A stretch of DNA of 64,000 bases from assembly GCA_951406725.2 (NCBI GenBank), contig OX597815.1, positions 46,500,001 through 46,564,000 of the forward strand. Reading direction: 5' to 3'. A model generated the notes under the pieces. It was not told the origin of the DNA and did not search any database. It saw nothing but the letters and a program-made list of their open reading frames with translations. The position numbers and the translations under genes were made by a program. The stretch comes from Octopus vulgaris (lineage: Eukaryota). This document shows, in pieces, positions 1 through 64,000 of this stretch (positions are counted from its first letter, which is position 1; every line of letters begins with the position of its first letter).

Positions 1-1201
1 ACGCTGTTCCAAAGTTCAACGAGGCGACGCAGGCATTTACCCTAAGGGATTGTCACCGGATGCATGAACTTCAAAGCAGTAACATAATATTTAATTCATA
101 CAAGACTTTCAAATGTCTACTAGATTCTTTATTCATCAATAATAAATCATCATCGAAGTGTCAAATGAAGTTTGTTTTTTTTTTGTCATGACGGAACTTA
201 AGATATTGAAATACATTGTGTGTATGCGTATGTGTTTGTGTGTGCGTATAAAGGTTTTTGAAAAATTTAAGAAGTGACGGAGTTGTAGTTGCATGGCTTC
301 ATTCATTGAGCCTGTGCCCCAACTAATTCCAAAGATTTCTGAGGCCCCACTGAACTTTGTCATGACCTCCTTGAGGCCATATAGTCCCCACGTTGAAAAA
401 CACCGGATTAAGGATTAAACTACCATTAGTGAGACAAGACTGCTAATTTAAGAAATATAAGTGAAAAGAGAAACCATTAGGTCATTTAGTCCTGTGACTT
501 AATTACCTACGATTAAAGCTAATTTTTTAGATAAACTCAATTATAACGGCCAACAATGTCTCTGATGTACATTAGCATTCCATAACTCAAAAATAACTGA
601 CGTTAGTTCAGTTCGGTTCTGAATAGCCCCAAAATGGGATCTGCGTTAGTAAGTACTCTTTCAAGATTTTAGGAATAATGAAAAAAAGTAAAAAAATAAA
701 TAAAGAAAGAAAGAAAGAAAGAAAAACCCAAAAGAAACAAGAATAGACGATAATTCATTTTATGATGTTAGAGCAAAATGGCGGAGAGTCAACGTTCTGT
801 TACTTAACTGACTTATTTTGTTTAATGGATTTTATTGTGACGGGCTGACGTAGACGATCACTACTTTCGTTGGAGTATTTTTCTTGTGTAATAACTATAT
901 GCCAACCGCATTTATGTCAGTACGAATGGTGAGTAGGAGTGCCGAATTATGTATGTTAATACATACACAAACACACACACACATGTAGACACACATAAAT
1001 ATAGATATGCATATATACATACGTACACATATATGTACACACACACGCATATATATATATATATGTATAACTCATTAACTCTGTGCGTGTACGTGTGTAT
1101 ATATATGTGTGTGTATAAGAGTCGTCTTCGTGTGAGTGGGGAGGAGTGTAGAGAGAAAGAGAGAAAAAGGAAGGGTACTAGTTAAGATATATAAACATTC
1201 A

Positions 1202-1266
<65 letters not shown>

Positions 1267-1395
1267 ATGTATGTATATGTATATATATGTATATATATAT
1301 ATATATGTGTGTATATGTATATATATGTATATATATATAGATATATGTATATATATATATACATATATATATACAAAATATGTATGTATACATAA

Positions 1396-1426
<31 letters not shown>

Positions 1427-2699
1427 GAGAAAGAAAGTGGGAGCATTTTGATTCTAGTTTTCTTTTGCCCCATTTGTGTGTGTGTATGTGTATGCACACA
1501 CACATATATATGAACATGCATTAACATACATACACACACCACATATGCCATATTCGAAAGGGATTTTATTCTCCCATATGCCACTATGTTTATATATGTT
1601 TTCAGTTAATACGTTCTGTGTGTGCAGTTCTCCGAGTGCAAGAGGTGTAACTGTCGCTGTATGTGTGTGTGTGTGTGTGTGTGTTTGTGTGTGTGTTTGT
1701 GTGTGTGTTTGTGTGCGTGTGTGCGTATGAGCCAATGGCTGTTGTTTCTACTAGAAACAACCAGATCACCCTCATATAAGACTACATTCATTACGAAAAA
1801 AAGAGCATATTATATCGTGTGGTTTGAGATAAATTGTGAAAATTACATTGGTCATGATTGGAACTCCTTTAGACAATAATTTTGCCCCATCAAGATCTGA
1901 CTGACTGGATCTGGAAGACAAATGATTACGTGGAAGAATAATGAAGCAGCAGAGCAATGGATGGACAAATTGGTTGATGAATCTGAGACACTAAGGAATA
2001 TGTAAAATAGTAGAGGAAATGCAATAAAAAAAATTAAATTAAAATTTAAAATAAAAAAACCAACGTCGAATAGATAAGAGATTTAAACGCCAGAAAAGAG
2101 AAACATTCTCGACCTCCTCTTTCTCTCTCTCTAACTCTTTGCGAGTCTCGTGTATTACATGTGACATACCAAACATATTCTCTGGTGTCCGTGCATAATA
2201 AATGATACGAATGCCAAATTAATTTAACCACCAGAGTCACTTAGGAATTATGAAAGGAAAGCTTGTATGAAACAAGGGTCAACTAAAAGTTTTACAAGAT
2301 ACATGGACGTTTAGGACAAACTTAATGAAAGTGATTTGGGCAAGCAGAGAATTCAGTTCTAGTCTTAAAAATCTTGTCTGATGATGGCGCTTCGGCGTAA
2401 AAGTTCGACCAGGAATAAATAATAGTCAAATCTACATTGAACCTCTTCATACCGTCTTAAAAAGGACGGACTCATCGGACGATGTTGTCTAATGTATATC
2501 ATAACTTAATAAAAAATGCAGAGGCTGGCGTGGCTGTGCGGTAAAAAGCTAGCTTCCCAACCACATGGTTCCGTGTTCAGTCTCACTGCGAGGTACCGTG
2601 GGCAAGTGTCTTCTATTATACCCTCGGGTCGACCACCCAATTATGAATGGATTTGCTGGACAGAAACTGAAAGAATCCCGTCGTATATATATATATATA

Positions 2700-3136
2700 A
2701 TTCAATTTTACAAGTTGGCATTTTTTTTTGCCGACGAGGGGCTGCGTCTGCGCAGTAGATTTTGAAAAAATTAGGATGTATAAACAAGAGGCACATAGTT
2801 GATTGCCTCGTGTTTTTTATATTTAATCTAAGGTGTACCTGTTGACGAAGATTTCACATACGAATATTATTTATTTGCTAAATTAAAATCAGAAACCAAT
2901 TGTCCAGGAAACTAGATGGTAAAAGTTTTCATTTTTTTATTTCGTTCCTGTCGGGAGTTTATCCCTAATTTTGTGGTTATTGAACCTAGCTGTTCTTTCT
3001 AGAGAGGATTCCTTATGTGTTTAAATGTACACTGTATTTTTTTTATGAGTAATACATAGTCTTTGGACTAAATTTTTACACGCCAGGCCACTGGAAGTGA
3101 AAATTTCTATTAATTTCCATTTCCTTTCGATATGAT

Positions 3137-3138
<2 letters not shown>
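2700..3138 (+). mobile_element. Non-autonomous Penelope-like/retrozyme-like unit carrying a hammerhead ribozyme motif
   Basis: Flanked by (TA)n; colinear homology with 28350-28855; contains TATAAA, a hairpin, the HHR motif and ATG|GTAAA. Confidence 0.65.
2838..2908 (+). ncRNA. Type I hammerhead ribozyme motif (C3U core variant)
   Basis: CCTG-TTGACGA-aGATTT...AAATCa-GAAA-CCAATTG-TC^CAGG. Stem I is CCTG/CAGG, stem II is GATTT/AAATC, and the GUC site ends at 2904. Confidence 0.6.
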
Positions 3139-3201
<63 letters not shown>

Positions 3202-3499
3202 CGATGTATGTGTGTCTTTGCGTCGGTAGTCGTTCCCCACCACTGCTTGACTACCGGTGTTGGTGTGCTGCGTAACTTGGTGGTTTGGCAAAAAAGACGG
3301 GTAGAATAAATACTAGGCTAAAACAAAAAAAAAATATGTCCTAGGTTCGATTTTTTCGACTAAAGTCCTTCATGGCGGTGGCCCAACATGGCTGCAGTCT
3401 AATGACTGAAACAAGTAAAAGATAAAAGACATAAAATTGGAAAATAATGGCCGGAACAACTTTGACCTTAAGTCTGCTGAATCAAGACTAACTTGAAGT

Positions 3500-3558
<59 letters not shown>

Positions 3559-3811
3559 AACAACAACAACAATAACATTACTAATAAAATAACAGCTAAA
3601 TACCATTTTAAAAAAAAATCAAGATCCATCACCGTTGTACATGAATCAATCAATATGTAAGATTAATTTTTTCTGATAATTATTTTATCGATGCTAAGTT
3701 GGCAAAAGGTTAATCCAAACAGTGAACTGAAGAATATTAATCAATGCTAGCTCTATTTACAGTTTTTAATAAAGCCAATATGACTGCATTAATTTCTTAA
3801 TTAAACTTATT

Positions 3812-3858
<47 letters not shown>

Positions 3859-4908
3859 TTTTTGTGATGGGGCATCTATTCAAAAATTATAAATTTGGTG
3901 AAGGAAAGAGGAAGAGATATTGTCTGTCTTCTCAGACTAGGGAGGTTGATGAGGTTGAAGCGGTTGACGATCAAACCTTAATTTCTCTGGAATGACGCCC
4001 ATAGTAAAATTATTGGTGGGTAGAGGCAGCGGAGGAGGGGATTTTATTATTACAGAAATATTATTGAAAAAACAACACAAAAAAAAAAAACAAAACAAAA
4101 ATAAAACAATGTAAAACTGCTTTATTACCAAATTCGTTTGATTTTATCGTGGACTTGAACTCGGAATCATGTGATAACAAAACAAATATCTTTTAAAGAC
4201 TTTCGTGCTATTTTCATCTATATTTGAAAGATATGTTTCCAATATCAGTGATATGATCTAAATACTCCAATACTGGTTTCATATTTTGCCACAGGGCCAG
4301 AAATCTCGGGGGTGCAGATAAGTCGATTACATCAATCCCAGTGTCCAGCTGTTATTTATTTTATCGACCCCAAAAGGACGAAAGACAAAATGGACCACGG
4401 AGATATTTGAACTCATAAAGTGAAAACGGACAAAATGCTGCTGAGCATTTTGCCCGGGTGTGCTAACGATTCTGCCAGCTTGCTACCTCACAACTACACC
4501 AATATTAGCTACAAACATGTTCACATATGCATACATACATAAATACACACACACACACACACGTATTCAATTGTGATGCCACCTCTCCCGCCAGCCATTC
4601 AATGTTCAAAAACTAGTTTCATAGAAATTTCTTTCAAAATCTCTATTTCGTTTTTCACACATTAACTTGAGAATCATTTAATTAAGACAGTGTGGTAATG
4701 ATGATTGGAGAAAAGACGGGTTCGCTGGTTTGTTCTGGGATCAGGGTATTATAAAACTTAACACTTGAAGAATATAGAAAAATGCCAGTAAAAGAGTCAG
4801 AGATGGAAAACGTCATGTTTGTAGTCCAGTGAATAAAGTGCATTTGTGAATGAGATCTTTGCTAATCAACTACAGTCGTATTCTTTAGATGCAGAGCAAT
4901 ATGGCTTT

Positions 4909-5183
4909 TGTGGTGTGGTGTTGAAGGAGTGTGACGGAGCGGGAGGGAGCGGAAGTGGGGCTTGCAGGTCTTGCAGGGCGCATGCGCCGGCGGAAGCGGA
5001 AGTGACAAACAGAACGCACGTGCGGCATTTGACCAGGCGAGACAGACTTGAGAACGACGCGAAGACGACAAGACGCTAGCAAGTTGGCTGAAGGCGATCC
5101 GACATCATCTCCGCAGGTAAGACCAAATTACACTTCTAATTCTTTCCTTGTTCTGTTACGCTCCTTTCACCACACATACTACA
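4909..5183 (+). repeat. 5' LTR (275 bp)
   Basis: Direct repeat of 8884-9158; I counted 3 substitutions between the two. Confidence 0.97.
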
Positions 5184-5231
5184 AGCTATTTCGGCGAAAT
5201 AATCACTCGGTTTCGTAAAAAATAGAAAATT

Positions 5232-5987
5232 ATGCAGACTGCTATGATTTCACGCGACCCTATAACACCGTTTTGCGGCGACACCGACGTGGTCGCTTGG
5301 TTGAGGAGGGTAAAATTGGTGGCGAAGCTACACGGCATAGCTGACCTGGCGAGTTTTATGCCGTTGTATTTGGATGGCCCGGCGTTGGCGCTATATCTGG
5401 AGATGGGGGAAGACGGACCAGCTCAGCGCAGAAAAGTGGAGATCCGACTTATGGACGCTTTTGCGGAAGGAATGTTTGAAGCGTACGCTCGACTGGGTAG
5501 AATGAGGTGGACAGGACAACAGGTGGACGTGTTCGCCGGTGAGCTTAGAAGGTTGGCTAAACTTGCGGGATATGAGGGAGAGTCGCTAGAACGCACGGTT
5601 AGGTTAGCGTTCGTGACCGGCTTTCCCGACATTATGTCGGTCGAGCTACAGAAGCTCCCGAACGTGCGTTCGATGCCGATGGCCGAGATCATATCGCGGG
5701 CACGTGTACTGGTGTCGTGCAGCAGGTTGACGTCGGTAGCAGCGACTGTAACGTCGAAAAGTGGACCAGCTAGGAGCAACGGAGAGGGGCTGGGGAAAGA
5801 ACGCGTGCGATCGTTCAAGGGACAGTGTTTCCGGTGCCAGGGCCCACACATGGTCCGTGACTGCGCGTCGCCCAAGCCTGAGGTGATTTGCTACCGGTGT
5901 AGGGAGCCGGGGCATGTGGCCAGCGAGTGTCTGCGGGGAAACGGACCGCGGGAGACTACTGCGCCGGTAGTTGTCCCTTTGGATTAG
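5232..5987 (+). CDS. gag: Gag with two CCHC zinc knuckles
   Basis: CFRCQGPHMVRDC and CYRCREPGHVASEC motifs at the C-terminus. Confidence 0.92.
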   Translation: MQTAMISRDPITPFCGDTDVVAWLRRVKLVAKLHGIADLASFMPLYLDGPALALYLEMGEDGPAQRRKVEIRLMDAFAEGMFEAYARLGRMRWTGQQVDVFAGELRRLAKLAGYEGESLERTVRLAFVTGFPDIMSVELQKLPNVRSMPMAEIISRARVLVSCSRLTSVAATVTSKSGPARSNGEGLGKERVRSFKGQCFRCQGPHMVRDCASPKPEVICYRCREPGHVASECLRGNGPRETTAPVVVPLD

Positions 5988-6475
5988 TAGCGGCGCGTTT
6001 CTCATCGTTACCTGTGGTCGACATTCTGGTGAAGGGGAAGATGTCGCGAGCCCTGGTGGACACGGGCTGTACGACGACCCTGATGACCACAGAAGTGGCA
6101 GAGACGTGGAGTGGAGGAAGCAGTGTTAGGGCAGTCGACGGAAGAGAAGTGCACTGCGAAGGGGTTACGGATGCGCAGATTGTGGTGCAGGGACTGCAGC
6201 TGGCGTTGCGAGCGATTGTGGTCGGTCACTTGGTGGACGAGATCGACGTGGTGATGGGGATGGATGCGATCACCCGTTTGGGAGGTGTCACCGTCAACGA
6301 GGCTGGCGTAACGTTTGGGCTAGCAGGGAAGCCGTGTAGGGCGAGACCACGCACCGACGACAACCGTGAGGAAAAGGATGCGGCGCACACCATTGAAGAC
6401 CAGGATTTTCGGGCTGTCTTTGATGGCGAGAGGTGGACAGTGGAGTGGCACTGGAAGGAGAGCCCCCGATGTTAA
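5927..6475 (+). CDS. pol: Pol part 1: retropepsin aspartic protease
   Basis: ALVDTGC catalytic motif and VVMGMD motif; same frame as the ORF at 6542. Confidence 0.9.
   Translation: MSAGKRTAGDYCAGSCPFGLVAARFSSLPVVDILVKGKMSRALVDTGCTTTLMTTEVAETWSGGSSVRAVDGREVHCEGVTDAQIVVQGLQLALRAIVVGHLVDEIDVVMGMDAITRLGGVTVNEAGVTFGLAGKPCRARPRTDDNREEKDAAHTIEDQDFRAVFDGERWTVEWHWKESPRC
5936..5997 (+). promoter_or_regulatory. -1 programmed ribosomal frameshift signal (G GGA AAC plus H-type pseudoknot)
   Basis: The heptamer is in the gag frame at 5936-5942, followed by a 7-nt spacer. Stem GGGAGACTAC/GTAGTTGTCCC; loop TGCGCCG is complementary to CGGCGCG (5991-5997). The protease ORF is in the -1 frame. Confidence 0.8.
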
Positions 6476-6541
6476 AGAACAAAGTGGGCTGCTATCAGGC
6501 ATACTCTAAAAGGAGATGCCAGAAGTGAGTTCGAGGGGGAG

Positions 6542-8847
6542 GTGGAGCGGTGGATTAAGGAGGGCATACTGATCCCCTGGGAGAAAGAAGAGAGTGGAGT
6601 CCTGCCACTGATGGCGGTGATACAGCCCACAAAGCGTAAGGTCAGGCCAGTGCTCGACTTCCGAGAGCTGAATGACCACGTGTCGTGTCATACAGGCGGC
6701 GAGGCCACGGATGTCTGTGGAGACACCTTGCGAGAGTGGAGGCAGACGGCAGGGGCCTCCACGATTGTCGATTTAAAGTCGGCATACCTTCAGGTGCATG
6801 TGGCTGAGAAACTATGGAGGTACCCGCTCGTCAGGTATAGGGGCCGGACGTACTGTCTGACCAGGTTGGGATTCGGGCTGAATTCAGCGCCGAAGATTAT
6901 GGCAACAATTCTCAAGGCCATCCTGGGGAAGGTGGACAGAGTAAAAAGGGCCACCAATTCATACATCGACGACATTCTGGTGGATGAAACCGTGATACCA
7001 GCAACGGAGGTCATAGGCCACCTGAAGAGTTTTGGACTGATCGCCAAGCCGCCAGAGGCTATGGAGGGAGGTGCTGCACTGGGCCTCAAGCTATGGAGAG
7101 ACAAAGCCGGCGCCTTGGTGTTCCGGCGAGGGAATGAGATCCCTGAACTGGGCGCCAGCATGAGTAGACGGGAACTGTTCTCTGTGTGTGGGAAACTGGT
7201 GGGACACTACCCGATTGCAGGCTGGCTCCGGACAGCATGCAGCTTCATCAAGAGACGAGCCGAAGGAGTGAAGTGGAATGATAAAGTGGGGGAGAGGACG
7301 ATCGACATGATGCAGGAAGTCCTGGTCAGAGTAGGAGCAGAGGACCCGGTGAGGGGCAGCTGGTATGTTCCCAAATCAAAGAGCGGGATCGTATGGTGTG
7401 ACGCCAGTAGCATTGCAATAGGGGTCGTCTTGGAAGTGGGAGGTGTCACGGTGGAAGATGCAGCCTGGCTCAGGAAGATGGATGACTGCAGTCACATCAA
7501 CGTGGCAGAGTTGGAAGCCGTGCTGAAGGGGGTGAACCTAGCCTTGAAATGGGGGTTGCACACCATAGAAATCAGGACTGATTCAGCCACTGTACTTGGT
7601 TGGGCGACGGCAGTCATCACCGATGAGCGGAGGGTGCGGACCAAAGGGGCTGCAGAGATGCTGGTAAAGCGTCGATTAGGAATACTGCGTGAACTAACCA
7701 CTGAGTTCAATCTGAAGCTGAGCGTGATCTTTGTGCCTTCCGAGAAGAACAGGGCAGACGTCCTGACCAGGGTAAAGCGAGCCTGGTTGCAAGTGCCAGA
7801 GGATGCGAAGCAGGATGTAGCTGCAGTATGCCATCTGAGCGACTCGGAGTTGCGGAGACTGCACACCATGCATCACATGGGTGTGGACAGGACGTTGTTC
7901 CTAGCCAGAAAAGTCGACTCCGACGTAACAAGACAGAGCGTGCGGAGAGTGGTTAGCAGTTGTGACAGGTGCCAGTCCATCGACCCTGCTCCGGTCGTGC
8001 ATGAAGCGGGAAGTATTCCAGTGGACCAGGACTGGAGACGACTGGCGGTGGACATAACACACTACCGGCAGGGGACATACCTCTCAATGGTTGACTGCGG
8101 ACCGGGGCGGTTCGCCATATGGAGGGAGATGAGATCGGGAACCGCAGAAGAAATTGCGAAAGTGTTGAACGAGATATTCCTGGAACGAGGCCCCGTGGAT
8201 GAACTGCTTCTGGACAACGGCACTGCATTTCGCTCGGAGGCGCTGAGAGAAATGCTTGATGAGTGGAAGGTCAACCGCTTCTTCAGGGCGGCATACCGGC
8301 CAAGTATAAACGGGGTGGTGGAAAGGCATCATCGTACCATCAAGGCCATGGCAGAGAGGGTCACATTTCACCAGTCGAGGCCGTGTTTTGGTACAACATG
8401 TCGCCCAGATCAGGATAGGCTGAGGAGTCGGTGCCACACAGGGCAATATTCAGGTACGAGTGGAGGCATCCGTGTACTACATCAATACGACACGGGGCAG
8501 AGGAAGAGCACGCCTTCGTGCAGGTCGGGGAGGAAGTCTGGATAAAACCCCCAAACGCACGGTGTACATCGCAATGGGGAAAGGGGACAATAACCTCCGT
8601 AAATTCGAAGAATAACATCTCGATCGATGGTATGCCACGCCACGTTTTGGACATACGGAGGATTGTCCATGCCCCAGAGGATGGGACAAGCAACAGTGGG
8701 CAAGACGAAAACAACCGACAGGATGACGAGGTCGACAGCAACACACCAGAAACAAGTCCTAGGGTCGCGCTGCGACCACAGAGGGAGCGGCACCCTCCTC
8801 CCTGGTTGGCTGATTATGAAACCAGTTTCAGGTGCGGGAGCGAGTGA
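6542..8847 (+). pseudogene. pol: Pol part 2: RT, RNase H and integrase, disrupted near the end
   Basis: RT motifs VDLKSAY, LGFGLNSAP, YIDD; RNase H motifs CDAS, AELEA, TDS; integrase motifs HHMG..CDRC, VDIT, LDNG, VER. There is a frameshift near 8360 and an in-frame TAG at 8416-8418. Confidence 0.92.
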
Positions 8848-8883
8848 GGAAGCCGGTTCAGTGATCTATAGATCAGGGGGGCG

Positions 8884-9158
8884 TGTGGTGTGGTGTTGAA
8901 GGAGTGTGACGGAGCGGGAGGGAGCGGAAGTGGGGCTTGCAGGTCTTGCAGGGCGCATGCGCCGGCGGAAGCGGAAGTGACAAACAGAACGCACGTGCGG
9001 CATTTGACCAGGCGAGACAGACTGGAGAACGACACGAAGACGACAAGACGCTAGCAAGTTGGCTGAAGGCGATCCGACTTCATCTCCGCAGGTAAGACCA
9101 AATTACACTTCTAATTCTTTCCTTGTTCTGTTACGCTCCTTTCACCACACATACTACA
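8884..9158 (+). repeat. 3' LTR (275 bp)
   Basis: Direct repeat of 4909-5183, followed by the TSD. Confidence 0.97.
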
Positions 9159-9429
9159 GCTTTGTATATAAGTCGCAACAATAACATTCAATAGGTGCAT
9201 GAAGGACACTTGAAAGTTTGTCAGCGGTCAGCAGCTGGTCACTCTCCTCGGATACCAGATTCAAACTTACAATCTATTTAGTAGCATATATAGTGTGTCA
9301 TTAACTGCACCCCCCCCCCACACACACACACACATGAACGCATGTATGTATTATACATACATACATACATACATACATACATACATACATACATACATAC
9401 ATACATACAAACATACATCGCTAGTCACT

Positions 9430-9808
9430 ACACATTCTTTATTTTCTCTCCTTGTTTCTTTATGTGTTCCTTTCTGTGGAAGAGCGTAGGCTCAAAATGT
9501 TAAAGACTTCTTCACTTCCCGAGCGTCATTTCCCTAGAGTCATTTTCTCTTTGTGCCTCATAATGTAACACACTCACCGGTAAAATTTTCACTTATTTCT
9601 TATTTTTATTTACCTAAAATTTTCGTTGCGTCTTCTAAACTTTTCAATAGTCTTGATTCTCAAAAAATAAGAAATAAGTGGAAATTTTACCAGTGCGTGT
9701 GTTACATTATAAGGTACAAAAAGAAAATGACTCTCCCCAGACACAACAGAATATTCTTCAACACACGAACGCATATAAAGAATCTTGCAAACTAAATACA
9801 AAAACGAA

Positions 9809-9873
<65 letters not shown>

Positions 9874-9933
9874 CATCCGTTTATTGTCTACGCCACCTGT
9901 CTTCGTCTTTTGTATTTTTTGTGAATTCTCCCT

Positions 9934-9935
<2 letters not shown>
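9430..9935 (+). mobile_element. Short repeat family C (GAAGAGCGTAGGCTC..CCTGAGCG), interrupted by the 9537-9870 hairpin element
   Basis: Colinear with the uninterrupted copy at 48878-49035; related fragments at 25420-25535 (-), 31075-31160 (-) and 49598-49692 (+). Confidence 0.65.
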
Positions 9936-9983
<48 letters not shown>

Positions 9984-10624
9984 ATGTATGTATGTATGTA
10001 TATATATATGAAGGTAGTCTATCGTAGTCCGAGAAAAACATATGGGGATCCATATGGCTCATAGGGGTCCATATAAGGTTTTGTCGTATAAGTTTATGTG
10101 CAAGAAATTAGTTATACTTGTACAACACAGATAATTTAAGTATTTATTAAATACAATTTCTGATAATATTTAATAATAAAAATACAATATATTTTTCAAC
10201 ATGGGATGGTTATGAGAGGTTGAGGCTCCACCTGTGTGAAATTGGAATCAAAGGTGTCCATTGGCAAAAAAGTGGTTGAGACCCACTAGTTTATAGTGAT
10301 CAAATGTATGTGCTGTGCCTTAGCACACCCCTTCATCAAATCGACATTTCCTGAATAAGTGAACGGTGTACAACACGTCAGGTGTCGACGTGACCATAGA
10401 GCAACGTAGAATGATGTGCTTTGTTCAGGAATACAATGCACATCCCGGTAACAGAATTGAAACAGCAATCTTGCGATCGTGAGTGCGACACATTAACCAC
10501 TAGGCCATGCACCCTTACATACACACAAAAACTCACATACACAAGCACACACATATACATAGATATGTAATATACATACATACATGCATACATACATACA
10601 TACATACATACATACATACATACA

Positions 10625-10657
<33 letters not shown>

Positions 10658-10907
10658 TTCGTTTTTGTATTTAGTTTGCAAGATTCTGTCTATGCGTTCG
10701 TGTGTTGAAGAATATTCTGTTGTGTCTGGGGAGAGTCATTTTCTTTTGTGCCTTATAATGTAACACACTCACCGGTAAAATTTCCACTTATTTCTTATTT
10801 TTTGAGAATTTTAGGAAAATAAAAATAAGAAATAAGTGAAAATTTTACCGGTGAGTGTGTTACATTATGAGGCACAAAGAGAAAATGACTCTCCCCAGAC
10901 ACAACAG
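9537..10907. repeat. Two inverted copies (about 9537-9870 and 10580-10907) of a fold-back element
   Basis: GAGTCATTTTC...ACCGGTAAAATT arms appear four times in alternating orientation. Confidence 0.85.
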
Positions 10908-11065
10908 TATATATATATATATATATACACACACACGCACACATATATTTATATATATGTTTGTGCGTATATATATATATATATATATATATATGCTTAT
11001 GTATATGTGTGCATATGATGATATATATATATGAATGTGTGTGTGTGTGTGTGTGCGTGTGTGTA

Positions 11066-11097
<32 letters not shown>

Positions 11098-11309
11098 GCC
11101 TGATTAACAGAAATAGTCAAAACAATGCCAAATGAGACATTGCTGGGTTTCTAAATGTGAAAAGACGTCTTGGGAGGTGAACTATTTCAATCGTATCTTC
11201 TCTCCCCAACCAAACTCAACAACATTACAGCGACCACCAAAAAATAATGAAACAGCCACATAAATTGTCTTCTCCTCCTCCTTCTCCTCATTATCACTGC
11301 TTCCTTATT

Positions 11310-11342
<33 letters not shown>

Positions 11343-11798
11343 CATACGTATTGTCTCTTTTTTGCCAAAAAGATAAAAAGAACAAAAAATACAATCAATT
11401 ATAGTTCGAGTAAACATTTACCATTTCAAATAACCAACTGAACTCATCTAAATTCGAGGCTGCTTCCTTTCTTTTGCTTTCTATTTCTTCTTACTTTCTT
11501 GTTCTTCCTGTAGTTTATTTATTGCCTTTCGTTCTCTTCATCTTTTCTTTACTTTCGTATTTTGATATGTGTGTCTGTGTTTTGACTGCCTTTTTCTTTC
11601 GTTTGTCCACTCACTTGTGTATGTATGTATGTATGTATGTATATGCACAAATGAGTGGACAAACGAAAGAAAAAGGCACCCAAAACATTTAGTAGGAGTT
11701 ATGTTAAAACAGTTTGATTCGGCTCTATGCGCGGTCCTCTAACACAACCCCGTCTCTTTTAGGTTTTAGATTACATTAATATTTATATATAAGCAAAC

Positions 11799-11845
<47 letters not shown>

Positions 11846-11849
11846 CATA

Positions 11850-12069
11850 CAGTAATCCCTTGCCATATCACGGTTCACCTATCGCGGTTTAGAATTTATG
11901 CTTAAGTCGATTCCTCTGTGGTGTTGTTTTGCATTTATAAAATAATACATATATACAAATTATAAAAAAGATAAAAAATATACAGTACTATACTGTTTCT
12001 ACTTCGCGGATTTTCACCTAACGCGGGGCATTTTGGAATGTAACACTTGTGATAGTCGAAGGATTACTG
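11850..12069. mobile_element. Tc1/mariner-pogo (Tigger-like) MITE
   Basis: TA|CAGTAATCCCT...AGGATTACTG terminal inverted repeats, with internal CACCTATCGCGG-like subterminal repeats. Confidence 0.7.
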
Positions 12070-12248
12070 CGTATATGTATCTTGAGTATAACCAACCGAA
12101 ATTGCAAAGATAATGTGGAACGCGACTGAGGAAAGAAAACTCCGAATGGCCCGTCCTTGTTTTCTTTGTATCGTCTATCTGGATGTTTTGTTGTCCCTTT
12201 TTTGTATCACCTAATTGTCTGAATATTTTGCGTTCTTGTCTTATCTTG

Positions 12249-12279
<31 letters not shown>

Positions 12280-12469
12280 CTCTTATATTCTTTTACTTGT
12301 TTCAGTCATTTGACTGCGTCCATACTGGAGCATCGCCTTAAAGGGTACTTAGTCGAAGAAATCGACACCAGGATTTTGTAATCCTAGAATTTATTCTATT
12401 GGTCTCTTTTGCCGAACTACTAAGTTATGGGGGCATAAACACACCACCATCGGTTGTCAAAAGCCCGTC

Positions 12470-12566
<97 letters not shown>

Positions 12567-12946
12567 AGTGTGCCTGTGATTGCTCCCCACCACTATCGCT
12601 TGACAACCGATGTTGGTGTGTTTACGTCTTCGCATCCTAGAAGTTCGGCAAAAGACTGATTGAATAAGTCCTGGGGTCTATTTGTTCGACTAAATGACTG
12701 AAACGAATAAAAGAATATATATATATATATTCTTTTATTCTTTTAATGTTACTTGTTCAGTTATTTCACTGTAGCTATGCTGGAGCACCGGCATTAGTCG
12801 AACAAATCGACCCCAGGACTTATTCTTTGTAAGCCTAGTACTTATTCCTGTGCCGAACCGCTAAGTTACGGGGACGTAAACACACCAATACTGGTTGTCA
12901 AGCGATGGTGGGGGGGGTCAAACACAGACACACAAACATATACATA

Positions 12947-13001
<55 letters not shown>

Positions 13002-13134
13002 CAAAAATGGGACAAGAACGCAAAACATCCACACTGTTAGGTGAAACAAAAAAGGGGCAATATAACCAACTTTTCCTTCCCTTTGAAGTTGTTGGCTTCT
13101 TACCAAAACATTCGAAAAATTTTTTTAATAATAC

Positions 13135-13810
13135 TAAGGCAACAAACTGGTATAATCGTTACCACACCGCACAAAATGCTTGGTAGCTTTTGGTCTGTCT
13201 TCACATTCTGAGTTCAAATTCCGCCGAGAACGACTTTGACATTCATCCTTTTGGAGTTGATAAAATAAGTACCAGTTGAGTACTGGTGTCAAGGCAACCT
13301 CCTCAACCGAAATTGCTGGTCCTGTGCCAAAATTGGAAGTCAATATAAATATTAACGCGGCGAGCTGGAAGAATCGTTAGCACACCGGACGAAATGATTA
13401 GCGGCATTTCGTCTGACTCTACGCTCTGAGTTCAAATTCCGCCGAGGTCGAATTTGCCTTTCATCCTTTCTGAGTCGGTAAAATAAGTACCAGTGAAACA
13501 CTGGAGTCGATGTAATCGACTAGCCCCCTCTCCCCAAAATTTCAGGCCTTGTGCCTATAGTAGAAAGGATTATTGTTGTTATCAGGATGATGATGAAGAC
13601 CAGAAGCTGGCAGAACTGTTACCGCGCCGGAAAAATGCTTAACGGCATTTCATCCGGCTCTACATTCTGAGTTCAAGTTCCGCCGAGGCTGACTTTGCCT
13701 TTCATCCTTTCGGGGACAATTAAATGAAAACCAGTTGAATACTGAGGTCAATTTAATCGACTTATCTCCTCATCCAAAATGCTGGCCTCGTGTCAAAATT
13801 TGAAATCATC
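13135..13810 (+). mobile_element. Three tandem tRNA-derived SINEs (family B, Nin/Deu-like central domain)
   Basis: Repeated GAGTTCAAATTCCGCCGAG (B box) plus GCCTTTCATCCTTTCGGGGTCGATAAAATAAGTACCAG. Further copies at about 4275-4490, 18810-18975, 26076-26307, 32955-33168, 33465-33845, 40430-40635, 45460-45660, 53610-54020 and 58235-58445. Confidence 0.85.
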
Positions 13811-14809
13811 ATCATCATCATCATTATTATTGATTCTCATTTTATTTGGAAGCATTCAAATTAATTTTGTGTTTAGAAAATCATAAAGGTCACAAGTTAG
13901 CACTTTCTTATTAATAGAACTCTTAGATTTCCTTCCTATACAAACTACAATGGACGTCCATTTTTCTTTATGTCAGTTCGTTTTAATATCTCGTTTTTTG
14001 TTTGTTGGTTTGTTTTTTTCAGCATACATGTGTATTCGTAAATGAAATTACATACGTATATTCATACTTACATACATTTATATGTAAGTGTATGCGCGTG
14101 TGTGTGTCTATGTGTGTGAATGTGAATGTGAATGTGAATGGGAATGTGTGAGTATGTGTGCATATTGTATGCCAGCTAAAATGAATAAATTTATGCGTGC
14201 GGGTGTGTATCTGCTTAATTGAATAAGTGTATATTTGCGCGTAGTATTTGTACGTGTGTCAGTGTAGCTGTCTACATACATATGATGTGCGTAGATATTT
14301 TCAATCGGATTTTTCTCATGCAGTCGTTGTATATCCTCTCTTTTCTTCTCTCGTACTGTACACGTTCTTCTTCACTGCCTACTTCCATATCTTTTCCAAT
14401 TCCTTTCGTGCATATATGTGTGTATGTGCGTAAACTCGTACGTATGCCTGTGTATGACGTTATGTGTGTCTGTGTGTAACTACGTGAGACTTACTTATAT
14501 AAGTGGTTCTATGTTTCTAGATAGTTCTTAGAAGCCATTTTTTTAAAAACATTTACTGAAATTATTATATGATGTACTCGTTATTTCAAGAATCTATTTT
14601 TAGTTGTTAGCAATAATAAATCACGAAGTGCTATGTTGTTTGGTGGCTATTAGAGCAGAGAAGGGGGATTAAAAATGTACAAGAGGTACGTACGTACATA
14701 CATACATACATACATAAATTTACGTATATAAAGTGTATTGGTATGTATAGTTGTATACACGAACTCCTACATGTACGTGTGTGTTTATACTCGTATATTT
14801 TATCATTTC

Positions 14810-15013
14810 TCTGCTTCAATTATTAGACTGCAGCCAAGCTGGGGCACCGCCACGATGGGTTAGTCGAACAGATCGACACCAGCACGTATTATTTTAAAGC
14901 ATGGTGCTCATTTTTTTAATATTCTTATTGGGGAACAGGGACGTAAACAAACCAACACTGGTTCTTAAGCGGAGGTAGGAGACAAACACAATAGCGCGCA
15001 AACACATATGATA

Positions 15014-15047
<34 letters not shown>

Positions 15048-15205
15048 GACGGGCTTCTTTCAGTTTCCGTCTACCAAATCCACTTACAAGACTTTGGTCG
15101 GCCCGAGGCTATAGTAGAAGACACTTGCTCAAGGTGCCACGCAGTGGAACTGAACCCGGAACCATGTGGTTGGTAAGCAAGCTACGTACCACACATCCAC
15201 TCCTG
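14810..15205 (-). mobile_element. SINE family A copy
   Basis: Reverse complement of the family A head, core and tail. Confidence 0.85.
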
Positions 15206-16117
15206 ATATATGGATTGCTTTATATATCTGTGTGTAAAATGTAGGTAAGTGCATTCATCTGCATGAAAGCATATATACATATACGTGTTTGAGCGTAACC
15301 GAAGGCTGTTGAATGTACTTTTCTACAAGATATTGGTGTCACATCTCTCTACACAAGTACTTTTCTACATCTGAATGTATCCATCTGCCTACATGTGCAT
15401 GTGTTTATACACGACAACATGTATATGCAAGTGTCAGACTGATGTATGTATTTTTATGAATATACAGTATAGTTGTTCGGAAGCCATATTCTGTGGTGTG
15501 TCTAATGGAATAGATGTACGAGGTCACGCAGGTTAATTCGGAATTAATTTTTTATTCGTCGAAGCAGAGTAACCTTCGATATGATTTAATATGTTTCTCG
15601 ATTCTTCATTTACTTTTCTAGGTAATGGAATCGATTATTTTCCTCCGGAAAAAAAAAATACTTATCTTCCATCAAATTTCTAATGTAGTATTATTTCACC
15701 ATAGAAGAAGGAAAAGAATGTTAGATTTTTGAAGCAAATAGATTAGCTTGCAAACTAACTGTGACTGTAACTTGATAAATAACTAGGAATATATATATAT
15801 ATATGAATTACATATATATACAAGTATATGTTTGTATGTATGTATAGGTGTGTGTGTATGTACACATACAGGGAGAGAGAGAGGGGGGAGAAAGAGAAAG
15901 AGAAAGAGAGAAAGAGAGTTAGAGGCAAGTAGATAGATTGAGAGATTGGTAAGAAGGTTACTAGCTAGGTATGTAGGTTGTTAAACAAATATAGTAATTA
16001 GCCAGCTAGCCATATACCTAGTTAGTAAGTCAGTCAGTTAGTTAGTTAGTTAGCTAGTTAGTTAGATAGATAGATACATAGACAGACAGACAGATAGATA
16101 GATAAATATATATATAT

Positions 16118-16193
<76 letters not shown>

Positions 16194-16196
16194 CCG

Positions 16197-16255
<59 letters not shown>

Positions 16256-16517
16256 TGTATTCATGCTTACATATATGTTCGGAATATATGTGCATATAGA
16301 AATGTAAGAAGTTCACATTTTCCAGGAAAACATCCATGGTCATGTTCCAAATATAGCAGATGTATATGCAAGCATATTTGCTTGGCTAGCTATTACATGA
16401 ACAACAACTGTGGCTAAACGTCCACTAGGAAAATAACTATGCCAATAGCTTAGAGAGATATTATATATAAATGCTACCAAGTTGTTCGGCGTAGTTAGGG
16501 ACGGATAAATAGGGGAT

Positions 16518-16649
<132 letters not shown>

Positions 16650-16654
16650 GTAGG

Positions 16655-16773
<119 letters not shown>

Positions 16774-17612
16774 GTATGAAAAGGAAGAATTTGGTGGTGT
16801 GCCAAAACGTAGTTTATAAACAGAAAATCTGAAGGACGTTTACCTTTCATGAAAAGCTGACTTCTAAAAAATATGAAAAGACGAAACAGAATTCAAAGAA
16901 ATTAATTGTGATCTACTTGAGCAACCTTTCCTAACCCGATCGCCAATCCTACTCAAATGCTAAAAGTTGCTTGGGGTCAGGTTCTGTGTCGAATTCTCAA
17001 CAGAAGGAAAATGAAAATTCGAAGGTCCTACTTCATTCATTTTCCGCTAGCTCCGCTTGCGGTAGAATGTGCACTAATACAAGATTGCCATCTTCATAGT
17101 ATGAATCTATATTATTGGACATACCTCATATTAGACATACCTCATATCAGCTATATTTTCCCGTGCTGGCTAGGAACATGATGGAAGAAGAAATCAATGT
17201 TAACTCATTTTATTCCCCACCATTTTTTTACTGGGACTGGGGTTTGTCAAGGGCTCTAGGCCTCATAAGGCCAGACCCTAACCCGGTTTCCACGGCGGCG
17301 TATAAGTGACGGAGATTGCAACACTCCCTTCTGAATGGGATGACGGCCCGTCGCAGGGTCAACTTCCCGTTAATTGCTGGAAACTCATTTACTAGATCAA
17401 CGTGAAATGAAGTGTTTTTTGCACAAGAACACAACGCATCGCCTGATCTAGGAATCGAAACCACGACCTTACGATCATGAGTGCAATTCCCTAAACATTA
17501 GTCAACGTGCTTTCACGAATTTTATAGGACAAAATATAATCGTGGTAATGAAGTCGGTTCTCCAGCTTAGCTTTGTCTGTGATGTTTAAATCTACACTAA
17601 AGAATATGCATG

Positions 17613-17681
<69 letters not shown>

Positions 17682-19720
17682 GGCCAGGGATAAGTCTAAA
17701 CTGGTACATACGTTAACAACCCTGAAAGTATGAAAGTCAAAGTCACCCAGGTAGTATTTGAACACAGAAGGTAAAATCGGAAGAAATGCCGCTAAGCATT
17801 TTTCTACAACGCAGAAACTGTTCTAACAACTCGCCGCTTTACCATCTTTAGTAATATGTTAACATAGTTAAGGCAGCGACTTTGTCTTTCATTTTATTTA
17901 TTTATTTATTTATTTTTGGTTGGGGTCAATAAAATAAGAACCCCAGTCAAGTACTGGGGTTGATGTAATCGATTTTCCCTTCCTTCTAAATTTCAGGCCT
18001 TGTGCCCTAAGCAGAAAGGAATATTATTATTAATTCTGTTAACAATGAGTAAATTTTTAAAGAGGGATGCAATAGGGCTTGTGGATTGCATTTACTTCAG
18101 TGTTCAACTGGTGCTCAACAGATGAAAGGCAAAGTCGACCTCGACCTAATTTGAACTCAGAACGTGAACATTTTGCCTGGCGTGCTAACGGCTCTGCCAG
18201 CTAGCTTTGCTTCTCAACCACATAGTTCCGGGTTTAGTCTCACTGCCTGGCAACTTGGACAAGTGTCTTCTTCTATAGTGTCGGGCTATAGAAGATAACA
18301 GTGCAATATAATTTTTATGCTTGTGTAGCAACTGTTATTTCATATTTGCTAACCCTTAAAATGTATGAAAATGGGTTAATATTTCCTTCAAACTTGACTT
18401 TTGTTACATTTATTCAAACACCAAAGAATCCCTCTCAACATATGGCTATGATGATCTCCCACTACTCCTGCTCACGGTCAGAGATGCACATATTGTCCGC
18501 CACCAAGGGACATGCTCAAGTGGTTAAAATCAAGCAACTGTCAAGTAAATCTGTGGTACTGAGCAGAATATTTGCTATAACGATATTTCTACATGTGCCA
18601 CCTAGCGCGGAATTTGTCTGAAAAGGTTATGGAAAATAAGTCAGTTTCAAAACATTGATGTCCAGATCACTGAAGCAAAGTTCGAAGGGAATAGTAGTTA
18701 TTTCCTTTGATTTCTAGACAGAAGCAAATGGGAAATAACACTTACTGACATTTGCTACACAGTGAAAGAACACTTGTTACACAGAGTAATTTGTTTACTA
18801 AATTCTCTGAACAAGCGCCACCGAATTTACGCTCCGAGTTCAAATGTCGTCGCAATCGTCTTTGCTTTTCTTTTTTTCGGGGTCGATAAAAAAATACCGG
18901 TCAAGTACTTGGGTCAATGTAACCATTTAACGTCCCCACTCAAAATTTCAGGTCTTGTGCCTATTGCAGAAAGAATATCAAGATAGGTATGTTGGCATGC
19001 GGGTATCTGTGCGCGTGTGGATGTGTGCTAGAATATATTTTACATAATAATGAAGAGGTAATGCAATAAACAGCAGTAAATATATTTTACTACATAAACA
19101 TTGAGGAGAGAGAGAAAGGGTGAGATAGAGAGGGAGAGGGAAAGAGAATGGGAGAGAAAGGGTGTGTGTGTATGTGTGTGTGTGTGTGTGTATGTGTGTG
19201 TGTGTGTGATTCAGATCAGTTGTTTATAAGTTGTAACCCTCGGGGGTCGTATAAATATTGTTTGGGGTCACGGAATAAACATGGAGGAGACTAAAAGTTG
19301 TTTGCTTTGTTTATTAGAGCATTTGGTCTGTGTATATATAAAAAAAGATACCCTCAAAATATACACGAAAGAATATTTTTCTATAAGAAATATAGAATGC
19401 AAGTATGGAAGGAAAACTGAACAAGAACAGAATAATTTGACAGATTGCTCTTTACCTTCTCTTTTCCTAATTCTTTTTTCTTTTACTTGTTTCAGTCATC
19501 GGACTGCGGTCATCATAAGACACCGAATAGAAGGATTTATTAGAAAAAATCGAGCCCAGTACTTTTCTTCCAGTCTGGTGTTCATTCTATCGGCATCTTA
19601 GCAGAACAGTTAAGTTCCAGAAACAAACCAACACCGGTAGTGAACTAGTATTGTGATACCAATGGTGAACATAAAGACACAAATACATAATACATATATG
19701 CATATGTGTATATATGTGTG

Positions 19721-19770
<50 letters not shown>

Positions 19771-20122
19771 AGGTTTATTCTCACGCAGGAAAAAAATATA
19801 GGAGAATCTGTTTTTGAAAATGCACCTGAATTTGAAAAAAAGTATAATTGTTTTTATATAGATTTTATTCACATTCCAAACTAGTTTCAACTATTTTTCT
19901 TTTTTTTTTTGCTTATCAATGGTACAAATGTATATGAACAATAGGATTATAACAGAGTTTAAAATTGCGAATTAGAAATCGAACAAACATGTTTATGTTC
20001 CCCTAAAATTCAAAAAGTTTCACGGTGATAGATACTACCAAAGTAAATGTTCAGCGAAGAATGTAATAAATGTACATTTCTAAGAGTTCGGTCATATTGA
20101 GATTTTATTGAATATGTGGACA

Positions 20123-20268
20123 AGAGAGAGAAAAGAAATGGGGAAGAGAGTAAAAAAAAGGAGGCTTTTTTTTACAGTTTCTCTCGTCGTGCGTGTAGTA
20201 AATGTATACATACATACATACATACATACATACATACACACATACATACATGCATACACACATGCATG

Positions 20269-20325
<57 letters not shown>

Positions 20326-20459
20326 GTGTGCATGCATGTATGTATGTATGTATGTATGTGTGTATGTATGTATGTATACATTTACTACACGCACGACGAG
20401 AGAAACTGTAAAAAAAGCCTCCTTTTTTTTACTCTCTTCCCCATTTCTTTTCTCTCTCT
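20123..20459. repeat. Near-perfect ~337-bp palindrome centred on a (TA)n/(TACA)n microsatellite
   Basis: AGAGAGAGAAAAGAAATGGGG...TAGTAAATG arm and its reverse complement. Confidence 0.95.
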
Positions 20460-20885
20460 ATATATATATATGTATATGTAAAACTCAACTTGTGTGTCTG
20501 TGTGTATATCTGTGTGTGTGTCTGTGAGTTTAATTTCCCGGCACATATCCACATAGCCAACAAATTGTAGAACCACCAAAAATGGGCCACTTAAAAGTTT
20601 AGGCGAATGAAAATTGAACTGCGCTATTTCTGTTCCGAAATTCATCTCGCAAGTGCAAACATTAATAATGTGTTTATTTAGGCCTTTACTCAGTCAGCTG
20701 TTTGACGTGAACTGTGTTCACCACGCGTGCAAGCATGCGTAAATTGCATGAAAAATTAAAAAAATCAAGATATAAAAACGAATCGCCGTAAACATTGTAG
20801 AAATTCGGCAAAGAAATTAATTTTCGGGATGTAGCCTGGAGGGTTTTTTCGTATTAATATATATATATATCATCATATATATATG

Positions 20886-20972
<87 letters not shown>

Positions 20973-21206
20973 ATATGATAGAAGAAGGCTAACTCTTACT
21001 TCCGTAGAAGAAAAAATTCAAATCGGACCATGTTAACACCAAAAATTATTTACATAAAAAATGGTGCCTTTTTTCTATGAAAATCTCTATTTTTTACGAT
21101 GTTTTGACTGCTGTGTCACCATTTTTCGGTGTATTTCATTTAAAGAGAATAACAAGCTACATACTGCCAAATTTTTACTTTTCAAAAATTCCAATTCTAA
21201 AGGGTC

Positions 21207-21252
<46 letters not shown>

Positions 21253-21346
21253 CATATATATAACCATGCGTTTATACATAAATACACACACACATATATG
21301 TATGTATGTATGTATATATATATATATATATAATATATATATATAC

Positions 21347-21391
<45 letters not shown>

Positions 21392-21419
21392 CTTACACAC
21401 ACATATATATATATATATA

Positions 21420-21690
21420 TAAATGGAACAAAACGCAATAGAGGACATTAAAGCATTCGGACAGATGGACGATATAAAGGCGGACATGAGAAACAACAAT
21501 TAGAAGGCGAAGCAACAAAAAAAAAAACGGGTCATTAATGGCTTTTTCCTCAGTCAAGTACCAGAAGTCACGGCCATTTCGGGCAGTTACACTTGAGATG
21601 GTTTGATCTGGTTGCCCCCCCCCCACCCCAAAAGCCTAAGCTAGGAGCATTAGATCTCTTTATAAGAAAGCTAGCGACTGTGTACGGCAA
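21420..21690 (-). mobile_element. (TA)n-associated repeat family with a CTGAKGA motif
   Basis: Homologous to 49057-49310 (+), 49372-49482 (-) and, more distantly, 12078-12255 (+). Confidence 0.65.
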
Positions 21691-21871
21691 CAAAAACAAA
21701 AAAATTAACAAACAAACAAAAAAAAAACGGAGAACACGGTGCACAATTACGAATATAAACAAGAAACAACAAAGGGTATATTTCAATTGAGAATCAAATT
21801 GAGCTGGCGTGTATGAAATGAAAGCCTAAAGGCAGGAACATAGGGTATGGACTTAAGAGGTGTTGGCGATG

Positions 21872-21904
<33 letters not shown>

Positions 21905-21911
21905 ATATATA

Positions 21912-23147
21912 TTGGGTCATCCCATAAAAAATGCGGTTTTTTATACTTCCTTTATTTTTTAAAGTTAAGATGAACAAATTTTAGATCTTTTCAAATCTAA
22001 AATATGCTCTCCTTCATTTTTCACAATGCTCTTCCATCAATCTGGAAGGCTCCTCTTCCAAAATTCACTTGTACGTGACGTAAACTACTCTCCAGTACTG
22101 TTCTGATCTCGTCTACAGAATTCATATTTTTTCCGGCCAAATGATTTTGAAGGCTGCAGAATAAATGATAGTCAGATGGGGCAATGTCCGGTGAACATGG
22201 TGGGTAGAGTATCGTTTCCTATTCAAACTGCTCCAGCTTTTGGAATTTCATCCACGCTGTAAGTGGTCGAGCATTATCCTGATGTAAGAACACCTTTCGT
22301 CTTGAACCAAAGATGGTCGCTTTTCTTCTAGTGCTGACTCAAACCGCTCAAGCTGCTCGCAGTAGATCTCCTTTGTTATCGTTTGGTTTGGGTTTAAAAG
22401 TTCAAATTGGATTAGCTCTTTCATATCCCACCAAACAGATAACAACACTTTACGTGGGTGAAGACCTTTTTAGCCTGGGGTGCCAGTGTTTCTCCTTTCC
22501 CTACCTACTGTTTTCGGCGCTTGACATTTTTATAGAGAAACCATTTCTTGTCACCATTCACTATTCGTGAGGCGTGACAGCAAAGAAGAGCACATATTTA
22601 CTCTCTGCGCATGATTAGGCTCGGAAAGTTTGTGAGGAACCCATTGACCTAATTTGCTGACTTTTCTGATGGCACGCAGGTTAGGGTTAAATCCAAATGT
22701 CACTGCTCGTTTCTCAATAATTACGATGGGGATTTTGTTCCATTAGAGTTTACAGGAGCTCCTCGTCGAGCAATACAGATCTTCCAGGGCAAGGCTCGTC
22801 TTCTATGCTGTAGTTTCCGGCTCTGAAATTCTGGAACCACCGTTGACACTGGCTGGATCTTTTCCTTTTGATAGACGGAATTTTCTAGTTAACTAAACAA
22901 TTTGAAACTTCGTATACTAGTAGAATGTGTCAAAAGAAAACATTATTGTAAACAAAATTAAACTTACAAATTACAATTTTGTTTTCAATTTGGTTTACAA
23001 TAATGTTTTCTTTTGACACATTCTATCAGTATACGAAGTTTCAAATTGTTTAGTTAACTAGAAAATTCCGTCCATCAAAAGAAAAAGATCCCACTGGCTT
23101 ACGCTTATTGTCCGATCCCCATATACTGCATTAATATTCCTTGCACT
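21912..23147 (-). pseudogene. Decayed mariner (DD34D) transposon
   Basis: Minus-strand fragments ARNINAVYGD..CQRWFQNFRAGNYS, LLSVWWDMKELIQFELL and SPDIAPSDYHLF; TIR-like TTGGGTCATCCCATA directly after TA. Confidence 0.88.
22855..23091. mobile_element. Palindromic MITE with GG...CC ends and an 8-bp TSD (Merlin- or MULE-like), nested in the mariner
   Basis: About 95-bp TIRs starting GGATCTTTT; TSD CACTGGCT at 22847-22854 and 23092-23099. Confidence 0.9.
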
Positions 23148-23191
23148 TATACATGCAAATGTATGTAAATATGCGTGTATATATGTATGTA

Positions 23192-23274
<83 letters not shown>

Positions 23275-24201
23275 ATCTATATCTATATCTATATGTGTGT
23301 GTGTGGGGGTGTATTTACACATACACACACAACAAACTTCTACACAGCTTCTCTCAACCAAATTCACTCATAAGATATTGGTCAGCTCGGAGCTATAATA
23401 AAGACACTTGGTCAAAGTATCGCACAGTGAGACTGAACCCGAAATCACGTGGTTGAGAAGCTTGCGTCCCAACCATGTCGTCTTGAGTTCAGACACATTG
23501 TGCGGTGCAGACGCGCTCGCGCGCGCACACACAGACTCGGAGAGAGAAAGAAAGGAGAGGGGAGAAAGTGTAAGAGAAGAGAAAGAAAGAAGCAGGCAGG
23601 TATGCAAGCAGAGACAAGTGAGAGACAAAGGCGGTATAGGGCCTGACAACAAAACACAAATAGTCCAAAAGGTCGAATAGATTTAACGCAGTGAATACGA
23701 CGTTTCGTGTTGAACCCTTCATCAACCTGCAACCGATAAAATTCTCTTCATTCATATGGAATAACAATTTATTCCACTGTCAGAATTAGTTCTATTACTA
23801 TTTGCCGACGCTTAACACTACTACTTTCCTCGGATTCTATTGTTTTAGGGCATTAATAAATCTCTCTTGCAGTTCTAGTAGAGCTGACCGCTATAAAAGT
23901 GGGCTGGGCAAATAAAAGCAATAATTAAATTTTGTTCAACCTATATCCGGGCAATCGCAAAAAAGAAAAAAAATATAGTCCTTTTAAAATGAAAAACTGA
24001 ACAGATTTTCTCATTTAGGACAGCGTTAAATAAGTAAATAAACATATAAATCAACTTCTGTTTCCTATGCGAACGGGAAATTAAACATTGCAATGTTCAT
24101 GTTTTTCAAAGAATATTTATTATTTCATTCGAAGTTCGAAACTGCGGAAATAACCTAGATTTTATTCACATGTAGTTATATAGCATTATTCATTTCTTCA
24201 G

Positions 24202-24254
<53 letters not shown>

Positions 24255-24664
24255 GCTTTTTCACTTTTTTTTTTGTTCTTTGACTATTCTACAGGTGTTG
24301 AGTGGAAATCCATGGGCGGAACTGCTATAGCAACCACACCTGCCTACATCTAATCGGTCTCTTTCCTATCAACCACGCATTCATTACTGTATCCACCATT
24401 CAGTGTCTAAGTTCAAACTACAAGTAAACGTTTGTGAATACAATGTGGCGGGGGCAAAGAAACCGAGATCAATAGCGTTTTAGAAGGCAATAAATTGAAG
24501 TCATTAAGTCAAAGTGGGCAGTAAATATCAGCGGGGCCGTTCTGTATTGTAAAAGAAACTCACGAATTATGTAGGAGTTGAGAGAGGGAAATGGACATTG
24601 AGCAAGAGAGAGAAACAGAGAGAAAGAAAGAGAGGAAGGGAGAAAGAGGGCGAGAGAGAAAGAG

Positions 24665-24715
<51 letters not shown>

Positions 24716-24859
24716 AGGGAAGGAAAAAATTCAAAGAGGGCATAGAGAGGGATATCAGTTAATGCATTCACTGAAGCGAATCTTTAAATCAGTCATGGCC
24801 AACTGATCGTTTTGAAGTGAATAACCAAGCAAAAAAACACCACACACACACATACACAG

Positions 24860-24890
<31 letters not shown>

Positions 24891-25336
24891 CACACATATG
24901 CATATGCAAACATCTATATACACGTAGGCCACAGGCAGAAAGTTAGGATGAGAGAATGGGAAATTCACAGAAGAGAAGATTAAACATGCGCACGCACACA
25001 AACATTCGCAGGCGCGTGCGCACGTTTATGGCAACAGAAATATAAGCAACTAGATATCCGCATGTCACTTGTGGGTCTCACATAAATACGCGTTTCTTTT
25101 TTTCTTTTTTATTTTCTTTTATTCGTTTCAGTCATTTTGACTGCGACCATGCTGGAGCACCGCCTTTAGTCGAACAAATCGACCCCAGGACTTATTCTTT
25201 GTAAGCCTAGTACTTATTCAATCGGTCTTTTTTGTCGACCCGTAAAGTTACGGAGACGTAAGCACACCAGGATCGGTTGTCAAGCGATGTTGGGGGAACA
25301 AACAGACACACAAACATATACATATACATACACACA

Positions 25337-25404
<68 letters not shown>

Positions 25405-25994
25405 TACATATGCATATATAAAGTTAATCCAAACAAGAAAACACAGAAAAAAACACAGTAACGCGAGGACGTGGAACAATTAAAGTATTATTTGACGCTC
25501 AGGAAAGAAGGGAAGGAGGGTTTAACGTTTCGACCGTGATCACCGTGACCGACCGGCTATCAGATGCTGCTACACCTCGCTGGTCACAATGCGCTTCGCA
25601 TTGTTTTAGTCTTCAAATGACGCCACCACGCTGGCTAAGTGAGTAGGCCAATATATATATATACGATGGGCTTCTTTCAGTTTCCGTCTACCAAATCCAC
25701 TCACAAGGCATTGGTCGGCTCGAGGCTATAGTAGAAGATACTTTGTTAAGCGATGGTAGGGGACAAACATAGACACAAAGGCGCGCGCAAACGCACACAA
25801 ACGCACACACATACATGCAAGTCACACTGCGGGTCACCTTGGGCAAGTGTCTAATACTATAGTCTCGTGTCAACCAAAGCGTTGTAAGTGGATTCGGTAG
25901 ACGAAAACTGAAAGAAGCCCGTCGTAAAATTCGACGCTGTTTACCAAAAACCATACACATACGCACACACTACGTACACACACATAGACACACA

Positions 25995-26075
<81 letters not shown>

Positions 26076-26302
26076 GGGCGGCGAGCTAGTAGAAACGTTA
26101 GCACGCCGGGCGAAATTCGTAGCAGTATTTCGTCTGTCGTTACGTTCCGAGTTCAAATTCCGCCGAGGTCGACTTTGCCTTTCATCCTTTAGGGGTCGAT
26201 AAATTAAGTACCAGTTACGCACTGGGGTCGACGTAATCGACTTAATCCCTTTGTCTGTCCTTGTTTGTCCCCTCTATGTTTAGCCCCTTGTGGGTAGTAA
26301 AG

Positions 26303-26341
<39 letters not shown>

Positions 26342-27983
26342 CACATGTGTGTATGCATGTGTCTTTGTGTTCGTCCCCACCACCGCTTGTCAACCGGTGT
26401 TAGTGTATTTGCGTTCTAGTAACTTAGCGGTTCGATAGAATAAAACATAAAACTTAAAAAGGAAGTACTGGTTTCGATTCATTCGACCAAATATTCTTGA
26501 AAGTTGTGCCCCAGTATGGCTCCGCTTTAATGACTGAAACAAGTAAAATACCCCAGGACTTATTCGTTGTAAGCCTAGTACTTATTCTATCGATCTTTTG
26601 CCGAACCGCTAAGTTACGGGGACGTAAACACACCAGCATCGGTTGTCGAGCGATGTTGGGGAGAGGGAAACACAAACATGCACACATATATACATATACA
26701 TATATACGACGGGCTTCTTTCAGTTTCCGCTTACCAAATCCGCTCACAAGGCTTTGGTCGGTCCGAGGCTATAGAAGAAGACACTTGCCTAAGGTGCCAC
26801 GCAGTAGGAATAAATCCGGAACCATGTGGTTGTTAAGCAAGATACTTACCATACAGCCACTCCTGTGCCTATATATTTCTCAGCAAGATAACTTCCATTA
26901 CAGCGTGGTGCAGTGTGTTCAACAATATACCATGTGATAGGGATATTATAAATTCCAATTTTCATATCTACTGGGACAGAGAGATGGAATATATTTCATT
27001 TCTGGTTTTGAAGGAGTGGCTGTAATGCTTTAAATGTATTCTCCCTCAGTGAAATATAGTTATTTTTTTCGATACCATCGTTGGTCTCGTTACAACAAAA
27101 TTTCCGTATCATCGTTGGTATTATTACAGCAAAATTTCGATATCACCATTAGGCTTGTTACGACGAAATTGTGGTATTTAGTTTGGCTTCCTTAGTACTT
27201 TTACTGTGCTTACAAGGGGATATTAGAGTCTTCATTCCTTCCATTCAGCTACAACTCACTTTTAGATTGTTCTATATAGGGGCATCTATGGCTGTGTGGT
27301 TAAGAAGCTCGCTTAGCAAACACGTTACTGCTTGTTCAGCCTCACTGCCTGGCACCTTAGGTAAGTAGGTCTAACCAATGCCTTGTAAGTGAATTACGTA
27401 GACGGAAAGTGTAAGTCAGTCACATATACGTATATATGTGAATGTGAATGTGTGGTGTGGTGTGGTGTGTGTGTGTGTGTGTATGCTTTGTGTTTGTGTT
27501 TGTCCCTACGGCTGCTTGATAACCGGTGTTGGTTTCTTTGCACCCCAGATTTCCAAAAACAAAGCAAAACATGTATTAGGGTCAATTTGTTTGCCGCAAA
27601 TCATTCAAAGCAGAGCTTCACCATAGCCAGAGTCCAATGACTGAAACAGGTAAAAGAGAAATAAAAGATAAGAGACTTCGTGTCGAGGCAGTTAATGCTT
27701 TAAGAAAATGCTAATTGTTTTTGTATTTAACTGATTATGAAGTGGTTGGTGAGTAGTAATAGACATGGTATATCTAAGGAAACTCAAAGAAATCCGACAG
27801 TTCTTAATCGCATTCTGCACGAGGAAGCACCAGCACACAGCAGTCGCTGAATCTTATGTATATAGTTATTCTAAAGAACATTCTTGTATATGATATATAA
27901 ATGTATACTCAGCGACTTAAAGCGAGTGTCTGAGCAGAAACAAATGTTTTACTTCGCTATTTAAGCCTGCTATTTCGTGTTAT

Positions 27984-28044
<61 letters not shown>

Positions 28045-28047
<3 letters not shown>

Positions 28048-28855
28048 TTATACGATATAGTGCATATTTATACACATAAGGAATCCACTTAGTGTGAGAT
28101 TCAGCACATTAGAGAGAACATCTAGGTTCTATATCCGTTATTTTTGTGGTTTATAGAACCTAGATGTTCTCTCTAATGTGCTGAATCTCACACTAAGTGG
28201 ATTCCTTATATGTATAAATATGCACTATATCGTATAACTAATATATAGTCTTCTTGACTAATTTTTTTTGCACGTTAGACCACAGGAAATGTAAATTTTG
28301 ATTGAATATTTTTAATTTAATTAAATTCCATTTCCCTTTGATATGATTAAACATTATAAATTTTTGGATAAATTTCGGTTAAAGTTGGCGGTTTTTTATT
28401 GTAGCCAACGATAGGACTGCGATTGCGCAGAAAATTTGAAAAGTTAGTTCGTATAAACACGAGACAAGTAGCGGTGCTTGTCTTCTGTCTCTTATACGTT
28501 TAACCCTAGGTTGGACCTCGCCGAAGAAGATCAGACCTTGCGAGCTCCCCGACTTGCTAAAAGAAGATCAGAAACCAATTTGGTCCGGGGTACTAGATGG
28601 TAAATGTTTTTCATTTCCAAATTTATTCCTGTCGAATTTTATCCGTTATTTTTGTGGTTTATAGAACCTAGATGTTCTCTCTAATGTGCTGAATCTCACA
28701 CTAAGTGGATTCCTTATGTGTATAAATATGCACTATATCGTACAACTAATATATAGTCTTCTTGACTAATTTTTTTTGCACGTTAGACCACTGGAAATGT
28801 AAATTTTGATTGAATATTTTAAATTTAATTAAATTCCATTTCCCTTTGATATGAT
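28045..28855 (+). mobile_element. ORF-less PLE/retrozyme-like insertion: inverted 5' piece plus partial tandem of a ~510-bp HHR unit
   Basis: 28045-28131 is the reverse complement of 28152-28239; 28133-28346 is repeated at 28641-28855; (TA)n on both sides. Confidence 0.8.
28515..28591 (+). ncRNA. Type I hammerhead ribozyme motif (U4C core variant)
   Basis: ACCTCG-CCGAAGA-aGATC...GATCa-GAAA-CCAATTTGG-TC^CGGGGT; the GUC site ends at 28585. Confidence 0.65.
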
Positions 28856-28860
28856 ATATA

Positions 28861-28896
<36 letters not shown>

Positions 28897-29039
28897 TGTA
28901 TGTATGTATGTATGTATGTATGTATGTATGTATGTATGTATGTTTGTTTGTACGTGTGTATGTATGTATATATATATGTGTGTGTGTGTGTGAATGAAGG
29001 CTCACAATAGTTTCTGATTAGCAATGCTATAATAATCAA

Positions 29040-29100
<61 letters not shown>

Positions 29101-29104
<4 letters not shown>

Positions 29105-29833
29105 AATGAGGGTGAAAAATTAGATATTAATTTAATAATACCATCAGTTTAACAACAAGGAGGCAATACAGATTTATACGTAAATATAAGAGAGTTACCG
29201 TTAAATGGTTAACTCTAGTGCTAGAAATAGCTCCTTATTCTGGTATAGCCACCGAAGTTGTTTCCACAAAAGAAATAACATTACCTTCAACGTAAGGAAA
29301 GTGAAATACAATGAAAAGATAGATTAATGCTGAACAATTGTTTCTTTATCAATATAATATGCAATTATACTCATATATTTATCTATATGTCATCAGCAGC
29401 ATTTGTCTTCGATACAATTTATTAGACCCTCACGGGCGATAAATACCCATGCAGTCCAATCGATTGCATACATAGTTGTGATTTAGCTTCCCCGCTAAAA
29501 GCATGGTAAGACTTAGTGGAAACGAATACTGCATATAATATTTACTGCAGTATATTAAATTTATAAATTCATAAATGAGGGTGAAAAGTTAGATATTAAT
29601 TTAATAATACCATCAGTTTAACACCAAGTGGCCTAGCTCATAAAAACCAGGGAGACAATACAAATTTATACGTAAATATAAGAGAGTTACCGTTAAGTGG
29701 TTAACTCTGGTGCTAGAAATAGCTCCTTATTCTGGCATAGCCACCGAAGTTGTTTCCACAAAAGAAATAACATTACCTTCAACGTAAGGAAAGTGAAATA
29801 CAACGAAAAGATAGATTAATGCTGAACAATTGT
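29101..29833 (-). mobile_element. ORF-less partial-tandem element (~490-nt unit) with a hammerhead ribozyme
   Basis: 29101-29340 is repeated at 29570-29832; (TA)n flanks; HHR at the repeat boundary. Confidence 0.8.
29326..29403 (-). ncRNA. Type I hammerhead ribozyme with canonical core
   Basis: Minus strand: AATGCTG-CTGATGA-(45-nt AT-rich stem II region)-GAAA-CAATTG-TT^CAGCATT. Perfect 7-bp stem I and palindromic stem III; the base of stem II pairs weakly. Confidence 0.72.
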
Positions 29834-30087
29834 ATATATATATATAATCCCCCAACACCAAAATGAAAAAAAAAAACGGAGGTAAAAGAAGAAAAAACAA
29901 CGCGAGGAAGTGTTACATATAATTTGTTAAAAGGCCAAATGAACCGATAACATCACAAAGTTTCATCTGCATCAATGAATAGTTACAGCAGTGGAAACAC
30001 GTGTAGGTCATTGCAATATGCTGTATATAACAATTAAGTAAATTTTGTGGATGCACAAGTCTCCATATTCATTGTATATATTTATCA

Positions 30088-30309
30088 TGAAGTATATTTG
30101 CCATCTAAATGTGACTAATCATTAAGGGTTAATGCTATTGTAGCTTGTATCCCCAGGAAGAAACATCTCCTCCAGCTGGCTATTGAGACACTTTCTGTAC
30201 CCTATCAGTATTTGCAATACTGATAGGGCACAGTATATTCCTGGGGCTGCAAGCTACAGTAGCATCAACCCTTAAGGGTTAGCCACATTTAGGTGGTAAA
30301 TATACTTCA
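30088..30309. repeat. Fold-back element with diverged ~70-bp outer arms and an inner hairpin
   Basis: TGAAGTATATTT...CCCCAGG / CCTGGGG...AAATATACTTCA; inner CCCTATCAGTATT-tgc-AATACTGATAGGG. Confidence 0.85.
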
Positions 30310-30381
30310 CGATGTTTATACCTCGCTAAGAGATTTATTATATATATGAATTTATGTATGGATGGATGCGTATACGTATGC

Positions 30382-30436
<55 letters not shown>

Positions 30437-30456
30437 TATATACATCTAAATATGCA

Positions 30457-30506
<50 letters not shown>

Positions 30507-30611
30507 CATATATATATATGTATATATATGTCACATAGCATATATTATTATACACATACACATCTGTGTGAGTGTTCCATCTATATGCGTGTACACATAA
30601 AGAAGTGCATA

Positions 30612-30645
<34 letters not shown>

Positions 30646-31034
30646 GATAAGCAGCAGCATTATAAATGCATAACTAAAGGCTTAATGTAGCCTGACTCGG
30701 TTTGTTCATCAGTACTCAGCGTTTGACTGAAAGCAATATTCCTTTGTTATCAAAGCAAAACTGGTTGCAACGAAACCTGTAGGTATGGCTTTTAAAACAA
30801 TAATTACGAAATACATTAGATTTCAACATACAGTCAATATAAAGGCGTATTGATGTACTCGATCAGTTATTGTAATTGCCTGAAACACAGGCTAATAGAA
30901 ATGCATTGCTTATGTGTATATGCGTGTATATGTGTGAGTGTATGTACGTATGACTGTTCATAAGGTCAGACATACACACTCATACACATATAGTCATATA
31001 CATTTACATATATACACATGCATATATATATACA

Positions 31035-31079
<45 letters not shown>

Positions 31080-31265
31080 AATCCAAACGGGAAACAAAAA
31101 AACAACAACAATGGAACAATTACAGTATTATTATTAATAGGCGCTCAGGAAATGGAAGCAGATATATATATTACACACACACACACACACATAGATATTA
31201 AATATTTATATGCATATATATAGGTAAGCATGTATATATGCTTGCATTCATATATTCATTCACAC

Positions 31266-31331
<66 letters not shown>

Positions 31332-31397
31332 ATGTTATATGTATGTATATAGGTATATATATGTATGTGTGTTTATGTGTGTGTATATGTTTATCTG

Positions 31398-31430
<33 letters not shown>

Positions 31431-32619
31431 TTATCTATTTATCTATCTATATTGGTGTTAATCCTATGTCGAGTTATAATAAAAGGTTTTATCAATCTGA
31501 AAGATTACTCAATACTTATGTAGAGTTTCGACCTGCTAGGCAATTTGATGAAGGCTAGTGGGCTGAAACTTCAAAGTCACTGTCAGCACGATTCCTTTCG
31601 GAGTCGATAATATAGGTACCAGCTGACCACTGGTGTCGATGTAATCGACTAAGCTGTCCCCCACCCAACAAATTTTACTTTTAGTGCCTATTATTGAAAA
31701 AATTATAATGAAACAGATATGTAAATGGTCTCTACAATGTTTAATTAGAGGTTTGTAGAATCTGTTATATATGATATCATTCATAATTAGAAGTCAGACT
31801 TCGCGACTATGGCCGTTCATGGCTTTGGTATGACTTGATAAGCTTTCTTCGTACTGGTCGGGTTTTGCATGGATTTCCTATTTATTATGATCAATTCCTT
31901 TCCATTTCATATTTGTTTTTGCAGTATCTTTGAATCTCAGTCTATCCTCCATGGTTTGTTTTCCCCCTTGAGAAGTTGGGATTAAAGGAGTTGTCAGTGG
32001 AGTCTGCTGATGTTCATTCTGTGCCGCAGCCAACGTAAATTTCAACGTAGAGTTTGAAACGAGTTTTGTCATGTGAAATGCAAACGGAAGTACAAATCTA
32101 ACCAAACTTTCATCCAGTCGTCATTTTGGTTGACTTTTCATACAAATCGGCGGATTAAAAAAGAAGTGTGGAATCAGCCACATTGATGGAACGAAACCTC
32201 GATTTGAAATTGTAAACCAACGTGACTTTTACATCATAAACATACATATAAGTACACACCATATAGAGTAAAGACCCCCTTCGGTCATAAATGACCATGC
32301 GATTGCTCCTAAAAATGTTCCCCTCCGAGGTACAAATCCCGGCAAGTTTGTTTATGGAAGACCAGCAGTCACCTATGCATACCAGCCTCCTCCCTCGGCG
32401 CCACCGATGTTATACAAGGGAAAGGAAAAGGCCGATACAGCTTGGTACCAGCAACATCGCAACTCATTTCTACAGCTGAGTTAACTGGAGCAAACTGAAA
32501 TAAAGTGTCTTGTTCAAGAGCACAACACACAGTCCAGGAATCGAACTCACTACCTCATTATTGTGAGTCCGACGCTTTAACCAGTGGGTCATGCGCTTTC
32601 ACCATACACACACACACAC

Positions 32620-32960
32620 ATGACAGAAGTAAACAGGACACACTTATAATCATAAAAATTTATTTAATCTGAAATTATACATTCAAATTATTTATTAATT
32701 ATTACAATGTGAATATTTAATATTTAGTAGACATGCCCTTTGCATTTTTCGATGCAAGGATTCCATTAGGCATGCTACTGATTAGATGACGAATTTTTTC
32801 TTGCAGAATTTTTTGCCAAGTTTCATGCAGTGATCTCAAAAGATCTGGCATTGTGGATACTTCTTATGAAGTGTCCTGTCCATTATACCCCATAGGTGTT
32901 CAATAGGGTTCATATCTTGTGACTGGCTTGGCCATGGAAGCTTTTTGATGACATTCTTTT
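32620..32960 (-). pseudogene. Tc1 (DD34E) transposase C-terminal relic
   Basis: Minus strand LPWPSQSQDMNPIEHLWG...RHLISSMP. Confidence 0.8.
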
Positions 32961-35002
32961 CTACAATAGGCACATGGTCTGAAAATTTGGAGAAGGGGGA
33001 TTGTCGATTACATCGACTCCAGTGCGTAACTGGTACTTATTTTATCGACCCCGAAAGGAAGAAAGGCAAAGTCGACCTCGGCGGAATTTGAACTCACAAC
33101 GTAGCGGTAGACGAAATACCGCGAAGCATTTCGCCTGGCGTGCTAACGATTCTGCCAGCTCGCCCTCTAAAAAGTGATAATAAAAACTTCCCAGCACAAG
33201 AATTACATTTAATACTTCTAGTTCAGGAGAAAATACGAATTATATCACCTCATGTCATATGGATGGAGTGAACAACTTTGTGGCCAAAAGCTTTCAAATC
33301 TGGAGAAAACTACATTAAATATTATAATCCTCAATTGAATTAGTTTTTGATGAAGATTTGCAAATTGTCTTTTCCTCATCGTTTGCTGAGTCCCCTACTA
33401 CATATTCCTCAGTTTTCTTTATTTGTAATTCGTTCCCTGATTATAATATTATATTATACCGGTTTCGAATTTGGTACAAGGCCAGCAACATCAGTACTTT
33501 GCTTGTAGTTTATGAAAGGATGAAAGGCAAAGTGAATCTCGGTGGTATTTGAACTCAGAGCATAAAGAGCCAGAAGAAATGCCTGAAACATTTCGTCCCA
33601 TGTGCTTAATAATTCTGCCAGCTCGCCTCCTTATAGTATTATAATCCTTTCTACTATTGGGCACAAGGCCTGAAGTTTGGGGAAGGAAACTTGTCAATTA
33701 CATATTTAACTGGTACTAATTTTATCGACCCTGAAAGGATGACAAGGAAAGTCGACCTCGGTGAAATTCGAACTCCAAACGTAAAGACAGATGCATTATT
33801 GCTAAGCATTTTGTCCAACGTGCCAACTACTCTGCCAGTGTCATCGACTCATAACATCAGAGTAATACACGAAGAGGCAGGCTAATATCTCTCAATGATC
33901 TTTATATGGAAATATCGTAAAATTACTACGGAAGTTAAGCAAAAATATCTTCCCGTAGGAGTGTAAAAAATTCTTGTATATAATGAAAAGATTAGATAAA
34001 AAGAGCATTCACCAAGAGCTGTAATATCTGGAAAAAGCTGTCATTCCTTGCCAGATAAATGAACAACATGAGTGGAGAAAGAAAGAGAGAGAGAACATTC
34101 AAACTAGGACAGTTTTATTCGTTGATAAAGCAGAATAAATTGATGCAAATATTGATTTATATCATTGACACAGAGATTTATACGGAAAGAATAGTGATAT
34201 TGTTGTGTAATGTTCATTAGCTTTTTTCAGAAACTTTAGCGACATAAGTGACGCGAAGTGAAGTGGATATAAAATGATGCATGATGGAAAAAGAAGAAAA
34301 AAATATATAAAGAAATCCTGGACAGAAGGAGATTTGTAGTAGCTGGAATTCACCTCTGTTTTTCTCTGGTATACTATCAAATACAAACTGAAAGGCCACC
34401 AGCATGGAAACAACTGAAATAATGTTAGAAATGAAAGACATGGCGAATTCAAAAATTAATTTAATAAATCAGAATAGCAAGGGGACAAATAACTATAGAA
34501 ACAAGGAACAAGGAAGCAGAAAATAAACAATTAAATAGTACACTTCTTAATGATTATCTAGTACGGCCAGAGGTGTCAGATTTATTAACATTTGAAACAA
34601 ACCTATCACTTTTAGGCATACATTTTTTTTCCAATCCTGGACCTCCATTTACAACATATTCAACGCATTCTCGGACAAACACAGCCACACATACACACAT
34701 AGAAATACGAATAATCAAACATAATCACACGCAGATATAAGAAGCACACGTGTATGTGTGTGCGTGTGTACGTTGAAACTCTAGCATGGTTATATACATG
34801 CCATATACACATAATAACATTCACGTATACTCTAATATGTAAACAATCGTGTAAAAAGCTCCTGGTGAGCGCGATGCAGTTTCGATTCCCGGTTGAATTT
34901 CATCAGGCAGTTCCATTAAAAAAACGACTGTCTTTCGGAAATTGATGTAAGTAGTCACGGCATCTTACTTCCTCTCACTTAAAAGACTAGGGTTAAATAT
35001 TT

Positions 35003-35318
35003 GTTGTTTTGTTGTTTGTTCCTTCTCAAGCCAGGCATGGCTCATAAGGGCCGGTTTCCTGGTTTCTTTGGCGTATAGGTTCCTCACCTGGACGGGACGC
35101 CGGTCCGTCGCAGGTGAGCTGCAAGATGCAGGAAGAAAAAGTGAGAGAAAGTTGTGGCGTAAGAGTCATCAGAAGTTCGCCATTACCTTCTGTCGGATCC
35201 GCATGGAGCTTAGGTGTTTCACTCATAAACACATACATCGCCCGGTCTGAGATTTGAATCCGCGATCCCTCGACCGCGAATCCGCTGCTCTAATCACTAG
35301 GACATGTGCCTCCACACA
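35003..35318 (-). mobile_element. tRNA-derived SINE (third family, Meta-like central domain)
   Basis: tRNA-like head with GGATTCAAATCTC B box, CCTGCGACGGACCGGCGTCCCGTCCAGG core, (AAC)n tail, and TTAAATATTT repeated on both sides. Confidence 0.75.
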
Positions 35319-36729
35319 GGATTAAATATTTAGCTTATACAAAATTTCAAGTACCTCAAAATAATAAAATGAAAAGAAATAAGACTACAGGACGATATCC
35401 ATGTGTCAGAATTAATTATTTCTTGGAATAATTTTAATGTTTTAATTCTGTCACGGTCATTCAATCGCCTTTAACCTTATTAAATTTTTTTTAACAGTTT
35501 GAAACTTCGAATGCTGGTAGAATTTCTTACGTAGAACACGGTTTATTCTGAACATTTTTGCCAAAGTTTCTTATTTTAGAAGTTATTTCATGTTAAAGTT
35601 GTCGTATTTGGGTAACTTCAACCAATCAACGACGTGTATTCGGTTGAAGAAACTTACTGCTGTTTGCGATAGTAATCGAAGAGGAACAACTTGGATTATG
35701 TTACATTAATCAAACCTCCTCTCTCTTTACTCCTCAACTTATTTCATTTTCTTATGTTTTATCATCTGAAGCAAAGCAACTTACCTCTTGTTTCGGATTC
35801 TCCTGTATTACCATTTAGTGTGGACATTTTTTTTTCTTTTTCTCTATCCTCTATTACTGTTGGATTTATTATATCGCATACTACATTACCCATATTAAAA
35901 GACGACTGAAAAGAACCATCAAGTGGGTGTTAAAGAAAGAATGTGAAAAAGATTCATAAAAGGAGAGTTATGTTAGGCGTTAAAATGTATTTTTTATAAA
36001 GGTTTTATTCGAGAGAAATATTCAATCATATTATAAAAAGATTAAAGCTTTTAACATTTTCTCTGTGATCAATACATGGCAATAATGATAAATTTAGATC
36101 AAGTGCTGCGGCTCCGTTAAAAGCCCGGATACTTCGTTTTATAGAGATCCCAGGCGATACTTGAAATGGAATTGCTCTTGAGTGTGGATCGATAATAAAA
36201 CTTGGCGTTACGTATCGATAAATATAATTGTCATTCAACTGAAAAGTAAAAGTTTGAATGACAATTCATGGAAAGTGGAAGATTCCGCTGCAGTTCTGCT
36301 GTAACGTCTCTCCTTGCTCGTAAAATTTGATCGGAAAGATTTTAAGAAGAGCTTTAATTCACTCAAGTATTAAAATAATCGGGAAAGCTGTCTGTGATGA
36401 TACAAAGGTTGCTACTTATTGTCCACAGGAGTTGGAAGCTATTGCATAAGGACATGAATTCCAATTCGTGTACAAAACTGGGATTTTCTCGAATCGCGTT
36501 TTTTTAGGGCTTTTATTTCTAATGATAAAAAGACAGTTTTAAAGTTCCCCCTAATCGTCTGCTATTTCTTATGAGAAGAAATGCCGCTGCTGATGTGAAA
36601 TTAAAACACCAAAATATAAAAAGCTTTCAGTGACAATTCTTAATCTTAATCTCCTTGTGACTTGCTGTTAAAAAAAAAAAAGCTTGATCGATATGAACGT
36701 TTTCAAACACTGATTTAAGCTTATCTTAC

Positions 36730-38270
36730 TTTACTCTAGAAAGGTACAGTGATAGGTGTATCATTTCCAACGAAGTATTGTTCATTTTGACAAGACAGCA
36801 AGCCACCCAGTGAACTTAGGCGATCTTTCTGGTCAGGGTCATACAGTATCATGCGATTGGTCTAGTCAAGGTTGTTCCCTCTCGTTTTTTTCTGTATGTA
36901 CTGACTCTTGGGCCACTACAGCGAAAACTAGAGACTTTGAGGAACTTTTCACGTGAACTAGGATGCGAAAAACCCGTGATGACAAACACAAATGACATCA
37001 CCATCATAACATCGGACATGAGGCACATAGAGGTGACCGGCACATTGATGATTGCTTGTAATTGTGAAAACGCTGTTGTCATGCCGTTTCGAAGAAAAAA
37101 ATGTTCTTCCTTTTCTTCAAATTTGTAGTCATAAGACCCACGATTTTCCTTTTTCAGTGATTTGTTATCCTTCAGGAGACACCACCTGGATGTTCTGTTT
37201 GAACGTACTGTACCGGTGATTCTGATTCTTAAGGATTTCATTTGTACAAGTAGGTTATAACTTGAGAAAAAGTTATCAGAATAAGTTTCATGATCATTGG
37301 GATTATCTGGGCGATTGGTCATTGATAAAACCACTTTCAAATCGAGACTGTCATTGTTCTTGGTATTGGAAGTAGGATTTTTTTGCTTACCTTTATATAA
37401 ATCCATTCTAAAATAACAGCCACTAGTGGTACAACAAAGCATCCACTGCTTGAAATTATTGGCTTACCTCTTATAAGATGTTTTAGAGAGCTTCTTCCAT
37501 AGTATATTACTATCTGTTCATCTACTGACAGTCTCTTAGAGAATATTCCAACTGCTTGAACTTCTGATTTAGAGCATCAGCTAGCGGTCTAACTTTGAAT
37601 CCTTTATCATCTTTGTAGTTTTCTGCATTTTCATTGTCAATAAAATTAAGAAACCTTTTGATGCTTATAAATCAGTTTCTTGGCATTGTCTTTCGAAAAA
37701 TCAGAGTTTCAAAGTCGTCAGACATACTCCAATAATGCCGTTCACTTGGTAGTTTGTGTTATCCTAAAAAAAAAAAAAAGTAAGATTCCAATGAAATTTC
37801 TCAGTTTGTTGACAAACTAAAATCAAGTACATTTTTTCTGAGTGGAATAAGTGACAGATTCTCTGCAAATTTCACTTAGTAACTCCTCGTCAAGGAAAAG
37901 TTCAAAAATCTCAACTGGGCTCTTGCCAAGTACTTTATCTTTCATTGATTTCATTCTATCATCTGATCCATCAGTATTTGGTGATACAATTTTTGAAAAT
38001 TAGGCTCAGTCTTTTCCCAAGAGAAATCTGAGTTCTTTTTTTTTCCTTTTGGTTGTGTTAGTTCGTCTTCGTTATCACTTCCTGGCACATCCTGTTCGGA
38101 TCTCTGTTCTCATCATCTAAAATCTCATCATCAAAGTCGTCTTCATTTACTAGTGAAGGAATGTCAACATTATCAATAACGTTTTCATCACTGGGTGACT
38201 CATTTTCTTCTGCATAATTTACTGCATCAAGAACTGAATAGAATGACTTCACTGAACGGTAGTAAGCCAT
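36730..38270 (-). pseudogene. Decayed piggyBac (PGBD3-like) transposase
   Basis: Fragments LPSERHYWS, VDEQIVIYYGR, DLYKGK, SDNFFSSYNLL, TGTVRSNR and WHDNSV; acidic N-terminus; multiple frameshifts. Confidence 0.85.
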
Positions 38271-38735
38271 GGGAGAGTATCTGAAAATAAAACTAAAATA
38301 AGAATAATAAAGAAAGAAAATAACAAATAAAAATATATATATTTTCACAGTTGTCTATATATAGAAAATGTTTTCAGCATAAAAAGTTTGCCTCTACAAA
38401 CCGTTTTCTCTTTTACGCTACATCTGTAGAAAACAGTAAAAATGGAGTTCTAGTGACCATGGTCCTTATATTAGGACCAAACTTTTAGAGCATGCTATAT
38501 CTGAGCAAAATTACTTTCAAAGTATAGGACAGTTATAGAACAGTTAGAACGATTATTTATACTATATGCAAATATGGGTTGGATATAAGTACTACTTACC
38601 AAAAATTTTGATTGAATAATAAATGAAACTGAATGTATCCTTTCCCTCAAGATTTTCACCCTGAACTGAAAAATGAGACATCAGCGTTGCCAATAATATG
38701 ATAGTGTTATTATTATTATTATTATTATTTTTATT

Positions 38736-38766
<31 letters not shown>

Positions 38767-38791
38767 CTATTATCATTATCATTATTATTAC

Positions 38792-38870
<79 letters not shown>

Positions 38871-38889
38871 TCGTATACGCACAACGGAT

Positions 38890-39360
38890 TAGATTGTTGG
38901 GAAAATTTCCTACCTTCAGGCTACAACAAGTAACCTTAGATGCCAAGAACCTTGCTAAATATTCTAGCAGTCCTTAATAATACTGTTTTCTGGGGCTGCA
39001 ATAAACTATAAAGGTTATCTCTACATTAACAAGCCACCATTCTTTATATTCAAAGCCTTACCGTCTTCATTCCAGCCACATCCATAAATATCCTTTGCCG
39101 TTTGTACCCAGATTCCTATTTGATCTTAACACTTCTTGAACAAATTCTTATTTTTCATAAAAGTTTCCTCTATCCATTTGTTCAAATCTTTAGGAATAGT
39201 TTCCGATGCACCTATAACTACAGGGATGCATTTTACCTTCGCTTTCCATTGTCTCTATAACTCAATGGTTAGGTCTTGGTGCTTTGCTATTTTTTTTTAT
39301 GCCTCTCACATATTGACAGTTTTCAACATTTGGGACTGTAAAGTCAATTATCTGCCCCTT
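38890..39360 (-). pseudogene. 3' end of an R4/Dong-like non-LTR retrotransposon (restriction-like endonuclease)
   Basis: IIDFTVP...KHQDLTIEL*RQWKAKVKCIPVVIGA...QKTVLLRTARIFSKVL; flanked by (TAA)n arrays. Confidence 0.75.
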
Positions 39361-39368
39361 TCTATTCT

Positions 39369-39445
<77 letters not shown>

Positions 39446-39472
39446 CATTATTATTATTACTGTTATTATTGA

Positions 39473-39527
<55 letters not shown>

Positions 39528-39561
39528 TTATTATTGTTGTTATTATTATTATTATTATTGA

Positions 39562-39625
<64 letters not shown>

Positions 39626-39889
39626 TGAATGTCTGGAACGTTATTTTGAGTATTAGATGGTAAGTTTTGTCTTGGGAACTTAAATAATTGGTTCTGAACT
39701 GATGTCTAAGCTATGTCTTACCGTTTGTTTGTAAGTTATTTACAGGTGTTTCAGTAGAGAATATTTGCAGTTCTTAAGAAAAAAAAAAAAGAAGAAGAAA
39801 AAAAGCATTCGAAAGTAAAGGAAGTAAAGAATAATTGTAATATACAGAAACTTTTTCTGTTAACTATAAATAGAAAGTGTTATCGAAAT

Positions 39890-41040
39890 GTCGAAATGAC
39901 ATAGCTTACTTATAAAAAGTTATGATATTATTCAGTCTTGAATAAAAGCGATGTTTAAATGTGATAGAGATTACAAATATTCGCATAAGCAAGTTGGAAA
40001 TGAGGATGGATGGCTTGTTGAAAAGCAGAAGCAATATATCCTTGTTAATAACAAGGCATTTTTGAAGCTTAGATCTTGCCGAGTGAGAGTGTGAAACTCT
40101 TTTGCTTCATGCCGCAAATATTACTGCCATGAATGATAAAGATATATATGTGCAATAAGAAACTGACAGTTTAAAAAACGGAAGATAAGAGGAAATCTTT
40201 TTATGAAAAATAACAATTTGTTCACGAAGAACAAAGATCAAATAGAAATCTGGTTACGAACGGTAAATGTATTCAGTGAAGATATTTATGGGTGTGACTG
40301 GAATGGAGCAGGTAATGCAGATACGTTTTTTATAGGAATGATATGAGCTGAATAACATAGACAAAGTAATAAAAAAAATGTTGCTTTACGTATTTCATAT
40401 GTTTGGTGAAAGATGAAAGCTAACATAGCCACAAGACCCAAACTTTTGCGAGAAGGAACTAGTCGATAGAGATCGATCATAATAGTTAGTTGCAACTTAT
40501 TTATCACCCCTGGAATGAATATAACGAAGTCGACTTTGGTGTGATTTGAACTCAGGACGTAAAGAGATACAACTAAATAGCGCAAAGCATTTTTGTCCGG
40601 CGCGTTACCGATGAAGCTATCTAACACCTGCCTGCTTTCTTGGCTAAACATAATGAAAACAGAAGTGAAAGTAGCAATCAGGAAAAAAATGGTCGCTTAA
40701 CAAGGTACAGACAAATTCTTAACGATAATGATAATGTCAAAAGCGACAGAAATAATGGTTTTAAAATTCTGGTTTGCTCAAAAGGAAGAGAAATACGTGT
40801 CCATCTATTGGAAGCTAATTGGAACTCGGGAGATTAATAGAGCCGTCAGGAAAACCGGAAGTGGTGAAATCGATTGATTAAGGCAAGATGGGGAACTGTA
40901 TTTAGTGGGCTCATCAGAAAAGTACACAGAGAAAGAGCCCTTGCCAATCAACCACATGGCTATCTTTGATGTGTATTTGTGCGAAGAGACGTCACTGTTA
41001 CACAGACATGGGAACAATATTTCTAATGCTACACTTGAAC
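39890..41040 (+). pseudogene. Heavily decayed R4/Dong-like RT relic, split by a SINE
   Basis: LFMKNNNLFTKNKDQIEIWLRTVNVFSEDI resembles the RT LFMDD..LFAK..I region. 40230-40320 is similar to the reverse complement of 39040-39140. Confidence 0.5.
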
Positions 41041-43038
41041 TTTGTAAAGAGTTATCAAAAGATCGGTGCTAGAATATATGCTGTATCTGAAGCGGAAGTT
41101 TCTCATTCGACGAGTAGCTATGCCTTATCATTGATCTTTACAGATATTACAGATATTAGAAAAATAACAGAATTTATCTTAATTTCCACTACACATATAT
41201 ATGATATATAAAAATATTCTTATTTATGAGAAGTGTCCTTGAAATATTGAAATGACATAGCTTAACTGTAAAACACCCCCTCATGATATCTTTATTCATT
41301 CTCAAATAAAAACTGTTTCGCGCGCGCGTGTGTGCGTGCGTGTGAAATAACCGTGAGAGGTGCTTTGTTTCATGCACAGACTGTATGAGCTATTTAAAGA
41401 TGCTGCAAGCTCTTCTGCTGATAGGAACTAAATCTATCACAATGGAAGAGAATCTTCGAGAATCTCGGGGTCTCAAGTGTCTCACACCTTGGCTTGTATG
41501 TTTCGCCTGAGAGGGGCAGCCAGGACGGAATTATCTTTCGCCAGCAGATGACTTCTATCTGTGGTCTCTTCCCAACCACAACCATCTAGAACAGATTTCT
41601 GATGCCTTGGTGTTTTAGCTCCTTCGTACCTTACTTCACTTGCCTGTGTTCCAAACCAATCTTCTGCAGGAAATAGCGCACTGATCTTGCTGGAAAATCC
41701 GCGGTAGCAAATGAAGTGTGGATCTTATCAAAGGATGGCTGCGCGCCATACTTTGACAAGAATCATATAAGCGTGGTCCTGATATTTTTACGTTCTTCAG
41801 TTTAGCAAAAAATCTCAAAGTTGTCCTCCAAAAGAAATGAGCGTTCAGCCACAATGATTGTTTTTGCACTTCTGGATAAGGTAAACATGCCTGGTTGAAG
41901 CGAATGTTACTGCTGGCTCTTATGGAAAAATAAGTCCAACACCTCAGATCTGCATACGTCTTCATGCAAACCAGAAAAGACCGCACCACCACCACGATCA
42001 TCATCATCGTCGTCGTCGTCGTCGTCGTCGTCATCATCATCATCATCATCATCATCACTACAGCCACTACTACTACCGCGATCATCATCATCATCATTGC
42101 ATTCACTGACATGAGCATTATCTTCACCTCCATTGCAATGACTATCACCGCCGCGTCTACCAGCACAACCAGCACCACTACCACCACCATTATCACCACC
42201 ACCACCATCATCCTCATCACCACCAACATATGTACAGCAATCATCCACATCGTCGTTGTCGTCTTCCTCCACCTTCTCCTCATCCTCCTCCTCCTCCTCA
42301 TCATCATCACCATTATGACTATCGTCATCGTCATCTTGAGTTTTTTTGTTTTGTTGTTTTTTTTTCCTTATGCGGAGGAGGAACGGTGTCGACATCGGAT
42401 CTGCATAATTATTTCGCCTGGTGTTTCTGCAAATATATATGTATTAGGGCAACAACGACGCTGCACTGTTTATGCAGCTGTTTGGCTTAAAGAAAACTGT
42501 AAAATGAAATCTTTCTAACTAAAAGACTAAAACATAAAAGAAAAAACAAAAAAATGTTTTTCGTTAAAATAAAGGAGATAAGAAACAAACAAAACAAAAC
42601 GAAAAATACTAACGGATTAAATAAACTTCTTAAGAATGATTTGTGAAGTTAAATTCTCAACACTTGGAAGCTACGGATGTGGAAGGAACAAATAGCGTGA
42701 AGATAGAGGAAGGAATGTTGCGTGCGATTGTATAGGAATGTCTGTGAATAATGAATACGCTTATGTCTGTATATGCTGCGTGTGTTATATATGTATGTGT
42801 GTGTGATATATGTATGTGTGTGTGTGAGAGAGAGAGACATATGTATATTCGTGTTTTATATGTGTATGTGTGTGTGTTTGTTTTCGATATACGTATGTGT
42901 ATACATGAAGATATACATATGCATCTACACACACGCACACACACACACACACACATATATATGTACATGCTTATATACATATATATACGCATACATATAC
43001 ACATACATGCACACATATATACACACACAGATATACAT

Positions 43039-43083
<45 letters not shown>

Positions 43084-43383
43084 TGCACATGTATACATGA
43101 ATAGATGTGTGTGTGTATGTATATGTGCACACACACACACATATATATGTATAAATATACACATATGTATGTTTTCTTTAACCCAAACATATATGTATGT
43201 ATATATTAATATATAAGCATTCCCATACACACACACACACACACACACACATACACACTTATGTATAGCGGTATAGGTTTGTGCGCGCGAGTGAGGTATC
43301 TTTTTTTTATTATATAAGTAATGTACGTATGCATTCACGTATGTTTCTATATGTGCGCGCGCGAACATACTCACACACTCACA

Positions 43384-43532
<149 letters not shown>

Positions 43533-43935
43533 GTCTATCTGTCTGTCTGTCTATGCACACATAACATGTTAGTGTTCATGAGTACAGATATTCGTACTTC
43601 TCCATACTCTTGATGATTCAACAGTCGACATTCGAGACATTTTCTTTATATATACTCCTCGTATTCCTGAGATCCATAATCCGCAGTGCCAAACTATAGG
43701 ACTGTGTTGCAAACCAGGCCTCTCCATCTCCTCGTATGTACATCGCACTTAAAGGCACATCAAGCAAACACTTCCATAATGCCTGCCTCTTGTCAATGGA
43801 AAACATACGTTGGCAAATATCGGTCTGTGCGTTTTCCCGTGCTCCTCTTATCAAAGTATACAGTACACACTTCTATTTTTGTAAAGCAAATCTATGCTTT
43901 TTCCAGATAAAATCGTTGAGCAAGATGGTACTTCT

Positions 43936-44360
43936 TGTAGTAAGGCGGCGAGCTGGCTGAAATGTTAGCACGCCGAGCGAAGTGCTTAGCGGTATTTCGT
44001 TTGCCGTTACGTTCTGAGTTCAAATTCCGCCGAGGTCGACTTTGCCTTTCATCCTTTCGGTGTCGATAAATTAAATAACAGTTACGCACTGGGGTCGATG
44101 TAATCGACTTAATCCGTTTGTCTGTCCTTGTTGTTTCCCCTCTATGTTTAGCCCCTTGTGGGTAATAAAGAAATAGGTATTTCGGCTGCCGTTACGTTCT
44201 GAGTTCAAATTCCGCCAAGGTCGACTTTGCCTTTCATCCTTTCGGGGTCGATAAATTAAGTAACAGTTACGCACTGGGGTCGATGTAATCGACTTAATCC
44301 GTTTGTCTATCCTTGTGTGTCCCCTCTGTGTGTAGCCCCTTGTTAGCAGTAAAGAAATAT
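43936..44360 (+). mobile_element. SINE family B with internal tandem duplication and a 12-bp TSD
   Basis: GATGGTACTTCT at 43924-43935 and 44361-44372; the body is repeated from about 44176. Confidence 0.9.
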
Positions 44361-44389
44361 GATGGTACTTCTGTTTCTCCCATCTAAAT

Positions 44390-44635
44390 CGGTGGTTCTC
44401 AACAGTTTTTTTTTACCTGTGGACACCTTTGATTCCCATCTTACTCTACTGGACCGCCAGAGCCATTCGATGTATATGAAAAGAAATCCTACAGTATTTT
44501 CATAATTAACTATTATTAGGAATGGTATTAAAAAATAAAAATATTTTGTGTATATGTAAAACCAATTTATTGCGTATGAGTACAACCAATTTATTGCGTA
44601 TAAATTTAACAACCAGCTCTGGTTAAGAACCACTG
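44390..44635. mobile_element. hAT-type MITE
   Basis: CGGTGGTTCTCAAC...GTTAAGAACCACTG TIRs; 8-bp TSD ATCTAAAT/ACCTAAAT (1 mismatch). Confidence 0.8.
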
Positions 44636-45076
44636 ACCTAAATTAATCTTCTCAGGAATATTCATTTTTGTGTCTTCCATTCTACAAAAATACTACGAGA
44701 CCCTTTTTTGTTAAAACAAAAATGGCAGATGTTTCACTGCGGAAACGGTGGATATTTGAACCCGTCTCACATGCGAGAAATTCTTTATCAACATTAATCC
44801 AAGCAGTGAATGAGGGCGTGAGGACCGTTTCGTTTGTTTCACTTTATCTGGGACATGTCTTGCAGTTCAGACTGCTCTACATGTACACCATGCGAGAAAC
44901 AAGTAACGCTCCTCGATAGTACTGTGTGGCCAAAAATTTCCAGAACTTGTCCATAATGCGCTACCCGAAACTTCTCCAGAAATGTCTCAGCTTAATGCGT
45001 CTTGCGCATGTTCTGCTTCTGATATCGCTTCTTATTACCAAATATGTCTTCATTTTCGTAAGGTAGTGAACGTGTG

Positions 45077-45142
<66 letters not shown>

Positions 45143-45956
45143 CGTTGGTATTTCTATGTCTCACGACAACGCAGAGGCTTTATCGTATATTGATATTGCT
45201 GTTGTTGTTGCTGTTGTTGTTATTTGGGCTCAAGTGAGCTCATACCAAGTAGACAATAATAATAAAAACAATCAGCTGTGACCACCTCGTCTTTTTGTAT
45301 ATCCAAAATTGTATTGTCCAAAGCGTCCTCTTTTTTTAAAGATGATAGTGCGTGGTTTTTCAATGTCGAGCAAATGTCGAAGGGTTTCAACAGTGGCTGT
45401 TGTTGTTGTTGTTGGTGGTGGTGATGGTGGTGGTGACGGCAGCGGCAATGATATTATTTTTGTTAGCACGTCGGACAAAATGCTTAGCAGTATTTCATCG
45501 GTCTTTGCGTTTTGAGTTCAAATCACCCCGAGGTCGACTTTGTTTTTCATCCTTTCGGGATCGATAAAACAAGTACTTACCAGTCGAGTACTGGAGTCGA
45601 TATAATCGATTAACCTTCTACCGCAAAATTTCTGGCTTTGTGCCTATAGTAGGAAGGATTTATGAATGTGTAGGATTACAGTGACATGGGACAGCCATTT
45701 CTAGCAGGTCGAGCGACCATGTATGAAGAAACTCTTATATCGTATAGCTGTTGTTGTTGTTGTTTGTGTTACTGCTGCTGCTGCAACTACTACTACTTCC
45801 TACACTACTACTACTACTACCACTACTGTTGTCAGCCAATACAAACATGGCCGCAACCAGTATTCCTTTCTGCTGAAGTAATTAGACAGTGTGAACGGAA
45901 GCTTTCACGTAAAAGGGAAAGAAATGAAGCAAAATTGTGTAAAAAAAAGGAAAGAA

Positions 45957-46014
<58 letters not shown>

Positions 46015-46155
46015 TGCATAAGGTTGAGTTAATGGATTACAGCTTATCTAACTGCCTCCTTTCACTTTAACTTGACTGCCCCCACTGTCTCTATTTCTCT
46101 ATACCTCTTTCTTACTTTCTTTTTTCTTTCGGATATATACATATATACGTACATA

Positions 46156-46193
<38 letters not shown>

Positions 46194-46233
46194 TGCATTC
46201 ATACGTACATGCACACATGGGTGTATGCATAGT

Positions 46234-46278
<45 letters not shown>

Positions 46279-46489
46279 CAGAGACACACACACATACACT
46301 CACTTATACACACACGCACACGCACACACTCACACACATATTTATATATACATACATAAAGCATAGCTTTTCTTTTATAGTGGAACATAGCCGTGTCTTT
46401 AAAACTGTGCTGTTGTTCCTGCTGTTACTCGGCTGCTGGTGCCGATGTTGCTGATGCTAGAAGCATCATCAGAAGCAACAACAGGCGGT

Positions 46490-46551
<62 letters not shown>

Positions 46552-47701
46552 CTTTTTATCTGTCAGTCTTTTAATTTTTTTTACTATTGTCTGAGATTAG
46601 CAGCAAATCCACATGGAAGTACTGTATGTGGTTGCTCTATTTGCTAGAAATTGCATCCAATTCTTCATAGCTGCATCTAAGGACGTAAGCAATGAAGAAC
46701 ATATTCGATGGTGTCTTATATATACGTGGAATATTTTGAATAATATATGAATAAATAAATGGAGTTAACGCAGGTGTAAATCAAATATTTTTACTTTCGA
46801 CACATGTTTCGAAAATTCCACTTCTACTTGTTTCAGCAAATCGATCCCAGGACTTATTCTCTGTAAGCCTAGTACTTATTCTATCGGGTTCTTTTGCCGA
46901 ACCGGTAAGTTACGGGGACGTAAACACACCAGCATCGGTTGTCAAGCGATGGGGGGGGGGGGGACAAATACAAACACACAAACAGAGACACACATATATA
47001 CATATACATATATACGACGGGCTTCTATCATTTTCGTCTATCAAATCCACTCACAAGGATTTGGTCGGCCCGAGGCTATATAAGAAGACACTTGCCCAAG
47101 GTGTCACCCAGTGGGACTGAACCCGGAACCATGTGGTTGGTAAGCAAGCTACTTACCACACAGCCACTATGTGTGTGTGTGTGTGTGTGTATGTATAGAG
47201 AGAGAGGGGGGGAGAGAATTCAATAAGTTTTACCATATTTAATACAAGTAGCATTGAAAAAGCTAGCTAAAAGTAATTATGTGCCGAAAATAACACAAAT
47301 TCGCTTGTGAGGACGTAATAAAGCCAAAACATGCTCTAAGTTACCTCCCGTACATGTCGAAGCTAAGAAACTAAAATTAGGCAATGAGTAACACCAATCC
47401 TCGTCGCAAAATTACTTTTAGTAACTTTTTGATGCTTTTATCGTTTAACTTTTAAATTTTTCAGTCATTAGACTGCGGCCATACTGGAGCACCGCGTTGA
47501 GAAATTTTAGTCGAATGAATCGACCCCAGTACGTTTTTTGTAAGCCTGGTACGTTCTCTATTGGTCTTTTTTGACGGACCGCTATTTTACAGGTAGGTAA
47601 GCACGCAAACACTGGTTGTCAAGCGGTGGTGGGGGACAAACTCAGACACAAAGTCTCACACACAACACACATACACGCACACACACACACGCACACACGT
47701 G

Positions 47702-47751
<50 letters not shown>

Positions 47752-47797
47752 CGTGCGTGCGTGTGTGTGTGTGTTTATATGTATGTATGTATGTATC

Positions 47798-47831
<34 letters not shown>

Positions 47832-48371
47832 TACACCTACATATGTTTAAGTGTATATGTAAGAATATAAATAAACATATATAAAATAAGGATTCAGATA
47901 GAATCAGGTACTTGAAATGATATGCACCAGGTAGAGTTGGATAATCTCTTAAGTATCAAAATAGGATATTTCGGTTGTGTACACAGAGAAAACCAACCAT
48001 ATGAGCAATTTGCGCCTCGGGGCTGGTCCAAATCTAGCGTTACTTTGAATAGTACGTTGTTGGTATGCCCTAGGGTGTCCGACAAAACGTGAATCCCTTT
48101 GGTGTACGATAACAAAATGAATAATAACATACGATGGATAATTGTCAGCTCAGTACAGCCGTTTCTTACCTAAGTTTTTAATAGAAGTATGACAACATTA
48201 CTCCATTACAAAAAACCGTAATCATCAGATGAAAAGTAATTTTACAAACAAAAGAATATCCCAAGATTACCACAGGGATGTAGCTGAAGTCTGTTGGGGC
48301 CAGCTATTAAATGGGGGCTTCTATTAAAAAGTTACGTGAGAAACAGCTGTAATGAGCTGACAATTGTCCAT

Positions 48372-48417
<46 letters not shown>

Positions 48418-48420
<3 letters not shown>

Positions 48421-48870
48421 TAAGTAGCTTGCTTACCAACCACATGGTTCCGGGTTCAGCCCCACTGCGTGGCACCTTGAGAATGTGTCTTCTACTATAG
48501 CCTCGGGCCAACCAAAGCCTTGTGAGTGCATTTGGTAGACGGAAACTGAAATATCCTGTCGTATATATGTGTGTACGTATGTGTGTGAGTGTGTATGTGT
48601 GTGTGTGCGTGTACGTGTGTGCGTGTTCATGTATGTGTGTGTGTGTATGTATGTGTGTTCGTGTGTCTGTGTTTGTCCCCCACCATCGTTTGGCAACCGA
48701 TGTTGGTGTGTTTACCTCTCCGTAACTTGGCGGTTCGGCAAAAGAAACCGATAAAATAAGTACTAGGCTTATAAAAAATAAATCCTGGGGTTGATTTGTT
48801 TTACGAAAGGCGGTGCTCCAATAAGGCCGCAGTCAAACGACTGAAACAAATAAAAGAATAAAAGAATATA
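48418..48870 (+). mobile_element. SINE family A copy
   Basis: GGTTCAGCCCC B box, GGCACCTTGAGAATGTGTCTT core, internal (TG)n and (AAAGAAT)n tail. Confidence 0.85.
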
Positions 48871-49305
48871 TATATATCCTTTTTTTCTCTCCTTGTTTTT
48901 CTGTGTACCTTTCTGTAGAAGAGCGTAGGGTCGAAACGTAAAAGACTTTTTCTATTCCTGAGCGCTATACTAATGCATCTGTATTTTGTACACCACCTGT
49001 CTTCGTCTTTTGTTTATTTTCGTAAACTTTCCCTTTATATATATATATATATATATAAGTGTAACTGCCTGAAATGGTCGTGACTTCTGTGATTTGACTG
49101 ATGAAAGAAAGCCAAGAATGATCTGTCATTTTTTTCAGTTCCATATTTAACAACAAACAAGATGAGCACAAATATCCGTCATATGCAAATAATGTAAATA
49201 ATCTGTATTTTTTTGCCTGTCCTTCTAATTGTTGTTTCTCTTGTCCGCCTTTGTGTCGTCTATCTGTCCTAACGTTTTAATGCCCTCTATTGCATTTTTG
49301 CTCCA

Positions 49306-49357
<52 letters not shown>

Positions 49358-49480
49358 TATATATATATATATAAACGTTCGGTCAGATAGATTATACAAA
49401 GGCGGGCAAGAGAAACAACAATTAGAAGGACAGGCAAAAAAAATAAGACGGCTCATTCTTGGCTTTCTTTCATCAGTCAA

Positions 49481-49525
<45 letters not shown>

Positions 49526-49567
49526 CACATATATACGTATGTATATATATACATACACATATATACG

Positions 49568-49599
<32 letters not shown>

Positions 49600-49698
49600 C
49601 CCTCCTTCTTCCCTTCTTTCCTGAGCGTCAAATAATACTTTATTTGTTCCACGTCCTCGCGTTTTTTTTGTCTTCTTTTTGGGATTAACTTTATATAT

Positions 49699-49798
<100 letters not shown>

Positions 49799-50330
49799 TA
49801 TGTGTGTGTGTGTGTATGCACTCACATACACACGCACACACTCACACATGCACACAAACACGACGGTCTTCTGCGCAGTTTCCTTTTCCTTTCACCTACC
49901 ACATTTTACTCCCCGCAAACTAGCAAAGCATTCAATCAAGGTGCGGATATTTTCGAATAAACAGCAGAAAACATCGAATTACTTTAACCACCGCCAAATG
50001 ATGTTACAGTGCAATAAGAATCGAGAATTGAACCCGGAACCACGTGATCGGTTGCGAAGCGACGAAAATAAAACTAATCGATTACAACTGTGAACCGAAA
50101 GCCGATTTATTGGTCATGGTTTACCGATTATCTACTTAGTTTAACACAGCGCCGCGGTAGGGTGCCGCCGCTGCATATAGAATTTAATAATGTAACATAG
50201 GCTAATGTATTTCCACTGGTTGAACTGTAAACAATGGGCTTGCAACATAACTGTGCATTGCAGTTGGCAGCAGTTACTGCTGCTGCTGCTGCAACCTTTC
50301 TGTTGTTGCTCTTTTTGTTGCTGCTGCTGC

Positions 50331-50357
<27 letters not shown>

Positions 50358-50361
<4 letters not shown>

Positions 50362-50830
50362 AACAGTGATGTAGCACTAAAAAAGCATTCATTCATATAA
50401 TGAAAAGATGTTGATTTTTGGTGATGGTGGTGGTGGAGGTGGTGTTGGTGTTGGTGATAATAACGGTGGTGGTGGTGGTGGTGGTGGTGGTGGTGGTGGT
50501 GGTGGTGGTGTTGGTGATAATGACGGTGGTGGTGGTGGTGGCATAAGTTGTAGTAGAATAAGTTTCAATGTAATCTATTGTTGTTGTTGTTGTTAATGGC
50601 GATGTAGCACTAAAAAGCATTCATTCATATAATGAAAATATGTTGTTGATTTTTGGTGATGGTGGTGGTGGTGGTGGTGAAGGTTGTGTTAGTGTTGACG
50701 ATGGTGGTAGTAGTAGTAGTGGTGGTGGTGGTGGTTGTAGTGGTGAGGGTTGTGTTAGTGTTGACGATTCTGTTGGTGGTAGTGGTGGTGGAGCAAGTTG
50801 TAGTGGATTAAGTTTTAATATAGTCTAATG
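50358..50830. repeat. Local tandem duplication (~235-bp unit) embedded in (GGT)n/(GTT)n
   Basis: GATGTAGCACTAAAAAGCATTCATTCATATAATGAAAA occurs at about 50368 and 50601. Confidence 0.85.
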
Positions 50831-51728
50831 CAATGGTGAAGCTGATACTTGTTTGTGGGGGTGGGGGTGGTTGCAGTGACTGAAGTGGTGATGGTTGTGA
50901 TGGTTATTGGTTCTGACACCATTTGGTGGCGTTGGCGGTGGCTTTGGCGTTCCTGGCCCTCGTGGTGGTGTTGATGGTGGTGACAGAAGGAGCGGCAAAG
51001 GTGTAATGGTTGTGATGTGATAACGTCGGCCTTTCTAGTGGTCCTAGAAGACTAAAACAAATATGTTTTATATCTTTCATATGTTTTCCGAATCATACAC
51101 AACCTGGTTGTGTATGATTTGGAAAACACGGATATGAAAGATATAAAACATATTCGTTTTAGTCCCCTGTTTGATAAACAGGGAAAGAAAGTGGGGCTGT
51201 GGTAGGAATCTATTTTCAGTATGATCCCGTTTAGTTCCAAACATATTGACCAACAATTGACTAATAAGTTGAAGCTGTTTCTGACTGACTCCGTCGATCA
51301 ATCGGTTCGATTCTATACATTTCATTGTTTTTGTTTTTGTTTTTGTTTTTGTGACATAAAATCAAAACTCAAAAAGAAACCACTCCATGTGCCACCATAA
51401 AACAATGAAGACATTTACTTTACAAATCATGCTTCATCCTCGTATGAGATTTGTGCAAAATAATCAACTTTTACTTAAAAAAAAAACTAGCTATTAAATA
51501 AAAACCGGCACTCTGTCGGTTACGACGACGAGTTTTCCAGTTGATCGTGAAATTAATGTGCAAGTGGCTGAGCACTCCGCAGACACGTGTGCCCTTAACG
51601 TAGTTCTGAGAGAGATTCAGCGTGATACAAAATATAACAAGTTTGGTCCTTTGAATTACAGGTACAACACATTTTTGCCAATTGAGTAGGCTGGAGCAAC
51701 GTGAAATAAAGTGTCTTGCTCAAGGACA

Positions 51729-51762
<34 letters not shown>

Positions 51763-52310
51763 AGTAAATCCTGTAATACAAATTTCTGCATGTATACTTC
51801 TGAAACTTCGCAGAGAGTCGATTGACAATTTTCACTGCTCACTGAAAAATTCACAATGCGATGACAGTCTGTTGTAGGATATCGATCAGATTTGGAATTG
51901 TTTTTAGTGAATTTTCTTCCAGGTATGAAACACTGGTGTATTTCCTCACACTGCATAGGGTATAAAGAATCGTTTCCACAAGACTTGCAAAATGAGAAAA
52001 ATCTCCGTAGAAGTCCCCCGCCCCACAGTTTAAAACAGAATTTTTGCACTAATACAATACATTCCCGAATTCTTCATCGGTTAACTTACGACACCTCACC
52101 AAGTACACTCCAATGTGTAGATATATGACTTACCAACTAACTTTCCATACTAAGTAAATTCTCTTCCAAGATTATTTTTCTTCACTCTATCCGGCTCGCC
52201 CCACACACATATGGACTCCAAAAGCGAAATCATCTCCGGTTACATCAAATTAACAACGCCACCGATCCTAACTTTGTATCTTCCATTATCCTTTCGTTTC
52301 TACATCTCTT

Positions 52311-52370
<60 letters not shown>

Positions 52371-52659
52371 CTCACTTATGTATATCTGTATATATCCATA
52401 CATACATGCACATATATGTATGTAACTATGTTTGCATATTCTATCCTGTTTTTAATTGTTTAAATTCTTCCTTTGAAGATAACAAAACTTCATCGTTGGA
52501 ATGCAGATAACGAAAACAATGTCACAATTTAAACCTGAGAAAACTCTCGCATACTTTAACTGTTCCGCTTCCTGATTGTATTTGTAGTGTGCAAGTCAGT
52601 TGGTTCATTCCTTTTTCTGAAAATCCAAGCTTATGTATGTATGTATATATGTATGTATG

Positions 52660-52693
<34 letters not shown>

Positions 52694-53410
52694 TGCATGT
52701 ATGTATGTATGTATGTATGTATGTATGTATGTATGTATGTATGTATGTATGTATGTATGTATGTATGTATGTATGCATGCATGCATGCATGCATGTATGT
52801 ATGTATGTATGTATGTATGTATGTATGTATGTATGTATGTATGTATGTATGTATGTAGATAAAACTTACTTGGAAATGGATGCGTGGCGTTCGATCATAT
52901 AGCATAAATAACATATAGACATATGCATATATAAATACCTACATCTATATGTATGTATATACATGTATATATGGGTACAGGACACCAAAAATACGTTGAA
53001 CTCAATGAGAAACGAAAACATAAAAACAAAAACATGGAAACGGACTTTTTTTTCAAACAACGAAAAAACAGCGTACAAAACATACAACACAAGGAATATT
53101 CCCCTTCTTCGGTTGTCCCTGTTTCGTCTACTCCGTGTTGCGAAGGTAAGGACAAGGCGCAACTTCGCTGAAACAGTTCTTCCCGCAAAGCAAATTAAAT
53201 AAAATTGGGGATTTTTTGCGGAGGGGTAAAAGTGGTAACAAGAACAGGACAGTAAAAACAAAACAAGACAGTAAAAACGTATGTATGTATGTATGTATGT
53301 ATGTATGTATGTATGTATGTATGTATGTATGTATGTATGTATGTATGTATTTATGTATGTATGTATGTAGAGATAGATAGATAAATAGATAGATAGACCG
53401 ACCGACAGAC

Positions 53411-53494
<84 letters not shown>

Positions 53495-54299
53495 GGATAG
53501 ATTTATCTGGATATATATGTCTTTGTTTATACAGAGAGAAAAACCTACGATATTTTTGAATGTTTAACAGTTTTAGTAATAGTTTTGTGTTAATATTACT
53601 CTTGTCGTTTAAAGGCGGTGAGTTGGAAGAACTGTTAGCACACCTTGTAAAGTGCCTAGCTGCATTTCGTCTGTCTTTATGCTCTGAGTTCAAATTCCAC
53701 CAAGGACGACTTTGCATTTCATCCTTTCGGGGTCGATAAAATAAGTACCAGTTGAATACTGAGGCCAATGTAATCGACTTACTCCCTATCCTGAAATTAC
53801 TGTGCCAAAATTTGAAATCTATATTACTATTGCGATTGAAGACGACGAGCTGACAGAACGTCTGTCGTTACATTCTGAGTTCAAATTCTGCCTAGCTCGA
53901 TTTTGCCTTTCATCCTTTCGGGCTCGATAAAATAAGTTCCAGTTGAGCACTCGGGTTGGTGCAATTGACTTACTTCTTCCCTGAAATTGCTGGCCTGGTG
54001 CCATAATTTGAAACTATTATTACTGTTATAATTTCAAAAAACCCGATTTTCTTCGTGAAATTTTACGCGGACAAATATCTTTGACAATCAACAATACTAT
54101 ATTGGTAAAACAAACAAAAACAAAGCAAAATATAAAATATCTGTTCATTTCATTGGATAATTTATTGAAATCTTAAATACATTCTCAAGAATGGCTCTAA
54201 TGAAATCAGTAAAACTGATAATTGTCATAGTTAAACGAAACATGTATTATATTCTTTAATGCAAATATTGTTATTATTTCAATGAAATCAATTTTCCAT

Positions 54300-55490
54300 T
54301 CAGTTTAATTTTCAATACTAAGAGCTGCTAGGTCATTCAGTCTCTCCTATGTCATCATGCTTATTACAAAGCCCATGATGAGCTTTAATTTGCTAAAGAA
54401 AATATCTCAACAGATATTGTTGCAACTGAAAATGTGTAGAATGTTCGTAGTGCAATACACGTATTTAGATAAATGTAATTTAACTTGTACATTTTTATCG
54501 GGTCTAAAAGCTGACGCAGCTCCATATTTTCATTCAAAATTATTTTCACATATTTTTCTAAAATGTACCTTGTCCTCTCTTGCATGCATACTGAGAGATT
54601 CTCTCTTGTTTCTTTTGCTTTAACAAATACATTGCGTATGCACGTTCCTCTTCTGCTACGTTTCGATACTGGCACAAAAACGCATGACAAATTATTATTT
54701 TTGTTTGCAACATGAAACTGCTTTGACACTCTGGCACTCACCGAATCGATAACATGAGAAATAAAACATTCTGCTAGAATTCTTCACAGGCATCATAAAA
54801 ATTTTCTCGAGCCGTCTCTGGTTCATTCATCGTCTTTACTAGCAATGTTTCTTGCATTCAGTTTTGATAGATGGGACTCATTCTCGATTACTTCAGTAAC
54901 AAATTTTGTTTCATTTAAAATCTGTGCCCATTTTTCTTTGTAACTCATCTAAATCATTCGAGCGCGACTTAAGTCCTCATAGCCCGGATGATATGATCTC
55001 CGCCGATTTCCGTAAGCATCTTCAAACTCATCAATGACATAAGGATGCAAATGAAGGATGACACATATTTGATTACATCATTGGTGTCATTAATGGATTT
55101 GGGCCAAAAGCTTGAGAGATAAGTGTTTAAGGAGACAGAATTACCATTGACAAATAATTCTTTAGCGCATGTCTTACTCTAATAGGATGAGCTACAAATG
55201 TTCTCACACCTGCCTTTCTGTCTTTCCAAAGAATGTCTAACAAAGGACAATGAATATACTTTCATCATACTTTTCTCAGCATGAAACCAATGGTAGCCTA
55301 ATTCACAAATAAAAAAAATTATATCCACCAATGCAGTGCTGAGCACTCATTTTCGCTTTCGCCATTTACGTGTACACACACATTTATAGTTATGGTATAT
55401 TCCGTTAGGAAAGTGGCAGAGTATTAAGCTCGTCCACCCTCAGAATTACCCAATGATATCCGTTAGCATTGCTGTATACTTCTCTGTTTC
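54300..55490 (-). pseudogene. Decayed hAT transposase (C-terminal dimerisation domain)
   Basis: NTCIALRTFYTFSVATISVE..FSKLKLI...ERLNDLAALSIE matches the hATC pattern. Confidence 0.75.
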
Positions 55491-55508
55491 TTCAATTATA
55501 TATATATA

Positions 55509-55870
55509 TCTATATATATAAAGCTTAAGTTGTCTGTGTGTGGCAGGTTTGGTAGACTTCAACTAACACTATCTCCTCCGAGACCCTGCGGCGCAAGTTG
55601 ACCAAAATTGCGAGTATGATAGGAGGCTTGCTCTTCAGTCCGTAGTAGATAAAATTCAAATCGGACCATGTTAAGACCAAAAATTATTTACATCAAAAAG
55701 GTGCTTTTTTTCTATGAAAATCCCTATTTTTTACGATTTTTTGACTGCCGTGTCGCCCTTTTTCGGTGTATTTCAACAAGAAAAATGTTCGCTTAAAGAG
55801 AATAACAAGCTACATAATGCAAATTTTTTTACTTTTCAAAAATTTCAATTCTAAAGGGTCGAAACAAACA
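55509..55870 (+). mobile_element. Non-autonomous Helitron-like element, 3'-truncated
   Basis: 5' TCTATATATATAAAG start followed by a short TG-rich tract. A second internal copy is at 20969-21210. No CTAG or hairpin end was seen. Confidence 0.5.
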
Positions 55871-55931
55871 TGAAAAGTCATATTCTTAAGAATATTAACC
55901 TGGAAAAGTACATGACAAGTTATTACACCTG

Positions 55932-56282
55932 TAAAAGTATAGGACAAGCTATTACTTCTAGTAAAGTAAAGAATAAGAAACTTTTTACTTAAAATATTGC
56001 AGCAAAGAATGTCAGTTCTTCTAATTTGTCACTCTTTACAGTTCTCATCTTTTGAATTTATTGTACAAAAGTGTTCAGTTAATTTGTTTGTCTAATTAGT
56101 CACTTTTTTTCTGAATTTAAGGTAGTAAATTAGCCAAATTCTACTTAAATATGTATAGTGTTGTTTGTAAACTATAATAAAATAAGTTTTTATATTCAAA
56201 TTTTAATTTAAGCTGCAATATTTTAAGTAAAAAGTTTCTTATTCTTTACTTTACTAGAAGTAATAGCTTGTCCTATACTTTA
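55932..56282. repeat. ~70-bp perfect inverted repeat with a ~210-bp spacer
   Basis: 55934-56003 is the reverse complement of 56212-56281. Confidence 0.9.
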
Positions 56283-56352
56283 GCATTTTAGTTGTGAACT
56301 GCATCAGTGGTGAAGCTTGGAAGCTGCTGTGATTGACGAAATGGTGGAGTTA

Positions 56353-56447
<95 letters not shown>

Positions 56448-56727
56448 TAAAGTTACAACATGGCCTAGTTTTCACGTTTTTTATTACTGTTTTTTTTTAA
56501 AAACACTTTTACAATGCTGAAGTTAAAAGATATTTTGTAATGTTCAATTAGTGCATTCATACGTTCATAGTAATCATCAGATTTCAAAATGTCTGTTGAG
56601 TTGATTGCTTGACAACTGTAGTAAAAGGACTGACTGCTTTTGGAGTTCATATCTGCATGAGCGAAAATCTGTCCATTTTTTTATTTTTTCGTCCTAATGG
56701 ACAGATTTTCACAAATGCAGATATGAA

Positions 56728-57031
56728 GTAGAAATTTGATCTACTGCATTAAATGCCCTGATTGCGAGGAAATATATATATTGGCGTGACTGGGAATGCA
56801 TTATCGGAACGCTTAGGAGTTCACAGACAACAAATCCGGAACACTAATGTTCGCCAAATTCCATTGAGCGAACATATAGAAACATGTGGCCAGAAAATGT
56901 TTCTAATTTTTCCTTTCTACAGACTACATGACACAAGTGAGATTCGAAGAAAGATAAAAGAAAAACGTTTCATTAACATGTTCAAACCTATTCTTAAGGG
57001 AAATAATAACAATAATATAACAACCAGTTAA
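56728..57031 (+). pseudogene. GIY-YIG endonuclease of a Penelope-like element (frameshifted)
   Basis: NLIYCIKCPDCEEI/YIGVTGNALSERLGVHRQQI...SEHIETC...KEKRFINMFKP. The CxxC-containing GIY-YIG is typical of PLEs; the frameshift lies in an (AT)n run near 56775. Confidence 0.88.
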
Positions 57032-57134
57032 TGTTATGGATTTAAAAATATCTTTAACATATGAATATAAACAAATTACAGAAGACTCCTAGCGATTGAA
57101 ATAAAAACGATCATAAAGCCATTACATGTAAACC

Positions 57135-57312
57135 GCAAGCTAATTGGTTAAAATAAAGGCGGGACCTATACCAGTAATATCGGTGCGCCCGGCAAATCGT
57201 GACGTCTAAGTTGCATGCTGATTGGTCAAAAACCGTATTCGAAAAAATTCAGCAATTCGGAGCCTTCTCAAAGGTATAAAAAGGAAGAAGACAGTCATTT
57301 TACTTCAGTTGT
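57135..57312 (+). promoter_or_regulatory. Putative Pol II promoter in the PLE pLTR
   Basis: Two ATTGG (CCAAT) boxes, GGCGGG, TGACGT, TATAAAAAG near 57274, and Inr-like TCAGTT about 30 nt downstream. Confidence 0.6.
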
Positions 57313-57474
57313 CAAGCACTCAAACCAAATGTCACTCAATACATTTTGAAATCTGATGTTTACTACGATCGTGAAAAAAAAAAAAAAACGTGAAAAGCAG
57401 ATCAAGTTGTAGCTTTATTCAACTGATCTATGATTCTATACACATTTACACAAATTCTATACACATTTACACAA

Positions 57475-57529
<55 letters not shown>

Positions 57530-57735
57530 TGTGTATATATATACACTCAGAAGTATGCATCTATGTGGGCATAAAAGTATGTATGTATTTATAGACATTT
57601 ATACAATGCATGCACATGATTTATACATGTATAAATATGTGTATATATGTATATATATATATATATATATACATTATATACATACGGATAATACATAAAT
57701 ACATAAAAGTATATATATATATGAGTATGTATATA

Positions 57736-57792
<57 letters not shown>

Positions 57793-58072
57793 TTAAGTAT
57801 CCATATGTAGGAGACGGATGGTTGTATATACGTAGGTATTGCATTATGTAGGTCAATGAACAAGGACAGAACAATGAAATAATTACTTTACAATGTAGTC
57901 AATACAAGTATTCACATCTGGGTTACGACTAGTTTCACAGAATTTACTTCTTACATGAAACCAGTGGTGGCTCGCTCATGACTAACTGTAATATACTCAT
58001 TATCAAATATATATGTATGCGTGTGCGTGCACGTGTGAGTGTGTGCGTGTGTGTGTGTCTGTGCGTGTGTGT

Positions 58073-58109
<37 letters not shown>

Positions 58110-58609
58110 TGTGAAACGGTGAATTTATATCTCTATCACTACAAAAATAGTTTGATATGCGCCACATTTGACTTAAGCTTTCTCTATTTGCACTGATCAT
58201 TGTATTGCAGCTAAACTAGCTTTATAATGGATTCTGATTTAGGAACAAGGGAGGCAATTTTTATTGGCGGGTGTTAGTCGATAATATCGACGCCAGTACT
58301 CGACTGATTCTTCCCTTTTTCGCCTTCGGAAGGATGAAAGGCAACACTGATCTCCATGGCATTTCAATTCAGATCGTAAAGAGCCGGAATACTTGCTACT
58401 ACAGGGCATTACGGGCTAGATTTGATGATTTTTATAATTCACGTTTCCCATTTTCAGAAACAGCTTGATGTATTAGTGGACAGTCAACGGCGTTGGAAAG
58501 AATAAAAATTAAAGCTATAGTTCACAAAAGTTTGCTGACATGGAGGACTAGAAGCCATCTTGTATCATGAAGTTTCCCAGCTGCGTTTCATAATGCTGAC
58601 ACCATGAAT

Positions 58610-61600
58610 ACTCACTGAGAGAGAGAATTCGCCGGAGGAACCTAATATCCGAACTGAAGATGAGAAAACAGATGGGAGAGAAGGGTTTACGCATCCAAGA
58701 TGGACAAATAATCAAGTCCTACCTCTGGTCGCATGCTGTAGTGCTGACAGGGAAAGTGAATTGAGGGCGAATCGAAGTAAAGTAGATACCCTCGTCAACG
58801 ATGCCATCTCTGATACCCCTTATTCTGCTTGTTCCCCAACTCCCGCCCCTCAAACTTCACAGCTCAGCATCGTCTATACCAACTCGTGCTCCTTATTTCC
58901 AAAGTTCAGCGAACTATTTACACTGGCCATGCGTGATTTCCCTGATGTGATAGCTATCACCGAGACTTGGCTGACTCCAGCAGTAAAGGACTCAGAAATC
59001 CACCTACAGGGCTACGCCCTCTTCAGATGTGACAGAGAAAAAAGGCGAGGTGGAGGTGTTGCTGTGTATGTTAAATCTGATCTCAAACCGTCCAGCGGTA
59101 TTCTACCCACTAATGCTGAACCTACAACAAAATTCGATGCCGTCTATTGCAAGCTGAGCCTATCCGGGTTTTGCCTGCCCGTGTTAGCTGTCTACAGGCC
59201 GCCTCTTGCCGACCCCCAGGTCGATGCTCATTTACTCGAAGCGATAAGATACGTTTCAGCTTCTCATGACTGTTTGATATTAGGAGACTTCAACGCTCCC
59301 ACGATCGATTGGCCCGCATCAATGTGTACATCATCTTCCCGGTTCGGCCAGGCCCTTCTTGACATGGCTGAAGATTGTTTTCTATCGCAACATGTTGAAT
59401 ATCCGACAAGGCATCGGTCTGGGCAACAGCCATCTATGCTGGATCTGGTATTCTCCCGCTATCCAAGATCAGTGTCAGACGTATCTGTGTGCGCCAAGAG
59501 TGATCATGCGGTCCTGAAGTTCGTCATGCACACAACTTTTTCTATGTCCACGACTACTTCGCTGCCACGTAGAGTCTTCTCTGCAATTAATCTTGAAATT
59601 CTAACCGAGGCTTCCGCGCTTCTGGACTGGCGATCCCTGATGACGTTGTCCTCAGTTGACGAACTATGGTCATCCCTCAAAGCATATGTAATCTGGTTGA
59701 CTGACCAGGCAGTTCCCGTTGGGTTTCCCAAGAAGAAGAAACACAAGCCCTGGGTGACGAAGAAGGTTAAACGAGAACTTCGACTCAGAGATATTGCTTG
59801 GGCTGAATTCAAAAATCTGGATTCGACTGCAGCTTTTGAGGTGTACAAAACTCAACGAGACCGAGCCGTGAAAATTGAAAAGGAAGAACGCTTCAGATAT
59901 GGATACAAAATCGCGGCAAACGCCAGTAGCAATCCAAAAACCTTCTTTGCCCATGTTCAACGGAATTCCCGCTTGAACAACCAAATTGCAACGTTGGTAG
60001 ACTCAAAAGGCGTATCGATTGAGGGCCCTTATCAACAGAGTCAGTTATTTGCTGAAGCTTTTTCAACTATTTTCAAACAAGATGATGGTCGTGAACCCCC
60101 CCCCCCCACCATTTGATAGATCGGTACCTCCAATGCTTCGATTGGTCATCACGCGGGACGAAGTCGAACGCGTTATTCAAGGCCTCGATGTCAACAAGGG
60201 TCACGGCCCTGACGGCATACACCCACGGGCTATCAAAGCGTTGGCTCCGGTCATCTGCGAGCCCTTAACACGTCTATTCAATATGTCATTGGCGACGGGT
60301 GTTATACCTGCGGACTGGAGAACAGCGATAATCTGCCCAATTTTCAAGAAAGGGGGCCGCGAAGACCCGCTTAACTACCGACCGGTTTCCCTTACATCAA
60401 TAATCAGCAAGATGTTCGAAACCATCCTTAAGAAAAGTATCATGCTCCACCTCCAAAACACAGCCTCTATCTCTGATTCCCAACACGGGTTCGTGCCGAA
60501 GAGATCATGCTTGACCAACTTACTGGTAATGCAAGATTTGGTGATGCGCATCCTCGATGATAGTGATGCTGTTGACATCGTTTTATTGGACTTTGCCAAA
60601 GCTTTTGACTCGGTAAACCACCGTCTATTACTTGTCAAGCTTCAAGCATATAGTTTCCATCCGGATATTGTACGATGGGTTGGTGCCTTCCTCTCAGATC
60701 GCTCCTTCCAAGTCCAAGTTAATGGTTCGCGGTCCAACATCTCCAGTGCGAGCAGTGGCGTGCCTCAAGGTTCAGTGCTTGTTCTTAGTCTTCATAAATG
60801 ACTTGCCCGACGACCTCACGCAACACACCCTTCTATTTGCCGACGACGTCAAACTGGTCGCTCCTCGCGGTGATATAGAGGATTTTCGTCGATGCCTCCA
60901 CCAAATTTGGAGATGGTCTATCGAATGGGATCTGTGTCTGAACGTGTCAAAGTGCTGTCATCTGCCTGTTGGCTCTCCTCCTGCAACTCAACTTGATTTC
61001 GAGCCGGGTCGTCTGCTGCTGGAGAGGACCGATCAGGTAAAGGACCTGGGTATCTTGGTGGATTCCTCCTTTTCGCCTTCGGCCCAGTGCGTCCATGCTG
61101 CCAACAAAGCACGCGGAATTCTGTTCTTGATTCGACGGTCATTCGGAATGCTCACAGCAGCCATATTCCTACCGCTCTATGTCACGCTGGTGAGACCCAT
61201 ATTGGAGTACGAGATTCAAGCCTCTTCTCCTTATCTCCTCAAAGACATACAACATCTCGAAAGAGTCCAGAAGCTGGCTACCCGCATGGTTCTTGGTCTC
61301 AAGAATTTGTCTTATGAAGAAAGGCTGAAGACGCTCGACCTTTATTCTCTAGAAAAACGACGACGCCGTGGAGATCTCATTCTTGTTCACAACATCATAA
61401 GCGGAAAGTGTAACCTCTCGAAAGAGCTGTTCTTCACTCCTGCTCCAGAGCGTCGGCTGCGGGGTCATTCCGAAAAGCTCTATCTGCGACGATTTCATCT
61501 CAATCGAAGAAGAGGGGCTTTCTCCGTCCGGGTTGCGGATCCGTGGAATAAGCTGCCAGACGAGATGGTGAAGATGCCGACGACCGCTCGGTTCAAAGTC

Positions 61601-61720
61601 TCCCTTGACCTCAAGTGGCTTGAACTCTTTACATGAACACCACCCTGTACATAACTCCATGTCCCCCTACATGGCCTTGCTTTTTGCTTTTTGAGCCAAA
61701 AAATTAATTAACTAACTAAC
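58610..61720 (+). mobile_element. CR1-group LINE, 5'-truncated within ORF1
   Basis: ORF1 C-terminus (ERIRRRNLISELKMRKQMGEKGLRIQDGQII, stop at 58764), APE plus RT ORF2, short 3' UTR and (TAAC)3 tail at 61709-61720. Confidence 0.92.
58761..61636 (+). pseudogene. LINE ORF2 (AP endonuclease plus reverse transcriptase) with two frameshifts
   Basis: ITETWL, GGGVAVYV, LGDFN, SDH; NYRPVSLTS, QHGF, DFAKAFD, GVPQGSVL, FADD, DLGI. Breaks at the poly-C near 60100 and near 60778. Confidence 0.93.
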
Positions 61721-61769
61721 ATTGCTGCTCAATACTCTGCGAACACTGTAAAAGCTGTAAAACGTGACA

Positions 61770-62372
61770 TAGACCTCATGAAAACCAAGTTTCCCTAAAA
61801 TATGATGGTCTTTGGGCATGTCTCCAGTGAGAGTGGCGTCATGCCACCCCACATCTGTGAACTGGGCCTTAGTCTCAATTCACACAGCTATGTGAAGCTG
61901 TTAGAGTCTGTAGTCAAACCCTGGCTGGAGAGGGTTGCTGCTGGTAGGACATGTATGTGACTCCAGGATTCGGCTTCTTGCCATACATCCGTAAAGAGTT
62001 AGAAGTAGTTGTCAGAGAATTGCTATGATTTCACCAGCCCTAATTTCTGGCCTGCTAATCCCGCCGACTGTAATCCCATGTGTGGGGCGTGGTCGAAAAA
62101 GACACCAATCACTCTGTGTCCAACATAAATGCCGAACAGCTGGCCAAGATGAAGGAGGTCTTCGAAGATCTTCCCAGAGATACAGCGAGGAATGCATGCA
62201 CCAGGTTCCGGAGCCGTCTTGAGGCCTGGTTACTTTCAATAAACTGATATCTCCTTGTTATATCCAATTGATATCTAAAAAAGAAATATCTTAATTACTT
62301 TCATTTTTGGGTGGAATGTTGCGTTTTCTTTTCCTTTTATGCAAAGTGTCAAATTTAGCCCGAACACCCATT
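61770..62372 (+). pseudogene. maT/DD37D-like Tc1-mariner transposase 3' relic with terminal repeat
   Basis: MKTKFP..MVFGHVSS..MPPHI..VKPWLERVA..QDSASCHTS..FWPANPADCNPM; ends in a TIR-like ...AAATTTAGCCCGAACACCC followed closely by TA. Confidence 0.8.
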
Positions 62373-64000
62373 ATAATATCAGCATATTGCCTTTCGAAAT
62401 AACAATATCGCTCAAACATTGTGACTACAATTGCCAGATTAAGGGGAATGACTCATTAATACACCGTGGTAAGACTAACAACGACTAGTACAGCAAGAAC
62501 AATTATCAATAGTTCAGCGAAATAATGGATTATAAGATAAATAAGATCAAACAATGTATAACCGCATTACGTGTTGTTAGGATTAATCAGTGGTGCATAT
62601 GTTCTATATATATATGTGTGTGTGTGTGAGAGGAATAAGAGAGAGAGAGGGAGAGAGACAGTGAGAGGGGAGGGAGGGAGACGAAGAAAAGTGGTGAAAA
62701 GTAGAGAAAGAGAATGGAAAATACAGAGGAGTGAGAGCATTAAATATAAATAGGTTTGAAAACGCTTAGCTTGACGAAATGCTGTTTATGTCAGTCAAGG
62801 TCATATCATATAGGCATATATCAAACGAAGTTACGACTGTGTGTGTGTATACATACATATACATACATATATATATATGCAATCATAAACACACACATAC
62901 ACACACACTCACACACTCACACCCGAGTAAGCACATAAATGTGCTTTCACAAGGTGTGAAAAAAATAGTACTCGAATACCGGAGGTAGAGTAGTATGCTT
63001 TATTATTAAAACTGCAAAAACATCACAAAAATATCACAAAAAAACTGCTACTCAGAGTTTCATACATTATCACATATGTTATTGAATTATAGAGCAAGTG
63101 GTTGAATAATCCGCAGACTGTTATACACTTAAGTAGAATCAAAATGGCGAAGCTGACCTTTTGGATCACAGGGTCACTCTTATCCGACTGGCTCCTACAG
63201 TTTCCGGTCACTCAGTTTTACTCATAAGTCCTGCGTGTACTTGAATCTACAATAAAAGAAACTTGCACATGGTGGTTCTTCGAACTATTTATACGTGTTG
63301 TTAAGCCCTGTTGAAACATATATGAACAGAGTTAGGAGCAAATATTTTCAATCTTGAGCATCCATATTTTGCATATCAGTCGCTATATTCTCTAATGTTG
63401 TCTTCTTTTGCAATTTCTATGGTAAACGTTGGCTGTTATTTCTCACGGTCCAACTGAATACTTAGAGGAGTATTTCTTAAATTTTTGTCGCATGACACAT
63501 TTCGATTTTCTCCCACAAGACATGTGCTCCACTATGAACAGGCAACGTTACTATATAGCATATAAGGCGGTGAGCTGGCAGCGTCGTGAGCACGCCGGAC
63601 GAAATGCTTTGCGGTATTTCGTCCGGCGTACATCCATATATATATATATATACACATTATATATATGTATATATATATATACACACACACAAGCTGGTTA
63701 CTTCAGATTGGAGCGTAGCAAGTGAACATATACACTCTCTCTGTTACACACACGCGTTCGCGCGCCCACGTATGTGTGAAAGAGAGCCGTGTGTAGGCTA
63801 AAAATTGTTTATTAGTGACAGAGGCAGTAGTAACACCGAAAAGTAATATTTATCCCCACTTAAACATGGATGTTCTGTTAGAACAAACTATACTGTATTA
63901 CATAACACGAGAGAAACTCTCATATTGGCTTTTGATGCAAAATGCACTCCTGTTTATATCGTCAGCGGAGAGATAAATCCCCGCCACTTCCAGCGCCGAA

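What the first reader, a model, noticed from the sequence alone, without database searches (positions are those of the whole stretch)
29101..29833. Best retrozyme candidate: canonical HHR, 492-nt site-to-site unit, insertion starting about 8 nt from a cleavage site
On the minus strand the element begins at CAATTGTT^CAGCATT (the 3' remnant of a first HHR, 29832). It runs 492 nt to a full HHR (29403-29326; CTGATGA, GAAA, 7-bp stem I, palindromic ACAATTGT stem III), repeats another ~230 nt and ends in (TA)n. The palindromic stem III could allow dimeric folding between tandem ribozymes. It appears unrelated to the neighbouring 28-kb family except for the GAAAC(C)AATT stem III.
Basis: partly seen in the sequence, partly recalled or inferred. 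Interest (0 to 1): 0.78.

Follow-up and report, generated by a model that had tools for sequence, protein, structure and literature searches.

The report
Penelope-parasite repeat carrying a hammerhead
This is one copy of a 492-base non-coding repeat with a hammerhead-ribozyme motif, found at dozens of checked places in TA microsatellites, where it was likely inserted by Penelope-like retrotransposon enzymes; this copy's start near the predicted cut site is likely chance and its ribozyme is predicted to misfold.

Summary
The anatomy is real: minus strand, 3' remnant of a hammerhead (HHR) at 29833, predicted cut sites 492 nt apart, one complete type I HHR (29403-29326), 232 nt more, then (TA)n. 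It is one copy of a dispersed family (1,666 search candidates). In 63 loci (96 segments), 90 segments end at one of two fixed 3' sites about 100 nt apart, 5' ends are scattered, 32 loci carry a head-to-head inverted piece, and 26 of 28 classifiable pairs join one end of each type: the insertion signature of Penelope-like elements (PLEs). Starts at the cut site are not a family trait: 0 of 30 copies begin there and 73 of 96 segments run through it. The HHR is not canonical (45-nt stem II, no G10.1-C11.1 pair, GUU), and this copy's stem II is among the most damaged (predicted pairing about 0). The neighbouring 28-kb family is a distant collinear relative, not unrelated. Intact Hydra-type PLEs in the genome share long-stem-II HHRs, two far-apart ends and TA targets, but none matched the unit's DNA. 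Verdict: a non-autonomous PLE derivative ('non-LTR retrozyme'), a new member of a known kind.

The parts
29101..29833 (-). Whole insertion: about 1.5 units of a 491-492-nt non-coding repeat, 5'-truncated, ending at the family's 3' end B
29834..29846 (-). (TA)n at the 5' flank (target microsatellite; no target-site duplication can be read)
29818..29833 (-). 3' remnant of first HHR: stem III palindrome, predicted cut between 29825 and 29824, 3' strand of stem I; no catalytic core
29333..29824 (-). One full unit, cut site to cut site (492 nt, 33% GC)
29671..29686 (-). Sequence at which 42 of 96 family segments end (3' end A, about +146 to +156 after the cut site); internal in this copy
29628..29635 (-). 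Core of a motif shared by several related families (pattern with 4,301 genome matches, some double-counted, against 1 in the control); removed from the second unit by the 23-nt deletion
29570..29581 (-). Internal copy of 3' end B (+254 to +257)
29437..29466 (-). CCAAT-like and TATA-like words upstream of the HHR: possible internal promoter (inference from sequence only, untested)
   Evidence: positions only
29326..29403 (-). Complete type I HHR motif: stem I 29403-29397/29332-29326, CUGAUGA 29396-29390, 45-nt stem II 29389-29345 (three mispairs in this copy), GAAAC-AAUU-GUU 29344-29333, predicted cut 29333/29332
29101..29112 (-). 3' end B of the insertion, where 48 of 96 family segments end
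29042..29104 (.). (TA)31 at the 3' flank
28046..28856 (+). Neighbouring related family (508-nt unit): inverted piece 28046-28133 ending at its end A, direct part 28132-28856 ending at its end B, HHR at 28515-28591 with a 43-nt stem II

Best explanation
The element is a non-coding, 5'-truncated copy of a dispersed 491-492-nt hammerhead-bearing repeat that is likely mobilised in trans by Penelope-like (probably Hydra-clade) reverse transcriptase/endonuclease, which would nick (TA)n DNA and start copying at either of two internal RNA sites about 100 nt apart. Shown: two fixed 3' ends, scattered 5' ends, A+B inverted pairs, TA flanks, copies that run through the cut site, and halves of one insertion closer to each other than to other loci. 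Inferred: priming on both target strands (one at site A, one at site B) gives the head-to-head pairs; copying continues past the unit boundary on an uncut or re-closed unit-length RNA (circle about 50%, tandem read-through or template re-use about 50%) and stops at random, here 8-9 nt beyond the second cut site passed. The family HHR probably cleaves only as a dimer; this copy's HHR is predicted to be impaired. The partner clade (Hydra, about 60%) rests on shared architecture, not sequence.
For: Family: 1,666, 867 and 843 first-look candidates. In 63 unique loci, 96 segments: 3' end A 42, B 48, other 6; TA run at 87 of the 90 A/B ends; 32 of 63 loci inverted; 26 of 28 pairs with both ends classified are A+B, 2 are A+A, 0 are B+B (binomial p=3e-6). 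5' ends: Rayleigh p about 0.25; 1 of 96 (this copy) within 10 nt of the cut, about 4 expected. 73 of 96 segments cross the cut site, 11 twice. Tandem halves differ by 3.2% against 6.6% to other loci (25 of 28 pairs lower), inverted arms 3.4% against 6.7% (30 of 32); 155 differences in 4,757 sites, none recurring in the same polarity more than twice. A related family has a 5+2-unit insertion with units 0-3 nt apart and A+B ends. PLE hallmarks in print: PMC8557442 section 6; two internal RT start sites, HHR cleavage dispensable in vitro: PMC11167929; retrozymes as PLE derivatives: 10.64898/2026.07.22.740005. Autonomous elements with RW, DKT, C-terminal CxxC/CxH motifs and intact 700-1,000-codon frames carry HHRs with 47-60-nt stem II and two 3' ends in TA; three of them (L262, L265, L269) have the same GAAAC-AAUU-GU stem III. 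Published Hydra-clade HHRs often have GUU triplets and U.U beside the core (supplement S2).
Against: No autonomous element sharing DNA with the unit was found: BLAST of the unit against PLE loci gave no attached match; profile HMMs of 3' ends gave no cross-match either way; shuffle-tested alignments to 7 autonomous pLTRs gave z of 2.1 or less for this family. The 100-nt distance between ends exceeds the 30-40-bp tail in print. No segment of this family reaches two full units (longest 912 nt), which a free-running circle would be expected to give at times. 14 of 57 HHRs lack an intact core, including a CCGAUGA variant at 6 loci, and both HHRs of L004 carry C3G, so the ribozyme may be a passenger. 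One other copy (L326) also starts about 7 nt upstream of the cut. The loci are best-scoring hits, not a random sample. The Hydra label was read from motifs by eye; no tree was built and the CxCX5C linker was not seen.
Confidence: 0.8

Rival explanations
1. One reading: ribozyme cleavage defines the RNA ends, and this insertion began near the cut because a cleaved monomer or dimer was copied to its 5' end.
For: This copy starts 8-9 nt from the site and L326 about 7 nt from it; stem I covaries (4 of 7 pairs with two-sided changes); GAAACAAUUGUU is kept in 55 of 57 HHRs.
Against: A cut RNA would start at the C after GUU, but both copies include upstream bases; 0 of 30 copies start at the site and 26 run 120 nt or more beyond it; 73 of 96 segments cross it; 3' ends lie 150 and 255 nt inside the unit.
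Confidence: 0.06
2. Variant of the best explanation: same PLE machinery, but the ribozyme plays no part in copying; templates are uncut read-through transcripts of tandem master loci, or the RT re-uses one RNA.
For: Core-mutant subfamilies spread (CCGAUGA at 6 of 57 HHRs; CCGAAGA in the 28-kb family; C3G in both L004 halves); longest segment is under two units; HHR mutants still insert in vitro for an Anolis PLE (PMC11167929); 8 of 9 Xenopus dimers did not cleave.
Against: Halves of one insertion share non-consensus and private variants and show no recurring first-half/second-half differences, as expected of a unit-length template; the 5+2 near-identical multimer in a related family; stem I covariation implies selection on the fold.
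Confidence: 0.4
3. The copies are merely the truncated 3' ends (pLTRs) of an autonomous PLE not yet found.
For: Architecture matches autonomous pLTRs in this genome.
Against: End B runs directly into the next HHR within 170 nt in every copy long enough to show it; no ORF of 120 codons lies in the element; tblastn of PLE proteins against the family loci found only fragments at 3 loci, none joined to a unit.
Confidence: 0.05
4. DNA-level repeat (satellite or Helitron-like rolling-circle element) with an incidental hammerhead-like motif.
For: Partial tandem structure; a multimer in a related family.
Against: Fixed 3' ends with scattered 5' ends and 5' inversions are retroposition marks; strand-specific covarying HHR fold; copies dispersed on more than 20 contigs.
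Confidence: 0.03

Closest known systems
Animal non-LTR retrozymes (Cervera & de la Pena 2020, PMC7229834; Li, Clavereau & Pollet 2026, 10.64898/2026.07.22.740005)
   Same: Non-coding, low-GC repeat unit with one type I HHR, short palindromic stem III, dispersed partial tandems; proposed to be non-autonomous PLE derivatives.
   Different: Unit of 491-492 nt is above the 150-450 nt of the 2020 paper (inside the 51-972 nt of the 2026 preprint); mostly 0.2-1.9 units rather than dimers to multimers; this copy fails the preprint's 'active' definition (two complete HHRs); stem II is 45 nt; expression and cleavage untested.
EN+ Penelope-like element insertions with pLTR, inverted 5' copy and tail (Craig et al. 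2021, PMC8557442; Frangieh et al. 2024, PMC11167929)
   Same: 5' truncation, partial tandem, head-to-head inverted piece, two alternative 3' ends downstream of the HHR, AT-rich/(TA)n target.
   Different: No ORF; the two ends are about 100 nt apart instead of 30-40.
Hydra-clade PLEs (Craig et al. 2021; Hydra-1_Obim listed in its supplement S1)
   Same: (TA)n targets, HHRs often with GUU and without G10.1-C11.1; Hydra-type elements in this genome have long stem II and ends 70-155 nt apart.
   Different: No DNA similarity shown between the unit and any sampled Hydra-type pLTR; the published Hydra-1_oBim HHR has a short stem II.

Membership tests
Canonical metazoan type I HHR (PMC4209133) | Core CUGANGA ... 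GAAA ... NUH | tested here: met
   (intact in this copy; 43 of 57 family HHRs)
Canonical metazoan type I HHR (PMC4209133) | Helix I of about 6 bp closing the motif | tested here: met
   7 bp; 4 of 7 pairs with two-sided changes; 96% of cells paired. Cells are related sequences, not independent events.
Canonical metazoan type I HHR (PMC4209133) | Helix II of about 4 bp with G10.1-C11.1 and loop-loop contact | tested here: not met
   45-nt, 18-pair stem II; G-C at 10.1/11.1 in 0 of 57; predicted pairing 0.00 in this copy
Canonical metazoan type I HHR (PMC4209133) | Short helix III with palindromic loop allowing a dimer | tested here: met
   AACAAUUGUU self-duplex -8.2 kcal/mol; co-fold of two HHRs gives the double form
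Canonical metazoan type I HHR (PMC4209133) | Self-cleavage at the NUH site | not testable with these tools
   needs in vitro assay
Non-LTR retrozyme | Non-coding repeat unit, GC below 50%, one type I HHR per unit | tested here: met
Non-LTR retrozyme | [quoted passage not shown] | tested here: not met
   This copy: one complete HHR plus a remnant. Family: two complete HHRs in tandem in L002, L004, L009; 11 of 96 segments cross the site twice
Non-LTR retrozyme | Expressed as unit-length linear and circular RNA | not testable with these tools
   only assembled contigs of runs not on record as RNA were offered
PLE-type insertion | Variable 5' truncation with fixed 3' end(s) | tested here: met
PLE-type insertion | Partial tandem and adjacent inverted 5'-truncated copy | tested here: met
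   32 of 63 loci inverted; 28 tandem overlaps of 60 nt or more
PLE-type insertion | Tail present at one end only (two RT start sites) | tested here: met
   26 of 28 pairs are A+B
PLE-type insertion | Tail length 30-40 bp | tested here: not met
   about 100 nt here and in the 28-kb family; about 155 nt in one autonomous group
Autonomous PLE | RT plus GIY-YIG ORF | tested here: not met
Derivative of a Hydra-clade PLE | Sequence similarity to the pLTR of an autonomous Hydra element | tested here: inconclusive
   none found among sampled families; sampling capped at the best hits of each search
Hydra clade (for the candidate partner elements) | RWK-type and DKT motifs, C-terminal GIY-YIG without CCHH, CxxC and CxH motifs, CxCX5C linker, phylogenetic placement | tested here: inconclusive
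   RIRW, DKT, CxxC and CxHW read by eye against section 11 of PMC8557442; linker not seen; no tree built

The most novel reading that the evidence does not exclude
This genome holds a superfamily of thousands of 490-510-nt retrozymes that are circularised by long-stem-II, dimer-dependent hammerheads and inserted by Hydra-clade PLE enzymes through paired priming at two internal sites about 100 nt apart. The A+B rule would be direct genomic evidence for which machinery moves animal retrozymes, and intact partner ORFs in the same genome would make the cycle reconstitutable in vitro.
Probability: 0.3. Interest if true: 0.6.

Novelty: new member of a known kind. Interest (0 to 1): 0.3.

Why it matters
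The single locus is ordinary and probably a weak ribozyme. The family data are more useful: both retrozyme papers read here leave the mobilising enzyme and mechanism open, and the 2026 preprint covers no mollusc by its own listing of sampled classes. The strict pairing of two 3' ends, the 100-nt tail and the co-occurring intact Hydra-type ORFs give a concrete system to test whether PLE enzymes copy unit-length (circular) retrozyme RNA and whether the hammerhead is needed.

Tried and rejected
Rfam: no hammerhead at gathering score or E<=10; the miRNA-like hits at 28071-28215 are the inverted junction of the 28-kb element. Free folding of 29420-29310 is no more stable than shuffles (z -0.04); RNAalifold on the 57 HHRs returned stem I but another inner fold. 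RNA evidence: no RNA holder listed; contigs of four runs only guessed to be RNA cover the stretch in pieces from many copies and show no ends; not used for or against. Partner search: GIY-YIG Pfam scan gave a 781-codon family with no match to the unit; five further protein searches and 71 fetched regions (17 more) gave no attached match; a 21-nt match of the 28-kb family to L262/L269 (z 3.7, 1 of 150 shuffles, best of 21 comparisons) lies in a different position relative to the HHR and was not accepted. A Naiad partner was considered because an octopus Naiad is flagged 'HHR_half_core'; three short motif look-ups in that supplement found none in it; a full comparison with the published Naiad and Hydra consensus sequences was not made. 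A 26-codon frame after the HHR was not searched (one search failed) and does not resemble the Hydra-type N-termini by eye. Circular folding of the unit gave mixed results (window unit -123, L002 unit -105, shuffles about -94+-6). Two HHR regions truncated within the motif (L006, L008) were dropped before the 57-row alignment, and copies whose core could not be matched were not collected.

Full report
Observation. On the minus strand the element starts at 29833/29832 inside a (TA)7 run with ACAATTGTT then CAGCATT, reaches a complete hammerhead motif at 29403-29326 and repeats 232 nt before (TA)31. The predicted cut sites are 492 nt apart. The two overlapping halves differ by about 4% and a 23-nt deletion. 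The strict motif has 1 match in the window and 0 in 200 shuffles. So the anatomy is as described.

The hammerhead. I aligned 57 HHR regions from 46 loci (two truncated ones dropped). Stem I is paired in 96% of cells with two-sided changes at 4 of 7 pairs; stem II is a long 18-pair hairpin in 45 nt with one two-sided change; stem III is 2 bp with an AAUU loop (these counts are on related copies, so they are support, not a probability). Position 10.1/11.1 is never G-C (U-A 25, C.A 23, U.U 5, A.A 4), 43 of 57 have an intact core, and 18 have an intact core plus the first two stem II pairs. The window copy has mispairs at both of those pairs and one further up; its predicted stem II pairing is 0.00 against 0.4-0.9 at the base in most copies. 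Two copies co-fold as a double hammerhead through the palindrome, as PMC4209133 describes for short-helix-III motifs, but this locus has one core only. Rfam finds no hammerhead. 'Canonical' and 'best candidate' are therefore not supported.

The family. The window lies on a 216-Mb contig of a 2.8-Gb genome, likely an octopus (my inference from size and repeat content, not from a call). Searches gave 1,666 and 867 candidates, of which 40 each were scored. From these I assembled 63 unique loci with 96 segments; they are the best-scoring hits, not a random sample. 3' ends: 42 at site A (about +150 after the cut), 48 at site B (about +255), 6 elsewhere; 87 of the 90 run into TA repeats. 32 loci have head-to-head inverted arms; 26 join A with B, 2 A with A, none B with B, 4 B with an unclassified end (p=3e-6). 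5' ends cover the whole unit (Rayleigh p about 0.25); only this copy starts within 10 nt of the cut. Because those searches could under-sample short copies starting at the cut, I searched again with +1 to +155 only: of the 30 loci returned (of 40 scored; two rows are this window), none starts at the cut, two start 7-9 nt upstream (this copy and L326), two at about 27-48 nt, and 26 extend 120 nt or more. 73 of 96 segments cross the cut site. The start near the cut is thus at chance level, though L326 leaves room for a minor hotspot in the AT-rich palindrome.

Template. Halves of one insertion are closer to each other than to other loci (tandem 3.2% versus 6.6%, inverted 3.4% versus 6.7%), with no recurring first-half/second-half differences. 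This fits one unit-length template copied more than once, either a circle or a re-used RNA, but also recently homogenised tandem masters. Against a ribozyme-made circle: no segment reaches two units (longest 912 nt), and core variants spread (CCGAUGA at 6 loci; C3G in both halves of L004). For it: a related family has a 5+2-unit insertion of nearly identical units with A and B ends.

Relatives. The 28-kb neighbour has 1,623 candidates, two 3' ends 100 nt apart, an inverted arm and a 43-nt stem II, and aligns collinearly with an intact copy of this family. Two more families share the 3' region; a motif common to several has 4,301 matches, some double-counted, against 1 control match.

Partner. 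The genome holds many intact C-terminal-endonuclease PLEs. Several groups show the RW, DKT, CxxC and CxH motifs given for the Hydra clade. In one group HHRs with 47-57-nt stem II end in TA at about +50-70 or +200-230; in another, stem II of 53-60 nt with ends near +35 and +155, three elements having this family's GAAAC-AAUU-GU; shorter-stem groups end near +26/+37 and +97/+108. Published Hydra HHRs often use GUU and lack G10.1-C11.1. But no sampled pLTR matches the unit in sequence, so the partner is inferred from architecture only.

Mechanism. Most likely a PLE RT/endonuclease binds the unit RNA, nicks (TA)n on both strands and primes internally at A and B, as shown in vitro for an Anolis PLE where two adjacent start sites make the tail and HHR cleavage is dispensable (PMC11167929). 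Copying runs back through the HHR into the preceding unit and stops at random; where both strands prime, arms meet head to head. The sequence patterns are shown; enzyme, template form and cleavage are inferred.

Known versus new. This is what PMC7229834 calls a non-LTR retrozyme and what 10.64898/2026.07.22.740005 argues is a non-autonomous PLE. Not found in print in my searches (open-licence library only): a description of these families, of 45-60-nt stem II HHRs in Hydra-type PLEs, or of tails of 70-155 nt. PMC8557442 notes 'half-core' motifs 35-50 nt apart in some Naiads, so long spacers are not wholly unreported.

What I read. 10.64898/2026.07.22.740005: parts 1-3 of 5 (abstract to discussion), supplements not seen. 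PMC8557442: passages, outline, sections 6, 11, 20, and parts of supplements S1, S2, S4, S5. PMC11167929: parts 1-2 of 4. PMC4209133: parts 1-2 of 4. PMC7229834: passages and discussion. Others: search listings only. HHR numbering and the view that GUU is a weak triplet are recalled. Earlier AI findings in other genomes describe similar PLE-type non-coding repeats; they are leads, not support.

Noticed in passing
G000, loci L142-L186, L251-L307: Many families of apparently intact Hydra-type PLEs (700-1,090-codon frames, some in 3.6-kb tandems), several with 47-60-nt stem II hammerheads and two 3' ends 70-155 nt apart, longer than the 30-40-bp tail in print.
   Followed up: partly
L247 (G000:C1:13046000-13049800): Related 505-nt HHR family inserted as five direct plus two inverted units, 0-3 differences between full units, A and B ends in TA: a better rolling-circle candidate than the finding.
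   Followed up: partly
window 28046-28856 and 2712-3106: The 28-kb family copy has the U4C core variant (CCGAAGA); a 69%-identical relative lies at 2712-3106.
   Followed up: partly
L091-L095, L069: A 781-codon RT/GIY-YIG family with an overlapping upstream frame; a possible U3/A8 minimal hammerhead near its 3' end was seen by eye.
   Followed up: no
window 5226-8545: Gag-, protease-, RT- and integrase-like frames of an LTR retrotransposon (label recalled from motifs, not searched).
   Followed up: no
window 58608-61636: Frameshifted APE-endonuclease/RT LINE-like element (label recalled from motifs).
   Followed up: no
window 36849-37463: Fragment resembling a piggyBac transposase (label recalled).
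   Followed up: no
window 30090-30335: About 245-nt element with long inverted ends and an internal palindrome next to a TA run, MITE-like or a PLE stump.
   Followed up: no
window 43991-44359: 185-bp unit repeated twice, 92% match.
   Followed up: no
L326 (G000:C2:207845859-207846013): A second family copy starting about 7 nt upstream of the cut site, directly after a TA run.
   Followed up: partly
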